Source: Bacilli bacterium
Lineage (GTDB): Bacteria; Bacillota_I; Bacilli_A; RFN20; CAG-826
Reading direction: 5' to 3'
Length of the DNA: 64,000 nt
Assembly: GCA_017470115.1 (NCBI GenBank)
Contig: JAFUEZ010000008.1
Location: 104 to 64,103 of the forward strand
Position 1 is the first letter of the stretch, and every line of letters begins with the position of its first letter. The notes beneath the pieces are model-generated. The model made no database searches and was not told where the DNA came from. It was given only the letters and a program-made list of their open reading frames with translations. The position numbers and the translations under genes are program-made. Positions 1-64,000 of the stretch are shown in pieces.

Positions 1-1939
1 ACATCTTTATAAGATTTATGATAATGGCACTAAAGCCGTAAATGATTTTAATTTAGAAATTGGTGAAAATGAGTTCATCGTTTTCGTTGGTCCTTCTGGA
101 TGCGGAAAATCGACAACTTTAAGAATGATTGCTGGACTTGAAGATATTACAGCAGGAGATTTTTATATTGATGGAATATTAGCTAATAATTTAGAACCAA
201 AAGATAGAGACATGGCAATGGTTTTCCAGAATTATGCTTTATATCCTCACATGAGCGTTTATGAGAATATGGCATTTGGTTTAAGAATTAAACATGTTCC
301 TAAGGATGAAATTGATTCACGTATCAAAGATGCAGCAAAAATTTTAGATATTGAGAATCAACTTGCTAAAAAACCTAAAGAAATGAGTGGAGGTCAAAAA
401 CAACGTGTTGCTTTAGGTAGAGCAATCGTTAGAAAACCAAAAGTATTCTTACTTGATGAACCATTAAGTAATCTTGATGCAAAACTAAGAAGTTCCATGC
501 GTAGCGAAATTACACGTTTACATAATGTTCTTGGAACAACATTTATTTACGTTACCCATGATCAAATTGAAGCTATGACTATGGGAACAAAGATTGTTGT
601 TATGGAAAAAGGCGTCATTAAACAAGTTGATACACCAATGAATTTATATGATTATCCAGCAAATGAATTTGTTGCAGGATTCATTGGAACACCTCAAATG
701 AATTTTTATAAAGCAAAATTGCATCAAGAAGGAGAAGAAATTATTATTTCATCTTCATTTAAAGATGTAAGAACTAATTTGGAAGCAATTAAGCGTATCG
801 ATATCTTAAATATAATAAAAGAAAGCAATGTTGTAATTGGCGTTAGACCAGAACATATTAAGATCTGTGAAGAAAAAGATGTTAATTCAATTGAAGCTGA
901 AATTGTTGTTGTTGAAGCATTGGGTAATGAATCAAATATTATTGTCGAAACATTAAATGGACGAACAAGATTTGTAATTAGAACTCCAAGAAATGATACA
1001 TATCTTGTAGGTCAAAAAATCTTCATTTCTTTTGATTTATCTCATGTTCATATTTTCGATGAAGATACACAAAATACATTGCTTCCACGTAATCAATTAA
1101 CATCAACTTTTAAGGCAAAATTAGTTGATGACTTACATGTTGAAGTATTAGGTAAAACATTTGAAATTACTCCTTATATTAAAGAGGCATTAGGAGAGAA
1201 TAAAGAGCTTTTAGTTAGAATAAATCAATCCTCTATTAAAGAAGGAAAAACCTTCTCTTTAGATTTCGAAAGTAAAGAAAAAGTAGGAGATTTGCGGATT
1301 TATTGCTTAAAACACGCGAAAGAATATCTTTTCTATTCTTCTAGAGATTATATAGAAGGAACTGTTTTTGAGTTCGATTTAAGACTTAGCGATTTAGCTT
1401 TTTACGATTTAAAAGGTAATCTTTTACTTGATAAATTTAATCCATTAAATGAAGTTGATGGTGCTCTTGAAAAGGCAAGAAAAGAGTTACCTGTTTTATC
1501 AAAATCTTTAATTGAAGAAGAAGTTTATGAAGAGCTCAAGAAGAATAATTTTATTGGAAAAGGCGGCAAAAAACTTAAAGCAAAAATAAAGAAGATTAAT
1601 GTATTTAATTATAAGATTTTTGAAAAAACTGTTGAGCCAATCAATAATCACATAATTAAAATATATTCTCTTTTAGGCAAGCGTTTCGCTGAACATCACA
1701 TTAAATTTATTATCGATGCAAATAAGATAAATATATCTGAAGAAGGTATGTTTGGAGGAATAGTTAGCAAAATTTTAGATTACATCGATGAAAAATATTA
1801 CTTTGTTCAAGTCGATAATAAAGAAATCTTAATTAATGCTAAAGAAACGAGTTTTAAGGAAGGTGAAACAATTAAATTTGATCTCATTAATAATGAAATC
1901 GGATTAATTGATACTGATTTTGGAGTGAGAATTATCTAA
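1..1939 (+). CDS. Sugar ABC transporter ATP-binding protein (MalK/MsmX-like), 5'-partial, with an extra ~240-aa C-terminal extension
   Basis: The frame is open from position 2 and reads ...VFVGPSGCGKSTTLRMIAGLE (Walker A) upstream of the listed ATG. LSGGQKQRVALGRA signature, Walker B FLLDEPLSNLD, H-loop. A canonical MalK regulatory/TOBE region is followed by ~240 further residues ending in a second TOBE-like segment. Confidence 0.9.
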   Translation, partial: HLYKIYDNGTKAVNDFNLEIGENEFIVFVGPSGCGKSTTLRMIAGLEDITAGDFYIDGILANNLEPKDRDMAMVFQNYALYPHMSVYENMAFGLRIKHVPKDEIDSRIKDAAKILDIENQLAKKPKEMSGGQKQRVALGRAIVRKPKVFLLDEPLSNLDAKLRSSMRSEITRLHNVLGTTFIYVTHDQIEAMTMGTKIVVMEKGVIKQVDTPMNLYDYPANEFVAGFIGTPQMNFYKAKLHQEGEEIIISSSFKDVRTNLEAIKRIDILNIIKESNVVIGVRPEHIKICEEKDVNSIEAEIVVVEALGNESNIIVETLNGRTRFVIRTPRNDTYLVGQKIFISFDLSHVHIFDEDTQNTLLPRNQLTSTFKAKLVDDLHVEVLGKTFEITPYIKEALGENKELLVRINQSSIKEGKTFSLDFESKEKVGDLRIYCLKHAKEYLFYSSRDYIEGTVFEFDLRLSDLAFYDLKGNLLLDKFNPLNEVDGALEKARKELPVLSKSLIEEEVYEELKKNNFIGKGGKKLKAKIKKINVFNYKIFEKTVEPINNHIIKIYSLLGKRFAEHHIKFIIDANKINISEEGMFGGIVSKILDYIDEKYYFVQVDNKEILINAKETSFKEGETIKFDLINNEIGLIDTDFGVRII

Positions 1940-2955
1940 TGTCAAAAATTACTATTAAAGACATAGCTAGAGAAAGCGGCGTTTCTATTACATCTGTTAG
2001 TTTTATATTAAATGGAAAGACAGATTCTGTTTCAAAAGAAACTAAAGAAAGAGTATTAGATGTTTGCAAAAAATATAATTACCAACCTAATTATTTAGCT
2101 GCTGCTTTAAAGAGCAAAAGCACGCATTTTATCGGCATTTTAGTTCCTGACATTGAAAACAGTTACTATTCTAGAATCTTAAAAATTTTAGAAGATATAT
2201 TTGATAAAAAAGGTTATTCACTTTTGATTTCTTCTTCGGGTTATGATCTTGAAAAATTCATGGGTAACATTCGTAATTTAGTCTCAAAAAGTATCGACTA
2301 TTGTATTGTAATTCCTCCATCAAGTTTCCAAGAACAAAATAAAGAAGAACTAGCAAGATTAAGTGAACACATAAATGTAAGTTTTGTAATTTTTGATAGA
2401 AAAATTAATTATTGCAATTGTCCTGTGATTGTTAATGATGATATTCAAGGAGGATATTTAGCAACCAATTATTTGATCAAAAAAGGTCATAAAAAAATTT
2501 ATTGTATTACTGGTTCAAGATTAGTTTCATCTTCAATTGATAGATTAACAGGCTATAAAAAAGCACTTGAAGAAAATAACATTAAATATGATGAAAGTTT
2601 GATTTATGAAGGTGATTATAAATATGCAGATGCACTTGATATTGCATCAAAAATCTTAAAAAAAGATAAGAACTGCAGCGTTTTTGCCTTTAATGACCTT
2701 ATGGCATATGCTGTTTATAAGGTTGCAAATGAATTAGGTCTTAAGATTGGAAAAGATGTTTCTGTTGTTGGATTTGATGATAATAATTTCTCAAATTTAA
2801 TTTATCCAGGTTTAACAACCATTAGACAAAATGTTCAAAAACTTTGTGAAGCTGTTGCTGAGGAACTCTTTTTAGAAGATTGCTCAGCAAGAACCATCAC
2901 AATTGAACCAGAACTAATTGAAAGAGGAAGTGTTAATGATTCCACTATTAAGTAA
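1939..2955 (+). CDS. LacI-family transcriptional regulator
   Basis: N-terminal HTH KDIARESGVSITSVSFILNG. Periplasmic-binding-fold body with the sugar-binding core typical of LacI/GalR. Start overlaps the upstream stop (taATG). Confidence 0.9.
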   Translation: MSKITIKDIARESGVSITSVSFILNGKTDSVSKETKERVLDVCKKYNYQPNYLAAALKSKSTHFIGILVPDIENSYYSRILKILEDIFDKKGYSLLISSSGYDLEKFMGNIRNLVSKSIDYCIVIPPSSFQEQNKEELARLSEHINVSFVIFDRKINYCNCPVIVNDDIQGGYLATNYLIKKGHKKIYCITGSRLVSSSIDRLTGYKKALEENNIKYDESLIYEGDYKYADALDIASKILKKDKNCSVFAFNDLMAYAVYKVANELGLKIGKDVSVVGFDDNNFSNLIYPGLTTIRQNVQKLCEAVAEELFLEDCSARTITIEPELIERGSVNDSTIK

Positions 2956-3928
2956 GAAGAAAATAAATCCTTATCAAGCTGCTTTAAGTGAGATTTCTCC
3001 TCTTGCAGCTAGACATAAGAAGAAGAAAATAACTCGTAGTAATATCGAGCTTCTTGTCATGGTTTCGCTTGGAATCATCTTTATTGCTGTTTTTGCTTAT
3101 CTTCCTATGTTTGGTCTTATTCTTGCTTTTAAGAGCGGTGATGGTTATTTAAACATAATGGATGCTATCTTCAAGAGTCAATGGGCAGGATTTGACAATT
3201 TTGCAGCTTTCTTTGAAGATCCAGATTTTAAAGATGTCATTTTAAATACAATTGGACTTAATACTCTTCAACTTTGTATTAACTTCCCACTTCCTATTAT
3301 ATTTGCAATTCTTCTTAGCGAATTACCTTGGAAGAGAATTAGAAAAGTTATCCAAGTTATTACTTATTTCCCATATTTCCTTTCTTGGATTATTTATGGT
3401 GGTATTATTCTTGCTCTTATTAATAGTGATGGAATTGTAAATACTATCCTTATTAATTTAGGAATTGTCGATGAAGCGGTTAATTTTGGTGAAGCACAAT
3501 ATTTCTGGGCAACAATCATTATCACATCTCTTTTAAAAGGAATGGGATGGGGCTCAATAATTTATGTTGCTGCAATTGCAGGAATTGATCCTCAACTTTA
3601 TGAAGCAGCAGATATGGATGGAGCTACAAGATGGCATAGAATTATCCATATTACAGTTCCTTCAATTGCACCAACTATAGTTTTATTCTTTATTCTTTCA
3701 GTAAGTGGAATTCTAAATAATGGTTTTGATCATATTTGGACATTCCAAAATCAAATTAACTTAGCTCGAAGCGAAGTTTTAGACACGTTTATTTATAAAT
3801 ATGGTGTTGTTAATCTTCAATATTCATATACTACAGCAGCAGGTTTCTTTAAATCTGTTGTTGCTATCGTTTTACTTGGTGTTGGCAACTTTATAGCTAA
3901 AAAGACAACAGGAAATGGTGTTTTCTAA
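2936..3928 (+). CDS. Carbohydrate ABC transporter permease (CUT1, LplB/YtcP-like)
   Basis: Six or more transmembrane segments. EAA-like loop EAADMDGATRWHRIIHITVPSIAPT. The ATG at 2936 is preceded by RBS AGAGGAAG, so it is preferred over the TTG at 2918. The start overlaps the LacI 3' end. Confidence 0.85.
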   Translation: MIPLLSKKKINPYQAALSEISPLAARHKKKKITRSNIELLVMVSLGIIFIAVFAYLPMFGLILAFKSGDGYLNIMDAIFKSQWAGFDNFAAFFEDPDFKDVILNTIGLNTLQLCINFPLPIIFAILLSELPWKRIRKVIQVITYFPYFLSWIIYGGIILALINSDGIVNTILINLGIVDEAVNFGEAQYFWATIIITSLLKGMGWGSIIYVAAIAGIDPQLYEAADMDGATRWHRIIHITVPSIAPTIVLFFILSVSGILNNGFDHIWTFQNQINLARSEVLDTFIYKYGVVNLQYSYTTAAGFFKSVVAIVLLGVGNFIAKKTTGNGVF

Positions 3929-3930
3929 TT

Positions 3931-4854
3931 ATGGTAGTCAAGAAAGTATATAAGAAAAAACAATTAATGATTGGAAGTAGTGGCAGAAAACAAAAGAAGC
4001 ATATCTTCGATTGGATAAATGTCATCATTCTTCTTATTTTTGCTGGAATTAGTGTCTATCCATTATTTTATGTTTTAGCTGGTTCATTTTCTGAAGGTGC
4101 TGACTATATTAATGGTGGAATATGGCTCTTCCCAAGAGTTTGGTCTACTGAAAATTATCAAGTTGTTTTAAACGATGCAAGACTTTGGAAAGCATATGGT
4201 ATCACGATTTTAAGAACAGTAGTTGGAACTGTTACGGCTTTAATTTATACAGCAGTTGTTGCTTATGCAATGAGTAGACCATCTTTAATTGGTAAACCAT
4301 TAATTTATAGATTCTTTATCTTCACAATGTTTTTTGGAGGAGGACTGATTCCTTATTTCTGGGTTATTAATTTACTTGGATTATTTGATAATTTCATGGT
4401 TTATATCATTCCTGGATTATTCTCGGTTTATAACATGCTCGTATTTGTTAATTTCTTTAAAACAATTCCAGAAGAAATTCATGAATCAGCGGTAATGGAT
4501 GGGGCAAGCGAATTTAAGATTCTATTTAGAATCATTTTGCCTCTTTCAGGTCCAGTTGTTTCTACAGTTGCTCTTTGGATTGCTGTAAGTCATTGGAATT
4601 CATTCTTTGACACTATGATTTATACATCAAGCGAGAATCTATGGACACTTCAATATTATTTAATGAAAGTTATTAATGAATCATCTATGCCTGCAGCTGG
4701 CGTATCTTTGCCTTATGAATTACTTCAAAAAGTAGCTCCAGAAACAGTCTCTTTAGCAGCAATTATTATTTCAGTTATTCCAATTTTTGTTTTATATCCA
4801 TTAATTTTAAAAACACTTACAAAAGGTGTTGTTATTGGAAGCCTTAAAGGATAG
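3931..4854 (+). CDS. Carbohydrate ABC transporter permease (CUT1, LplC-like)
   Basis: Polytopic membrane protein. EAA motif ESAVMDGASEFKILFRIILPLSGP. Adjacent to the partner permease. Confidence 0.85.
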   Translation: MVVKKVYKKKQLMIGSSGRKQKKHIFDWINVIILLIFAGISVYPLFYVLAGSFSEGADYINGGIWLFPRVWSTENYQVVLNDARLWKAYGITILRTVVGTVTALIYTAVVAYAMSRPSLIGKPLIYRFFIFTMFFGGGLIPYFWVINLLGLFDNFMVYIIPGLFSVYNMLVFVNFFKTIPEEIHESAVMDGASEFKILFRIILPLSGPVVSTVALWIAVSHWNSFFDTMIYTSSENLWTLQYYLMKVINESSMPAAGVSLPYELLQKVAPETVSLAAIIISVIPIFVLYPLILKTLTKGVVIGSLKG

Positions 4855-4863
4855 GAGGGTAAT

Positions 4864-6618
4864 ATGAAAAATTTAGTTAAACGAATGTTATTAATGCTTG
4901 TATTCTCTACATCTTTAATTTCTTGTGGAAGCGAAACTGGTGGAAATGGTAGTGCAGATCTTCCTGATTTTCCTGCTACTCCAGGGGATAAAGATTCTTG
5001 GGAATATTTAAAAGATGAAACAGGTAAAGTTGAAGAATGGGACTTAGAATGGTACGTTAACGATTCAACTTTTGCTTGGAATAGTTATGGAAGCGATAGA
5101 GTTAGCCAAGTTTTAAAAGAAAAAACTGGTGCAAATATTAAATTTACAGTACCAGTAACTGATGATGGGCAAAAGCTCTCAACTCTTATTTCTGGAAATA
5201 AACTTCCTGACATAATTTCAGTTCAATGTTGGTATTCACAATGTTCACAACTTGCTAGCCAAGGTTATTTATATGCTCTTGATGATTTAATTGAGAAATG
5301 GGCTCCATCATTTAAAGCAAAAGAACAAGAAGATATTTGGTCTTATTTTACTGAAGGTGATGGGAAGTGTTATGGAGTTCCAAATTTTGCATATTCAACA
5401 AAATATGTTAACGATACAGATAAAATGGAACCTAATGGCTGCTTGATGGTTAGAGAAGATTGGTACAATGAAGCACTTGCTGAAGGCTATGATATGACAA
5501 GTGCTACATCTTTCATTAATGGATGTAAATTCATCCAAAGTAAGCATACAGATTGTATTCCTTTTCAACTTGATGCATTTACCAATGAAGGAAACGAATC
5601 AATTGATTGGTTAAGTCAATATTTCTGTGCACCATTTGAAGATAAAGATGGAAATTATTTAGACACAAGAACAACTGAAAGATATCAAGAAATGTTAGAG
5701 TTTTTAAATAATTGTCATAAACAAGGAATTATTAAATCAGCAAACTATTCAGATAAAGCAAGTGCAATTAGAACAAATATTTCTAGAGGTAAATGTTTTG
5801 TTACAGCAGTAACTCCTCAAGATTATCAAACAGCTTATTTGAATGCTTATGGATCAAATATTAATTATGTTCCTTTGATTTTAAGAAATAAGGATAATCA
5901 AGCTCCAATTTTACAAGATATTTCTGGTAATGGTTATTTATTAACGATGATTACTAAAAACTGTAAAAATCCACATAAAGCAATTAAATTACTTGAATAT
6001 TTATATAGTGAAGAAGGACAAAGATTAGTTGCTTTTGGAGTTGAAGGAGAATCATATCAATGGGATAATCCTGAACATACTTCACTTTCTTGGACTGATA
6101 GATATGTAAGTGGCGTAAATGGAAATACAGAAGATCAAGCTTGGATCAATACACTTGGTTTATTTAGCATGACTCTTCAAATGAATCTTGCTTATATCAA
6201 TAAATATAAGCCATTAAATGGAAGAAAAGACACTGATATTTATATTGATAATATGAAGCGACCATTAACTCCATATTCATATAATTTCAAGCCTACTTTC
6301 TTAAAACACGATACTTCAAAACCAAATTATTTCCAAACAATTACAAATTACAACAAAATTAAAACAAAATGGGCAGAAGCTCTTGTTGAAATCATAAGAA
6401 GTAATAATTGGAAAGAAACTTATGATAACGCTATTAATTATGCAAAACGACAAAAATTAGATGATGTTATTAGTTTTTATAGTGAATCATATAAGAACAC
6501 TAAAAAATTACTTAATGTTGAATTTGGCTATCCTCAAAATAGACCAGATTATCATGAACCAACTTGGAAAGGTCCTCATGGAGATTTCTCATATTGGAGA
6601 AGTAAAACTCACGAATAA
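4864..6618 (+). CDS. Extracellular solute-binding lipoprotein of sugar ABC transporter (large LplA-like SBP, 584 aa)
   Basis: Signal peptide with lipobox LISCG. RBS AGGAGGG. Size and position match the substrate-binding partner of the LplBC permeases. Confidence 0.75.
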   Translation: MKNLVKRMLLMLVFSTSLISCGSETGGNGSADLPDFPATPGDKDSWEYLKDETGKVEEWDLEWYVNDSTFAWNSYGSDRVSQVLKEKTGANIKFTVPVTDDGQKLSTLISGNKLPDIISVQCWYSQCSQLASQGYLYALDDLIEKWAPSFKAKEQEDIWSYFTEGDGKCYGVPNFAYSTKYVNDTDKMEPNGCLMVREDWYNEALAEGYDMTSATSFINGCKFIQSKHTDCIPFQLDAFTNEGNESIDWLSQYFCAPFEDKDGNYLDTRTTERYQEMLEFLNNCHKQGIIKSANYSDKASAIRTNISRGKCFVTAVTPQDYQTAYLNAYGSNINYVPLILRNKDNQAPILQDISGNGYLLTMITKNCKNPHKAIKLLEYLYSEEGQRLVAFGVEGESYQWDNPEHTSLSWTDRYVSGVNGNTEDQAWINTLGLFSMTLQMNLAYINKYKPLNGRKDTDIYIDNMKRPLTPYSYNFKPTFLKHDTSKPNYFQTITNYNKIKTKWAEALVEIIRSNNWKETYDNAINYAKRQKLDDVISFYSESYKNTKKLLNVEFGYPQNRPDYHEPTWKGPHGDFSYWRSKTHE

Positions 6619-6629
6619 GAGGTAAAAGT

Positions 6630-7550
6630 ATGCTAGAAGAAAAAAGAAAAGTCATTTTAGATACTGATATTGGTGATGATATAGACGATTCTTTTGCTTT
6701 GCTTTTGCTACTTGAAAGTAAGAAGTTTGATGTGCTTGGAGTAACAACTGTATTTAGAAATTCAAAAAAACGTGCCATGATGGCTAAAGAAATCATTGAT
6801 TCACTTGGCTATGATGTGAAAGTTTATCCTGGAAGAGATGAACCATTACGTGTAAAGGTTGATAAATTAATTTCTCCTGAAATAAAAGAAAGAGAAAAAC
6901 TAGATGAAGAAGGAAAATATTTAATTCCTCAATGGGACGAATCGATGCGAAATCACAAAATTGAAGATAAAGATGCGGTCGATTTCATCATTGAAATGGT
7001 TCATAAATATCCTGGAGAAGTTACTTTAATTCCTATTGGTCCTATGACTAATATTGCCTCAGCTATAACTAAAGACCCTAGCATTATTCCTTTAATTAAA
7101 GAAATTCGTTTTATGGGTGCTGGATTAGATTTATCTTTTGTTGAATGGAATGTGTTTTGTGATCCTGATGCTGCAAAAATTGTTTTAAGCAGTGGAGTTA
7201 AAAAGATTGAAGCGATAACTTTTAATGTTACTAGTAAAACTGAAATGTCTAATGAACTTATTGAAAGTCTAAAAAATAGTAACGCTAAACCTATTAAACT
7301 AATTTATAAAGCTATGCTTAAATGGTTTGATCACTATAAATTTAGTGTCCCAGTAATGCATGATCCACTTTGCGTTGTCTCTTTGCTTAAAGAAGACGTC
7401 GTTGAATGTAAGTTATTAAAGATGGATGTTGACTTATCTCAAGATGGTTACACATTCATCAATGATAAATGCAACAACATAATTAATGTTGCGATTTCTG
7501 TGAAAACAGATGACTTTTACAGTATTTTCAAGGAAATATTGAATGTTTGA
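6630..7550 (+). CDS. Inosine-uridine-preferring nucleoside hydrolase family protein
   Basis: N-terminal DTDIGDDIDDSFALLLLL matches the IUNH DXDXXXDD Ca2+-binding fingerprint. 306 aa, no signal peptide. RBS AGAGG. Confidence 0.8.
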   Translation: MLEEKRKVILDTDIGDDIDDSFALLLLLESKKFDVLGVTTVFRNSKKRAMMAKEIIDSLGYDVKVYPGRDEPLRVKVDKLISPEIKEREKLDEEGKYLIPQWDESMRNHKIEDKDAVDFIIEMVHKYPGEVTLIPIGPMTNIASAITKDPSIIPLIKEIRFMGAGLDLSFVEWNVFCDPDAAKIVLSSGVKKIEAITFNVTSKTEMSNELIESLKNSNAKPIKLIYKAMLKWFDHYKFSVPVMHDPLCVVSLLKEDVVECKLLKMDVDLSQDGYTFINDKCNNIINVAISVKTDDFYSIFKEILNV

Positions 7551-7583
7551 TTTTTTACATTTTCACTATAAGGAGGAAAGAAG

Positions 7584-10115
7584 ATGAAGAAAATTGTTAA
7601 TTGCAGTTTATGTCTTGCCGCATCAGCGCTACTGACCTCTATTGCACCTTCTGTAAATCGCCTTGCAGAAGATGCTTGGAAAAGCGGTGACTTATATGGA
7701 GCTGCAAAAATTACCTGCACTAAAGCAAGAGATGCAGATGTTGGTAACGTTACAGAAATTAATTTAAATGGTAGCGGAAATGGCAGTTTAGCTGGAAATG
7801 GTATCTATTTCAGAATCAAAAACTATACTGCAGTTGATACACCACTTACTGTTAAACTTAATTCGACAAATGGCGCTGGTATTGCTCCAAAAACAAATGT
7901 TAAGCAAACCTATTTCGATGCAGATGGCAATCCAGTTGATGGAATAGCCGCTCGTAGTTGGGGAAATTATATGATGTTACCAGCCAGTTTTGATGGTTTC
8001 ATCTATATGAATTATGCAGAACAAATGACAAAGATTTTTGGCGATGAAGATTTTAATCCATCAAGCATCTGGAGAATTTATATCGAATATAGTGGTAGTT
8101 ATGATTCATATGCAAGTTTTGCAATTGGCGATATTTACACCGACCAAGTTCAATCACTTGATACATCAGCAATAACAGAAGAAAACTTCTCAAATTATTT
8201 CATAAATACTGCCAGTGAGTTCCAATCTGTAACTCAAAATCCTAGAGCAGAAGAGTATGTTCCAGAAGGCGACTTAAAAGGCGGTGTTAAATGTGAATTA
8301 ACCGGTTATGGTGGATTCATGGTTAAATTTGGTGCTGAAATTAATTTAAGCGATGGATTATATGTTCGTATGAAAAATGATTTAGATAGAGAGATCTATC
8401 CTATGATCCATGTTGCTAGTGATTGGTTCACATATAGAGTTGTAACTGCTCAAAATCAAATAATTAATCTTTATAATAATGATGGCACTTTTAAGTCAAC
8501 TGTTACTGTTAATGAGTGGGGATATTTTGCTTTACCTGCTAGTTTTGATGGTTTCATTGGCTTTAAAGATTACACTGGTTTTAAAAATGACTGGGGTGAA
8601 GGCTTCGATCCTGCAAAAGTTGTAGCAGTCTATTTTGAAGCTGATTCAGTTAATTTCTCAGTTGGTGATATTTTCTCTCCTACAGTAAAAGCTTTTGATG
8701 GTTCAGAAAAATATGAAACCGACTTTGCTAATTTCACTGAAACATGGACACCAGATGTAATTAAGTTGACTCAACTTGAAGGTTATAAAGAACCAGAAGT
8801 AGTTTTATTTGATTACACACAAGTTACTTATGGTGGCTCACTTGAAGGTGGTGTCACAATTAAAGCTTCAAAAAATGAAGACTCTTCAGTATTTTCAAGC
8901 GCACTAATAAATTTTGCTGAGAAGATTGATTTAAGTGCTGGAGAAGCAGTTGCTATTAACTTTAAAGGTGTTGGCTCATATGCTTTCCAAATGGAATTTA
9001 TTGATGGAAATGGAGCAAAAGCAATTCTTCCTGCAGCAAGTGATAGTGCCGTAAAACCTATTTGGATGATTAAAGATGGCGTTGCTACAGCTATGAACCA
9101 TACAACTGGTGATCCAAATACAATTCATACTGTTGAAGGTGAAGGCGTTATAGTTTTAGAAAAAGGATTCTTAGCTTTAAGTAGTGCAGAATTTGATTGG
9201 AGTAAGATCGCTCAAATTAAAGTTAACGTTCATACTTTCTATGATAATGGCATTAACATTACACTTGGTGATATTGGAACAGTTAAACAAGATGGGCTTA
9301 TTCATACAGTTGTTTATAAAGCAAGTGAAGTTACAGCATGGTCAAGCGTTTATGAGGCTGGAGATGAATTTATTAAAGTTTCTAAATTCTTTACACCTAA
9401 ACCATCTCAATGGATTGGTGATGTTAAATTAATCGATTCACTCAATTATAGAAGTGATGAAGAATTAAAAGAAAACGTTACATATGATATTGGCGACAAT
9501 GCATGTTCATATAAAAAAGAAAATGATGGCATGTTCGTCCATATTGGACCATATGAAACTGGACATACTTATGGCAATTATATGTGTCTAGGTATGTTTG
9601 ATAAAGGCGTAACAACCGATAGAAAAGTTGCTTATAAAGAAGTTGAAGGCAAAAAAGAATACGCAAAAGGTATTACTTTCTACGCTGAAAATAGATCAGT
9701 TAAAGAAATTGGTCTAACATTACAATTTGATGAAAAGATTCCTGGTAAAGGACATACTGAAAGATGGTGTGTCACTGGATATCCTGCAATGTATTATGCT
9801 TGGGATGTTGAAACAAATGCTGAATATATGTTCTATGCAAAATCAGACCAAGTTCAAATCCCTGTTGGATTCAAAGGTTATATTAGAGTTCCATTTACAT
9901 CATATTCAGTACCTGCATGGAATGCTGGATTAGAAGGCGTTGATGAAGTTCTTGATTTAGATAATTTCAGTGGAAACTTCTTCTTAACAAGTGATAATAC
10001 AAGATTCGAAGATCTTGAATACTTCATTAAAAACGTTGGTCTATACTTCAATGAAACTGCTAAAGGTAGTGTTTTCAATAGTGAACATACTATCAAAGCA
10101 AACATGGGTCTTTAA
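7584..10115 (+). CDS. Secreted 843-aa protein with three tandem ~250-aa repeats; probable carbohydrate-binding or glycan-active protein of unknown family
   Basis: Type I signal peptide, no lipobox. Internal repeats are marked by LPASFDGFI (occurs twice) and by recurring xxGDIx module endings (AIGDIY, SVGDIF, TLGDIG). Strong RBS AAGGAGG. Confidence 0.55.
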   Translation: MKKIVNCSLCLAASALLTSIAPSVNRLAEDAWKSGDLYGAAKITCTKARDADVGNVTEINLNGSGNGSLAGNGIYFRIKNYTAVDTPLTVKLNSTNGAGIAPKTNVKQTYFDADGNPVDGIAARSWGNYMMLPASFDGFIYMNYAEQMTKIFGDEDFNPSSIWRIYIEYSGSYDSYASFAIGDIYTDQVQSLDTSAITEENFSNYFINTASEFQSVTQNPRAEEYVPEGDLKGGVKCELTGYGGFMVKFGAEINLSDGLYVRMKNDLDREIYPMIHVASDWFTYRVVTAQNQIINLYNNDGTFKSTVTVNEWGYFALPASFDGFIGFKDYTGFKNDWGEGFDPAKVVAVYFEADSVNFSVGDIFSPTVKAFDGSEKYETDFANFTETWTPDVIKLTQLEGYKEPEVVLFDYTQVTYGGSLEGGVTIKASKNEDSSVFSSALINFAEKIDLSAGEAVAINFKGVGSYAFQMEFIDGNGAKAILPAASDSAVKPIWMIKDGVATAMNHTTGDPNTIHTVEGEGVIVLEKGFLALSSAEFDWSKIAQIKVNVHTFYDNGINITLGDIGTVKQDGLIHTVVYKASEVTAWSSVYEAGDEFIKVSKFFTPKPSQWIGDVKLIDSLNYRSDEELKENVTYDIGDNACSYKKENDGMFVHIGPYETGHTYGNYMCLGMFDKGVTTDRKVAYKEVEGKKEYAKGITFYAENRSVKEIGLTLQFDEKIPGKGHTERWCVTGYPAMYYAWDVETNAEYMFYAKSDQVQIPVGFKGYIRVPFTSYSVPAWNAGLEGVDEVLDLDNFSGNFFLTSDNTRFEDLEYFIKNVGLYFNETAKGSVFNSEHTIKANMGL

Positions 10116-10128
10116 GGAGGGCTAAACA

Positions 10129-11307
10129 ATGAGAAAAACAAATATTTTATTAGCAGCATGTGGTTTATTACTTTCTAGTTGTTTACTTTGTGCTTGTGGC
10201 TCAAATGAACCAGTAAATCCTGATAATCCTGATAATCCTGATAACCCAGATAACCCAGATACACCTGATACAACTGAAGTTCCTATTTATGAACAAGGCG
10301 ATAAAAAAGCTGTTAATGGTGCAGGATTACTCTTCTTTGAAACGATGGGTTTCAATACAAAAGATGCTTCTATTTTTGAAGAAAACAATGAAAGATATAT
10401 TGTTTATGCTGGTCAAGAAGAAGCAAAAGGTGCTCAAGTATTTGCCGCACGTAAAGGCACATTAAAAGATGGTGCTTGGGTATATGGTGAAAAGAAAGTA
10501 ATCTTAAAGGGTGCAACTGGGGATAGTGCATGGGATAAATTCATTTATCAACCATCAGTTGTAAAAGGTACATTCAAATACAATACAAAAGATTACAAGT
10601 ATTTAATGGCCTACCAAGGAAATAGTGACGGAAGTAACTTCAATAATAATATTGGTTTAGCCGTTTCAAATGATATTCTTGGTTCATGGGAAAGAGTTGG
10701 TACAGCTCCACTAATTAAAAACCCTGAAATTTATGAAGCTTCATATGGATTTGGTTCACCAATTCTTTTAAACGTCGATCAAAAAGGTTCACTTTTAATC
10801 GCTTATTCATTTGGTGAAACTTTACTTTCAGGTGAAAGAGTTAAATCACTAAACGCTCTTGATTTAAATTCACCAGTTCTTGAAAGTGGTTATGCTGAAT
10901 TACCAACTGCAGGATTACTCGGTCGTGATGATGGAATTATTACAAATGCTGGATTAGCATTAGGCAAAAATAATGATTTCTATATTGCAAACGATGGAAT
11001 GACTTCAAGTAACGCACCTGGTAATGCTACATCATTTGAAGTTGCAAAAGCAGGTTCAGGTCTAATTAGTGATGTTTCAACAACATGGGCACAAATTAAA
11101 AAAGTAACTGGAAATGATACAATCGATCCAAAAAATACTGAATCCTTAGGTTGGGATGAATTATGTTCTGCAGATTTTGTAACTGATGCTTATGGAAGAG
11201 TTGATGATACAAAAGAAAAACTCGAAATAGTTTATACTTCATTTAATGAAGGTGTAGGCGATGCAGCTTATAGTGGACAACTTTGTTCAATCGAGGTCGC
11301 AAAATAA
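10129..11307 (+). CDS. Lipoprotein with Pro/Asp-rich stalk and beta-propeller glycoside-hydrolase-like body (paralog 1)
   Basis: Lipobox LLCACG. (PDN)4(PDT)2 linker. Shares YQPSVVKGTFKYNTKDYKYLMAYQG-type blocks with the other two paralogs. The DPS/GPW-type signatures are reminiscent of the GH43/GH32 propeller clan. Family assignment is tentative. Confidence 0.5.
   Translation: MRKTNILLAACGLLLSSCLLCACGSNEPVNPDNPDNPDNPDNPDTPDTTEVPIYEQGDKKAVNGAGLLFFETMGFNTKDASIFEENNERYIVYAGQEEAKGAQVFAARKGTLKDGAWVYGEKKVILKGATGDSAWDKFIYQPSVVKGTFKYNTKDYKYLMAYQGNSDGSNFNNNIGLAVSNDILGSWERVGTAPLIKNPEIYEASYGFGSPILLNVDQKGSLLIAYSFGETLLSGERVKSLNALDLNSPVLESGYAELPTAGLLGRDDGIITNAGLALGKNNDFYIANDGMTSSNAPGNATSFEVAKAGSGLISDVSTTWAQIKKVTGNDTIDPKNTESLGWDELCSADFVTDAYGRVDDTKEKLEIVYTSFNEGVGDAAYSGQLCSIEVAK
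10219..10272 (+). repeat. Six tandem 9-nt units (cctgataat-like) encoding the (PDN)4(PDT)2 linker
   Basis: Tandem units were read directly in the sequence at 10219-10272. Confidence 0.8.
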
Positions 11308-12551
11308 TGAAAAATAAATACTTAGCTTTAATAAGTTTAGTATTTTTAACTGCTTGTACATCTGGAGGTGGTTCAACATCTCCAGATGAACCAACTGATC
11401 CAGACACTCCTTACGTTGATCCAGATACTCCTCAAGAAAAACCTGTATCTTATATTCCTGATGTAGGGGAAGTTAGGTTACTTTTTTCAACCGGAGAAGC
11501 TGGAAAAACTCAAATTTATAATTATTGTCCTTCAATATTTATTGAAAATAATGAAGAGCATGTTTATTTTTGTACAAACAAAGATGAAGGAAATGTTACA
11601 GATTATGTTGGATATCGAAAAGGCACAATTTCTGACAATAAAATCAATTTCCCTCTTCAAAGTGATTTTGTTTTAAGTCATGGAACTAGTTCGACTAGCT
11701 GGGATTATCGTCACGCTTGCGATCCTAGTGTCATTAAAGGTGAATTTAAATTTCATGGGGAAACTTATAATTATTTAATGGCATATTTAGGATGTGTTCC
11801 TAGTGATTGTACTTTAAATGAAACAGGTATTGCTGTTAGTAAATCTCCACAAGGTCCATGGATTAAATGTGATTTTAAAGAAGATGGTGTTACCAAAATT
11901 AATCCAATAGTTCCTTATAAAGATTTCCAAGTTGGTGAAAATAATTGGGGAACAGGTCAACCTTCATTATTCTCAGTTGATAAAAAAGGAAGAGTAATTT
12001 TACTTACGACAGTTGGCGCTCAAAATGGCACATTTACCAATGCAAGAGAATATGATTTTTCTGATATTGATAATTTTAAACTCATTAGAGAGAAGAATAA
12101 TCTCCCAATAGATGGTATTAAGGGAACAAGAACTGGAGCCTCATTTATTAATAATGCTGACTTTGGTTATGATTATCAAAAAAGAAGAGTTATTTTAGCT
12201 AAACCAAGGCAATTCTTTGGAACAGATGGAAAATCTCCAGATTTTATTGCTGATACGATAGATGTTTATTATATCGACGATACTGAAGGTAGTGGAGTTG
12301 GTGATATTCTTTTTGCAGGCAATAATACTGTTAAAATCTGGAAATCAATCGGTTCAATAGATTCTAAACTAACTGGATTTTTAAGAAACCATAATTGTGG
12401 ATTGATTACTGATGCTTATGGTGGAATTGATTCAAGTCTTAATTTAGGAGTCGCATTCACCAGAAGTGATGAAGCTAGCGGAAATAACTGGACTTATCTT
12501 TCAACTTATAGAATTTATGCTACTGCATTTAATTTCCCTAAAAATTATTAA
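11307..12551 (+). CDS. Lipoprotein, beta-propeller glycoside-hydrolase-like (paralog 2)
   Basis: The ATG at 11307 overlaps the upstream stop (taATG) and has GAGG 10 nt upstream. Lipobox LTACTSGG. P/D/T-rich linker. Blocks NYCPSIFIENNEEHVYFCTN and ACDPSVIKGEFKFHGETYNYLMAYLGC are shared with the 14149 gene. Confidence 0.5.
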   Translation: MKNKYLALISLVFLTACTSGGGSTSPDEPTDPDTPYVDPDTPQEKPVSYIPDVGEVRLLFSTGEAGKTQIYNYCPSIFIENNEEHVYFCTNKDEGNVTDYVGYRKGTISDNKINFPLQSDFVLSHGTSSTSWDYRHACDPSVIKGEFKFHGETYNYLMAYLGCVPSDCTLNETGIAVSKSPQGPWIKCDFKEDGVTKINPIVPYKDFQVGENNWGTGQPSLFSVDKKGRVILLTTVGAQNGTFTNAREYDFSDIDNFKLIREKNNLPIDGIKGTRTGASFINNADFGYDYQKRRVILAKPRQFFGTDGKSPDFIADTIDVYYIDDTEGSGVGDILFAGNNTVKIWKSIGSIDSKLTGFLRNHNCGLITDAYGGIDSSLNLGVAFTRSDEASGNNWTYLSTYRIYATAFNFPKNY

Positions 12552-12573
12552 TCAATCAGTATAAAATCTATAT

Positions 12574-13278
12574 ATGGCAAAAAGTTTTGAACAAAAATTA
12601 AATAGTCCATTCTATAAATATTCAAAGAGAGTGGTTGATTTAGTAGCTTTAAATATAATTTTTATACTAATGTCAGCCCTTTCTTTGATGGTATTGTTCT
12701 TTCCAGGATTAGTAGCTTTACATACAGTCATCTTTAACATGGTGCATGAAAAAGATATTCCTCCTTATAAGACATTCTTTTTAGAAATAAAAGAAGAGTG
12801 GAGTTTTTGTTGGAGACTTGAAGTCTTAGGCATGAGTGTTTTACTTATTACTGGGACGCTAATATATTTTGATTTAGTTTACATCAGAGCAACTGAATAC
12901 AATTTAATAGCATGGTTTTCGTTGGTTTTTGTAATTTCAGTCTTTATTATATTATTTATTGTTTATGAAAATTTGATTGTCTTTAATAATTATTTTAAAG
13001 ATGACACATTTAAAATGATGATTAAAAAATCTGCATTAATTTCTTTAAAAAGGAAGTGGATGTCAGTATTAAATTTAATTATCTTTATCGTATTTGGAGT
13101 AACTCTTTTCATCTTTCCTTATATAATTCCTTTTATCTCTTTTACAGCATATATTTATATCGTAGAAACTTTATCTAGAAAGAGATTTACAGAAATAGCT
13201 GTTGAAGAAAACGAGAGAGCTCTAATGGCGGAAAATTTATTTCTTCCAATGGTAATTGAGGAGCAAGATTCAAAATGA
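12574..13278 (+). CDS. YesL/DUF624-like polytopic membrane protein
   Basis: N-terminus FYKYSKRVVDLVALNIIFILMSALSL followed by several transmembrane helices. This matches the YesL-type proteins that commonly accompany LplABC-type transporters in Firmicutes. No obvious SD. Confidence 0.5.
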   Translation: MAKSFEQKLNSPFYKYSKRVVDLVALNIIFILMSALSLMVLFFPGLVALHTVIFNMVHEKDIPPYKTFFLEIKEEWSFCWRLEVLGMSVLLITGTLIYFDLVYIRATEYNLIAWFSLVFVISVFIILFIVYENLIVFNNYFKDDTFKMMIKKSALISLKRKWMSVLNLIIFIVFGVTLFIFPYIIPFISFTAYIYIVETLSRKRFTEIAVEENERALMAENLFLPMVIEEQDSK

Positions 13279-14156
13279 AAAATATCTTAGTAGTTGGTTC
13301 GCTTAATATGGACTACACAATTTATGTAGATGAATTTCCTCTTGAAGGGGAAACAATTTATGGTGTAAATAGATATATTCAACCAGGAGGTAAAGGAGAA
13401 AATCAAGCTGTTGCTTTATCAAAATCTAAACTTGTTAATTCTCATTTACTTGGTGCTATTGGAAGCGATAAAGATGGTAGTGAAATCGCAAATGTTTTAA
13501 AGCAAAATAAGGTAATTTCTCATTTAGTTATTAAAGAGAATGCAGAAACTGGAAACGCCACAATTACGGTAAACGGGAAAAGTGAAAATGAGATAATAAT
13601 TATTGAAGGAGCAAATGGAAAACTTTTGCCAAACGATATTGATATATCTTTAATTGAAAAAGTTGATGCTGTTTTGCTTCAAAACGAGATTCCAGAAGAA
13701 ACAAATGCTTATGTTATTAAAAAAGCTAAAGAATTAGGTAAAGTGGTTTTTTATAACCCAGCTCCTTATAGAAAAGTTAGCGATGACATTTTAGCTAAAG
13801 TAGATTATTTATTACCTAATCGAGTTGAATTTAAAAAATTGACTGGAGAAGATGATTTAGCTATAGGCGCAAGAAAATTATTAGATTTAGGAGTTAAAAA
13901 TATTCTTGTTACTTTAGGGACTGAAGGATCAATTCTTTTTAATAAGAATGAGAAAATAAAAGTCAATGCTTATAAAGTTAATGCAATTGATACTGTTGCA
14001 GCTGGAGACACTTTTATTGGTTATTTTGTTGCTAATTTAATTAATGGGAAAAGTGCAAAAGAAGCCATGGATAGAGCGTCAAAAGCAAGCTCAATTTGCG
14101 TTTCAAGAAAAGGAAGTTTAATATCAATTCCTTTAGGAGAAGAACTCGATGATTAG
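13275..14156 (+). CDS. rbsK: Ribokinase (PfkB family)
   Basis: GG motif region GGKGENQAVA. C-terminal AAGDTFIGYF anion hole and catalytic Asp motif. 293 aa. RBS GAGGAG. Confidence 0.85.
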   Translation: MKNILVVGSLNMDYTIYVDEFPLEGETIYGVNRYIQPGGKGENQAVALSKSKLVNSHLLGAIGSDKDGSEIANVLKQNKVISHLVIKENAETGNATITVNGKSENEIIIIEGANGKLLPNDIDISLIEKVDAVLLQNEIPEETNAYVIKKAKELGKVVFYNPAPYRKVSDDILAKVDYLLPNRVEFKKLTGEDDLAIGARKLLDLGVKNILVTLGTEGSILFNKNEKIKVNAYKVNAIDTVAAGDTFIGYFVANLINGKSAKEAMDRASKASSICVSRKGSLISIPLGEELDD

Positions 14157-15390
14157 TAAAAAACCTTGCAAAACCCTTATATTTTCCTTGCTTTTTGCTG
14201 GTTTCTTATCGCTTTCTAGTTGTGGAGGACCTTCAAATAACAACAATAAGGAAGATGAAACTATGGCAAAAGTTAAAGGTGATGTAATGCATGATTTTTT
14301 ACCTGAAGTAGGTGAAGTAAAATTACTTTTTAAACATTCAAGTGAAGAAACCGTTGGTGATGATGGAGAAGATTATTTTTATAATTATTGTCCTTCAATT
14401 TTTATAGAAAATAATAAAGAACATATTTATTATTGCACTAACAATAATCGGGGAACTGTAATTGATCATATCGGGTATAGAAGTGCAGAAATGGAAAACA
14501 ATATTTTAATCTATTCAGATGAAGATATTGTTTTATCACCAACTGCAGATACATGGGACCAAACGCATGTCTGCGATCCAACAGTTATAAAAGGTGAATT
14601 CAAATATAATAATGAAGATTATCCTTATTTGATGGCTTATCTTGGTTGCGTACCATTAAATTGTAAATTAAATGAAACTGGAATTGCTGTTGCTAAGTCT
14701 CCTAATGGTCCATGGATTAAATGTAATGGACTTAAAGTTGATGGAGAAACAAAGATTAATCCAATTGTTCCTTATAGTGACTTTCATTGTACAGAAACTA
14801 ACTGGGGAACTGGTCAAGCTTGTTTGATGAGTGTAGATAAAAAAGGTAGGGTTTTACTTTTTACAACAGTAAGTGCCCCAGAAGGTGGCTTTACTGATGT
14901 TAGAGAATACGATTTTTCTAATATCAACGATTATAAACTCATTAGAGAAACAAAATTATTTAAAGATGGCGGAACACAATATGGTACAAACTGGATTGGA
15001 AACGCTGAATATTGTTTTGATTCTAAAAATAAGAAATTTATCATGTCGAAACCAAGAGGTGGATATGGAAAAGATGGAGAATATCCAGATTTTATAGCCG
15101 ACACAATCGATGTATATTATGTTGATGCATCAAGTTATGAAAATCCTTTTGATATTTTCTTTGATGAAGCAAGAAGCGAGAAGTGGAAATACATCAATTC
15201 TATAAATAAAGAATTATCTGGATATCCTAGAAATCATAATAATGGTATGGTGACTGATGAATATCAACATTTATATAGAGAAGGAAAAATCGGAGTTGCA
15301 TTTACATCAAGTCAATATGGCACGATATCAGCTATGACTTATTTAAAAACTTATAGAATATTTTTAACAACATTTGATTTACCTTATTAA
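14149..15390 (+). CDS. Lipoprotein, beta-propeller glycoside-hydrolase-like (paralog 3)
   Basis: Lipobox LSSCGG. Blocks NYCPSIFIENNKEHIYYCTN, VCDPTVIKGEFKYNNEDYPYLMAYLGC and SPNGPWIKC are shared with paralog 2. Confidence 0.5.
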   Translation: MISKKPCKTLIFSLLFAGFLSLSSCGGPSNNNNKEDETMAKVKGDVMHDFLPEVGEVKLLFKHSSEETVGDDGEDYFYNYCPSIFIENNKEHIYYCTNNNRGTVIDHIGYRSAEMENNILIYSDEDIVLSPTADTWDQTHVCDPTVIKGEFKYNNEDYPYLMAYLGCVPLNCKLNETGIAVAKSPNGPWIKCNGLKVDGETKINPIVPYSDFHCTETNWGTGQACLMSVDKKGRVLLFTTVSAPEGGFTDVREYDFSNINDYKLIRETKLFKDGGTQYGTNWIGNAEYCFDSKNKKFIMSKPRGGYGKDGEYPDFIADTIDVYYVDASSYENPFDIFFDEARSEKWKYINSINKELSGYPRNHNNGMVTDEYQHLYREGKIGVAFTSSQYGTISAMTYLKTYRIFLTTFDLPY

Positions 15391-15540
15391 AGCACCTTGA
15401 TTAAGCTTTTTAAAATTGAAGTTTTGAAGTTTTTTAAACTTATTAGTTTTTAGTTTGATATATTATTTTATTAGATTAATATTTAATTCAATTACTAAAT
15501 GAATTAATGTAAAATATTTAAGAATTAAAGGAGGGTCGAT

Positions 15541-15885
15541 ATGCCTAAATATTGTTCAAATTGTGGTGCAGAATTACATGAAAACGATTCATTCTGTGCA
15601 AGTTGTGGTGCAAAGATTGATAATAATCAAATATATATGGGAGATAGTAAGAAAAAAGAGGAAGGCAAGAAAACTCTAAGAACGGTTGCTTTAGTTTTTA
15701 TGATTATTAATACAGTAATTTTTGGTTTTGCACTTATTCCTTTAGCATGGATGATTCCTATGTGTATTCATGTAAATGAAAAACTTAAAACTGGTGAAGA
15801 AATAAGTATTGGCTTTAAAATTTGTACATTACTTTTCTGCAGTACGATTGCAGGAATTCTTTTACTTGTTGATGATTTAAATTAA
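15541..15885 (+). CDS. Zinc-ribbon membrane protein (114 aa)
   Basis: N-terminal CxxC-x14-CxxC (CSNCGAELHENDSFCASCGAKI) followed by two or three hydrophobic helices. RBS AAAGGAGGG. Confidence 0.6.
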   Translation: MPKYCSNCGAELHENDSFCASCGAKIDNNQIYMGDSKKKEEGKKTLRTVALVFMIINTVIFGFALIPLAWMIPMCIHVNEKLKTGEEISIGFKICTLLFCSTIAGILLLVDDLN

Positions 15886-15910
15886 TTTAAAATTTATCAA
15901 ATTTAAAGAA

Positions 15911-15936
15911 AAAAGCCTCGTTTTAGAGGCTTTTTG
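15911..15936. terminator. Bidirectional intrinsic terminator between convergent genes
   Basis: Hairpin AAGCCTC-gtttta-GAGGCTT flanked by an A-run and a T-run. Confidence 0.7.
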
Positions 15937-15951
15937 CTTTAAATTGAGAGT

Positions 15952-16656
15952 TTATTGTATTTTTGTATCGCAATAATTTTGATACGCAATAACAACATTT
16001 TTCTTTTTAGAGCGAGATATTTGAAGCTTTTCAGTATTGTTCATTATTGCGTATCCATTTTCAATTGAAGTTATGTATTTCATATTTACGTAATAGCATT
16101 TATTAATCAAAACAAAAGAAGGAGAAGCAATTTCATCCATTAACTTTTTAAGTGAAGTATAAGTTGTATATGTTTTGGTGATTGTATGAATTTGACATAG
16201 ATGAATTGATATTTCAATGAATGTAATATTTTTGATCTCTATATCAAAGACATCTTTAGAGCTCTTAATCGAAATCTTTCGATCTTCACAAAATTGCTTA
16301 TATTTAAACAATCGTTTTAATGTATCTTCGATTAAGTTATAAGGTAGAGTTATTGGAAGATAATCAAAAGCAGATACTTTATATCCTTCAATTGCATAAG
16401 TTTTTGCATCAGCTAAAAAGATAATTGGTGTTTCTAGATTCTTTTCTCTAATCTTATGAGCTAAATCAAATGCTTTTTGATCGTTGTTAACAGGAATAAA
16501 AACTATATCATCATTTTTTAGTTCATTTAGATTGGCAGGAAGTTGCTTCTTTAACTCAAAACTAAAATTAAAGGCATTTTCTTCCTGAAATTTATTAATG
16601 GAATTTTTTAATGAGTCTAAAAAATTAATGTCGTTAGTTATCAGGTAAATTCGCAT
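15952..16656 (-). CDS. LytTR-family DNA-binding regulator with aspartate-less (pseudo-)receiver domain
   Basis: The C-terminal LytTR domain and the N-terminal receiver-like domain are clearly paralogous to the response regulator at 23691-24404. The phospho-acceptor position reads FIPVNN instead of FLDIKL, and the acidic pocket reads ITND instead of VEDD. Confidence 0.7.
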   Translation of the reverse strand: MRIYLITNDINFLDSLKNSINKFQEENAFNFSFELKKQLPANLNELKNDDIVFIPVNNDQKAFDLAHKIREKNLETPIIFLADAKTYAIEGYKVSAFDYLPITLPYNLIEDTLKRLFKYKQFCEDRKISIKSSKDVFDIEIKNITFIEISIHLCQIHTITKTYTTYTSLKKLMDEIASPSFVLINKCYYVNMKYITSIENGYAIMNNTEKLQISRSKKKNVVIAYQNYCDTKIQ

Positions 16657-16700
16657 GTTTTTATTATATATATTAATTTTTCTTGAAAAATTTAAACGGA

Positions 16701-16730
16701 TTACCGATGGTGATGTGAATTTGACCGTTC
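16701..16730. promoter_or_regulatory. Candidate LytTR operator: imperfect 9-bp direct repeats TTACCGATG / TGACCGTTC separated by 12 bp
   Basis: The repeats sit in the divergent intergenic region between the orphan LytTR gene and LRR-lipoprotein/GH3 cassette 1. The 21-nt periodicity is typical of LytTR sites. A second, weaker copy (ATACCGATA-N12-TGACATTTT) lies at 16777-16806. Confidence 0.4.
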
Positions 16731-16918
16731 GTGAAAAAATAGAGATAATTATGCAAATTTAAATACAAAAGTTGCAATACCGATAATGATTTAAATTTGA
16801 CATTTTGTGATTGATTTTGATATCTCTCTTTATTTTGTAAATATAATAACGACGTTAAAGCCGCTCTTTATGAGGGCGAACGTTTTAATCGAATAATAAA
16901 AATATTAAGGAGGGAATT

Positions 16919-17647
16919 ATGAGATTAACAACACGCAGTGCACTTTTAGGTGTCGCTTTATTAATGGCTTCAGTTACAAGTTGTGGTGGTAATAACGCAG
17001 CAAAAGAAATCGATTATGCTGAAGGTTTAACACCATCAAAAGGATTAGCTTTCAAACTTAATTCAGAAATCGAAGGTGGTTTCTCATTTGGAAAATACGT
17101 TGAAGGTGAAGAAGATTATTATGTTTGTACAGGTGTTGGTACATGTGAAGATGAATATATTGTCGTTCCATCAACATATGAAGGCAAACCAGTTAAAGCA
17201 TTAGGTGATCAAGCTTTCACATCAAAATCAGCTCCAAAGATGAAAGGTATTACACTTCCAAATTCAGTTCAAGCAATTGGTTCACTTTGTTTCAGAAACT
17301 GGGATGGTTCATATGAATACATTCACGCTAACGGAATTAGAGGTTATGGTGATGGTTCAGTCACAGCTACATTAGAAGATACATTTGTCGCTTCTCAAAA
17401 AACAGTTTACATTGCAAGTATGACTTTCTTCCATGGTAAAGAAGGTGCTTCAACAAAAGTTTGGTTACCAAAGACAGTTCAAACAATCGATGCAAGTGTT
17501 TTCCTTGATACCTCATATAAGAAAGTTTTATTTGAAGGTTCAGAAGAAGATTGGAAGAAGATTACATTCTCAGCAGGTGAATTCGATGGCGAAGGCGTTG
17601 AAATCGAATATAACGTTGCTTATCCAGGAATCCAATCAAAGAAATAG
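16919..17647 (+). CDS. Leucine-rich-repeat (BspA-type) surface lipoprotein
   Basis: Lipobox VTSCGG. LRR-like segments. The C-terminal EEDWKKITFSAGEFDG tail is shared with the paralog at 24699. Confidence 0.6.
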   Translation: MRLTTRSALLGVALLMASVTSCGGNNAAKEIDYAEGLTPSKGLAFKLNSEIEGGFSFGKYVEGEEDYYVCTGVGTCEDEYIVVPSTYEGKPVKALGDQAFTSKSAPKMKGITLPNSVQAIGSLCFRNWDGSYEYIHANGIRGYGDGSVTATLEDTFVASQKTVYIASMTFFHGKEGASTKVWLPKTVQTIDASVFLDTSYKKVLFEGSEEDWKKITFSAGEFDGEGVEIEYNVAYPGIQSKK

Positions 17648-17662
17648 AAAACTAAACTTATC

Positions 17663-17696
17663 GAGCAATGAGCAGTTTTGTTCATTGCTTTTTTTA
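17663..17696 (+). terminator. Intrinsic terminator between the LRR lipoprotein gene and the GH3 gene (cassette 1)
   Basis: Hairpin GAGCAATGA-loop-TCATTGCTT followed by TTTTTTT. Confidence 0.65.
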
Positions 17697-17711
17697 TAGG
17701 AGAGATAATAA

Positions 17712-20681
17712 ATGAAGATAAAGAAAAATCTATTATTAGGTGTTACAGCTTCATTAGCTTTCTTACTTACACTCATGTCAGTTGCTTCCGCTTATTCTTT
17801 AGAATGGGAAGGAAAAATCAACGAGACTTTAGGAATTGAAGGATCATCAACTTCAGATGAAGGAGATACAGATACTCAATATTTTAAGAGTGAATTTGGT
17901 GATGGAACTATTAGTGAAGCAAATCAAGCCTTATTAGTTGCTGAAAGTAAAAAGCAATGTTATAACGAAGTCGCTGAAGGTGCAACACTTTTACGTAATC
18001 GTCATAATGCATTGCCACTTGCTCAAACAGAAAGAAAGATTTCTATATTTGGTAATAATGCTACTAATTTTGTCTATTTACCAAGTGGCGGCGGCGAAGG
18101 AAATAGTGTTAGTGCTGATAATAGTGCAAATTTTAAAGCATGTTTTGATGAAGCCGGTTTCCAAGTTAATCCAACGCTTTGGAATGCTTATGTAAATAGT
18201 GGAGTTAAACGTGCTTATAGTGGAACAAATGCTAGCGAAGATGATATTGGTGAAGTACCTTTAAGTTTCTATACAGATCAAATCAAGTCTTCTTTTGATG
18301 AATATAGTGATGCAGCTATTATTGTCATCACTCGTGAATCAGGTGAAGGTGCTGATATGTTCATGAATTATAGAGATGGAAAGAGCAAATTAGCACTTAC
18401 AGATAATGAACGTGACATGATTAATATGGTCACAAGTAGTGGAAAATTTAGCAAAACCATCGTATTAATTAATACAACTAATCAACTTGAACTTGATTGG
18501 GTAGAAGAATATAATATCGATTCAGTTTTGTGGGTTGGCTCAGTTGGTCAATGGGGTGCTTTAGCTATACCTGATTTATTAACAGGTAAAGTAAATCCTA
18601 GCGGAAGAACTGTTGATACATGGGCTGCAAATTCACTTTCTGCTCCAGCATGTGTTAACGCAGGAACAAATACTCCTCAATATTTAAATGTTGATGAAAT
18701 TGGACAATCTATTAAAGATTCAGTTAATACATATGCTTATATGCAAACACAAGTTGAATCAATTTATGTTGGATATAGATATTATGAAACACGTTATGAA
18801 GATGTCATCTTAAATCAAGGTAATGCAAATTCAACTAAAGGTGCAATTCAAGGCTCAACAAATTGGGATTATGCAAAAGAAATGTGTTATCCATTTGGAC
18901 ATGGTTTAAGTTATTCAACATTTTCAGAAACTCTTGAAAGCGTGACTGAAGATAGTGAAACAGATACTTTAAAAGTAACTGTTAAAGTTAAAAATACAGG
19001 AACTACAGCAGGAAAGCACTCAGTCTTAGTTTATGCACAAACTCCTTATGGTACATATGAAAAAGAACATAAGGTTGAAAAGAGCGCTATTCAACTTGTT
19101 CAATATGGAAAAACTAAACTTTTAGAGCCAAATGAAGAAGAAACTCTTGAACTTAAAGTAGATAAATATTTACTTGCATCTTATGACCAATATGAAGCAA
19201 AAACTTATATTAGATCAGCTGGAAATTATTATTTAGCTCTTGGAAATAATATTCATGATGCACTAAATAATATTTTAGCCAAAAAAGGTGCCTCTAATTT
19301 AGTTGATGAAGAAGCAAATCCAGTTACAGGAGATACTTCCCTAGTTTATGAATGGGCTGAAACATTTGATAAAGAAAAATATAGTGTCACTGATTATACA
19401 GGTGCAAAAGTAACAAATGTATTTGAAGAATGTGATTTAAATCATTTCTTTGATACTCCTGTTGTTACATATTTATCAAGATCTGATTGGGACGCTACTT
19501 ATCCTGTTAGTCAAACTAGAGTTGCAGCTACAACAGAAATGATTCGTCTTTTAAAAGGTGACTTATATAAAACACCTGCTGATGCTCCTAAATTCACTGA
19601 TTTAAAGATTGGTGTAAATAAAGGCATCAAAATGATTCAACTTAAAGATAAAGAATATGATGATCCTATGCGGGAAGAATACTTAGCTCAATATTCTCTT
19701 GATGATCTTGCTGCAATTACAGCAGAAGCATCAGGTACAAAACCAATTGCTGATTTCGGCGTTCCACATTTAGGATTCGTTGATGGACCAATGGGTGTTT
19801 GTTCAAAAATGCAATTTGGTTCAGTTAAATGTACAACTTTCCCATCAGTTCCAATTTTAACAGCTGCTTATAATAAAGATTTGCTTAAAAGACGTGGTGA
19901 ACTCATGGGTGAAGAAGCAGTGTTTGCTAAAAAACATGTAGTTAATGGCCCTGGATGTAATTTACATAGAACTCCATTCAATGGAAGAACATGTATTTAT
20001 TATTCAGAAGATGCTAACTTAACATATTTAGCTGTTGAAGCTGAAAATGCTGGTATGTTATCAAAAGGAGTAACAACAGCTGTTAAACACTTTGTTGGAA
20101 ATGATCAAGAATTCATGAGAACTGGTGTTTCAGTATTCTTTGAAGAACAAGGTATGAGAGAAATTGCTATGAGAGCATTTGAATCATCCTTAAATTCAAC
20201 TGATAACACTTTAGGAAGTATGATGTCCTTTAATAGACTTGGTTGTGTTTCTGATAATAACGCAAGTTATGCAAAAAAATTAACCAGAAACGAATGGGGC
20301 TTCCATGGTTTCTATCAAACTGATGCTGCTCAACATTATTCAAGTTATTTTGTTACTGAACTTGATTCAGGTACAGATATTTTCTCAACTGATACAACAG
20401 GTCGTGGTGGAGTAGCTATAGCAAAATATATTAAAGATAATAACGATGGTTATCTTTATAATGAATTAAAAGAAACAGTTCATCATATTCATTATATGAT
20501 GTGTAAAGGTCATGCAATGAATGGCTTATCATCAACTGCAAAAATCGTTATTTCAACTCCATGGTGGCAAGTTGCTGAACTTTCAGTGATTATTGCTCTT
20601 GGTGTATTAACACTTGGTGGCGCTGCTCTTTTAGCTTTAAATGAATTCAAAGCTATTAAAGGTGCAAAAGTAGAAGGATAA
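17712..20681 (+). CDS. Glycoside hydrolase family 3 beta-glucosidase-like enzyme with circularly permuted domain order and C-terminal transmembrane anchor (989 aa)
   Basis: Signal peptide. The GH3 C-domain start ATLLRNRHNALPL and FGHGLSYSTF lie near residue 395. KHFVGNDQEF and the GFHGFYQTDAA nucleophile region lie near residues 790-850. The C-terminus is hydrophobic: IIALGVLTLGGAALLAL. Confidence 0.8.
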   Translation: MKIKKNLLLGVTASLAFLLTLMSVASAYSLEWEGKINETLGIEGSSTSDEGDTDTQYFKSEFGDGTISEANQALLVAESKKQCYNEVAEGATLLRNRHNALPLAQTERKISIFGNNATNFVYLPSGGGEGNSVSADNSANFKACFDEAGFQVNPTLWNAYVNSGVKRAYSGTNASEDDIGEVPLSFYTDQIKSSFDEYSDAAIIVITRESGEGADMFMNYRDGKSKLALTDNERDMINMVTSSGKFSKTIVLINTTNQLELDWVEEYNIDSVLWVGSVGQWGALAIPDLLTGKVNPSGRTVDTWAANSLSAPACVNAGTNTPQYLNVDEIGQSIKDSVNTYAYMQTQVESIYVGYRYYETRYEDVILNQGNANSTKGAIQGSTNWDYAKEMCYPFGHGLSYSTFSETLESVTEDSETDTLKVTVKVKNTGTTAGKHSVLVYAQTPYGTYEKEHKVEKSAIQLVQYGKTKLLEPNEEETLELKVDKYLLASYDQYEAKTYIRSAGNYYLALGNNIHDALNNILAKKGASNLVDEEANPVTGDTSLVYEWAETFDKEKYSVTDYTGAKVTNVFEECDLNHFFDTPVVTYLSRSDWDATYPVSQTRVAATTEMIRLLKGDLYKTPADAPKFTDLKIGVNKGIKMIQLKDKEYDDPMREEYLAQYSLDDLAAITAEASGTKPIADFGVPHLGFVDGPMGVCSKMQFGSVKCTTFPSVPILTAAYNKDLLKRRGELMGEEAVFAKKHVVNGPGCNLHRTPFNGRTCIYYSEDANLTYLAVEAENAGMLSKGVTTAVKHFVGNDQEFMRTGVSVFFEEQGMREIAMRAFESSLNSTDNTLGSMMSFNRLGCVSDNNASYAKKLTRNEWGFHGFYQTDAAQHYSSYFVTELDSGTDIFSTDTTGRGGVAIAKYIKDNNDGYLYNELKETVHHIHYMMCKGHAMNGLSSTAKIVISTPWWQVAELSVIIALGVLTLGGAALLALNEFKAIKGAKVEG

Positions 20682-20693
20682 GGAGGAAAAATT

Positions 20694-21119
20694 ATGAAAT
20701 TTAATGAAGTTTTTAAAGCTCACAAATTTGCTTTAATTTTCCAAGGTGTTTCTTTCTTACTTGGCTTAGTTGCCTTTCTATATACAGCAAATGTTTTAAA
20801 TTTGATGAAGCTTGTTCCTGAACAATATACTCCATCATTTATATTCATTATTGTTACTTTACTCTTGCAAGTTGGCTATGTAGTAATGTTAATTAAAAAC
20901 ATTAAATTTGCTGAATACTTAAAATTTTTAATCGTTATTTTTGGAGCACTTGGCTTATCTTATTTTGTAACAGGATCAATGCTTTCAATTATTGATAAAA
21001 TCTATAATATCGTCATGTGGGGTGATATTACTCAATTCCCAGCAATTATGGTTTTTGGAGCATTTTTACTTGCTGCAGAAGGATTAAATATTGCTACCTG
21101 CTTCTTAAAAAACGAGTAA
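20694..21119 (+). CDS. Small four-helix membrane protein co-encoded with GH3 (141 aa)
   Basis: Four hydrophobic helices. RBS AAGGAGG. Same relative position as the 28409 gene in the paralogous cassette. Confidence 0.55.
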   Translation: MKFNEVFKAHKFALIFQGVSFLLGLVAFLYTANVLNLMKLVPEQYTPSFIFIIVTLLLQVGYVVMLIKNIKFAEYLKFLIVIFGALGLSYFVTGSMLSIIDKIYNIVMWGDITQFPAIMVFGAFLLAAEGLNIATCFLKNE

Positions 21120-21140
21120 GATTTGTTTTTTAATCCCTCA

Positions 21141-21173
21141 AAAACCTGAGTTTCCGGACTCAGGTTTTTTCTT
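21141..21173 (+). terminator. Intrinsic terminator
   Basis: AAAACCTGAGT-ttccgg-ACTCAGGTTTT hairpin followed by a T-run. Confidence 0.8.
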
Positions 21174-21278
21174 TAAAAAAATGTTAATTATGCCACTAAA
21201 TAAGCATAAAATGTATTTATTTTTATAAAAATAGAACTTTTATAAACACAAAATCTATTATTTAAACGAGGTAAGTTT

Positions 21279-22418
21279 ATGAAGATCAAAAATATAATTT
21301 TTAGTTTACTAGCTATTTTTAGTTTAGTAAGTTGTGCAGATAAAGTAGAACCAATCATAGAAGGATATAGATATCCTGATGATGGACTTCCAAAAGAGAT
21401 TGATCCAGAAACTATAGTTTTAAAAGAAGGTTGCACACATACAAAACTTCAAATGGCTTATTTAGAGTCAACTTATAAATCGATTGAAAAATACGCTAAT
21501 GGGCAAAAAGAAAATTCAATTCCTAATCCAATAAAGATTGATTATTCATCTTTGAATTTATCAAGCGTAGATAACTATAAAATTGAATTTTCTACATCAG
21601 CAACATTTGAAAATTCATATGTAGATAATTTATATGATTTAAAAACTTATGATTTTTATAACGGATTAACTGATACAAAATATTATTGGCAAATTAAGGA
21701 TAATGAAGGCAATATTTTAGATTTAAAAGGAGACTTTAAAACATGTGAGCATCTTCCTAGAATGTTAAAAGTTGAAGGTGTCACCAACGTAAGAGATTTA
21801 GGCGGATATAAAACTAAAGATAATAAGAAAATAAAACAAGGGCTCCTTTATAGAGGTGGAAGATTAAATGATTCTTATACTTATGAGCCAAAACTTGGAA
21901 TCAGTGAAAAAGGAATTGAAGTTTTAACTAAACAACTTGGAGTAAAGTCTGAACTCGATTTAAGAAGACTTGAAGAAGATGATAAAAATGCTCAAGAAGC
22001 AGGGCATAGAAACGAAATTCAAATACCAGGAATTTCTCTTAAATCAGTGTCTTTAGATTATTCAATTAAAAGTGAATTACAAAAAGAATTATTTGTTGAA
22101 ATATTTGACTATTTAGCAGATGAAAATAATTATCCATTATATTTCCATTGCAATATCGGAACCGATAGAACAGGGTTGATCGCTTTTTGGCTTTTAAATT
22201 TAGTTGGAGTAGAAGAAACAACAATTTATAAAGAATATTGTATGAGTGCATTAGCTAATATTGGTCAACCAAGAACTCATAAGAGTTTACAAAAAGAGTG
22301 GCTTGCTCTTTATGAATATGATCATGAAGATTTTACTAAAGCCACTGAACTATATTTAAAAGATTTAGGAATAAAAGAAGAAACTTTAAGTAAAATAAAA
22401 TCAATTATTCTTGAGTAG
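21279..22418 (+). CDS. Lipoprotein with protein-tyrosine-phosphatase-like CX5R active site
   Basis: Lipobox LVSCAD. FHCNIGTDRTGLIAF matches the HCxxGxxR(T/S) P-loop of PTP/dual-specificity/PTP-like phytase enzymes. RBS GAGGT. Confidence 0.6.
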   Translation: MKIKNIIFSLLAIFSLVSCADKVEPIIEGYRYPDDGLPKEIDPETIVLKEGCTHTKLQMAYLESTYKSIEKYANGQKENSIPNPIKIDYSSLNLSSVDNYKIEFSTSATFENSYVDNLYDLKTYDFYNGLTDTKYYWQIKDNEGNILDLKGDFKTCEHLPRMLKVEGVTNVRDLGGYKTKDNKKIKQGLLYRGGRLNDSYTYEPKLGISEKGIEVLTKQLGVKSELDLRRLEEDDKNAQEAGHRNEIQIPGISLKSVSLDYSIKSELQKELFVEIFDYLADENNYPLYFHCNIGTDRTGLIAFWLLNLVGVEETTIYKEYCMSALANIGQPRTHKSLQKEWLALYEYDHEDFTKATELYLKDLGIKEETLSKIKSIILE

Positions 22419-23694
22419 AAGAAGTTTCATCTTTTAAAGGAAGCATAATTGTTGCTTGAAATACATTTTGTTTTTGAGAAAGAAGCAATTCTCCATCATA
22501 TTTTTCAAGTGTCTTTTTGACGTTTCTTATGCCAAAACCATGATTGTATTTATCTTTCTTAGTCGTTTTAGGCAAGTCGTTTTTAAATTCAATTTGATGG
22601 TCTAAATAATTTTCAATCAAGATAAAAACAATATTCTTTTCTTTTTTAGAGTGAATTGTGATGTAGCGCTTATCTTGAGGAACTAGTTTTTGTGATTCGA
22701 TTGCATTATCAAGTAAATTTCCAAAAATAATATAAATATCAATAGAATCCATGAATGATAAGTCACTTAAATTTGAAGAAATGATGAATTTAATTTTGTA
22801 ATTTTCACAAACAACACTTTTTTCAGATAGAATTGAATCAATAACTGAATTACCAGTATAGATTAATTTTTCAAAATCTACTGTACCTTCTTTTAAGGTT
22901 GCAGCAATCTTTTTTCTTTCTTCATTATCGCCATTTTCAATTGCGTTTACGTAATACTTTAAATCGTGCATTCTTCTATCAATAGCATCAAATGATGCTA
23001 ATAAGAATTCATATTGTTCGTTTTGCTTCACAATAGAAGCTTCATACATTTTTTGAGAAACATAAGTTTTATTTGTATAGATATTAATAAATAGAAGTGT
23101 CAAACAAAGTAAAGTATCGTAAATGATTTCAATTAATGCATAACTTCTATCAAAAGAAAGGAATATTACAGCTAATAAACCAGCTACAGCAAATAAAACA
23201 ACAAAATAAGACTTATAACTAATTTCATCTAAGCTTGAATTTGATAATTTTAAAATCATAGTTATTATGAATATTTGTAAGGCTAAAATAGCATAATCAA
23301 CAAGTTTACCAATATAATAAATCCAATCAAACGAAAGAGCTTCGTTTAATCCTGTTTCTTCAAATAAAATCATTCTTAAATTGTAGCCAATATGTTGAAG
23401 TAAAGCAGAAGTAAGAACGATAATAATCGTTGTTTTTAGATTTGTATTATAGCTAAATAAAATGACTCCAACAACAAGAGAGTATAAAAGAAATACTTGT
23501 GGAGAAAATTTAAAAACAGCTAATTCAACTCTTTGTGGAATAAAATATATGATTGCCATTCCTGCAATTAAAGGAAGGAAAAATCTTAATAAAAAATATT
23601 TCTTTCTAGATGTTTTTCTTAAAAGAAATACTGAAGGAATTACATAAGTTGCCGTTAAAGAGATTAACGAAATTAACGATTTTACAGGTGTCAT
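22405..23694 (-). CDS. Membrane sensor histidine kinase, AgrC/ComD-like (HPK10, GHKL ATPase domain)
   Basis: About six N-terminal transmembrane helices. H-box RRMHDLKYYVNAI. N-box GNLLDNAIES. G-box HGFGIRNV. The start overlaps the stop of the response regulator gene. Confidence 0.8.
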   Translation of the reverse strand: MTPVKSLISLISLTATYVIPSVFLLRKTSRKKYFLLRFFLPLIAGMAIIYFIPQRVELAVFKFSPQVFLLYSLVVGVILFSYNTNLKTTIIIVLTSALLQHIGYNLRMILFEETGLNEALSFDWIYYIGKLVDYAILALQIFIITMILKLSNSSLDEISYKSYFVVLFAVAGLLAVIFLSFDRSYALIEIIYDTLLCLTLLFINIYTNKTYVSQKMYEASIVKQNEQYEFLLASFDAIDRRMHDLKYYVNAIENGDNEERKKIAATLKEGTVDFEKLIYTGNSVIDSILSEKSVVCENYKIKFIISSNLSDLSFMDSIDIYIIFGNLLDNAIESQKLVPQDKRYITIHSKKEKNIVFILIENYLDHQIEFKNDLPKTTKKDKYNHGFGIRNVKKTLEKYDGELLLSQKQNVFQATIMLPLKDETSSTQE

Positions 23695-24404
23695 TCTCTA
23701 AACCCATTCCATGAAGCAACTTGAATGTAGAAGCTCTTTTTAAAAGATCTTCCTAAAGGAAAAGATGTATCATCATCTAAAATGATTGATTTGCCTGACC
23801 ATGATTTTAAATATGCGATATTAATTAGTGTAGACCCATTAACTTTTGCAAAACCTTGAGAGAGATAATTTGCTTCAAGTTGTTTAAGAGGGATTTGTTT
23901 TTTATATTCATTTCCATCATTAGTTTTTAAGTAGCAATAATGGCCAGAAGATTCTATATAAACAACATCTTTAAGAGCAATTGAAATATTATTGCTATCT
24001 TGTTTAACAGCTATTTTAATTGAATTATTTCTTGAACGTTTTTCAATTATGAAATCGAGTTTACGTTTGAGTACTTTAGGATCGTATGGCTTTAAAACAA
24101 ATGCAGAAGCACCAATTTCATATCCATCAATTGCATATTTTTCTAAAGCAGTGATTAAAATAATATCTGTATCAGTGTTTATAGTCCTAAATTTTTTAGC
24201 AATGGAAATTCCATTTTCAAAAGGAAGTTTAATGTCTAAAAAAACAATATCGAAATTCATATATGACTTTTCTAAAAATAGTAAGCCATCTTCAAATTTA
24301 GAAATATTGATCTTTTGTTTGATATCTTTTTGATATTCAAGTAAAAAATTCTTTAAATCATTTAAGAAATTCTTATCATCTTCGACTATAGCTATGTTAA
24401 TCAT
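23691..24404 (-). CDS. Response regulator, LytTR family (AgrA/ComE-like)
   Basis: Receiver domain with IVEDD and the phospho-acceptor in FLDIKLP. C-terminal LytTR DNA-binding domain. Lies upstream of the histidine kinase in the same operon. Confidence 0.85.
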   Translation of the reverse strand: MINIAIVEDDKNFLNDLKNFLLEYQKDIKQKINISKFEDGLLFLEKSYMNFDIVFLDIKLPFENGISIAKKFRTINTDTDIILITALEKYAIDGYEIGASAFVLKPYDPKVLKRKLDFIIEKRSRNNSIKIAVKQDSNNISIALKDVVYIESSGHYCYLKTNDGNEYKKQIPLKQLEANYLSQGFAKVNGSTLINIAYLKSWSGKSIILDDDTSFPLGRSFKKSFYIQVASWNGFRE

Positions 24405-24465
24405 ATTTATATATTAATAATATTAATATCAACTCGCAAAAATCTATAAAAAATTTATTCATATT

Positions 24466-24495
24466 TTGCATGTTTTAAGCAAAAAATTGCATTTA
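24466..24495. promoter_or_regulatory. Candidate LytTR operator: 9-bp direct repeats TTGCATGTT / TTGCATTTA separated by 12 bp
   Basis: The repeats are in the divergent intergenic region between the response regulator gene and cassette 2, about 60-90 nt upstream of the response regulator start. Confidence 0.4.
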
Positions 24496-24698
24496 TGTAG
24501 ATCTAAAAAAAGAAAAATATCGATTGTTATCGAATCTCTATTTTTAAGGATATACAAATAATGCATGTATTTAAATAAGTTGCTCAGTTTTAATAAAAAA
24601 TCAGCAATAAATCTTTTAAAGTTCATAAAATGAAGCCATAAATACTAAAAATGACCATAATTAGCGTTTTTAGACAATAAAAATTTTGGAGGGAATTT

Positions 24699-25271
24699 AT
24701 GAAATTAAAATTTTTATTAAGTGCAGGTGTTCTTTTGGCATCAGTTGCAGCTTTAGCTTCATGTGGTGGCACAAAGGATAATCACGTTGCTGGATCAGAA
24801 GGTTTAGTTTATACCTTATCAGATGATGAAGATCATTACATTTTCACAAGTATCGGAACATGCACAGATGCGACAGTCACTGTTGGAAACTGGTACAATA
24901 ATCTTCCTGTTACTGAATTTGGTGAAGCTCCTTTAGGTGATGGAACAACATTAAAGAAATTAATCGTTTCTGAAGGTATCACAAAATTAGCTTTCAGAGC
25001 ATGCAGAAGTTTCTCAGTTGAAAACGTTGTTCTTCCAAACGGAATCGCAGAATTACCAATGGGTACATTTGTCCGTTGTGATAAATTAACCGAAATCACA
25101 TTAGGAACAGGTTTAACAAAATTTAATGAAGGTGGTGCTTTAGCATCAACAGCAATTAAAAAGATTAACTTCCGTGGTACAGAAGAAGAATGGAAGAAAA
25201 TCGAAATCACAAACGAAGGCGATATTGCAATTATTGCAGCAGCTCAAGTCGTTTATAATTTTAAAGGTTAA
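24699..25271 (+). CDS. Leucine-rich-repeat (BspA-type) surface lipoprotein (paralog)
   Basis: Lipobox LASCGG. LRR segments. C-terminal EEEWKKIEITNEG tail. The RBS/5' region GGAGGGAATTtATG is nearly identical to that of the 16919 gene. Confidence 0.6.
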   Translation: MKLKFLLSAGVLLASVAALASCGGTKDNHVAGSEGLVYTLSDDEDHYIFTSIGTCTDATVTVGNWYNNLPVTEFGEAPLGDGTTLKKLIVSEGITKLAFRACRSFSVENVVLPNGIAELPMGTFVRCDKLTEITLGTGLTKFNEGGALASTAIKKINFRGTEEEWKKIEITNEGDIAIIAAAQVVYNFKG

Positions 25272-25284
25272 TCTAAAATTGTTT

Positions 25285-25326
25285 CGGCCCTTAGTTCGTC
25301 TAAGGGCCTCTTTATATTTAAAGAGG
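25285..25326 (+). promoter_or_regulatory. Structured leader: terminator hairpin overlapping an SD-sequestering hairpin upstream of the GH3 gene (cassette 2)
   Basis: The first hairpin, GGCCCTTAG-ttcgtc-CTAAGGGCC plus a T-rich tract, shares its last two nt with a second hairpin, CCTCTTTA-tatt-TAAAGAGG. The second hairpin contains the GAGG of the ribosome-binding site. Confidence 0.5.
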
Positions 25327-25333
25327 GCAAATT

Positions 25334-28300
25334 ATGAAAAATAACTTAATGAGAGGACTATTTGCTACCAGCCTTTTTGTTCTTGCGTTTTCACTTGTTG
25401 GCAATTTGTCTACTAATGCATATAGACAAGACGTAAATAGATTCTTAGGAACATCAAATTATAAAATCACTATTGATGGTGAAGTTAGTGGTGGCGATAT
25501 AGATAGTTTATATCCTTATAAATCCGATTATTCTTCAACGAAAGAATTAGTTCAAGCTTTCGCTGATGTTGGAGAAAGAATGGGTGAAGAAGGTACAGTT
25601 TTACTTAAAAATGAAAATAATTGTTTACCTTTAGATGCAAATCACAAGAAAGTAACCTTACTTGGTACAATTGCATATAATCCTTATCAAGGTGGACAAA
25701 TGGGATCTGGTTACCAAAAAAATGTTGGTACAGATGCCGATACAGTTTCTTTTGTTAACGCGTTAAAAGAAAGAGGTTTTGAAGTCAATAAAGATGTTCA
25801 AACAGTTTTTAAAGGCGGAAATCAACATGCTGCTCCAGCAGCTTCCTTGCAAGCACAATTTCAAAATAAAGAATTAAGCGTAAGTGAACTTGATAGTCGT
25901 AGCGCAAATTGGAAAGATTCATTTGCTAATTACAACACAGCAATTGTTGTTTTTGGCCGTAATGGTGGTGAAAATGCTTCATATTTACCTGGGCTTGATG
26001 GGGTAAGCGAAGCTGATAAAGCATTACATCAAAGTGATCCATTAGGATTAAACGATAATGAAAGAGATATTTTAAAAGTTGCTACAGACGCTAAAAAAGC
26101 AGGTAAATTTGATAAAGTCATCGTCATTTTAAACACTTCATCAACAATGGAAATTAAAGAAATTAAAGAAAATGAAGATGTTGATGCAATGATGATGGTT
26201 GGTGTACCTGGTGGATATGGCTTTAGAGGTGTTGTTGATGTCATGATGGGTGCTGATAATTTATCACCTTCTGGACATTTAACTGACACATTTGTAACAA
26301 AGAACTCACTTTCTCCAGCAGCTCAAAACTATTCATTATACAAATTTACAAATTACGATGAAATTAATGCTCAAGGCAGCGAATATGCTGGAAAATTAAT
26401 TAACTCATATTTAGTCGAGGCTGAAGGCATTTATACAGGCTATTATTACTATGAAACTAGATATGAAGATGCAGTTAGAAATAGAAATAATGCAGATTCA
26501 GTAAAAGGGTCAGTTAGTGGAGCTTGGAAATATGAAAACGAAGTTGTTTATCCATTTGGTTATGGGTTAAGTTATACAACATTTGAGCAAAAGCTTGATA
26601 GTGTTGAAGTTGATTTAGCTGCTAAAAAAGTTAGAGCTTCAATTACTGTTAAAAATACTGGATCATATTCAGGAAAGAGCGTTGCAGAATTATATGTTCA
26701 TGCACCTTATATCGATGGTGGATTAGAAAAAGCATCAATTAGACTTATTGATTTTGGAAAAACCAAATTACTTGCTCCAAATGAATCAGAAGTAGTCAAT
26801 TTAGAAGCTGATTTACAAGATGTAGCTACTTGGGATAGTAGTTGTGATAATGGAGATGGAACAAAAGGAAGCTACGTACTTGATGCAGGTAAATATTATT
26901 TTGCATTAGGAAATGGTGCTCATGAAGCTTTAAATAATGTTTTAGTTGCAGATGGAGTTGATTCTAGTTTATTAACTGGCTCATTTACTCCAAATTGTGT
27001 CCAATCTTATGTAGTTGACGCAAAAGATACAACATCTTTAAGAGAATCATTTAGTGGAACAAAACTAGAAAATCAACTTGAAGATGCAGATTTAAATTAT
27101 TATCAACCTGGAACAGTTACTGAACTTTCTAGATCAAATTGGGACCTTACTTTCCCTAAAACTTACGATAATATTGCAGCTGATGCAGAAATGTTAAAAG
27201 TTTTAAAAGGCGATATTACTGATATTAGTGTTGATGATGGCTGGCCAGAAGTTAAATGGGATCAAAAGAACGGACTTACACTTTTAGATTTAAAAGATGT
27301 ACCTTTTGAAGATCCTAGATGGGGTCAACTCATTGAGCAACTTTCATTTGATGAAGCACTTAAATTAGTTGCTTTTGGTGGAGTTGTTACTCAAGCAGTT
27401 GATTCGATTGGTTCGCCACAATTGCTTCAAAACGATGGTCCTAATGGCATCAATAATAACGCTTTAGGACATAATGTTGATGCATTTTCAACAATGCATG
27501 ATATAGATCCATATTATTTTGATAGTTCAGATAAGAATTTCTTATATAAAGGTGGATGTATGGCACTTGGTGTTACAATTGCTCAAACATTTAATAAAGA
27601 ATTATCTTATGAACAAGGAAAAATTTATGGTAACTACGCTATTTGGGCGCATGTTCCAATTCATTGGAGTTGTGGATTAAATACACATAGATCACCATAT
27701 AATGCAAGAAATCACGAATATTACTCTGAAGATGGAGTTTTAGGCGGATATCTTGGTGCAAATATGATTAGAGGTGGAAGAGAAAAGGGATTTATTATTT
27801 CTCCAAAACACTACGCATTTAATGATACTGAACTTAATAGAAGTGGTGTTGCTCCATTTATGAGTGAACAAAAAGCAAGACAAATCGAATTAAGAAGCTT
27901 CCAAATTGCTATTGAAAAAGGTGAAGCTCTTGGAATTATGACTTCAATGTCAAGAATTGGAGCAACTCCAATTAATGCTCATGAAGGAGTCATGTATAAC
28001 GTTTTAAGAAAAGAATGGGGCTTCCATGGATTAAACAGTACAGATGCTGCATCAAATAAATATTATTTCTCAGCAAAAGAATGTGCTATTAACTGTGTCA
28101 CCATGACTACACAAAACAAAGTAGATTATTCAAATGGTTGGGAATATTTCCATCCTGAGAACTTATCAAAAGCTAAAAAATTACAAGCAAGACTTCAAGA
28201 AGGTATGAAATGTCAATATTATGCAGCTGTTCATTCAAATGCTATCAATGGTTATAGTAAAAATATGAAAGTTGAAAAGATAATGACTTGGTATGATATG

Positions 28301-28393
28301 GCATTTATTGGAATTGATATTGGAGCTGGTTTAGCAGCTTTAGCAGCAGGATTCTTCTTTGTTAAAGGCGTGCTTGCCAAAAAAGAAGGTTAA
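25334..28393 (+). CDS. Glycoside hydrolase family 3, domain-permuted, C-terminal membrane anchor (1019 aa; paralog of 17712 gene)
   Basis: Signal peptide. TVLLKNENNCLPL and FGYGLSYTTF in the N-terminal half. KHYAFND and GFHGLNSTDAAS in the C-terminal half. Hydrophobic C-terminus IGIDIGAGLAALAAGFFFV. Confidence 0.8.
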   Translation: MKNNLMRGLFATSLFVLAFSLVGNLSTNAYRQDVNRFLGTSNYKITIDGEVSGGDIDSLYPYKSDYSSTKELVQAFADVGERMGEEGTVLLKNENNCLPLDANHKKVTLLGTIAYNPYQGGQMGSGYQKNVGTDADTVSFVNALKERGFEVNKDVQTVFKGGNQHAAPAASLQAQFQNKELSVSELDSRSANWKDSFANYNTAIVVFGRNGGENASYLPGLDGVSEADKALHQSDPLGLNDNERDILKVATDAKKAGKFDKVIVILNTSSTMEIKEIKENEDVDAMMMVGVPGGYGFRGVVDVMMGADNLSPSGHLTDTFVTKNSLSPAAQNYSLYKFTNYDEINAQGSEYAGKLINSYLVEAEGIYTGYYYYETRYEDAVRNRNNADSVKGSVSGAWKYENEVVYPFGYGLSYTTFEQKLDSVEVDLAAKKVRASITVKNTGSYSGKSVAELYVHAPYIDGGLEKASIRLIDFGKTKLLAPNESEVVNLEADLQDVATWDSSCDNGDGTKGSYVLDAGKYYFALGNGAHEALNNVLVADGVDSSLLTGSFTPNCVQSYVVDAKDTTSLRESFSGTKLENQLEDADLNYYQPGTVTELSRSNWDLTFPKTYDNIAADAEMLKVLKGDITDISVDDGWPEVKWDQKNGLTLLDLKDVPFEDPRWGQLIEQLSFDEALKLVAFGGVVTQAVDSIGSPQLLQNDGPNGINNNALGHNVDAFSTMHDIDPYYFDSSDKNFLYKGGCMALGVTIAQTFNKELSYEQGKIYGNYAIWAHVPIHWSCGLNTHRSPYNARNHEYYSEDGVLGGYLGANMIRGGREKGFIISPKHYAFNDTELNRSGVAPFMSEQKARQIELRSFQIAIEKGEALGIMTSMSRIGATPINAHEGVMYNVLRKEWGFHGLNSTDAASNKYYFSAKECAINCVTMTTQNKVDYSNGWEYFHPENLSKAKKLQARLQEGMKCQYYAAVHSNAINGYSKNMKVEKIMTWYDMAFIGIDIGAGLAALAAGFFFVKGVLAKKEG

Positions 28394-28408
28394 GAGGAGG
28401 TAAAAGTT

Positions 28409-28867
28409 ATGAAAAAATTATTAGCTAGTCTTAACGTTCAAACTTGTTTGTTATTATCAACTTTTGTTTTCACTTTGGTCGCTCTTGTTTCTTATATTAT
28501 TAATATAAGCACAGAGTATTTCCAAGCGTATGCACCTTCAGGAGCTTATTTTGCCTTTTTAATCTTAAGTCTTGTTTTTGCAGCAGGATTTATCGTATTA
28601 AAAATATTAAAAGAAAATAAGATCTTCAAAATTGCTGAAAATGTTATTCTTGCAGTTTTACCAGGCTTATTAATGGCAGCTGTTATGTTTCTTTTCCTTG
28701 ATAGAATCTATTATGTTTTAGTTATCTTTACTTATGAAAAGAATGAGACAAATATGGCCGCTCTTATGCCAGCTTTAGTTTCGTTTGCTGCTGCAGCTTT
28801 AGCGTCCATTATTGCTTTAGCAAGTTCATTTATGAAGGATAAAGAAATAGGACAAGTTAAAGAATAA
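28409..28867 (+). CDS. Small polytopic membrane protein co-encoded with GH3 (152 aa)
   Basis: Four hydrophobic helices. RBS AGAGGAGG. Positional counterpart of the 20694 gene. Confidence 0.55.
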   Translation: MKKLLASLNVQTCLLLSTFVFTLVALVSYIINISTEYFQAYAPSGAYFAFLILSLVFAAGFIVLKILKENKIFKIAENVILAVLPGLLMAAVMFLFLDRIYYVLVIFTYEKNETNMAALMPALVSFAAAALASIIALASSFMKDKEIGQVKE

Positions 28868-28894
28868 CGAATTATTGAACAAAAAATTTCACTA

Positions 28895-28921
28895 AAAACC
28901 CTGTTTTTGCAGGGTTTTTTC
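28895..28921 (+). terminator. Intrinsic terminator
   Basis: AAAACCCTG-tttttg-CAGGGTTTT followed by a T-run. Confidence 0.8.
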
Positions 28922-28955
28922 TTGAAATAATATATTTTTCGTTCATAATGATTAT

Positions 28956-29471
28956 ATGGATAAATTTTATAGATTAGCAAAATTAGAAGATATTGATGAA
29001 ATAATGAAGGCTGTTGAAGACTCTCGAGAAATCTTAAGGCTACAAGGAAATGGCCAATGACAATTTGGTTATCCTAATAAGGAAGATTTTCTTAATGATA
29101 TTAAAAATGAGAATCTATATGTCGTGTTAGATAAAAACGATGAGACTAAAATCGCAGGAGTTTGTGCTTTAACATACTATGAAGAAGATTATCATCATCT
29201 TTATGAAGGAGCTTGGTTAACTGATTTAGATTATATGGTGATGCATAGAGTTGCTCTTAAAAAAGAATACGCTCATCAAGGGTATGGCGATTTGATTTTC
29301 AAGTCATTTATCGATGTAGCCAAGTCTAAAGGATATCTTTCCTTGCGTATTGATACGCATGAAGGCAACCAAATAATGAGGCATTTAATTATTAAAAATG
29401 GTTTTAAATACTGTGGAAGAGTGATTTTGCCACCAAATAAAGACAGAATGGTATTTGAAAAAGTGATTTAA
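28956..29471 (+). pseudogene. GNAT-family N-acetyltransferase disrupted by an in-frame TGA at a conserved Trp position
   Basis: Translation from the ATG at 28956 gives MDKFYRLAKLEDIDEIMKAVEDSREILRLQGNGQ, then TGA at 29058-29060, then QFGYPNKEDF... in the same frame. The frame continues into the 29124-29471 ORF, which has the GNAT acetyl-CoA motifs QGYGDLIF. The expected reading is GQWQFGYP. Confidence 0.6.
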
Positions 29472-29483
29472 TATATATTAGGT

Positions 29484-30335
29484 ATGAAAAATAAGCCACA
29501 AGAATATTTTGATCCTAAACCAACTAAGTATCCATTTCCTGAACAAACTGATCAACATTATTTAAAAGTCAAAAAGGATAATGGTTTAGTTTTTGATGAA
29601 AAATATCCTTATATTGATAGATCAAAGCGGTTTCGCTTTCAAGATAAATTCGTTAGATTCCTTTTATATTTTGTAGGATTTTTGATTGCTAAAATTGCTT
29701 TAGGATTAAAAGTTAAAGGCAAAAAATATATTAAGGAACATAAAAAAGAACTAAAAAAAGGAGTTGTTTCTGTTTCAAATCATATAAATTTATTCGATTA
29801 TATGGCTATTTTATATATTGCTAAACCAATAAAACCAAGAACTCTTGTTTGGGCAAAAAACATTAAGGGTGAAAATAGTTGGTTTATCCGTCACGTTGGT
29901 GGAATTCCTATCCCAGAAGATAATTTGAAGGGTGGATTATGCTATTATAAAGTTGTAAATGAATTTCTAGCTAAAGAAAATGGATGGCTACATATTTATG
30001 CTGAAGGCAGTATGTGGGAATATTATAGACCTATTAGACCATTTAAACGTGGCGCTGCATTTTTTGCAGTTAAAAATAATAAACCAATATTACCAATTGC
30101 TTTTACATATAGAAAATGTGGATGGTTAAGGAGATTTTTATTTAAAACAAATGCTAGTGTTACTTTAAATATAGGAGAATTAGTTTATCCAAATTTAGAA
30201 TTAGACGAAAAAGAAGCAATAAAAGATTTAACTATTAGAGCTCATGATGAGGTATGTAAACTTGCTGGCTTTAAGCCAGGTGAAAATATATATAATCCAA
30301 TATTTAATAATGATAAAAAGATTAATTATTATTGA
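29484..30335 (+). CDS. Lysophospholipid (1-acyl-sn-glycerol-3-phosphate) acyltransferase family protein
   Basis: NHxxxxD motif VSNHINLFD. YAEGSMWEY block. One N-terminal transmembrane segment. Confidence 0.65.
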   Translation: MKNKPQEYFDPKPTKYPFPEQTDQHYLKVKKDNGLVFDEKYPYIDRSKRFRFQDKFVRFLLYFVGFLIAKIALGLKVKGKKYIKEHKKELKKGVVSVSNHINLFDYMAILYIAKPIKPRTLVWAKNIKGENSWFIRHVGGIPIPEDNLKGGLCYYKVVNEFLAKENGWLHIYAEGSMWEYYRPIRPFKRGAAFFAVKNNKPILPIAFTYRKCGWLRRFLFKTNASVTLNIGELVYPNLELDEKEAIKDLTIRAHDEVCKLAGFKPGENIYNPIFNNDKKINYY

Positions 30336-30886
30336 GCAATAAATGATTCAATAAAATAAGTGGCGATATCTTCTGGTGTTTCTTTGAAGTCGTTTTCAAT
30401 CCGATATTTTAAGATAACAATGAAGTTTTCTATAACAATAGCTTCTTTTAAATTTAAAGGAATGTTGTTTTTATAAGGATAATTTGAAAAATAAGATTCA
30501 ACAAATATTTTTATCTTTTTTCTAAATTCATTTAAAAATAAATCCATTCCATTAGATTTAAAGATACCTTTAAATAATGATTTTTCATCAAGAACATGAT
30601 AGAAAAAATGTGTAACTAAATGTCTATAATTAAAAATTTTATCTTTTGAGAAGTCGTGTGTTTTTTCTTCTTCAAGAGTATGAGAGAAGATGTGTTCAAA
30701 TATGTGATTAGATATGTTAAGTAGAAGTTCATCTTTTGTTTTATAGTGAGAATAAAATGTTGATCTGCTGATTTTTGCATTATCAAGAATTTCTTGAATT
30801 GTAATTTCTGCATAATCCTTTTCACTAATAAGTTTAGTAAAAGCTTTATGAATTGCTTGCAATGTTTTTTCTTCTCTTTTATCCAT
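30329..30886 (-). CDS. TetR/AcrR-family transcriptional regulator
   Basis: HTH AEITIQEILDNAKISRSTFYSHYKTKDEL. The start is trimmed to the ATG at 30884-30886 (MDKREEK), which has GGAG 9 nt upstream. Confidence 0.75.
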   Translation of the reverse strand: MDKREEKTLQAIHKAFTKLISEKDYAEITIQEILDNAKISRSTFYSHYKTKDELLLNISNHIFEHIFSHTLEEEKTHDFSKDKIFNYRHLVTHFFYHVLDEKSLFKGIFKSNGMDLFLNEFRKKIKIFVESYFSNYPYKNNIPLNLKEAIVIENFIVILKYRIENDFKETPEDIATYFIESFIAQ

Positions 30887-31050
30887 AATATACTCCATGT
30901 TTGATATTTCTTTAATTATATTAATTTTATCAAACAGTATGTTTTTTATCAAAAGATATCGAACAAATATTACAAAAATATTTGATAATTCATTTGTTTA
31001 TTGTGCTTTTATTTAATAAAATAAATATAACTTACAAAGGAGAAAATAAT

Positions 31051-31470
31051 ATGGGATGTTTTGTAGTTTCTACAGTTGCTGCCCTTGGTGTTGCTGCAGC
31101 TAAATACGTTGTTAGACATAACGAAAAGAAAAAAGCGCTTCAAGTAGAAGTTGAACCAAAAGAATATAAATTTGGTAGCGAAACAAAAATGAGTAAGAGA
31201 TTAGGCTATCTTGAAATGATGCTTTGGGGAGGATCATTCCTTTTAGCAGGTGAACATTTATTACATGGAGAAGTTAGCTTAACATGGCCATTTTTAACAG
31301 CAGTTACTGAAGGGCCAGAAGCTGTAAGTGAAATGTTAACTGAGATGGGGACAGTTGGTGTAGCAATGTTTGGTGCAATTGTTGTTGCATGGGCTGTTGC
31401 TATGTTTGTTGTTGATTTTATTAAATTTAGAAAACATAAAGAAAACAAAGTTGTCTCAGAGGTTAAATAA
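31051..31470 (+). CDS. Membrane protein of unknown function (140 aa)
   Basis: The start at MGCFVV has RBS AAAGGAGAA. Three hydrophobic helices. Divergent from the TetR gene. Confidence 0.5.
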   Translation: MGCFVVSTVAALGVAAAKYVVRHNEKKKALQVEVEPKEYKFGSETKMSKRLGYLEMMLWGGSFLLAGEHLLHGEVSLTWPFLTAVTEGPEAVSEMLTEMGTVGVAMFGAIVVAWAVAMFVVDFIKFRKHKENKVVSEVK

Positions 31471-31760
31471 TGTATTTTATCACTGCAGTTGCTTTAACTC
31501 TTGTTGCAACGTTGCTCTGGTTTATTTTTAGAAAGAAAAAAATATTACATTTTAATTATTTAACAATGATTTTTGGTGCCGCTAGTTTAATGTGGCTCAT
31601 AGATGTGATATTTAGTGCTGCAAAGGGAGAAGAACCATTTGGATTTGAAGCTCTTGATCGGTGGATTTCATTATGGACTTTACTTGCTGGATTTGCTTTA
31701 TGGGGAATTATTGTGTTAATTCTTTATAGATTAGAAAAGAAAGAAGTTGAGTCAAATTAA
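31470..31760 (+). CDS. Small membrane protein (96 aa)
   Basis: Three transmembrane helices. The start overlaps the upstream stop. Confidence 0.5.
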   Translation: MYFITAVALTLVATLLWFIFRKKKILHFNYLTMIFGAASLMWLIDVIFSAAKGEEPFGFEALDRWISLWTLLAGFALWGIIVLILYRLEKKEVESN

Positions 31761-31781
31761 TAAAAATTTTTATAAATAATT

Positions 31782-31810
31782 GCTCTTGCATCTGTAAGAG
31801 CTTTTATTTT
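31782..31810 (+). terminator. Intrinsic terminator
   Basis: GCTCTT-gcatctgt-AAGAGC followed by TTTTATTTT. Confidence 0.7.
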
Positions 31811-32105
31811 ATCCAAAATCATTTATTGAAAAAATATTCAAATTTTGCAAGGTTTTTTGTTTAAATCCATTGTAAATTGTAGTAAAATAAAGTCAATAGA
31901 GAATAAAGCAAAATTATTATATGCATCTAAATAAGCCTAACGACTATATTTGAAATTAATATTCTTTTAATGCCCTCTATAAGTCAAAGAGTTTATAATA
32001 AGATACGGTAATAAAAGAAAAGGTGAGCAATCAATTAATTGATTGGAGAAATTATTAGTTATTAAAATTCTTAGCCTATTTCTTTATAAATAAAAGGAGA
32101 GGAAA

Positions 32106-33206
32106 ATGAAAAAATCAAAAATTTTAGTTGCCATTGGTGGCGCTAGCATGATTCTTGCAGGATCATTAGTTGCATGTGGAAGTAACAGTGCTGAAATCGC
32201 TGTTGTTACTGATGTTGGATTATTAATGGATGGTGGATTCAACCAAGGTACATACGAAGGTGCTGAAGCATATGCAAAAGAAAACAATAAAACATATAAG
32301 TACTATCAACCAGCAAATGGTAGTGATGCCACAGATGCTGATAGAGAAGCTGCTATGAGATTAGCTGTCAAGAATGGTGCAAAAGTTATTGTTGCTCCTG
32401 GTTTCTTACAACAAGCAGCTATGGAAAAAGTTGCAAAAGAAAGCCCAGATGTTAAATTTGTTTTCGTCGATGGTTGGAATTTTGGATTAAGCAACGTTAC
32501 AGCTATTTCATATAAAGAACAAGAATCAGGCTTTATGGCTGGTTATGCTGTTGTTAAAGAAGGCTATACAAAATTAGGTGGTACATTCGGTGGTGCAGGA
32601 AGTAACCCAGCATGTAACAGATTCGCTTATGGTTTTGTTCAAGGTGCTAATGCAGCAGCTTCAACTATGAGCAAAAATGTCGATGTTAAAATTAGCTTCC
32701 AATATGGCGCAACATTTGGTGCTTCAAACGAATTAAAGACACAAATGTCAGGCTGGTACAGTGCAGGTACAGAAGTTGTCTTCGCTTGTGGTGGTTCAAT
32801 GGTTAATAGTGTCATTTCAGCCGCTGAAGGAACAACAAATGGTAAAGTTGTTGGTGTCGACGTCGACCAATCAAATCTCTCACAAAGAGTTATTACATCA
32901 GCAGTTAAAGGCTTAGCAGCATCAGTTAAACAAGTTTTAGGTCAATTCTATGCAAATGAATGGGATAGCAAACTTGCTGATAAAACACAAAATTTAGGCG
33001 CTAAAGAAAACGCAACTGGTTTACCAACAGCTGAAAAGAGCTGGAGATTCTCTACTTTCACAAAAGAAGAATACACCACATTATTTAATTCAATCGCAGC
33101 TGGTACAACTCCAATCCTTAGTGATCTTCCAGCAGATTGTAACTCATCAGCTGTTTGGGCAGGATTTGATCTTGCTTTAACAAATACAACAATTAGTTTT
33201 GAATAA
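32106..33206 (+). CDS. BMP-family (PnrA/TmpC/Med-like) nucleoside-binding lipoprotein, substrate-binding protein of ABC transporter
   Basis: Lipobox LVACGS. BMP signature AVVTDVGLLMDGGFNQGTYEGA. RBS AAAGGAGAGG. Confidence 0.85.
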   Translation: MKKSKILVAIGGASMILAGSLVACGSNSAEIAVVTDVGLLMDGGFNQGTYEGAEAYAKENNKTYKYYQPANGSDATDADREAAMRLAVKNGAKVIVAPGFLQQAAMEKVAKESPDVKFVFVDGWNFGLSNVTAISYKEQESGFMAGYAVVKEGYTKLGGTFGGAGSNPACNRFAYGFVQGANAAASTMSKNVDVKISFQYGATFGASNELKTQMSGWYSAGTEVVFACGGSMVNSVISAAEGTTNGKVVGVDVDQSNLSQRVITSAVKGLAASVKQVLGQFYANEWDSKLADKTQNLGAKENATGLPTAEKSWRFSTFTKEEYTTLFNSIAAGTTPILSDLPADCNSSAVWAGFDLALTNTTISFE

Positions 33207-33224
33207 AAACTAACTTTAAAATTT

Positions 33225-33250
33225 ATATGTCCCCCTATTTTGGGGGACAT
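33225..33250 (+). terminator. Hairpin (attenuator or partial terminator) between SBP and ATPase genes
   Basis: ATGTCCCCC-tatttt-GGGGGACAT followed by ATTTT. Confidence 0.5.
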
Positions 33251-33267
33251 ATTTTAGAGGAAATAGT

Positions 33268-34821
33268 GTGAGCGAAAATTACATCATCGAAATGCGCAAT
33301 ATTCGTAAGGAATTTCCTGGAATTATTGCTAACGATAATATAACTTTAGGTCTTAAAAAAGGCGAAATTCATGCTTTACTTGGTGAAAACGGAGCAGGAA
33401 AATCGACTTTAATGAGCATATTGTTTGGACTATATCAACCTGATCAAGGTTCTATTTTTTATAATGGAAAAGAAGTCAAAATTAGAAATCCAAATGATGC
33501 AACAGCTTTGAAAATTGGTATGGTTCATCAACATTTTAAGTTAGTTGAAGTTTTTACCGTTCTTGACAATATCATTTTAGGCGCTGAAGACAGCAAATTT
33601 GGTTTTGTAACTAAAAAAGCTGCAAGAAAAAAAGTTGAAGATCTAATGGAGAGATATCACTTACACGTTGACTTAGATAAAAGGATAGATGAAATTTCAG
33701 TGGGTATGCAGCAACGTACTGAAATTTTAAAAATGCTCTATCGTGATTGTGAAATTTTAATTTTTGATGAGCCTACTGCAGTTTTAACTCCTCAAGAAAT
33801 TGATGAATTGATAAAAATTATTAAAAACATGGCTAAAGAAGGCAAGTCAATTCTATTTATTTCACATAAATTAAATGAAATTATGAGTGTTTCTGATGTA
33901 TGCACTGTTTTACGTAAAGGTAAATACATAGGAACAATTAAAACTTCTGAAACAACCACAACTGAACTTGCAAAAATGATGGTTGGACGTAATGTTTCTT
34001 TTAAAGTTGATAAAACAAAAGCTAACCCAAAAGAAGTAATTTTTAAAGTTAAAAATCTATGTGTGTTAGATAAAACAACCAAGAAAAATGTCGTCAATAA
34101 CGTTAGTTTTGAAGTTAGAAAAGGTGAAATCGTCGCAATTGCTGGAATCGATGGAAATGGTCAAAGTGAACTTGTAAAAGCAATCACTGGATTAGATCAT
34201 TCAACAAGTGGAACCATTGAATTTAATGGTGTTGATATCACTAAAAAATCAATAAAAGAAAGAATTGAATTAGGAATGAGTCATATTCCTGAAGATAGAC
34301 ATAAACATGGTTTAGTTTTAGATTTTAATCTTTCTGAAAATTTTGTTATTCAAAGATATAGAAATAACGAATTTTCGAAATTAAGAAGAATTTTTATTAA
34401 TTTTGCAGCAAGAGATAAATATGCTGAAAGATTAATTGATGAATATGATGTTAGATCTGCTGAAGGTATAAGCACGGTTACGAGATCTATGAGTGGTGGA
34501 AACCAACAAAAAGCTATTGTTGCTCGTGAACTTGATAGACCTCACAATTTCTTACTTGCTGTTCAACCAACTCGTGGATTAGATGTTGGTGCAATTGAAT
34601 CAATACATAAAAAGATTATTAAAGATAGAGATAATGGCTACGGAGTCCTTCTCGTATCTTTAGAATTAGATGAAGTTTTAAATTTAGCCGATACAATTTA
34701 TGTCATTTATGATGGTGAATTGGTTGGTAAATTTGAAAACGATAACATTGCTCCTGAAGAATTAGGTCTTTATATGGCTGGTGGCAAACGTATGGATTTA
34801 GAAGAAAACAAGGAGGAATAA
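33268..34821 (+). CDS. Nucleoside/sugar ABC transporter ATP-binding protein with duplicated ATPase domains (NupA/RnsB-like)
   Basis: GTG start with AGAGG upstream. Two Walker A motifs (GENGAGKST, GIDGNGQSE). Two signature and Walker B regions. 517 aa. Confidence 0.85.
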   Translation: MSENYIIEMRNIRKEFPGIIANDNITLGLKKGEIHALLGENGAGKSTLMSILFGLYQPDQGSIFYNGKEVKIRNPNDATALKIGMVHQHFKLVEVFTVLDNIILGAEDSKFGFVTKKAARKKVEDLMERYHLHVDLDKRIDEISVGMQQRTEILKMLYRDCEILIFDEPTAVLTPQEIDELIKIIKNMAKEGKSILFISHKLNEIMSVSDVCTVLRKGKYIGTIKTSETTTTELAKMMVGRNVSFKVDKTKANPKEVIFKVKNLCVLDKTTKKNVVNNVSFEVRKGEIVAIAGIDGNGQSELVKAITGLDHSTSGTIEFNGVDITKKSIKERIELGMSHIPEDRHKHGLVLDFNLSENFVIQRYRNNEFSKLRRIFINFAARDKYAERLIDEYDVRSAEGISTVTRSMSGGNQQKAIVARELDRPHNFLLAVQPTRGLDVGAIESIHKKIIKDRDNGYGVLLVSLELDEVLNLADTIYVIYDGELVGKFENDNIAPEELGLYMAGGKRMDLEENKEE

Positions 34822-34824
34822 AAG

Positions 34825-36198
34825 ATGGAAGTTGATGGTAAATATATCGTTGGTTTACGTCATAGCAAATTAAGAGATACATCAATATCAGTCTTTTCAT
34901 CTGTAATTTCTGCCTTCATTGGTTTAATTGTTGGCTTCTTACTCATGCTATTTGCAATGATTTTTACAAATGGAGCAAATGCATTTGCTGGATTAGGAAT
35001 TATGTTTGCAGGTCCATTCAATGGAACTTATGTTGCTCTTGAATTTGGAAACATGATTTTCTATTCGGTCCCTATTATTTTTACAGGTTTATCTATAACT
35101 CTTGCTTATAAAACTGGTTTATTTAATATCGGTGCTCCTGGTCAATTCTTTATGGGTACACTTGGATGTTTACTTGTTGCTCTAAATATAAACACTGTTG
35201 GAAATAGATTTTTAGGAATTCTAGTTTGGATATTAGCAATTATAGTCGGCTTAATATTTGGAATGATTTGGGGATCACTTGCTGGTTTACTCAAGGCATT
35301 TTTTGGAATTAATGAAGTTATTGCTTCAATTATGCTCAACTGGATAAGTGCAAATATTGTTACCTGGGTATTTTCTTTAAATAGTTCGATCATTAATTCA
35401 GATGCTGGTAAGAGTGGGTATCTTATTAAAACAGCTCAAACTGGGAATTTTTCCCCATCTTTAGGGTTAGATCAACTCTTTAGTGGAGGAACAAGTAAAT
35501 CTTATCTTGATATAGGTATTATCTTTGCTATTTTGATGTGCGTTATAGTTTGGGTTTTATTGAATAAAACAACAATTGGTTATTCAATGAAAGCTTGTGG
35601 ATCAAATAGAGAAGCAGCAAAATATGCTGGAATAAACGACAAAAAGAATATCATTTTTGCTATGACATTTGCTGGAGGACTTGCTGCTCTTGGTGGATGT
35701 TTCTATTTCTTAAATCCAAATATTGAATTCGCATTTAATTCTGCTTATCAAAATTTACCTGCTTGGGGATTTAATGGAATTCCTGTTGCTTTCTTAGCAA
35801 ATTGTCACCCACTTGGTGTTTTAGTTTCTGCACTTTTTGTTAGATATTTAAATTCTTCAGGAACATATCTCCCTGTTGCAGGTTACAATCAATATTTCGC
35901 TGATATTATCATTGCAGTTATCATTTATCTTTCAGGTTTTACAAGATTCTTTAAAGAAAGAATTGATAGATTCGTTTTACGTAGAGAAGAGAAACGAGCC
36001 CAAGCAAGTAAAGAAATTGAAGGCGTTGTTGCTGAAGTTACAAGCAAAAAAGAACCAAATGCATTTGTTAAGTTTTTTATTAATGCAAAAGATTATGTAG
36101 TGCATTTATTTAATAAGATATTTAAACGTGAAAAGAAGACTAGTGAAAATGAAGTAGTAGTCGAGAAAAAAGAAGAAACTGAAGGAGGAGATAAATAA
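34825..36198 (+). CDS. ABC transporter permease (NupB/RnsC-like) with ~90-aa hydrophilic C-terminal tail
   Basis: Polytopic membrane protein typical of BMP-type uptake systems. Lys/Glu-rich C-terminus. Confidence 0.8.
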   Translation: MEVDGKYIVGLRHSKLRDTSISVFSSVISAFIGLIVGFLLMLFAMIFTNGANAFAGLGIMFAGPFNGTYVALEFGNMIFYSVPIIFTGLSITLAYKTGLFNIGAPGQFFMGTLGCLLVALNINTVGNRFLGILVWILAIIVGLIFGMIWGSLAGLLKAFFGINEVIASIMLNWISANIVTWVFSLNSSIINSDAGKSGYLIKTAQTGNFSPSLGLDQLFSGGTSKSYLDIGIIFAILMCVIVWVLLNKTTIGYSMKACGSNREAAKYAGINDKKNIIFAMTFAGGLAALGGCFYFLNPNIEFAFNSAYQNLPAWGFNGIPVAFLANCHPLGVLVSALFVRYLNSSGTYLPVAGYNQYFADIIIAVIIYLSGFTRFFKERIDRFVLRREEKRAQASKEIEGVVAEVTSKKEPNAFVKFFINAKDYVVHLFNKIFKREKKTSENEVVVEKKEETEGGDK

Positions 36199-37193
36199 TG
36201 GATATATTTGTTATTTTGATACAATCAACCATTCTTTATGCTATTCCTTTGATGGTTGTTGGATTAGGCGGAGTTTTTAGTGAAAGAAGCGGCATCATCA
36301 ATCTTGCTCTTGAAGGTGAAATGATTTTTGGTGCATTCATCGGAGCAATATTTACTAAATTAATTGTTCAAGCAAATCCAGCGCTTGCTACATCTCAATG
36401 GTTATATATTTTAGGAATGTTAATTAGCGCGGCTAGTGGTTCTTTATTCTCATTACTTTTATCATTTAGTGCTATTAAATTTAAAGCTGATCAAACAATT
36501 GGTGGAACAGCATTAAATATGCTTGCTCCAGCTATCGTTTGTACATTTGGTTTATTGATTTTTAGTTCAGAAAAAGTCGTTTCTAATGCTAATTTTGTTA
36601 TCATTTCTTCATCATATGGTCCAGGAATGCAAGCAGCAATGGAAAACGATTTCTTTGGCCCTATTTTAAAAATACTTTTCGATAAGATGTTCATTTCAAC
36701 ATATATTTGTATCGCTATTTTTGTTGTATTAACGTTATGGCTTTATAACAGTAAAATTGGGACTCATTTAAGAGCATGTGGTGAACATCCTCAAGCAGCA
36801 GACTCAGTTGGTATCAATGTTTTTAGAATGAGATATTTAGGCACATCGATTGGTGGAGCTTTAGCTGGTTTAGGTGGATTTGTTTATATTGCAACTTGCG
36901 CCGCTACAACGGCAGAAAGTGGTGTTGCTGGATTAGGTTTCTTAGCTTTAGCAATTATGATTTTTGGAAACTGGAACCCATTATTCATTTCACTTGGAGC
37001 AATTTTGTTTGGTTTCCTTAAATGTTTAGGTGTTTTATACATGCAAATTCCATTCTTAAAAGCCCTTGGTTTACCATTATATTTCTATAATATTGTTCCT
37101 TATGTTGTTGTTTTAATTGTTTTAATCATTACAAGAAAGAAATCTGGTTGTCCTAAAGCTGAAGGTATTCCTTACGATAAAGGAGCTAGATAA
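36198..37193 (+). CDS. ABC transporter permease (NupC/RnsD-like)
   Basis: Polytopic membrane protein. The start overlaps the upstream stop (translational coupling). Confidence 0.8.
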   Translation: MDIFVILIQSTILYAIPLMVVGLGGVFSERSGIINLALEGEMIFGAFIGAIFTKLIVQANPALATSQWLYILGMLISAASGSLFSLLLSFSAIKFKADQTIGGTALNMLAPAIVCTFGLLIFSSEKVVSNANFVIISSSYGPGMQAAMENDFFGPILKILFDKMFISTYICIAIFVVLTLWLYNSKIGTHLRACGEHPQAADSVGINVFRMRYLGTSIGGALAGLGGFVYIATCAATTAESGVAGLGFLALAIMIFGNWNPLFISLGAILFGFLKCLGVLYMQIPFLKALGLPLYFYNIVPYVVVLIVLIITRKKSGCPKAEGIPYDKGAR

Positions 37194-37195
37194 TT

Positions 37196-37861
37196 GTGTC
37201 AAATTATAGAATAATCGACGTAAATAATTGGATTAGAAAAAGCCAATACGAACGGTTTAATTCTTTTAGCAATCCTACTTATGGGTTTTGCGTGAAAATA
37301 GATGTTACTGAAATTGTTAATTATTCTAAGAAAACCAAGACATCTTTCTTTGCAAATTTTTTATATGTAATAATGAGAGTCCAAAATGAGATTGATGCTT
37401 TTAAGTTAAGATGTTTAGGCGATAAAGTCGTTATGTTTGATCAAATTAATCCTGACTTCACGATTAGAACTGACGATGGTTGCTTCAATAATGGCGGTTT
37501 TGAATATACAAGAAATCATCAAGAATTTATTGCTAGATGTAAAAAAGTAATTGAAGAAAAAAGCAAATACGCCAATAAAGATGAATCATATAATGAAGAA
37601 AATGTTTTAGATTTAATTTATTGTTCATGCTTAACAACAATTGACATTGTTAGCATGACACATCCTATAAAAAATAATGATAGAGAATCAAATAGTGTCC
37701 CTCATATATTTTGGGATAAATATATAAAGGTTGATGACAGATATTTTTTAACGCTTAACATGACTGTAAGTCACGCTTTAGTTGATGGTGAGGAATTATC
37801 TAAAGGATTTAATCTAGTAAGAAAATACGCATTAAGTTTTGAAGAAATTATTAATTATTGA
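37196..37861 (+). CDS. Chloramphenicol O-acetyltransferase (CAT) family protein
   Basis: GTG start. IDVNNWIRKSQYERFNSF aligns with CAT DISQWHRKEHFEAFQSV. MTVSHALVDGEELSKGF aligns with the catalytic-His block IQVHHAVCDGFHVGRML. 221 aa, as for type A CATs. Confidence 0.7.
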   Translation: MSNYRIIDVNNWIRKSQYERFNSFSNPTYGFCVKIDVTEIVNYSKKTKTSFFANFLYVIMRVQNEIDAFKLRCLGDKVVMFDQINPDFTIRTDDGCFNNGGFEYTRNHQEFIARCKKVIEEKSKYANKDESYNEENVLDLIYCSCLTTIDIVSMTHPIKNNDRESNSVPHIFWDKYIKVDDRYFLTLNMTVSHALVDGEELSKGFNLVRKYALSFEEIINY

Positions 37862-37964
37862 TTCATTTATAGATAAAAACTTATTGAATTTTTGCAAAAT
37901 AAAAAGCTGCATTTTCCTAAAAATATTGAGGTTTTGCAGCGTTTTTATTAATTTAAATCGAAAA

Positions 37965-38594
37965 CTATTCTTCTTTTTTAGCGACTACAACAACTTTATC
38001 TGGTAATTTGACAAATGTTGTTACGACTTGGAAAACTGCAACTAAGCAAACGATAATTCCAAAGACGATTAATTGAGCTCCAAATTTGATAACTGGATCG
38101 TTACCAACGCAAAGAGCACCAAGTACGATTGCGACAATTGCTACTAAGCAGCCAACGATAAATGCTGGTAATGCTTTGCTCATTTCTTTTGCTTGGATTG
38201 CAAAGACGAATGTAAAAATAGCATCAAGTAAAATGACTGCGCCAATTGTAAGCATTAAATATGGAACAACTGTAATTAAAATTGTGATTAATGCAGCAGC
38301 ATATTTTGCAACAACTAAACTAATACCAAGAGCTAATATTGAAGCACCTGGAATAGCGACTGCAGCGAAACCTTTCTTTGCTAAGATTCCAGCAACTAAA
38401 GCAAGTAAAAGTGATAATGAAGCGGCAATAATAAGTGTGATACCTAAAACAAGTGAGATACCATCTAAAGCATCTGAAGCACTTGCTATATCATTACTGC
38501 CCATGACAGCACCTGCAACAATACATAAAATGCCAACGACTAAGATGATAGCAGCTTGTACCCATTTACCTAAACGTTCTTTAACAAATTGCAT
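37965..38594 (-). CDS. Polytopic membrane protein (possibly DUF308/HdeD-like)
   Basis: The start at MQFVKERLGK is preceded by AAGGAG on the minus strand. About six hydrophobic helices with Gly/Ala/Ile-rich repeats. Confidence 0.5.
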   Translation of the reverse strand: MQFVKERLGKWVQAAIILVVGILCIVAGAVMGSNDIASASDALDGISLVLGITLIIAASLSLLLALVAGILAKKGFAAVAIPGASILALGISLVVAKYAAALITILITVVPYLMLTIGAVILLDAIFTFVFAIQAKEMSKALPAFIVGCLVAIVAIVLGALCVGNDPVIKFGAQLIVFGIIVCLVAVFQVVTTFVKLPDKVVVVAKKEE

Positions 38595-38734
38595 AATTAA
38601 CTCCTTTCCGCACAATATTATAATGCTAGATAGTTTGATTTACTAGAATTTTAATAAATTAAAATTCAAATGTTTTTGAATAAAAATTTTAAATGATAAA
38701 TTAATTAGTAATACAAGGTCATCAATATTAAAAT

Positions 38735-39763
38735 ATGAGTATGAAAGCAAATTTTAGAAATGATTATTCGGTTTTGTGCCACCCACAAATCCTAAAAGCA
38801 CTTGAAAAGTATTCAAGCGAAGTAAATGAAGTCTATGGATTAGATAGACATTCAAAAAGAGCAAAACGTTATATTAGAGAAATTTTTGGCCTTCCAAAAG
38901 CAAAAGTATTTTTTGTTAATGGAGGTACAATGGCTAATTTGTTATTTATTAGCTATGTTTTAAAACCTTATGAAGCAGTAATTGCATGTAAATCAGGCCA
39001 TATTAATGTCCATGAAAGTGGTGCAATTGAAGGTTCTGGTCATAAAATAATTACAAAAGAAGGATTCAATGGAAAATTATATCCAGAAGACATTAAAGAA
39101 GTACTCGATTTCCATGTTGATGAGCATATGGTAAAACCAAAACTCGTTTATATATCAAACTCAACAGAAATTGGGTCAGTATATAGCGCAAAAGAATTAA
39201 GAGATCTTTATAAATTCTGTAAAGAGAATGGACTTTATCTATATATTGATGGTGCTAGACTTGGTGCTGCTTTAACGAGTAAGAATAATGATTTAAAAGC
39301 TATGGAAATTGGAGAAGTATGTGATGCTTTTTCAATTGGCGGAGCAAAAAATGGATTAATTAGTGGTGAAGCTCTAGTAATCAAGGATAAAGACTTAGCT
39401 AGTGATTTTAGATATCACATCAAAAATAAAGGGGCAATGGTTTCAAAAGGTTATTTTTTAGGAATCCAATTTGCTGAATTATTTAAAAACACTTTATATT
39501 TTGATCTTGCAAGAAATTCAAATGATATGGCTTATAAGTTATATAAAGGGTTAGAAGAACTTGGTGTTGATATGCTTCCATTTGAAAGTAATCAGATTTT
39601 TGTAAGAGTTGAGAATAATAAGGTTGATAAACTCGTTGAGTATTTTGGTGTTGAAGTCCGGGCAAAGGGAGAAGAGAGAACTATTCTTAGATTTGTTACA
39701 TCTTTTTCAACTACTTTAAAAGATATTGACGCAGTTATAAAAGTTTTTAAGGATTTTAATTAA
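38735..39763 (+). CDS. ltaE: Low-specificity L-threonine aldolase (PLP-dependent, beta-eliminating lyase family)
   Basis: FVNGGTMANL aligns with the TA LPTGTQANL block. The PLP-lysine region FSIGGAKNG is present. 342 aa. Confidence 0.65.
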   Translation: MSMKANFRNDYSVLCHPQILKALEKYSSEVNEVYGLDRHSKRAKRYIREIFGLPKAKVFFVNGGTMANLLFISYVLKPYEAVIACKSGHINVHESGAIEGSGHKIITKEGFNGKLYPEDIKEVLDFHVDEHMVKPKLVYISNSTEIGSVYSAKELRDLYKFCKENGLYLYIDGARLGAALTSKNNDLKAMEIGEVCDAFSIGGAKNGLISGEALVIKDKDLASDFRYHIKNKGAMVSKGYFLGIQFAELFKNTLYFDLARNSNDMAYKLYKGLEELGVDMLPFESNQIFVRVENNKVDKLVEYFGVEVRAKGEERTILRFVTSFSTTLKDIDAVIKVFKDFN

Positions 39764-39806
39764 TAAATTAAACTTAAATATTAAATACAACTTTTCTTGA
39801 AAATAT

Positions 39807-40811
39807 TTGAGTTCTGCAAGGTTTTTGGTAAAAATTAATTGTTTTAAAAGAGTATTTAACATGATTTATATTATTATTTCATCTATATTAGTGTTCATTA
39901 TATTAGTAGTGCTTATACTATCCTTTATTATATATAGGAAAGCATTTTATAACGATCGCAAAAATAAACCTAAAGCATTTCAGCCAATTTCAAAACCAGA
40001 TTATTTGCCTTTTATGGATCAAATGGTGGCGCTTTTAAATGTAGCTAAAAGCCTTGAATATAAATATGTTTATATAAAATCTTTTGATAAAAAGAAATTA
40101 GCTGCAAAGCTTTATTTACATGATTCAAGTTGCCCTTTTGTCATTGAAGTCCATGGTTATAAAGGCAGTGGAGTGAGAGATTTTAGTGGTGGTTTGACTG
40201 AGTTTTATAATATGGGTTATAACGTTTTACTTATCGACCATAGAGGACATGGTGAATCAGATGGAAGAACGATAACATTCGGAGCAAAAGAATCTAAAGA
40301 TGTTTATAGTTGGATTGAATATTTAAACAAAAATTTTAATGAACCAGAAATTATACTTTATGGGATTTCAATGGGAGGCAATACTGTTTTGAATGTTTCT
40401 AAGATGGATTTAACTAAAAATGTCTTAGCAATAATTGCAGATTGTCCATATTCGACTCCAAAAGATATTGTTTATACCGAAACAAAAAAGCTAGGTTTCA
40501 ACCTTTCTTTAGCAAAACCATTTATAAATTTGGCAGCATTATTATTTGCTCATTTTAGTTTAAATTCTGCTAACGCAGTAGAAGCAGTTAAAGAAAGTAA
40601 AGTTCCAATTTTATTAATTCATGGGAAAGCCGACCTTTTAGTGCCTTATCAAATGAGTGAAAAAATATACGATTCTAATCGAGAAAAAATAGAATTGCTC
40701 TTAGTTGAAGGTGCACCTCATGGATTAAGTTATATTCTTGATAGAGACTTAGTCATTTCAACAATTAATGAGTTTATTGCTAAAGCAAAAGGAAGCAAAG
40801 ATAATAGTTAA
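39807..40811 (+). CDS. Alpha/beta hydrolase with N-terminal membrane anchor
   Basis: GxSxG nucleophile elbow GISMGGN. HGKAD His region. N-terminal transmembrane helix. The true start may be the ATG at 39861 (MIYIIISS). Confidence 0.65.
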   Translation: MSSARFLVKINCFKRVFNMIYIIISSILVFIILVVLILSFIIYRKAFYNDRKNKPKAFQPISKPDYLPFMDQMVALLNVAKSLEYKYVYIKSFDKKKLAAKLYLHDSSCPFVIEVHGYKGSGVRDFSGGLTEFYNMGYNVLLIDHRGHGESDGRTITFGAKESKDVYSWIEYLNKNFNEPEIILYGISMGGNTVLNVSKMDLTKNVLAIIADCPYSTPKDIVYTETKKLGFNLSLAKPFINLAALLFAHFSLNSANAVEAVKESKVPILLIHGKADLLVPYQMSEKIYDSNREKIELLLVEGAPHGLSYILDRDLVISTINEFIAKAKGSKDNS

Positions 40812-40867
40812 TATTTATTACTTAAGACATTTATATTAGAATATTTTAGATTTGGAGGTAAAAAATT

Positions 40868-41422
40868 ATGGCAACATTTATAAAGACTGAAATTGAAGGT
40901 GTCGTGATTATTGATCCAAAAGTATTTGGCGATAATCGTGGATATTTTATGGAAACATATAATGAAAATGAGTTTAAAGCTAATGGCTTAAATTATGTAT
41001 TTGTTCAAGATAATCAATCGAAATCTAAAAAAGGTGTTTTAAGAGGTTTACATTTTCAAAAGACTCATCCACAAGCAAAACTTGTTAGAGTTTTAGAAGG
41101 TGAAGTTTATGATGTTGCTGTTGATTTGAGAAAGAATTCCCCAACTTATGGTAAATATGTTGGAGTAGTACTAAGTGGAGAAAATAAACGTCAATTTATG
41201 ATTCCAAGAGGATTTGCTCATGGATTTGTTGTTTTAAGCGAAACAGCAACCTTCACTTATAAGTGTGATGATTTTTATCATCCAGAAGACGAAGGTGGGC
41301 TAATGTATAATGATCCTGATATTGGAATTGAGTGGCCTCAAATTGATGGTGAAATTTTGCTTTCTGAAAAGGACAAAAAACATCCTTTGCTCAAAGAATC
41401 TAAAATAGAATTTGATTTATAA
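40868..41422 (+). CDS. rmlC: dTDP-4-dehydrorhamnose 3,5-epimerase
   Basis: IDPKVFGDNRGYFMETYNE, GLHFQ and RGFAHGF RmlC motifs. 184 aa. Confidence 0.85.
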   Translation: MATFIKTEIEGVVIIDPKVFGDNRGYFMETYNENEFKANGLNYVFVQDNQSKSKKGVLRGLHFQKTHPQAKLVRVLEGEVYDVAVDLRKNSPTYGKYVGVVLSGENKRQFMIPRGFAHGFVVLSETATFTYKCDDFYHPEDEGGLMYNDPDIGIEWPQIDGEILLSEKDKKHPLLKESKIEFDL

Positions 41423-41430
41423 AAAATATA

Positions 41431-41466
41431 AAAAACCTGCAAAATAATTGAGTTTTGCAGGTTTTT
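41431..41466. terminator. Bidirectional intrinsic terminator (perfect-hairpin copy of the recurrent intergenic motif)
   Basis: AACCTGCAAAA-taattgag-TTTTGCAGGTT flanked by an A-run and a T-run, between convergent genes. Confidence 0.75.
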
Positions 41467-41486
41467 CATAAGGAAGTATTTATTAT

Positions 41487-43460
41487 TTAACTTTGTTTTT
41501 TGTTTCCGACATTTGCTTTTTTCTTTTCCCAAGAATATGAATTACCAGTCTTATTAACATAAGTTGGATCTGGTTTTTCAACTTTCTTAATGTTGATTAA
41601 ATCAGAGAAATCTCCTGATTTTGCCTCGACTTTTAAATCTCCATTAAGAGGAACTTTAAATATAACTTTGTGATCTTTAACTGATTTTTTACCAACAGAC
41701 TTGTCATTAACAAAGAGTTCGACTTCATCTAAATTGGTGTAAACTTTAATTTCAGTTGATTTGCCAACTCTATTAACAAATCTTGAACCACAGAGATGGA
41801 CAAATGGATCTTTTGACCAATATGCTCTATAAATATAGTAAGCATCCTTTTTAATTTTTCTATCAAAAGTAACTAAACCTTTATGGTTCTTTCCTGGGTC
41901 TCCACCTTGGTTACGAGCGTCGGCACCAAAATCATACATGTTCCAAACATATGTTGACCATAAGTAGTCACGTTTTGCAATAATTTTTAATAGTTTTTCA
42001 TGATAGATAGCTTGATATTCTTCAGAGTTATCAAATCTTTTTGGTTTTGCTGAATGTAAATTTGTCATAGCTTCAGCACCATATTCTGATAAACCTAAGC
42101 ATCTCTTTGGGAAGACTGTGTGATAGAATCCAAGTCTTACATGGTTGAGCCAATAGAATGGGACATACCAACCAAAGTAGAAGTTATAAGCAAATAAATC
42201 ACAAACTTTATTTAATTTATTGAATGCACCAATTCCAGCAAATCCAGCTGTGACTGTCATTCTTGAAGGATCAAGTTTTTTAACTAAAACATTCAATTGT
42301 TCATGGAAACCTAATCTATGTTTTTTAACTGCTTTCTTCATAGTAATTTCGTTTGATAAGCATCTGAAGAAAATAGAAGTTCTGTTATATGTTTGATAGA
42401 TGAGTTCTTTCATTTGGAATTCAGCATTTTCATTTGCTTCATCAACGTGAGAAGAAATGTAAGGAATTTCACTCCAAACAACTAAACCTTTTCTATCGCA
42501 AAGTTCATAGACGTATTCATCATGTTGATAGTGAGCAAGTCTAACGCTTGTAGCGCCTAAATCGATGATAATATCGATGTCTTCTTCCATATTTTCATGT
42601 GAAATTGCATTACCAATATGGAGTCTATCTTGGTGTTTTGAAACGCCTCTTAAAGGATAAACTTCTCCATTGAGAATGAAACCTTTCTTAGGATCAACAC
42701 TAAATGTTCTAAAGCCAATTTCTTCATTGATTTGATCAACGACTTCACCATCAAGTACTAAATTTGCTTCAATTTTATATAAATATGGATTTTTAAGACC
42801 ATGCCATCTGATGACGTTAGGAATCTTTATTTCTTCATTTCCTAAACCACTAGCAACTAAATCGCCTTCTTTATCAAATACTTTAACTTCGGTTTTTGCT
42901 TCTTTATTATTGCAATAAGGAGTGACAACTAAAATACCATCATTATCGATAATTTTTGGATCAAGTTGAATGCCTTTAGCTGCATGATAATCTAAATCAA
43001 AATGTGTTTTATTAACAACAATTAAGTTAACATCTCTATAAATTCCACCATAGAAAGTGAAATCTGCTTTTTGAGGATAGATTATTCTTGTATATGCATT
43101 AGAAACTTTAACTTCAAGTTCATTTTCTTCTTCTAAGAATTCGGTGATATTAAAGCAGAAAGCTGAATATCCAGAATGGTGAGAACCAACCAAATGACCA
43201 TTTACAAAAACTTCAGCTTCTTGGTTTACGCCATTAAAACGAATGAAAACTTCTTCATTATCTTTTCTTTCGACTTTAAAATGCTTTTTATAAATGCATT
43301 CACCACGCCAGTAGTCACCGCCGCCGTCTTGTCCGTCTAAACCGTTCCAAGTGTGAGGAACATTAACCTTTTCGATTAAATCAGGGCAATCACACTTAAA
43401 AAATTGCCAATCGTTATTTATATTTATAATACGTCTCATAATTTCATTATAATTTTGCAA
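41487..43460 (-). CDS. Glycoside hydrolase family 2 (beta-glucuronidase/beta-galactosidase-like), cytoplasmic
   Basis: NVPHTWN sugar-binding-domain motif. Acid/base region CLSNEI. Nucleophile region LGLSEYGAEAM. No signal peptide. Adjacent to the hexuronate operon, which suggests beta-glucuronidase. Confidence 0.7.
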   Translation of the reverse strand: MQNYNEIMRRIININNDWQFFKCDCPDLIEKVNVPHTWNGLDGQDGGGDYWRGECIYKKHFKVERKDNEEVFIRFNGVNQEAEVFVNGHLVGSHHSGYSAFCFNITEFLEEENELEVKVSNAYTRIIYPQKADFTFYGGIYRDVNLIVVNKTHFDLDYHAAKGIQLDPKIIDNDGILVVTPYCNNKEAKTEVKVFDKEGDLVASGLGNEEIKIPNVIRWHGLKNPYLYKIEANLVLDGEVVDQINEEIGFRTFSVDPKKGFILNGEVYPLRGVSKHQDRLHIGNAISHENMEEDIDIIIDLGATSVRLAHYQHDEYVYELCDRKGLVVWSEIPYISSHVDEANENAEFQMKELIYQTYNRTSIFFRCLSNEITMKKAVKKHRLGFHEQLNVLVKKLDPSRMTVTAGFAGIGAFNKLNKVCDLFAYNFYFGWYVPFYWLNHVRLGFYHTVFPKRCLGLSEYGAEAMTNLHSAKPKRFDNSEEYQAIYHEKLLKIIAKRDYLWSTYVWNMYDFGADARNQGGDPGKNHKGLVTFDRKIKKDAYYIYRAYWSKDPFVHLCGSRFVNRVGKSTEIKVYTNLDEVELFVNDKSVGKKSVKDHKVIFKVPLNGDLKVEAKSGDFSDLINIKKVEKPDPTYVNKTGNSYSWEKKKANVGNKKQS

Positions 43461-43524
43461 TTTTTGTCATGTAATAGCAATTATTCTTTAAATAGTTTGC
43501 AAATATAGCTTTTAGATTATCAAT

Positions 43525-44334
43525 CTAATGGTTCTTATCTTTTGATGGTGGTGTGCCGATTAACTTAATATAAGTTCTATAGAAAGTTGTATAGTCATCA
43601 AAACCAAATTCCTCAGCAACCTTGGTTGGGTTTTCACCATAAATTATCTGTGTTCTTGAAAGAATTATCTTTTTATTTCTAATATAACTCATGATTGATG
43701 AGTGCATTTTACGCTTAAATTCTTTTGCAATGTACGATGTTGAATAGTTTAAATTTTTAGAAATAATATCAAGAGTTAAATGCTCTTTAATGTGGCTTTC
43801 AATGAAATTGATTATTGAAGCAATCATTGGATCGTTTGTAACGAATTTTGAATTATCAATTTTGGTCAAATTAATAATAATTTCAATTAATTTTGCTTTA
43901 TATAAATGGTATAAATCATTTTCATCGAAATATTTTTGTTCTTTGTAAAGCTCTAATTGTTTAAATAATTTTTCAAATTCGATACAGTTTGGATGGAATG
44001 AAGTAATTGTTTGCATTTTTTCAATAACTTCAACTGGAAAACCTTCATCAGTAAATTTTAAAACATATCTCTCATAAGGTAGATCACGTCTAACGCTTGC
44101 AAAATGATAGTGACCAGGCTTTATAAAAACTATGTCATAATTTGATAAAGAACGTTGCTCATCTTCAACAGTATATTTACATTCACCTTTGATAAAAAAT
44201 AGCATTTCATAAGTAAAATGCATATGTCTTCCATATTCATCTTGAGGAAAATCAGCAAAGCCTTCTTTATGTGCGAAGTCTAAATCTCGAAATTGAAAAT
44301 TGAACATACTACAATTATAATACTTATTATGCAA
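43525..44334 (-). CDS. AraC-family transcriptional regulator (cupin sensor + HTH)
   Basis: C-terminal AraC HTH LTLDIISKNLNYSTSYIAKEFK...YRTYIKLIGTPPS. Divergent from uxuA. Confidence 0.8.
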   Translation of the reverse strand: MHNKYYNCSMFNFQFRDLDFAHKEGFADFPQDEYGRHMHFTYEMLFFIKGECKYTVEDEQRSLSNYDIVFIKPGHYHFASVRRDLPYERYVLKFTDEGFPVEVIEKMQTITSFHPNCIEFEKLFKQLELYKEQKYFDENDLYHLYKAKLIEIIINLTKIDNSKFVTNDPMIASIINFIESHIKEHLTLDIISKNLNYSTSYIAKEFKRKMHSSIMSYIRNKKIILSRTQIIYGENPTKVAEEFGFDDYTTFYRTYIKLIGTPPSKDKNH

Positions 44335-44409
44335 TAAATTTGCAAATTAATTGCAATATTAATTGTGAATTTGCAATTTTATAATTTAAGTAACTGGAGA
44401 ATTTTTGCT

Positions 44410-45459
44410 ATGAAATTAATTTTTAGATGGTATGGCGATAATGACTCAATACCTCTTGATTACATCCGTCAAATTCCAAATATGACTGGTGTTTGTACTG
44501 CATGTTACGATTTTAAACCTGGCGAAGTTTGGGAAGAAAAAAGTTTACTCCATCTTAAAGATGAACTAAATGCGCATGGTTTAGAAATGGAAGTAATTGA
44601 ATCAATACCTGTCAGCGAAAATATTAAATTAAGAAATGACAAATGTGAGAAAGATATTGAAGTTTTTAAACAAAATTTAAGATTATGTGCAAAGGCAGGT
44701 GTCAAAGTTGTCTGTTATAATTTTATGCCTGTTTTTGATTGGTTAAGAACTGACATGCATCATAAAAATGAAGACGGAAGTAATTCATTAGCATATTCAG
44801 CTGATGATTTTGCAAAGATTGATCCAAAACATTTACATCTTCCTGGTTGGGATGAATCATATACAGAAGACGAACTTCAAAATTTGATGTCGATTTATCA
44901 AAAAGTTTCAAAAGAAGAATTGTTTTCAAATTTGATTCACTTCTTAGAAGAAGTAATTCCAGTTTGTGAAGAATGTGATATTAAAATGGCAATTCACCCA
45001 GATGATCCACCATGGGATATTTTTGGTTTGCCACGTGTTGTTTCAACTGAAAGAGATTATGATAGATTATTTGAAGCAATTCCTTCTATATATAATGGAA
45101 TTACATTATGTACAGGAAGTCTAGGCGCTTCAAAACGTAATGATATTTATTCAATGGCTGCAAAATATGCTGCTCAAGGAAGAATACATTTCGCTCATCT
45201 TAGAAATGTATTGTATACTGATGATAAGGATTCATTTGTTGAAATGGGTCACGCCAGTTGCGGTGGAAGTTTAGACCTCGCTAGAGTTGCGAAACTTTTA
45301 GTTGAAAATGGTTTTAATGGATATGTTAGACCAGACCATGGTAGAAATATCTTTGGCGAAAACGAAAAACCTGGTTATGGACTTTACGATAGAGCACTTG
45401 GCGCTGCCTATATTAATGGATTATTTGAAATGGCAGAAAAATTCGGAGGTAAGAAATAA
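44410..45459 (+). CDS. uxuA: Mannonate dehydratase
   Basis: MKLIFRWYGDND and CYNFMPVFDWLRTD align with UxuA. HPDDPPW region. RBS GGAG. Start trimmed from the ORF-track 44365. Confidence 0.85.
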   Translation: MKLIFRWYGDNDSIPLDYIRQIPNMTGVCTACYDFKPGEVWEEKSLLHLKDELNAHGLEMEVIESIPVSENIKLRNDKCEKDIEVFKQNLRLCAKAGVKVVCYNFMPVFDWLRTDMHHKNEDGSNSLAYSADDFAKIDPKHLHLPGWDESYTEDELQNLMSIYQKVSKEELFSNLIHFLEEVIPVCEECDIKMAIHPDDPPWDIFGLPRVVSTERDYDRLFEAIPSIYNGITLCTGSLGASKRNDIYSMAAKYAAQGRIHFAHLRNVLYTDDKDSFVEMGHASCGGSLDLARVAKLLVENGFNGYVRPDHGRNIFGENEKPGYGLYDRALGAAYINGLFEMAEKFGGKK

Positions 45460-45462
45460 CTT

Positions 45463-46317
45463 ATGAAAAGAGAAGATTTACCATTCTTTGTGGATTTAAA
45501 AGGAAAAGTAGTTGTTATTACTGGAGCGGGCGGTGTAATTTGTTCTGAACTCGCAAAAGCAATTGGTCTTTGTGGAGCTAAAGTTGCTTACGTTGATTGG
45601 AATTTAGAAGCAGCTCAAGCAAAAGCAGCTGAGGCTACAAAACTTGGATGTCGTTGTGAAGCATTTAAATGTAATGTTTTAAGCAAAGAAGATTTAGCTG
45701 AATGCCATAAACAAATTTATGAAAAATTAGGTAGAGTTGATATCTTGATTAATGGTGCTGGTGGAAATTCACCAAAAGCAACTACAACCGATGAATATTT
45801 GGGTGAAAAAGTTGGAGAAGATGTTATTGATTTCTTCGGATTAAAAGAAGAAGGCGTTCAATGGGTTTTCAATCTTAACTTCCTTGGCACATTCTTAACA
45901 ACACAAGAATTTGCTAAAGATATGTTAAATAGAAGAGGTTGTTCGATTTTGAATATTTCAAGTATGAACGCATTTACTCCATTAACTAAGATCCCTGCAT
46001 ATAGTGCTGCAAAAGCCGGTATTACTAATTTCACACAATGGTTAGCAGTTTATTTTGCTAAAGCCGAAATTAGAGTTAATGCAATTGCTCCTGGCTTCTT
46101 TGCTACAAAACAAAATAGAGAATTATTATTTAATAAAGATGGTTCACCAACAGCTAGAACTGGAAAAATCTTAGCAGCTACACCAATGAATAGATTTGGT
46201 GAAGTTAGTGAATTAATTGGTGCAACACTCTTCTTACTCGATGAGAGAGGAGCAGGATTTATAACTGGTGTTACACTTCCAATCGATGGTGGATTCTCAT
46301 CATATTCAGGAGTCTAA
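45463..46317 (+). CDS. uxuB: SDR-family D-mannonate oxidoreductase
   Basis: TGAGGVIC cofactor motif. YSAAK catalytic motif. Sits in the uxu operon. Confidence 0.7.
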   Translation: MKREDLPFFVDLKGKVVVITGAGGVICSELAKAIGLCGAKVAYVDWNLEAAQAKAAEATKLGCRCEAFKCNVLSKEDLAECHKQIYEKLGRVDILINGAGGNSPKATTTDEYLGEKVGEDVIDFFGLKEEGVQWVFNLNFLGTFLTTQEFAKDMLNRRGCSILNISSMNAFTPLTKIPAYSAAKAGITNFTQWLAVYFAKAEIRVNAIAPGFFATKQNRELLFNKDGSPTARTGKILAATPMNRFGEVSELIGATLFLLDERGAGFITGVTLPIDGGFSSYSGV

Positions 46318-47733
46318 TTGATGAAAGAATTTTTAGGAAATGATTTCTTATTAGATAATGAAATAGCAGTGAAATTGTACAAAAACGCTGCAGAAACCGC
46401 ACCAATTTTTGATTTTCACTGTCATTTATCTCCTGAAGAAATCTATAAAGATAAACATTTTGAAACTATTACCGAGGCTTGGTTAGGTAGAAATCTTGCT
46501 GGTGATCATTATAAATGGAGATTAATGAGAGAAGCAGGAATTGATGAAAAATTCATCACTGGTTCGGCTAGTGATTTTGAAAAATTTGAAAAATTTGCTG
46601 AAGTCATGCCTCTATTTATAGGTAATCCAATTTATGAATGGGCTCATCTTGAACTCAAGAGATTTTTTGGTGTTAACGAACCTTTAAATAAGGAAAACGC
46701 CAAAAAGATTTATGAAATTTGTAATGAAAGATTAAAAACATTATCAGCTAGAGAAATGTTAAGACAAATGAACGTTAAAATTGTCTTTACAACAGATGAT
46801 TTGGTTGATGATTTGAGATTCCATGAACTAATGGCACAAGATAAAACAATGCCATTTGAAGTATTTCCATGCATTAGACCTGATGGTGTTTTAAAAATTG
46901 ATGATGGTAATTTTGCTTCTTATATTGATAGATTATCTGGTGTTGTTGGCTATAAAATTGATTCAGTAAAACTATTAGAAAAAGCAATTCATGAACGTTT
47001 AGATTATCTTGAAGCACATGGTTGTAGAGCTTCAGATCACGATATTGTTTTTACTGATTTTATAAAAAAAGATGCTGATTCTGTAGACTTAATTCTCAAA
47101 AAGAGACTAAATGGCAAGGAAATAAGTTTTGAAGAATTAGTAATTTATAGATCATATTTCTTAGTATTTTTAGGAAGAGAATATGCAAGACGTGGATGGG
47201 TAAATCAATATCACATTGGTGTTTTACGTAATGCAAACGCTAGACTCTTTAAGAATTTAGGAAGAGATACTGGTATTGATTGTGGTAATGATAGAGAAGT
47301 TGTTAAAGGTTTAGCTTCACTTATGTCTGAACTAGAAACAACTAATGAACTTCCTAGAACTATAATTTATGTTATTAATGAAAAAGATTATGGAGCAGTT
47401 GCTACTTTAATCAATTCATTCAATGATGGTTCAATTAAAGGAAAAGTTCAACTTGGTTCTGCTTGGTGGTTCAATGATCACTATGATGGAATGACACGTC
47501 AACTTAAAACTTTAGGAAATAATGGATTGTTATCGTGCTTTGTTGGCATGGTTACTGATTCAAGAAGTTTCTTAAGTTATGTTAGACACGAGTATTTTAG
47601 AAGAACTTTATGTAATGTTATTTCAGGATATGTCATTTCAGGAAGATATCCTAATGATGAAAAAACTTTAGAAAAAATCGTTAGAGATATTTGCTATGAC
47701 AATTCTTATGAATATTTCTTTAAGAGAGGTTAA
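46318..47733 (+). CDS. uxaC: Glucuronate isomerase
   Basis: PIFDFHCHL, GDHYKWRLMR and SRSFLSYVRHEYFRR match UxaC along its length. Confidence 0.9.
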   Translation: MMKEFLGNDFLLDNEIAVKLYKNAAETAPIFDFHCHLSPEEIYKDKHFETITEAWLGRNLAGDHYKWRLMREAGIDEKFITGSASDFEKFEKFAEVMPLFIGNPIYEWAHLELKRFFGVNEPLNKENAKKIYEICNERLKTLSAREMLRQMNVKIVFTTDDLVDDLRFHELMAQDKTMPFEVFPCIRPDGVLKIDDGNFASYIDRLSGVVGYKIDSVKLLEKAIHERLDYLEAHGCRASDHDIVFTDFIKKDADSVDLILKKRLNGKEISFEELVIYRSYFLVFLGREYARRGWVNQYHIGVLRNANARLFKNLGRDTGIDCGNDREVVKGLASLMSELETTNELPRTIIYVINEKDYGAVATLINSFNDGSIKGKVQLGSAWWFNDHYDGMTRQLKTLGNNGLLSCFVGMVTDSRSFLSYVRHEYFRRTLCNVISGYVISGRYPNDEKTLEKIVRDICYDNSYEYFFKRG

Positions 47734-47738
47734 TAAAA

Positions 47739-48380
47739 ATGAAATCAGATGTAGTTAAAGAATTATTAGATTGTGGTGTATTTGCTGTTATTAGGGCAAA
47801 TTCAGTCGAAGAAGCACGCAAATTATCAGTTGCTGCTAGTGATGGCGGAATTAAAGGACTTGAAGTTACTTTAACTGTTCCAGGTGCTTTAGAGGTTATC
47901 GAATCACTTGCAAAAGAAAAAACAGATAAATTCATTGTTGGTGCTGGAACAGTTTTAGATGCAGCAACAGCAAGAATGGCTATTTTAAAAGGCGCTAAAT
48001 TCATTGTTGCTCCAAATTTTGATAAAGAAACATGTGAAATGTGCAATCTTTATGGAGTTCCATATGTCGCAGGTTGCTTTACAATTACAGAAATGGTTAA
48101 CGCACTTAAGGCTGGCGTTGAAATCATTAAAGTATTCCCAGGTAGTGCAGTTGAACCAAAATTCTTAAAAGCAATTCATGGACCATTACCTCAAGCAAAT
48201 GTCATGCCAACAGGTGGTGTTAATCTTGATAATGTTAAAGAATGGATTAAATGTGGTGCAGTTGCTGTTGGAACAGGAAGTGATTTAACTGCTCCTGCAA
48301 AAACTGGTGATTATGCAGCCGTTACAGCTAAAGCAAAAGAATTTGTTAGATTAGTTAAAGAAGCTAGAGAAGGTAAATAA
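47739..48380 (+). CDS. eda: KDPG / KHG aldolase
   Basis: VFAVIRA...GLEVTLTVP Eda pattern. 213 aa. Confidence 0.8.
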   Translation: MKSDVVKELLDCGVFAVIRANSVEEARKLSVAASDGGIKGLEVTLTVPGALEVIESLAKEKTDKFIVGAGTVLDAATARMAILKGAKFIVAPNFDKETCEMCNLYGVPYVAGCFTITEMVNALKAGVEIIKVFPGSAVEPKFLKAIHGPLPQANVMPTGGVNLDNVKEWIKCGAVAVGTGSDLTAPAKTGDYAAVTAKAKEFVRLVKEAREGK

Positions 48381-48381
48381 A

Positions 48382-49398
48382 ATGAAAATTGTTACTTTTG
48401 GTGAAATCATGTTAAGACTTTCTACCCCAGGGTATGAAAGATTTGTTCAATCAAAATCATTTGATGTAAATTATGGTGGTGGTGAGGCAAATGTTGCTAT
48501 ATCACTTGCAAATTATGGAATGAACGCCGCTTTTGTTTCAAAAATTCCTGATAATGATATTGGTCAATCAGCAATTAATTCACTTAGAGAATTTGGTGTT
48601 GATACATCTATGATTGTTAGAGGTGGAGAACGTTTAGGAATTTATTATCTTGAAACCGGTGATTCAATGAGACCAAGTAAAGTCATTTATGATAGAAAAT
48701 ATTCGTCAATTTCAGAAGCTGAAGAAGACGAATTTGATTGGGAAAAGATTTTTGATGGTGCTGATTGGTTCCATGTTTCTGGAATTACTCCAGCTTTATC
48801 ACTTAAAACAAGAAAATTAACCGCAACAGCTTTAAAAGAAGCTAAAAAAAGAGGTGTCACAACTTCCTTTGACTTAAATTTCCGTAGTAAACTTTGGACA
48901 AAAGCTGAAGCTCAAGCATGTTTAATTCCTTTAATGCAATATGTTGATTATTGTATTGGAAATGAAGAAGACGCCGAGGCTTGCTTAGGATTCAAGAGTG
49001 GAAGCGATGTCAATAGTGGCAAGTTAGATAAAAAGGGTTATGAAGTTATGCTTGCTAACCTTTGTAAAGAGTTTGGCTTCAAAGGTGCAATCACATCTTT
49101 AAGAGAATCAATCTCTGCTAATGATAACGGTTGGAGTGGAATGATGGTTGCTGAAGGAAAAGCATATTCTTCTAAGCACTACGATATTAGAATCGTTGAT
49201 AGAGTTGGCGGAGGCGATTCATTTGCAGCTGGCTTAATCTATGGAATTTTAAATTATAAAGATTATCAAAAAGCAATTGAATATGCAGTTGCAGCAAGCG
49301 CTCTTAAACATACAATTCCAGGTGATTTCAATCATGTTTCAGTTAAAGAAGTTGAAACATTGATGAACGGATCTGGTAACGGAAGAGTCCAAAGATAG
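48382..49398 (+). CDS. kdgK: 2-dehydro-3-deoxygluconokinase (PfkB family)
   Basis: FGEIMLRLS N-terminus. GGGDSFAAG motif. Operon context. Confidence 0.8.
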   Translation: MKIVTFGEIMLRLSTPGYERFVQSKSFDVNYGGGEANVAISLANYGMNAAFVSKIPDNDIGQSAINSLREFGVDTSMIVRGGERLGIYYLETGDSMRPSKVIYDRKYSSISEAEEDEFDWEKIFDGADWFHVSGITPALSLKTRKLTATALKEAKKRGVTTSFDLNFRSKLWTKAEAQACLIPLMQYVDYCIGNEEDAEACLGFKSGSDVNSGKLDKKGYEVMLANLCKEFGFKGAITSLRESISANDNGWSGMMVAEGKAYSSKHYDIRIVDRVGGGDSFAAGLIYGILNYKDYQKAIEYAVAASALKHTIPGDFNHVSVKEVETLMNGSGNGRVQR

Positions 49399-49412
49399 TT
49401 ACATCATTATAT

Positions 49413-49436
49413 ATATTAAGAAGGCAGTTTGAACTG
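49413..49436 (+). terminator. Intrinsic terminator
   Basis: GGCAGTT-tga-AACTGCC followed by TTTTTTG. Confidence 0.8.
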
Positions 49437-49739
49437 CCTTTTTTGTTTGGAGTTAAGCAAATTTTTATTAAAAACCATGCAAAACTCAAATATTTTCTAA
49501 AATTTCTATTGAATTTGCCCATTATTTAGTTTATTATTTAATCAAGGAAATTGATGCTAAGATTATTAGCAAAATGCATGAAATTACATAGGTGAATTAT
49601 TAATAATCAATTTTTTGATATGAAATTAGGTTTTTATATTTTGAGAAAGATTTTTAAGTAATATAATTAAAAATGATATTTTTAATTTATTGAAGTTTAA
49701 GATTCATTATAACTACGTATATAAAAGGAGGAGTCAAAC

Positions 49740-50939
49740 ATGGAAATTGCTATACTTGCTTTACTTATTGCTTGCGTTATCGGCTTAGTTATACTTATTA
49801 TTTTATCTTTTAAGAAAAAGGAAAACGTTTCAGCTCCTCAAGACTATTCAAAAGATATTGAGCTGCTCAAGGCTAAAACTGAAAGTCAAGTTAATGAAAT
49901 TGGTAAATCTTTAAGGGATGATATCTCCAAATTAAAAGATGAAGTCAATCATCAAATGGATGATATTAATGCGAAGTTTGCTAACTTTAAAGAAGGATCA
50001 TCAAAATCAATTGCTGATTCATATACAAAACTTTTAGATTCTGTTGATAATAGACTCGGTGAAATTAATAAAAAGTTAGAAGAAAAATTATCTAAAGGAT
50101 TTGAAAATAATGTTTCAAGCTTGAAAGAAGTTAGTGAAGCGTTAGGTAAAATTACTCAAGCTCAAGCAAACTTAGATAATTTAAATGAAAGTGTTAATGC
50201 TTTAAATAATGTATTAAATAATTCTCAACAAAGAGGAAGATTTGGTGAAGTTGTTCTTGAAGGCATACTTCATGATGTTTTTGGCGATGTTCATGGATGT
50301 TATGACACACAATACGAATTAAAGAATAAAGATGAAAAAGTACGACCAGATGCAGTAATTTTCCTTCCTGAACCAGATAAATTATTATGTATTGACTCTA
50401 AATTTTCATTTGAACCTTATCTTAAAATTTTTGATGAAAACACTCCAAAAAGTGAGCGTGATATAGCCAAAAAAGAACTTAAAGGAGCTTTAGTTAGCCA
50501 AGTTAATAAGATTGCTCACGACTATATAATAAAGGATGAAACAAGTAGATATGCTCTTATGTTTATTCCTAATGATGGTTTTTATGCTTTCATTCAAAAT
50601 GATGATGAACTTTATGAAGCTGTAATCACGCTTGCTAGAAAGAAGAACGTTGTAATCTGCTCACCATCAACGCTTCAACCAATAGTTGCTAACTTACAAG
50701 CTTTAAAAATTAACTTCGAAATTTCTAAAAATATCGGAAATATTATTAAAGAGATCAATATACTTGGTGAAGAGTTCGCTAGATTTGCAGATAGATGGAC
50801 TAAACTTGATAACCAATACGAAACCGCTAATAAAACTAGAAAAGAACTTAATACCACGATTGATAAGATTACAAGAAAATCTAACGATATTGTAAATGAA
50901 GCAGCAAAGAAAAAACTTATTGAGGAAGTAGAAGAGTAA
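49740..50939 (+). CDS. rmuC: DNA recombination protein RmuC
   Basis: N-terminal transmembrane helix. Long coiled coil. C-terminal RmuC nuclease-like region PDAVIFLPEPDKLLCIDSKF. RBS AAAGGAGGAG. Confidence 0.8.
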   Translation: MEIAILALLIACVIGLVILIILSFKKKENVSAPQDYSKDIELLKAKTESQVNEIGKSLRDDISKLKDEVNHQMDDINAKFANFKEGSSKSIADSYTKLLDSVDNRLGEINKKLEEKLSKGFENNVSSLKEVSEALGKITQAQANLDNLNESVNALNNVLNNSQQRGRFGEVVLEGILHDVFGDVHGCYDTQYELKNKDEKVRPDAVIFLPEPDKLLCIDSKFSFEPYLKIFDENTPKSERDIAKKELKGALVSQVNKIAHDYIIKDETSRYALMFIPNDGFYAFIQNDDELYEAVITLARKKNVVICSPSTLQPIVANLQALKINFEISKNIGNIIKEINILGEEFARFADRWTKLDNQYETANKTRKELNTTIDKITRKSNDIVNEAAKKKLIEEVEE

Positions 50940-50956
50940 TTTTAGGAGGGATCTAT

Positions 50957-52093
50957 ATGAATGTAATTTATTTCCAATCTGGTGGGCCAACTGCAGTAAT
51001 TAATTCTTCGCTTTTTGGAGTAATTTCCAAGTTTCAATCGACTCCAGAAATTGATAAGTTGTATTGCTCAAGATTTGGAATTGAAGGTATTTTAAATGAT
51101 GAGTTAATTGAGATTGAAAGAAATAAAGATTATTCATTTTTAAAAACTCTTCCAGGATCATATACAGGTAGTGCTAGATTAAAATTGAGTAGTGATTTTA
51201 ATGATGAAAAATATAACAAAATCCTTGCGACAGTTAATAAATATAAAATAGATGTAATCATTGTAAATGGCGGTAATGATTCCATGGATACCGGGATGAA
51301 ATTATCAAACTTTTTTAAGGCAAAGAATCTTAATGTTAAAGTATTTGGTATTCCAAAAACTATCGATAATGATCTAGCAAATTGTGATTTTACTCCAGGG
51401 TTTGGGTCGGCTTTAAATTATATTGTTCAATCAGTGATTGATACAAGACTTGATATGAACTCTTATAAAAAAGGAAGAGTAGTAATAGTTGAAGCTATGG
51501 GAAGAAATGCAGGATGGCTTGCAGCTTCATCAATTGTTGCTAAAAAATTTGATCTTGGACCAGATTTAATTTACGTTTCTGAAATCCCATTTAATAAAGA
51601 AAAATTTCTTAAAGACGTCAAAAAGATTTATGAAAGTAAAGGCAGTGCCTTAATTGTTACTTCTGAGTATTTAGAAGATGAAAACGGCAAATTCATCGCT
51701 GAAGCAGATAAACAAGATGTTTTTGGTCACATTCAACTTGATGGTTCTTTAAGTGAATTTTTAGCTAAAGAAGTTGAGCGTGAACTAGGCTTTAACACAA
51801 GATATATCGTCTTAAATACACTTCAAAGATCTTCAACAAAATGCATATCTTCTTTTGATTCTGATGTTGCTAGTAAGTGTGGCGAACTTGCATTATCTAG
51901 CGCACTTGAAGGAAAGAAAAACGGAACAATCAGCATTAAACTATCAAAAGATTTTAAAGTAAGTTATGTTTTAGAAGATTTTGAAAAAGCAGCGAATTGG
52001 GTTAGAAAAATGCCTCCTTCATTTATTAACGATGATAAAAATTTCATTACTGATGAAGGCTTAAAATATTTTGAATTCTTTTATAATAAATAG
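50957..52093 (+). CDS. pfp: 6-phosphofructokinase, predicted PPi-dependent
   Basis: PFK family: GGNDS in place of GGDGS, PKTIDNDL, MGRNAG. Asp at position 104 and Lys at position 124 (E. coli PfkA numbering) are the PPi-specificity signature. Confidence 0.75.
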   Translation: MNVIYFQSGGPTAVINSSLFGVISKFQSTPEIDKLYCSRFGIEGILNDELIEIERNKDYSFLKTLPGSYTGSARLKLSSDFNDEKYNKILATVNKYKIDVIIVNGGNDSMDTGMKLSNFFKAKNLNVKVFGIPKTIDNDLANCDFTPGFGSALNYIVQSVIDTRLDMNSYKKGRVVIVEAMGRNAGWLAASSIVAKKFDLGPDLIYVSEIPFNKEKFLKDVKKIYESKGSALIVTSEYLEDENGKFIAEADKQDVFGHIQLDGSLSEFLAKEVERELGFNTRYIVLNTLQRSSTKCISSFDSDVASKCGELALSSALEGKKNGTISIKLSKDFKVSYVLEDFEKAANWVRKMPPSFINDDKNFITDEGLKYFEFFYNK

Positions 52094-52131
52094 GAAATAA
52101 ATTCAAAAACACTGCAGAAAGGGCATATTTT

Positions 52132-52491
52132 ATGAGATATTGTTTTTATGATCGAAATGGAAGAGCATGTTTCTACGCAATCGATAATGGAGATATATAT
52201 TCATTTGATGGGAGTCCACTTGGCTATATTTATCAAGATAAAATTTATTCAATTGATGGCTATCTCCTTGGATTTTTAGAAAAAGGTTGGATTGTCGATA
52301 AGCGTGGCTATCCAGCTTATTTTGAAGAAAACTCAGGAAATATTGGACTTGTTAAGCCTATTAAACACATAAAATCTATACCTAGCGTTAGACATATTTT
52401 CCCTGTTAAAGGTATTAGAAAAGTTCCATCAATTAAACCGGTAACAAAGTTAAGCTGGTCAGATTGTGAAGGCACTGATTTATTTGATTAA
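52132..52491 (+). CDS. Small protein with four tandem Y-x-x-D/N-G-x-x-x-G-Y/F repeats (4-fold beta-flower-like), unknown function
   Basis: Repeats FYDRNGRACFY, IYSFDGSPLGY, IYSIDGYLLGF and IVDKRGYPAYF were read directly in the translation. Confidence 0.45.
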   Translation: MRYCFYDRNGRACFYAIDNGDIYSFDGSPLGYIYQDKIYSIDGYLLGFLEKGWIVDKRGYPAYFEENSGNIGLVKPIKHIKSIPSVRHIFPVKGIRKVPSIKPVTKLSWSDCEGTDLFD

Positions 52492-52565
52492 GTTAAATTT
52501 TATTGATTAATAAAAGTGATTTATGAAAAGTATTAGTTTATAATACTTTTAAAGGAGTTTTTCTT

Positions 52566-53588
52566 ATGGCAAAATTTTTGGTTACAGGTGGGGCTGGTTT
52601 TATTGGAGGTAATTTCCTTCATATAATGGTTAATAAATATCCAGAGGATCAATATGTGTGTATTGATGCTCTTACTTATGCAGGAAATATGGAAACACTT
52701 GCGCCAATCATGAATAAACCAAACTTTAAATTTGTTCATGAAAATATTTGTAACCGAGAAGCAGTTTATAAATTATTCGAAGAAGAAAAGTTTGATTATG
52801 TTATTAATTTTGCTGCTGAGAGTCATGTAGATAGATCAATAGAGAATCCTGAAATATTTTTAAAAACAAACATTTTGGGAACTCAAGTTTTAATGGATGC
52901 TTGTAGAAAATATGGTATTAAGAGATACCATCAAGTTTCAACAGATGAAGTATATGGTGATTTACCACTTGATAGACCTGATTTATTCTTCCATGAAGAT
53001 ACTCCAATTCACACATCATCACCATATAGCGCATCAAAAGCAAGTGCAGATTTACTTGTTTTAGCTTATCATAGAACATTTAAATTGCCTGTTACTATTT
53101 CTAGATGCTCAAATAATTATGGCCCATATCATTTTCCAGAAAAATTGATCCCATTAATGATTCAAAAAGCTTTACGTGATGAACCTTTACCAGTTTATGG
53201 AAAAGGTGAAAACGTTAGAGATTGGCTTTATGTTGGAGATCATTGCACAGCTATTGATTTAATAGTTAGAAATGGAAAAGACGGAGAAGTCTATAACATT
53301 GGTGGCCATAACGAAAGAACAAATTTAGAAGTAGTCAAAACAATTTTAAAAGCTCTTAACAAGCCAGAAAGTCTCATCACTTACGTAAAAGATAGACCTG
53401 GTCATGATTTAAGATATGCTATGGACCCTACAAAAATTGAGACAGAATTAGGGTGGAAACCTGAACATAATTTTGATACTGGAATTCAAGCAACAATTAA
53501 ATGGAATTTAGAGAATCAAAAGCGGCTAAAAAATGTTGAATCTGGTGAATATATGAACTGGATAGATAAAAATTATAACAAGAGATAA
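52566..53588 (+). CDS. rmlB: dTDP-glucose 4,6-dehydratase
   Basis: VTGGAGFIGGNF Rossmann motif. YSASKASAD catalytic YxxxK. Length 340 aa. Confidence 0.9.
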   Translation: MAKFLVTGGAGFIGGNFLHIMVNKYPEDQYVCIDALTYAGNMETLAPIMNKPNFKFVHENICNREAVYKLFEEEKFDYVINFAAESHVDRSIENPEIFLKTNILGTQVLMDACRKYGIKRYHQVSTDEVYGDLPLDRPDLFFHEDTPIHTSSPYSASKASADLLVLAYHRTFKLPVTISRCSNNYGPYHFPEKLIPLMIQKALRDEPLPVYGKGENVRDWLYVGDHCTAIDLIVRNGKDGEVYNIGGHNERTNLEVVKTILKALNKPESLITYVKDRPGHDLRYAMDPTKIETELGWKPEHNFDTGIQATIKWNLENQKRLKNVESGEYMNWIDKNYNKR

Positions 53589-53612
53589 AGGCAAAACCTA
53601 AAAGTAGTAGTT

Positions 53613-54293
53613 ATGGAAAACGAAAAACTAATTCAACTAATTGAAACTATTCAAAAACGTAAAGAGTTTAAACTCCCTGATTATAGTGAACTTCCACGTA
53701 TTCCTTTATATATGGAACAAGTCACGAATTATATTAAGGATTGTTTAGGCCCGGTTTATTCAAATCAATCAAACCAAATTATTACCCATTATATGGTTAA
53801 TAATTACGTTAAAGCTAAAATTATTGAGCCTCCAAAGGATAAAAAATACGATATTAATCACATCGGTTATTTAATTTGTATATCACTTCTTAAAAATAGT
53901 GCTAACTTAAGAAATATTGCCGCATTAATTGACATGGATAAATATTTCCCTGGAGATGAAGAAGCACTTTATAGCCTTTTTAAAGAAATCCAAGAAAATG
54001 AGATGAAGGAAGAATTTGAAATGGTTGAAAAACGTCTTTCTTATATTAGAAGGAAATATGAAAGCACTGTTAATGAAGATGAAAAAGAAAAAGGTTTCTA
54101 TGCTCGACTTGCAAATTTAATTTTAAGATTATATGTAAAAAGTGAAGTATCAAAAGCAATCGCAGATTCCATTATGGATAGTGTGGTTCAAGAAATGCTT
54201 CCAAGTGCAGTCTTAAAAGAGAACAATGCTGTTGAAAAGAAATTCGAAGAACAAAAAATGAAAGAAGAAGCTAAAAAGCTTAAATCAAGATAG
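53613..54293 (+). CDS. Hypothetical cytoplasmic protein with C-terminal coiled coil (possibly DUF1836-like)
   Basis: LPRIPLYMEQVTNYIKD...MVNNYVKAKII N-terminal block. Charged, coiled-coil-like C-terminus. Sits between rmlB and galE. Confidence 0.35.
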   Translation: MENEKLIQLIETIQKRKEFKLPDYSELPRIPLYMEQVTNYIKDCLGPVYSNQSNQIITHYMVNNYVKAKIIEPPKDKKYDINHIGYLICISLLKNSANLRNIAALIDMDKYFPGDEEALYSLFKEIQENEMKEEFEMVEKRLSYIRRKYESTVNEDEKEKGFYARLANLILRLYVKSEVSKAIADSIMDSVVQEMLPSAVLKENNAVEKKFEEQKMKEEAKKLKSR

Positions 54294-54302
54294 GAGTTGT
54301 TT

Positions 54303-55319
54303 ATGAAAGTACTTGTTACAGGTGGTTTAGGATTTATTGGATCACACACAGTTGTAAAATTAATTGAGAATAAATTTGATGTAGTTATCATTGATAATTT
54401 ATTCAATTCAAAGCTCGTTGTTTTAGACAGAATTGAAAAAATAACTGGAATTAGGCCGGTTTTTTATCAATTTGATGTTCAAAACAAAGAGAAATTAAGA
54501 GAAGTTTTCATTAAAGAAAAGCCTGAAGCAATTATTCATTTTGCAGGATATAAGGCTGTTGGAGAAAGCGTCGCTAAACCTCTTATGTACTATCAGAATA
54601 ATTTGGAATCGACCTTTGCTTTACTTGATTGCATGGCTGAATTTAATGTTAAAAATTTAGTTTTTTCATCAAGTGCCACAGTTTATGGTTTACCAGATAA
54701 AGTTCCTCTAACTGAAGATTCACCTGTTAAATCAGCAACATCTCCATATGGAGAAACAAAAGTTATGATTGAAAGAATCTTAACTGATATTTGTGCTGTA
54801 AATAAGGATTATAACGTTGCTTTACTTAGATACTTTAATCCTATTGGAGCACATAAATCTGGATTGCTTGGAGAAGATCCAAACGGAATTCCAAATAATT
54901 TACTCCCATATATAAATAGAGTTGCTACAGGTCAATTGAAAGAGCTTAATGTTTTTGGTGATGATTATGATACTCCAGATGGAACTGGCGTAAGAGATTA
55001 TATCCATGTTGTTGATCTTGCAGAAGGTCATGTTTTAGCACTTAAAAAATTAGCTACAAATTCTGGTTTAGTAATTTATAACCTTGGAACAGGTAAAGGA
55101 ACCAGTGTTTTAGAAGTAGTTCATGCTTATGAAAAAGCTACTGGCATCAAAATCCCATATATAATAAAAGAAAGAAGACCAGGTGATGTTCCTGAAAATT
55201 ATGCTGGTACTGATAAAGCAAGAAAAGAATTAGGATTTAAGTGCAAATTTAATGTTGAAGATGCCTGCTTAGATGGTTATAACTTCCAAAAAGCCGAAAA
55301 CGAAAGAAACGGAAAATAA
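54303..55319 (+). CDS. galE: UDP-glucose 4-epimerase
   Basis: VTGGLGFIGSH Rossmann motif. YGETKVMIE catalytic YxxxK. The ATG at 54303 has AGGAG upstream. Confidence 0.85.
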   Translation: MKVLVTGGLGFIGSHTVVKLIENKFDVVIIDNLFNSKLVVLDRIEKITGIRPVFYQFDVQNKEKLREVFIKEKPEAIIHFAGYKAVGESVAKPLMYYQNNLESTFALLDCMAEFNVKNLVFSSSATVYGLPDKVPLTEDSPVKSATSPYGETKVMIERILTDICAVNKDYNVALLRYFNPIGAHKSGLLGEDPNGIPNNLLPYINRVATGQLKELNVFGDDYDTPDGTGVRDYIHVVDLAEGHVLALKKLATNSGLVIYNLGTGKGTSVLEVVHAYEKATGIKIPYIIKERRPGDVPENYAGTDKARKELGFKCKFNVEDACLDGYNFQKAENERNGK

Positions 55320-55786
55320 TGAAAACTTTGTATGTATTAACTGGGCTACCTGGAAGTGGAAAAACAACCTGGGCAGCCGAATTTAAAGCTACTCATAAAG
55401 AGCCAACTTTTATCGTTGCAAGTGATGATATAAGAGTAGAACTTGGTGGATATCCTCAGTATTTTAAAGAGGAACAAAAAGTTTGGGAATTATTCTATTC
55501 AAGAATGAATGAGCCATTATTTTATGGTGATGTAAATGTAATTATGGATTCTACTTGTTTAGAAGATAAATTTAGAAAATTAATTATTGAAAAATCAGGT
55601 AAATTTGATCGCAAGGTTCTCGTTTTTTTTAACATTTCTCCTTCGATATGTAAGGCCCGTAATGAAAATAGAGAGCTTGATAGAAGGGTCAAAGATGCAG
55701 TAATGGATACAATGATTGAAAATTTCCATTATCCAAATGATGAAATAATTTCCTTATACGATTCGATTTTGGTCGTATCTTTATAA
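55319..55786 (+). CDS. P-loop kinase (AAA_33/zeta-toxin-like nucleotide or polynucleotide kinase family)
   Basis: Walker A GLPGSGKTT. Small size (155 aa). The start overlaps the galE stop. Confidence 0.55.
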   Translation: MKTLYVLTGLPGSGKTTWAAEFKATHKEPTFIVASDDIRVELGGYPQYFKEEQKVWELFYSRMNEPLFYGDVNVIMDSTCLEDKFRKLIIEKSGKFDRKVLVFFNISPSICKARNENRELDRRVKDAVMDTMIENFHYPNDEIISLYDSILVVSL

Positions 55787-55790
55787 ATAT

Positions 55791-55866
55791 TGCCCTCTAG
55801 ACTAACGGTTAGGTCACATGTCTCTGAAACATGTTATTATTGGTTCGAATCCAATGAGGGCAGCCA
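55791..55866 (+). tRNA. tRNA-Gln (anticodon CUG), CCA encoded
   Basis: Manual fold. Acceptor TGCCCTC/GAGGGCA. D-arm GACT-AACGGTTA-GGTC. Anticodon stem CATGT/ACATG with loop CTCTGAA (anticodon CTG). Variable loop TTATT. T-arm ATTGG-TTCGAAT-CCAAT. Discriminator G plus CCA. Total 76 nt. Confidence 0.8.
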
Positions 55867-55878
55867 ATGCCAATACAT

Positions 55879-55903
55879 TGCCTGATTAATTTCAGGCTTT
55901 TTT
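55879..55903 (+). terminator. Intrinsic terminator after the tRNA
   Basis: GCCTGA-ttaatt-TCAGGC followed by TTTTTTG. Confidence 0.7.
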
Positions 55904-55960
55904 GTTGATTATTATTGAAATGTATCGCAAATGTGATACAATTTAGTCGAGGAAAAATAT

Positions 55961-56278
55961 ATGGCGAAAACTGAAACTGTTCATACAAGAGTTATTGGTG
56001 AAATCAAAGAAAAAGCTGACAAGATTTTTAATCGTTTAGGATTAACAACAAGCCAAGCTATTACTCTTTTTTTGACTGCATCAGTAAACAAAAATGGGTT
56101 ACCTTTTGAATTAACATTGCCGGATGATGAGACTGATTTAACTTTCGCAAAATCAATTGCCACTGTTGACGGTGTACCTCCTTCTCAAGATGCGCAAAGA
56201 ATTATGAGATTATATTCACGTGGTGAAATTGATTATGAAACTGCAGAATTCGCTATAGCGAGATTATATAAACAATGA
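55961..56278 (+). CDS. Antitoxin with DinJ/RelB-like N-terminal domain and C-terminal extension (Fic-associated)
   Basis: RVIGEIKEKADKIFNRLGLTTSQAITLFLTASVNKNGLPFEL matches the RelB/DinJ ribbon-helix-helix region. It overlaps the downstream Fic gene by 4 nt (ATGA). Confidence 0.7.
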   Translation: MAKTETVHTRVIGEIKEKADKIFNRLGLTTSQAITLFLTASVNKNGLPFELTLPDDETDLTFAKSIATVDGVPPSQDAQRIMRLYSRGEIDYETAEFAIARLYKQ

Positions 56279-56997
56279 AGGATCCATATGTTTATGAAGG
56301 CACAAATGTGCTAAAGAATAAATTAAATATAAGAGATGAAGCAACATTAGAAAAAGCCGAGTCTGATTTTGTTGGTCTTGCAGCTAATAGATTAAGACAT
56401 AGTGATTTCGTTATAAAAAATATTCAAGATGGACTAAAAATTCATAAATTTTTATTTTCTAACTTATATGATTGGGCAGGGCTGCCGCGAACTATTGATA
56501 TTTTTAAAGGTGAATCATTATTAGGCGGTCGCTCAATTGATTATGTTTATGCAACCTATATTGATAAAGCTTTAAATGATCTAAACAAAGAATTTCAAGA
56601 AGTAGACTGGGATGCATTAGATTCAAAAGAAAAAATAGAAAAGATATGCTATTTTGTTACAGAATTTTGGCATATCCATCCTTTTAGAGAAGGAAATACA
56701 AGAACTTCAGCAATGCTCTTATATTTTCTAATCAAAAAGGCAAATTTGCATGTTAATATTGATTTTCTATCAAAAAATGGTAAGTATTTCAGAAACGCAC
56801 TAGCGTTAAATTCCTTATATAGTAACTCCAAGCCAGAATATATTTTAGGAATCGTTACAGATTCAGTAACGCTTAAAAATATATCGAGCAAAAAATATGA
56901 AACAATTGAAGGATTTGAGGTTAATAAGTATTCGTACTCAAATCACACAATAGAGAAAATTAAAACAATAGAAAAACCATCTGATTGGCATAAATAG
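56275..56997 (+). CDS. Fic/Doc-family protein with deviant Fic motif HPFREGNTRTSA
   Basis: The canonical Fic motif is HPFx(D/E)GNGRxxR. Here G8 is replaced by T and the second Arg by A. N-terminal YEGTNVLKNKLNI is typical of Fic toxins. Confidence 0.8.
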   Translation: MKDPYVYEGTNVLKNKLNIRDEATLEKAESDFVGLAANRLRHSDFVIKNIQDGLKIHKFLFSNLYDWAGLPRTIDIFKGESLLGGRSIDYVYATYIDKALNDLNKEFQEVDWDALDSKEKIEKICYFVTEFWHIHPFREGNTRTSAMLLYFLIKKANLHVNIDFLSKNGKYFRNALALNSLYSNSKPEYILGIVTDSVTLKNISSKKYETIEGFEVNKYSYSNHTIEKIKTIEKPSDWHK

Positions 56998-57051
56998 GCC
57001 TTTTTGATTGAAAGTTATGTTTCGTATCGCAAACACAAAGACAATCATAAA

Positions 57052-57090
57052 TTACAGTATCGATACAAATCGGTACTGTTTTTTGTTTTT
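57052..57090 (+). terminator. Intrinsic terminator after Fic
   Basis: ACAGTATCGA-tacaaa-TCGGTACTGT forms a 10-bp stem with one G-U pair, followed by TTTTTTGTTTTTT. Confidence 0.75.
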
Positions 57091-57782
57091 TCACATCAAT
57101 TCGCATAAACTTTGACACCAATTGAATGAAAAACTTACAGAAATATACAGATTTGTAAACAAAATATTATGTGAGTAAGAGCTAAGTAGCAAAAAATAAC
57201 GCACACATGTTGTAATGTGTACTTTTCTTTTTAATATCTTTGATATTTTCTTGACAGTTATCGATGTGTCCGATGAAAATATAAGTGTCAAGAGGGATGG
57301 GAGACAATAAAAGACCACCCAATACGTCGGGTCAGAGACCTTAAACCTGTCCAATTCGTGGTTGCGCACCTTAAAACGCTTTTTTTGTACCATGAAAAAC
57401 TATAAAGAATCTTGTTGCTTACTATTGCATAAAGATGCCGAAAAATATATAAAATTGCCCGGTAAAGATTTTATAATTGAATCTAAAGATTTTAAGAATA
57501 GGAAAAGATATATTTTGAGATTTTACAAAGGAAACTTCTTACATTTGACTGTTAACTCCGTTGCAGAAACATACATTGCATTAATAGAGGATTTCTCGTT
57601 TGAAATCCTTTTTTTATTTATAAATAAATGTAAATTAAGAAAAATTGCAGTTTTATAATATTTATTATTTCTTCATTTTAAATATAAAATGATTTTAACT
57701 ACTTTTTAAGTTAAAATTTAAGTAATCTTTAAGAATGCGAAATATATTTTAATCATAAAGGATACTTTTAGGAGGTGTATTT

Positions 57783-59951
57783 ATGAGAAGAAAAGGTTTA
57801 GGAATCGTTTTAGGATCATTAGCTATTTTAGCTATGTCTTCATGCACCCCAACATATAATCCCGATGATCAAATAGAAGGTAGAATCAAAGTAGAAGGTG
57901 TAGGATTAAATAAAAACACTTTAAGTTTAAAAGTCGGAAAAAGCTATTCACTTTATGTTTCGATTTCTCCAAGTGATGCTACAAATCAAAACGTTACATG
58001 GTCAAGCAGTAACAAAGCAGTTGCAACAGTAACAAATGGTGTCATTAAAGCTATTAAAGTAGGAACAGCAACAATTACAGTAACAACTAGTGATGGAAAT
58101 TATAAGGATAGTTGCGTTGTCACAGTTGTTGAAGAAGTTGAAGAAGAAGGCGATGATTATGTACCTCCAACCTCAGCAGATATTTTAAAAATTACTGCTG
58201 GAGGAGAATACACATTAGATAAAAATTATAAACAAGTTTATGTTGATGCTCCTGAAGCGGAAGTTATTATAAATTTAAACGGAAAAACAATTGAAAATAG
58301 CGAAAATTCCCCAATATATGTTAAAGATTGTGATTCTATTGAAATTTCAGCTTCAAAAGGAATGGTAAATACCATTAAAGACACTAGAGCCTTATATTCA
58401 ACAGATGATTCAACTCAAGGAAATGGTGCAATTTATGTTGTTAATGGAGATTTAAAACTTAAAGGCACAGGTGTCTTAAATTTAACAGCTGGTTATTATA
58501 ATGGAATTCATGCAAAAGACGATGTTAAATTACAAAAATTAACTTTAAATTTAACAGCTCCAAATCATGGTATTAGAGGTAATGATAGTATAACAGTCAC
58601 TTCTGGAACAATTAATATCAGTTGTGGAGGTGATGGGTTAACTACAACAAATAGTGATATTTCTTCAAAAGGAAAACAAAGAGGAATCGTTACTCTTAAT
58701 GGTGGAGATATAACCATTAATTCTTGGGGAGATGCTATCTCGGCTACTTATGATACTGTTGTTGAAGAACTAGATAGTACAATTCCTTTAACATTTAATG
58801 CAAATACTAACAAACTCTCATCATATTCAGGAGATTCAATCGATACAAGTACATCAAAATTCTATTTGAAGATGAATTCATCAACATATTCAAACGGAAA
58901 TTATACCTATGCTGCTTACATCAATGAAAATTGGTATAAAGCAACTTATAAAGGAACAATTACTTCTCAAAACCCTGGTGGATGGGGAGGAAGAGGTGGA
59001 ACTTCTACAACATATGCTTATGAAATTGATAAGCCAAGTGGTGCAACAAGTTTCACACTTTATAGATTCCAAGGCAGTAATGTCACTAATTTTTCGACAA
59101 GTTCATATAATGCAGTAAGTGATGCAAAAGCATTTAATGATGCATATGACTCAGTTCAAATTTCTGTTAGTAGCGGGCGAATTAATTTTGGAAGCTGGTC
59201 AAATTATTCTAGTAACGGAAGAGATACATCAGCAAAAGGAATTAAAGCCGACAATGAAATTTTAGTTAAATCAGGTAAATTAAATTTAAAAACTTATGAT
59301 GATGCACTCCATGCAAATAACGATAGTTCTCTTGATAATGGGGCTTCTCCAAAAGGAAATGTCACAATTAGTGGAGGAACAGTAAATGTCATTGAAGCTG
59401 ATGATGATGCACTTCACGCTGATAATGTTTTAAATATTAGCGGAGGAAAAGTCACAGTAACTAAAAGCTATGAAGGAGCAGAAGGCAACGTTATCAATGT
59501 TAGTGGCGGAGAAACAATTATTAATGCTACTGATGATGGTCTTAACGCTGGAAAAGGTAATTCAACTCCTTTAATTAGTGTAACTGGAGGATTACTAGAT
59601 GTTACAGTTCCTTCAAGTGGAGATACCGATGGTATTGATAGTAATGGCAATTTCACTCAAAGTGGCGGAGTTGTAATTGCTAAAGGTCCAGGAAGTGCAA
59701 GTAGAAGCACAATGGGCGCTGCGGCTTTAGATACAGATGGAGCAGTTACCCTCAATAATGGTACTTTAATTGTTTTTGGAGGTATTGAAAAAACTCCTAC
59801 AACTTCATTAACTAAAACAATTTGCTCTTCATCAACTGTTTCAACAGGCACAAAAACTGTTACAGTAGGATCAGAAAGTTATACGACAACACTCACATAT
59901 TCTACAAATGGATGCGTTGTTTATGCTTCTGGAACGGCAACATTGAAATAA
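57783..59951 (+). CDS. Surface lipoprotein with Big_2 Ig-like domain and parallel beta-helix repeats (adhesin-like)
   Basis: Lipobox AMSSCT. Big_2-like segment LSLKVGKSYSLYVSISPSDATNQNVTWSSSNKAVATV...ATITVTTSDG. Downstream repeats of the type ITVTSGTINI, GGDITINSWGDAIS, VNVIEADDDALHA and ISGGKVTV. Confidence 0.6.
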   Translation: MRRKGLGIVLGSLAILAMSSCTPTYNPDDQIEGRIKVEGVGLNKNTLSLKVGKSYSLYVSISPSDATNQNVTWSSSNKAVATVTNGVIKAIKVGTATITVTTSDGNYKDSCVVTVVEEVEEEGDDYVPPTSADILKITAGGEYTLDKNYKQVYVDAPEAEVIINLNGKTIENSENSPIYVKDCDSIEISASKGMVNTIKDTRALYSTDDSTQGNGAIYVVNGDLKLKGTGVLNLTAGYYNGIHAKDDVKLQKLTLNLTAPNHGIRGNDSITVTSGTINISCGGDGLTTTNSDISSKGKQRGIVTLNGGDITINSWGDAISATYDTVVEELDSTIPLTFNANTNKLSSYSGDSIDTSTSKFYLKMNSSTYSNGNYTYAAYINENWYKATYKGTITSQNPGGWGGRGGTSTTYAYEIDKPSGATSFTLYRFQGSNVTNFSTSSYNAVSDAKAFNDAYDSVQISVSSGRINFGSWSNYSSNGRDTSAKGIKADNEILVKSGKLNLKTYDDALHANNDSSLDNGASPKGNVTISGGTVNVIEADDDALHADNVLNISGGKVTVTKSYEGAEGNVINVSGGETIINATDDGLNAGKGNSTPLISVTGGLLDVTVPSSGDTDGIDSNGNFTQSGGVVIAKGPGSASRSTMGAAALDTDGAVTLNNGTLIVFGGIEKTPTTSLTKTICSSSTVSTGTKTVTVGSESYTTTLTYSTNGCVVYASGTATLK

Positions 59952-59970
59952 AGAAATTTAGATATTAAAT

Positions 59971-60027
59971 GGGGGTCTCCCCCTGAGCTGAAAGAGTTAA
60001 AAAATCGCCTAATTTGGCGGTTTTTTT
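59971..60027 (+). terminator. Tandem hairpins / terminator
   Basis: GGGGG-tct-CCCCC, then AAATCGCC-taatt-GGCGGTTT followed by TTTTTTT. Confidence 0.6.
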
Positions 60028-60076
60028 ACTTTTATAAAGAAAAATATTATAATTATTAGTATCAGGAGGCAATACA

Positions 60077-62302
60077 ATGAAGAAGATAAATTTAATAGCT
60101 ATTATTCCTATGATTTTAATGGGCATTGTTAGTTGCGAAGGAACTTATGATGGAACTGGAGAAGATGTCTTAACTCCTGTTGAAGTAAGCAAACTAAAAG
60201 AAAATTTAGCTAATTTACAAAGTGTGACTCTTAATCAGCATCTTAGTGGAGAAACGCTTAGTAAGCAAAGTTTAGGTGAAGGCTTGCCAAGTGTTGATGT
60301 ATTCCAATCAATGGACATTGTTCAAACCGCAGCAACTTCAAATAATGGAGATACAGCATCTCACTATGAAGGAACTTCTAAAGCTGGATATTCTAATTTA
60401 TCTAACCTTGCTAAAGAATTAAATATTTCAAGAGACACACTTATCGAGAGACTTAAAAGCAAAGTTAAATATTTTGATTTAGATCATGATCGTGCTGTTC
60501 TTGAAGAAGATGGTGGAGGCGATTATTCTTATGAATGGTTTTCATCAAAATACAATCAAAAAATTAGTTATACAGAAGGAGATAGGTATCCAACTTTCAG
60601 TCTTGATGAAGCAGGAAGTAATGCCATTAGCGAGATTAAAGATACTGTAAATAGAATTATTGATGAAGGTGTTTTTGATAAAAAGACAAGTACATATACA
60701 ATTCATACTGATGTTATTGGCGACCTTTTTGAACTTGATGTTGAAACAGTAAGTTTATATATTGAGCACAATTATCCAAAAAGATTAACTGCTGAAACTG
60801 ATGATTATAAGGTTTCAATTTCTTTAAGTGATTATAATAAAACAACAGTATCAGTTCCTTCTGATTTAGAACCAGCTCCATGTGAACATAATGGATCTAG
60901 ATTATATAAAGATTATGGCGATACTCATCGAATGTATTGCTCTTCATGTAGACAATTTTTAGCACCACAAGAAAACCATCAATTACTCGATACTCAAAAA
61001 CATCAATATTGTACAAGATGTGGTGAAATTACTCATTTAGCAGAAGCAGAAAAGGAAAAGTATTCTGTAGAAGTTGATGGAGAAAAAGTATCTTATTTTT
61101 CACTCGAAAAGAGTAAAACAAACAACAATTATTATGCTTCAAGTACGAACTTTTATTATCATAACGGATCTAAGAGACTTATCGCCACTTCGGACTTGTT
61201 AGTTGAATATTGGCCAGATGTAGAATTACTCCTTGTCAAAAAGGCTTATGATCCAAATGATAATAGTTTGACTAACGTTCATACTCCTGAAGAAATCAAA
61301 TATGCATGTTATAAAGCTACAAAATATACTTATGAAGCATTTAGTGGTGTAAAAGCAAATGAACATCCTTCATTAATGGATGGCACATTTACAAGAAGTG
61401 AATATCCTGAAATAAAGAGAACCTCTAAACTTGCCTCAACTTGCGAAGCATATCATATCGATGTTTCTCATGGACCAGCTGAAACAACAACAGATGAAAT
61501 TGATCAATGTCACTCTCACTCACATGCAGGATGTGGAATTTGTGGAGAAGAAACATATTCTTACTATGAATCTAATCATACATTTGATGATGGTCTACCA
61601 GTTAAAAAGCAAATCGATGAATGCCATTATGAACTCAATAAAAAATGTACAAAATGTAATAAATTATTTGATACAGATAATAATGGCGTAATTACTGGTC
61701 ATAAAAATGCAACATATAAACTTTTAACTTCTGATCATAGCGGATACATGGCTCTCAAATATGGAATTACTTCGATTAATAGTAGCCATAAATACATTGA
61801 AGTTAACTGTCCAACATGTAAAGAAGAAGCTTTATATGAAATCTCAAGTTCGATTTATAGCGATCATCTTAACGGCAAACCTTCACGTATTTATTATGGA
61901 TACTTTTTAAAAGATGGTAAGGTTTCAAAAATATATAACGGATACATCGAAATTCCTCACAAAACAAATGATGAAGGTATTTGTGAATTCTGTGGGAAAA
62001 ATTATCTTGTTATTGAAGTAAGTGATGGCGTTAAATTCTTGCTTAATTATTCATTAGATAGTTCAAATAACGTTACATATATTAGTTATTCTGATGTTTC
62101 ATTTAAATATGCAACTTTTGATTATCAAAATTTAGAAGATGCAAAACAAAAAAGAACATATTACAAAGATAATGAAAGAACACAAATTATTTGTAGTTTA
62201 ATTGAATCGACATATTATGGTAGATATATTGAACTCTTCAATAGTTCAGGAACTTCAGTTTATAAAGCAGAAATTAATCAACCATTACCAAAAATACGTT
62301 AA
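60077..62302 (+). CDS. Large lipoprotein with multiple CxxC / His-rich metal-binding-like motifs (741 aa), unknown function
   Basis: Lipobox IVSCEG. Six or more CxxC pairs (YCSSCRQF, YCTRCGEI, GCGICGEE, KCTKCNK, NCPTCKEE, ICEFCGKN) plus CHSHSH. RBS AGGAGG. Confidence 0.55.
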   Translation: MKKINLIAIIPMILMGIVSCEGTYDGTGEDVLTPVEVSKLKENLANLQSVTLNQHLSGETLSKQSLGEGLPSVDVFQSMDIVQTAATSNNGDTASHYEGTSKAGYSNLSNLAKELNISRDTLIERLKSKVKYFDLDHDRAVLEEDGGGDYSYEWFSSKYNQKISYTEGDRYPTFSLDEAGSNAISEIKDTVNRIIDEGVFDKKTSTYTIHTDVIGDLFELDVETVSLYIEHNYPKRLTAETDDYKVSISLSDYNKTTVSVPSDLEPAPCEHNGSRLYKDYGDTHRMYCSSCRQFLAPQENHQLLDTQKHQYCTRCGEITHLAEAEKEKYSVEVDGEKVSYFSLEKSKTNNNYYASSTNFYYHNGSKRLIATSDLLVEYWPDVELLLVKKAYDPNDNSLTNVHTPEEIKYACYKATKYTYEAFSGVKANEHPSLMDGTFTRSEYPEIKRTSKLASTCEAYHIDVSHGPAETTTDEIDQCHSHSHAGCGICGEETYSYYESNHTFDDGLPVKKQIDECHYELNKKCTKCNKLFDTDNNGVITGHKNATYKLLTSDHSGYMALKYGITSINSSHKYIEVNCPTCKEEALYEISSSIYSDHLNGKPSRIYYGYFLKDGKVSKIYNGYIEIPHKTNDEGICEFCGKNYLVIEVSDGVKFLLNYSLDSSNNVTYISYSDVSFKYATFDYQNLEDAKQKRTYYKDNERTQIICSLIESTYYGRYIELFNSSGTSVYKAEINQPLPKIR

Positions 62303-62332
62303 TTTGGCTTTTTAAACTCAAAGTGCGACCCT

Positions 62333-62370
62333 AAAATGGATAGCAAAAACGCTATCCATTTTCTCATTTT
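62333..62370 (+). terminator. Intrinsic terminator
   Basis: AATGGATAGC-aaaaac-GCTATCCATT followed by a T-rich tract. Confidence 0.7.
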
Positions 62371-62474
62371 TTATATATTTTTCTATTTTATAGAAAAGGT
62401 TGATTTTTTTTCTTAAAAGTCAAGTTTCAAAGTTGTATAATGTTTTTGCTTATTTAATTGAAGGAGATTTTTTT

Positions 62475-64000
62475 ATGGCAGAAATTAAAAAGTCAATGCT
62501 TAGTGTTGATGGTAATACAGCCGCTGCTTTAATGAGTTATAACTTTACAGAAGTTGCTGCTATTTTCCCAATTACTCCATCTTCACCAATGGCAAATTAT
62601 GTAGATATTTACTCCTCACAAGGAAAGAAAAACTTCTTTAACAGCACAGTTAAAGTTTGTGAAATGGAAAGTGAAGGCGGTGCTTCAGGTGCATTACATG
62701 GTGCATTAAGTGCAGGTGCTTTCTCAACAACTTATACTGCATCACAAGGTTTATTATTAATGATTCCTAACATCTACAAATGGTGTGGTGAATTATTACC
62801 AGCAGTTATGCACGTATCAGCAAGAAGTTTAGCAACAAGATCATTATCAATTTTTGGTGATCACCAAGATGTTTATTCAATTAGACAAAGTGGTATCGCA
62901 ATGATTTGTTCAGATTCAGTTCAAGAAGTTGCAGATTTAGCTTCAGTTGCTCATTTAGTTGCTATCGATGCTGAATATCCAGTATGTCATTTCTTTGATG
63001 GTTTCAGAACTTCACACGAAATTCAAAACGTTGAATTTATTGCTGATGAAGAATGGAAGAAATTTGTTCCATGGGATAAAGTTAAAAAATTCAAAGAAAG
63101 AGCACTCAATCCACATGGACACGCAGTCACAAAAGGTGGTGCTGAAAACGATGATATCTACTTCCAAGGTAGAGAAGCTCAAAACGCTCATTTTAATAAC
63201 GTCTTACCAGTTGCTGAAAAATATTTTAAAGTTGCAAGTGAATTAACTGGTAGAGAATATGCTCCATTTGTCTATCATGGTGCAAAAGATGCTACAAAAG
63301 TTATCGTTGCTATGGGTAGTGTCAATGAAACAGCTTTAGAAGTTGTTGACGACTTAGTCGCTAAAGGCGAAAAAGTTGGTATGATTAGAGTCCATTTATT
63401 TAGACCATTCTCATCAAAACATTTTGTCGCAGCAATTCCTGAAACATGTAAAGAACTTTGTGTTTTAGATAGATCAAAAGAATTAGGTAGTGTCGGTGAA
63501 GCACTTTATGAAGATGTTTGTGCAGCACTTAACCTCGAAGGTAAAAAAGACCTTAAAGTTATCGGTGGAAGATATGGTTTATCTTCAAAAGATACTCAAC
63601 CAAAACACATTAAATCAGTCTTTGATTTCATGTTAAGTGGAAAAGAACATCACAATTTCTCAGTCGGAATTGAAGATGATGTTACATTCCTTTCAATCCC
63701 AGTTGATGATGAATATGAAGTCAAACAAAATTACACATCATGCTTATTCTATGGTTTAGGTAGTGATGGTACAGTCGGTGCAAATAAATCATCAGTTAAA
63801 ATTATTGGTGATGCTACACATCAATATGCTCAAGCATATTTTGCATATGACTCAAGAAAATCAGGTGGTGTCACAAGAAGCCACTTAAGATTTGGTAAAG
63901 AACCAATTCACTCAACATATTATGTTGAACACGCATCATTTATTTCATGTTCACTTGATACATATCTTTTCAAATTTGATATGTTAAAGAACTTAAGTAA
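62475..64000 (+). CDS. nifJ: Pyruvate:ferredoxin (flavodoxin) oxidoreductase, 3'-partial (continues beyond window)
   Basis: An ATG at 62475 is preceded by AAGGAG. MAEIKKSMLSVDGNTAAALMSYNFTEVAAIFPITPSSPMA is the PFOR N-terminus. The frame is open to the end of the window, so this gene is absent from the ORF track. Confidence 0.85.
   Translation, partial: MAEIKKSMLSVDGNTAAALMSYNFTEVAAIFPITPSSPMANYVDIYSSQGKKNFFNSTVKVCEMESEGGASGALHGALSAGAFSTTYTASQGLLLMIPNIYKWCGELLPAVMHVSARSLATRSLSIFGDHQDVYSIRQSGIAMICSDSVQEVADLASVAHLVAIDAEYPVCHFFDGFRTSHEIQNVEFIADEEWKKFVPWDKVKKFKERALNPHGHAVTKGGAENDDIYFQGREAQNAHFNNVLPVAEKYFKVASELTGREYAPFVYHGAKDATKVIVAMGSVNETALEVVDDLVAKGEKVGMIRVHLFRPFSSKHFVAAIPETCKELCVLDRSKELGSVGEALYEDVCAALNLEGKKDLKVIGGRYGLSSKDTQPKHIKSVFDFMLSGKEHHNFSVGIEDDVTFLSIPVDDEYEVKQNYTSCLFYGLGSDGTVGANKSSVKIIGDATHQYAQAYFAYDSRKSGGVTRSHLRFGKEPIHSTYYVEHASFISCSLDTYLFKFDMLKNLS

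Follow-up and report, generated by a model that had tools for sequence, protein, structure and literature searches.

We analysed a 64,000-nt stretch of a Bacilli bacterium contig (hereafter the window), which carries a two-gene cassette with both genes on the + strand. The upstream gene (55961-56278) encodes a 105-aa antitoxin whose residues 1 to ~55 correspond to a RelB/DinJ ribbon-helix-helix (RHH) and whose residues ~56-105 correspond to a three-helix VbhA/FicA-like domain. The downstream gene (56275-56997) encodes a 240-aa Fic toxin whose fold resembles that of class I FicT proteins. The toxin ATG (56275-56277) lies over the antitoxin TGA (56276-56278), giving the ATGA overlap that had been described earlier. 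Genetic code 4, under which TGA would be read through at this overlap, was ruled out by table 11 ORFs that run uninterrupted to 1019 aa across the whole window. The antitoxin is preceded by a Shine-Dalgarno GAGG (55949-55952, +), which appears as a conserved 'gagG' column in the locus alignment, and the operon ends at an intrinsic terminator (57054-57089, +) that was found by a terminator scan and is also present in the related loci L001 and L003. An Rfam scan of the whole window matched tRNA alone, and the 780-bp spacer at 57000-57780 contained no matches.

The HMM scan that the earlier note had proposed as a check bore out its pairing of a Fic toxin with a RelB/DinJ antitoxin; the antitoxin gene comes first, and translation of the two genes would be coupled. 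The toxin matched Pfam Fic (PF02661) at 51.1 bits (cut-off 24; E = 2.4e-13), and the antitoxin matched RelB (PF04221) at 47.6 bits (cut-off 22.4; E = 1.6e-12) and TIGR02384 RelB_DinJ at 70.7 bits (cut-off 45.65). The pairing of the two genes is retained in more than 60 loci. We consider it highly probable that the cassette is a chromosomal type II toxin-antitoxin module of the class I FicTA kind. This reading builds on the domain identities, the fold, the conservation of motif and operator and the gene coupling; toxicity, DNA binding, target and chemistry enter it as predictions.

The antitoxin N-terminus is an RHH of the RelB/DinJ type, as first read: both family models scored above their cut-offs, and its best PDB match was Vibrio cholerae DinJ (5e-8). 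The best promoter-like site upstream is a sigma-70-type sequence (55915-55942, +) consisting of a -35 TTGAAA (55915-55920), a 16-nt spacer and an extended -10 TGaTACAAT (55934-55942), with 10 of 12 matches and a TG ahead of the second hexamer. The spacer and -10 are overlapped by an imperfect palindrome, TGTATCGCAAATGTGATACA (55921-55940, unstranded; TGTATCgCAa/aTGtGATACA), in which 8 of 10 pairs match and the outer six are perfect. The palindrome alone is statistically ordinary, with 17 of such quality in the window against 12.1 +/- 3.2 in first-order Markov simulations. What gives it weight is its place between the -35 and -10 of the best promoter-like site, along with its conservation across 31 loci with unrelated flanks. 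The consensus TGTrTCGCAAnnGTGATACAAT stands 26-29 nt before the ATG in all 31 RelB-fused loci while the flanks diverge; the alignment was anchored on GTGATACA, and this conservation is partly confounded with the embedded -10 element. The consensus is absent from loci whose stand-alone antitoxin has no RelB domain. Position and conservation thus support the palindrome as a predicted RHH operator, as the earlier note had proposed, with its coordinates moved 2 nt to the right of 55919-55938. The left half of the operator recurs as GTATCGCAAA 27 nt past the fic stop (57024-57033, +), so that the 64 kb hold two copies where 0.05 are expected. We rejected this copy as a conserved second operator, since it is confined to the closest subgroup, where it occurs at +66-70; it is more likely a recombination scar.

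The AF2 model of the toxin reached a pLDDT of 93 and a pTM of 0.91. Foldseek matched it with probability 1.00 to many FIC structures, the top matches being BepC, VbhT and EcFicT, and target-normalised TM values to VbhT, EcFicT and Bep were 0.83-0.88. By sequence, the closest solved relatives are VbhT (2.7e-20), Fic-1 (8wt0) and EcFicT. The toxin begins with MKDPY, so that the DPY motif occupies residues 3-5, and R0 is present as R138; a DPY motif together with the R0 of the signature motif is a class I FicTA feature (PMC5033356). The protein has no inhibitory helix in cis, and its separate small partner is encoded immediately upstream. The same layout, in which a small upstream antitoxin gene overlaps a FIC-domain toxin gene, is found in VbhT/VbhA, EcFicT/EcFicA, Bep/BiaA and Fic-1/AntF, and these FicTA systems also have the predicted toxin fold, the N-terminal DPY motif and R0 in common with the toxin here.

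The active-site motif HPFREGNTRTSA (56677-56712, +; residues 135-146, H135-P-F-R-E-G-N-T142-R-T-S-A146) departs from these relatives. In agreement with the earlier note, it differs from the canonical AMPylating signature HxFx[D/E]GNGRxxR at the second Gly, which belongs to the GNG anion nest and is replaced by Thr142, and at the second Arg (R2), which is replaced by Ala146; the same two losses set the toxin apart from VbhT and the other class I FicTA modules. The catalytic His is still there, as are the Mg-binding Glu, Asn, R0, R1 and the DPY lock at the N-terminus; gone are the second Gly, R2 and the Asn of the adenine pocket, whose place is taken by a Trp. In the homologue alignment, H135 of HxFx(D/E)xNxR, the Fic-domain motif located between helices 4 and 5, is invariant, as are F137, N141 and R143, and D3, W132, R138, E139, G140 and T142 are at least 90% conserved. 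The motif is unchanged in 119 of the 120 closest homologues, and the remaining one gave no motif match. Among the 150 nearest 50%-identity cluster representatives, extending down to 31% identity, nearly all carry GNTR without R2 and one is canonical, indicating a large clade under selection. At the R2 position, the GNTR members have A, S, C, V, I, M, T or L, and never Arg. The variant was catalogued in 2015, when Khater and Mohanty listed Hxxx[D/E]GNTRxx[!R] as a Fic subfamily (PMC4454073); the toxin fits this group by its Thr for the second Gly and its missing terminal Arg. Toxicity was demonstrated for one member in 2017 (PMC5651007), so that presenting the variant as novel would overstate it. 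Beside the catalogue there is this single phenotype study of the motif class, and we found no report, from after 2017 or before, on the chemistry or target of GNTR Fic proteins.

These data bear on an alternative in which the toxin AMPylates in the ordinary FicT way, adenylylating GyrB/ParE as VbhT, YeFicT or Fic-1 do, and tolerates the Gly-to-Thr and R2 changes. Its nearest solved relatives by both sequence and fold are gyrase-targeting FicT toxins, and it keeps DPY, R0, the Mg-binding Glu, the Asn and R1. [quoted passage not shown] In addition, the Asn that work on EcFicT (PMC5033356) connects with the adenine pocket aligns with a near-invariant Trp, and the one studied member of the clade has a ribosome phenotype (PMC5651007). 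We therefore regard ordinary AMPylation as unlikely. The earlier proposal of a different chemistry is a reasonable one, and the donor or its orientation would probably be unlike that of canonical ATP-dependent AMPylation.

The Doc-type phosphorylation named in that proposal is not specifically indicated, because the diagnostic Lys of Doc is absent. Phd/Doc and the cassette share a Fido-fold toxin in which R2 is missing and motif position 8 is not Gly. They also share the division of the antitoxin, predicted for the cassette, into an N-terminal part for DNA binding and a C-terminal part for toxin binding. In Doc, position 8 is a Lys (HxFx[D/N][A/G]NKR) that supports the inverted ATP of the kinase reaction, whereas the toxin here has Thr, and it scored 16.1 bits against the TIGR01550 Doc model (cut-off 38.65). 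RelB/RelE and DinJ/YafQ likewise resemble the cassette in part, having in common with it the bona fide RelB/DinJ RHH N-terminus and a palindromic operator overlapping the promoter. In contrast to these systems, the partner toxin here is a Fic enzyme rather than a RelE-fold RNase, and the C-terminal part through which the antitoxin would bind it bears no relation to the corresponding part of RelB or DinJ.

The ~50-aa C-terminal tail of the antitoxin, which had been suggested to neutralise Fic, is highly conserved in the homologue alignment. Its residues 68-93 matched VbhA (PF18495) with E 0.027-0.11, below the 25.9-bit cut-off, and 11 of 14 tail or stand-alone relatives matched the same family with a best E of 2.4e-5, all below that gathering score. 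The AF2 model of the tail has three helices, in agreement with the published FicA architecture (PMC8401265), and Foldseek matched it to BiaA, a FicA homologue, with a probability of 0.91 but a non-significant E of 0.75. When a tail profile was searched against PDB sequences, VbhA, EcFicA and BiaA were not retrieved and the top matches were chance helices in SepRS, so the homology of the tail to FicA rests on the Pfam matches and the fold. Stand-alone partners of plasmid GNTR Fic proteins are named 'antitoxin VbhA family protein' in the NCBI RefSeq annotation. These matches and the model are in line with the suggested neutralising role. The solved FicA, VbhA and BiaA are, as described in the literature consulted (PMC8401265), three-helix proteins only, whereas the antitoxin here adds an N-terminal RelB/DinJ DNA-binding domain; this RHH-FicA fusion, together with its operator, is apparently new and undescribed.

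The tail also holds a counterpart of the Fic-inhibitory motif. The earlier note could not place a (S/T)xxxE(G/N) motif, and the canonical form with Glu-R2 pairing is indeed absent, but the homologous segment can be located as S65-I-A-T-V-D70-G71 (56153-56173, +), a placement that draws on the VbhA match to residues 68-93. Helix 1 of the model spans residues 58-67 and ends just before TVD70G, and in FicTA antitoxins the critical segment likewise lies at the end of helix 1 of the three-helix part. D70 (codon 56168-56170) and G71 are invariant in the alignment. Asp stands at the Glu position, giving Asp-Gly where FicA, VbhA and BiaA have (S/T)xxxE(G/N), and this replacement explains why the motif had escaped placement. 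About 60 GN[TS]R toxins pair with an antitoxin that has Asp or Gly, rarely Glu, at the inhibitory Glu position, and in L098, the one locus found with a canonical GNGRxxR toxin, the partner reads SVELEC and contains a Glu. A 'modified inhibitory helix' had already been noted for the Hxxx[D/E]GNTRxx[!R] group (PMC4454073; PMC5651007).

The studied member of this group, Fic2 of Campylobacter fetus subsp. venerealis, carries HPFREGNTRTIA, the same signature as HPFREGNTRTSA, and is likened to the toxin by this motif. Like the toxin here, the proteins of this group are class I and lack an inhibitory helix in cis. Fic2 is toxic in E. coli, H184A abolishes its toxicity, and it impairs ribosome subunit joining (PMC5651007). 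Its neutralising partner is Fic1, a class II Fic protein encoded alongside, whereas the toxin here is paired with a RelB-FicA fusion. At two related loci the toxin gene alone has decayed, with a nonsense codon in the toxin beside an intact antitoxin in L006 and a truncated toxin beside a retained antitoxin in L097, as would be expected if the decaying gene is a harmful one. By analogy with Fic2 and from this toxin-only decay, we infer that the toxin would be toxic.

The same observations weigh on a reading in which the pair is a regulator, the toxin being either a catalytically dead, non-toxic 'toxin-like' Fic, as proposed for EcFicT, or part of a de-modifying complex like Fic-1-AntF. The motif does deviate from the AMPylation consensus, and EcFicT, which has a degenerate motif and probably no ATP binding, illustrates that such a FicT can be non-toxic (PMC5033356); 8wt0 is described as a toxin-antitoxin complex with deAMPylase activity. 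Against this, a clade that extends to 31% identity shows no change at the His, Phe, Asn or R1 and at least 90% conservation of the Glu, which argues for retained catalysis. The His-dependent toxicity of Fic2 (PMC5651007) and the loss of the toxin only in L006 and L097 also speak for a harmful enzyme, and we hold the regulator reading to be very improbable.

The cassette starts ~10 nt past the CCA end of a tRNA-Gln(CTG) gene (55791-55866, +; ARAGORN, Rfam tRNA 61.4 bits), which is likely its insertion landmark. A terminator hairpin with a T-run, ATTGCCTGATTAATTTCAGGC (55877-55903, +), was identified by the terminator scan and left-end alignments. Within the window this hairpin is unique, and across the loci it is confined to the left ends of cassettes. 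It travels with the cassette, being found again after tRNA-Leu and tRNA-Arg genes of other genomes. As a side observation that is likewise new, cassettes of ~1.2 kb were seen to follow immediately on the 3' end of tRNA or tmRNA genes, whose identities are many; att-like direct repeats flank some of these cassettes, and no integrase was found near them. An integrated island with an attR in the window was considered and rejected, as the 3' end of tRNA-Gln has no second copy even with 3 mismatches allowed, and no integrase lies within 8 kb. A search for an empty site through the exact upstream 155-aa kinase returned occupied sites only. The neighbours in the window are missing from the loci of relatives, and no conserved neighbourhood was seen.

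Relatives of the toxin are widespread, with 938 cluster representatives at E <= 1e-10 in a whole-library search, and plasmids from Enterococcus, Acinetobacter, Lactococcus and Clostridia commonly carry them; the three best plasmid matches, which we inspected, all have the GN(T/S)R variant. Anti-phage abortive infection could be the main role of such a module, a reading that addresses what the module is for, not how it works, and that does not conflict with a toxin-antitoxin pair. The toxin matches the PADLOC family PDC-S04 (4.6e-45), relatives are frequent on plasmids (1382 records), and a few viral contigs also carry a GNTR Fic gene. On the other hand, PDC-S04 is an untested candidate family, the neighbours in the window are housekeeping genes (phosphofructokinase, epimerases, pyruvate:ferredoxin oxidoreductase) rather than a defence island, and no phage trigger is known. 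Phage carriage amounted to 7 weak matches in a phage collection and 7 distant ones in IMG/VR, none of them RelB-fused. We consider a primary defence role possible but rather doubtful.

In the toxin-antitoxin reading that we favour, the single promoter (55915-55942) would drive a translationally coupled bicistron, and an antitoxin RHH dimer would bind TGTATC-N8-GATACA over the promoter spacer and -10 and thereby repress the operon. The three-helix FicA/VbhA-like domain would wrap the toxin, with TVD70G at the end of tail helix 1 presumably placed at the mouth of the active site. Neutralisation would probably proceed by steric occlusion and a hydrophobic embrace rather than a Glu-R2 lock, because R2 is absent from the toxin and the partner Glu is Asp or Gly. 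Once freed, the toxin may covalently modify an essential target, which, after the only studied clade member, would probably be a component of translation or ribosome assembly. Beyond this, we tentatively put forward a joint reading, as a possibility that falls short of probable. It holds that the GN(T/S)R clade has a chemistry other than ATP-dependent AMPylation and acts on a translation or ribosome-assembly factor, that its FicA-like inhibition dispenses with the Glu-R2 lock, and that the RelB-fused form spreads as a recombinase-less cassette. Under it, Thr142, the loss of R2 and the base-pocket Asn-to-Trp change would re-shape donor binding, and an integrase in trans or another mechanism that recognises tRNA ends would place the cassette 3' of tRNA and tmRNA genes.

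The cassette is a useful example and no new kind of system. Its two proteins are short (240 aa and 105 aa), its antitoxin has separable domains with predicted DNA-binding and neutralising roles, and its operator is sharply defined. The natural co-variation, in which R2 loss goes together with the change of Glu to Asp or Gly, points to residues worth swapping. The public annotation 'RelB/DinJ family' for such antitoxins hides their Fic partnership. If the tRNA/tmRNA placement reflects a minimal cassette mobilised in trans, it would bear on how solitary toxin-antitoxin genes spread in the reduced genomes of gut and rumen Bacilli.

The antitoxin and toxin genes lie directly 3' of a tRNA-Gln(CTG) gene (55791-55866) in an AT-rich window (31% GC over 64 kb) that reads cleanly with code 11. 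The DNA is from an uncultured 'Bacilli bacterium' lineage of rumen or gut; relatives are metagenome-assembled genomes under the labels Bacilli, Erysipelotrichaceae or Candidatus Enteromonas. After the tRNA gene come a terminator hairpin (55880-97), a promoter (TTGAAA-16-TGaTACAAT, 55915-42), a GAGG ribosome-binding site, the antitoxin ORF (55961-56278, 105 aa), the toxin ORF (56275-56997, 240 aa) and a terminator (57054-79); the ATGA overlap of the two genes described in the earlier note is present. We conclude that this is a real type II TA cassette, and it is predicted that the cassette is probably active. Around the cassette lie genes with housekeeping or surface functions, for phosphofructokinase (PFK), epimerases, an AAA_33 kinase, a Big_2/Cthe_2159 protein and pyruvate:ferredoxin oxidoreductase (PFOR). 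The 155-aa AAA_33/KTI12-like P-loop kinase just 5' of the tRNA (55319-55786) matches Zeta_toxin weakly (7.9e-6). Its gene overlaps the stop codon of the epimerase gene before it, and seems to belong to a housekeeping operon rather than to encode a TA toxin. On the other side, 780 bp without a called gene (57000-57782) separate the cassette from the 722-aa Big_2/Cthe_2159 surface protein. Several sites in this stretch resemble promoters or terminators, and it holds a 98-aa TTG ORF (57362-57658); Rfam gave no match to the stretch, and Pfam none to the ORF. A 741-aa ORF adjoining the Cthe_2159 protein (60077-62302; 736 aa in one strain variant) also has no Pfam match.

The Fic assignment of the toxin was confirmed by Pfam (2.4e-13); the NCBIfam VbhT and E. 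coli Fic models matched it partially, far under their equivalog cut-offs. VbhT (2.7e-20), Fic-1 (8wt0) and EcFicT were the nearest solved sequences. An AF2 model of the toxin built from 84 sequences was confident (pLDDT 93, pTM 0.91) and superposed on VbhT and EcFicT at 2.4-2.8 Å (target-normalised TM 0.83-0.88), and the class I FicT hallmarks of these two proteins, the N-terminal DPY motif and R0, are kept. The signature reads H-P-F-R-E-G-N-T-R-T-S-A, in which His, Phe, R0, Glu, Gly, Asn and R1 are all present, Thr replaces the second Gly and Ala replaces R2, the second Arg at the motif end. The departures from the canonical HxFx[D/E]GNGRxxR motif noticed earlier are thus borne out, and they are clade-wide: HPFREGNTRT[STA][AS] occurs in 119 of the 120 closest database clusters (66-96% identity), and GN(T/S)R with a variable, non-Arg last position occurs in essentially every full-length member of the 150 nearest 50%-identity cluster representatives (to 31% identity), one of which carries the canonical motif. 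A near-invariant Trp of this GNTR clade (EFWHIHPF; W132, codon 56668-56670) aligns with a VbhT Asn (ELNALHPF) three residues ahead of the His. Work on EcFicT ties the "asparagine preceding the signature motif" to the adenine pocket (PMC5033356), and we infer that the VbhT residue is this asparagine. By alignment, the change from Asn to Trp would be a third clade-specific active-site change, besides Gly-to-Thr and the loss of R2.

Hxxx[D|E]GNTRxx[!R] is one of the five Fic/Doc motif groups of Khater & Mohanty 2015, who remarked on its Thr, absent last Arg and 'modified inhibitory helix' and suggested inactivity or another function (PMC4454073). C. fetus Fic2, which carries HPFREGNTRTIA, was studied by Sprenger et al. 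2017: it is toxic in E. coli, toxicity is lost in H184A, and its effect is a decrease in 70S ribosomes with an increase in free subunits (PMC5651007). We found nothing in the later literature that settles GNTR chemistry. The toxin is a new member of a catalogued Fic clade, and the earlier suggestion of a different chemistry appears reasonable, now better framed rather than new. Toxin-only decay was seen at two homologous loci. In L006 (1783-2505), the toxin has an E22-to-stop change, is otherwise 94% identical and lies alongside an intact antitoxin; in L097 (555-698), 48 toxin codons are left and the antitoxin is kept. Together with the toxicity of Fic2, these two loci are indirect evidence that the toxin may be harmful.

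Residues 1-~55 of the antitoxin are the proposed RelB/DinJ RHH (TIGR02384, 70.7 bits; V. cholerae DinJ, 5e-8). Residues ~56-105 equal the RHH in conservation (FA.S[VI]ATVDG.PS..A..I..LY..G.IDYETA.FAI.R.Y). The window tail matches Pfam VbhA weakly, but of 14 diverse tails and stand-alone relatives, 11 match it (best 2.4e-5). In the AF2 model, the tail forms three helices (58-67, 76-86 and 92-104), an arrangement like that published for FicA, where helix 1 carries the inhibitory motif at its C-terminal end (PMC8401265). Foldseek with this model retrieved DinJ for the RHH and the FicA homologue BiaA (5eu0_B; probability 0.91, target-normalised TM 0.61, 2.8 Å, but E 0.75). The inhibitory-motif position reads S65-I-A-T-V-D70-G71; an invariant Asp replaces the Glu, and the Ser/Thr does not fall in register, which is why the motif could not be placed from sequence alone. 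The proposed inhibitory tail of ~50 aa is conserved and probably a VbhA-like domain with a predicted three-helix fold, but lacks the Glu.

The palindrome lies at 55921-55940, 2 nt to the right of the position first assigned, where it overlaps both the spacer and the -10 element of the promoter. Taken alone, it is no rarer than chance in the window. TGTrTCGCAAnnGTGATACAAT was found 26-29 nt ahead of the ATG in 31/31 RelB-fused loci examined, with unrelated sequence on either side; two caveats are that the right half includes the -10 element and that the alignment is anchored on it. Among these loci, where toxins are only 42% identical, the operator is TGTATATCAAAAGTGATACAAT, with half-sites 2 nt closer. 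No site of this type was found at loci whose antitoxin lacks a RelB domain. Presence of the site where the RHH is present is the signature expected of an autoregulatory operator, which supports the predicted role. The operator left half GTATCGCAAA (55922-55931) recurs at 57024-57033, 27 nt past the fic stop (2 copies in 64 kb versus 0.05 expected). In close relatives, GTATCGCAAA is located at +66-70 next to a degenerate copy, ATGTATCGGATTACAAAC, and the window arrangement seems to have arisen by deletion between them. The RHH-FicA fusion with its conserved operator is a variant that we did not find described; public annotation gives such fusions only as 'RelB/DinJ family antitoxin'.

The neighbours of the cassette, about 1.2 kb in size, showed no synteny between species. 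At about one RelB-fused locus in three, a tRNA or tmRNA gene on the same strand directly precedes the cassette (window 55791-57090; L002, L005, L007, L016-L020, L029, L059, L064-L067, L071, L079, L083 and L097). At least 11 tRNA identities (Gln, Trp, Leu-taa/-caa/-tag/-gag, Arg-acg/-tcg and Ser-cga/-gga/-tga) and also tmRNA genes were represented; orientation is constant, and the CCA end lies 56-72 nt from the operator right half in 16/18 cases. Five different tRNAs precede cassettes 93-98% identical in protein, which have in common the hairpin ATTGCCTGATTAATTTCAGGC, starting about 10 nt past the CCA end; this hairpin was not found elsewhere in the window or the compared loci. In L029, the cassette lies between direct repeats of 75 nt of the tmRNA 3' end (2516-2590 and 3777-3851; 87% identity, compensatory T-arm changes). 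Att-like direct repeats also surround cassettes in L020 (33 nt), L017 (22 nt) and L013 (48 nt), and a whole tRNA-Leu with its 5' flank is duplicated around the truncated L097 cassette (28-147 and 855-974). No integrase was found within 5-8 kb of the cassettes, and no att-like repeat in the window, where the second operator left half is the only repeat.

In canonical systems, the inhibitory Glu forms a salt bridge with R2 (PMC5033356, PMC8401265). Distant GNTR toxins are accompanied by two kinds of antitoxin: RelB-fused, carrying ...STGGNG..., or stand-alone (61-80 aa), carrying ...IDG..., ...LDG..., ...SLLGA... or ...IDS..., and two plasmid-borne stand-alone ones are named 'antitoxin VbhA family protein' in NCBI RefSeq. 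In a set of about 60 non-redundant pairs, most antitoxins have Asp at the Glu position, others have Gly, and one has Glu. The only canonical toxin in the sample (L098 1000-1491; GNGRxxR, HPFREGNGRTQR) has a 60-aa upstream partner that retains the Glu (SVELEC), and this pair serves as a natural control for the co-variation. In GNTR pairs, both partners of the Glu-R2 bridge have changed together. Loss of the bridge on both sides suggests that these toxins would be inhibited through occlusion and a hydrophobic embrace, rather than through a Glu-R2 lock.
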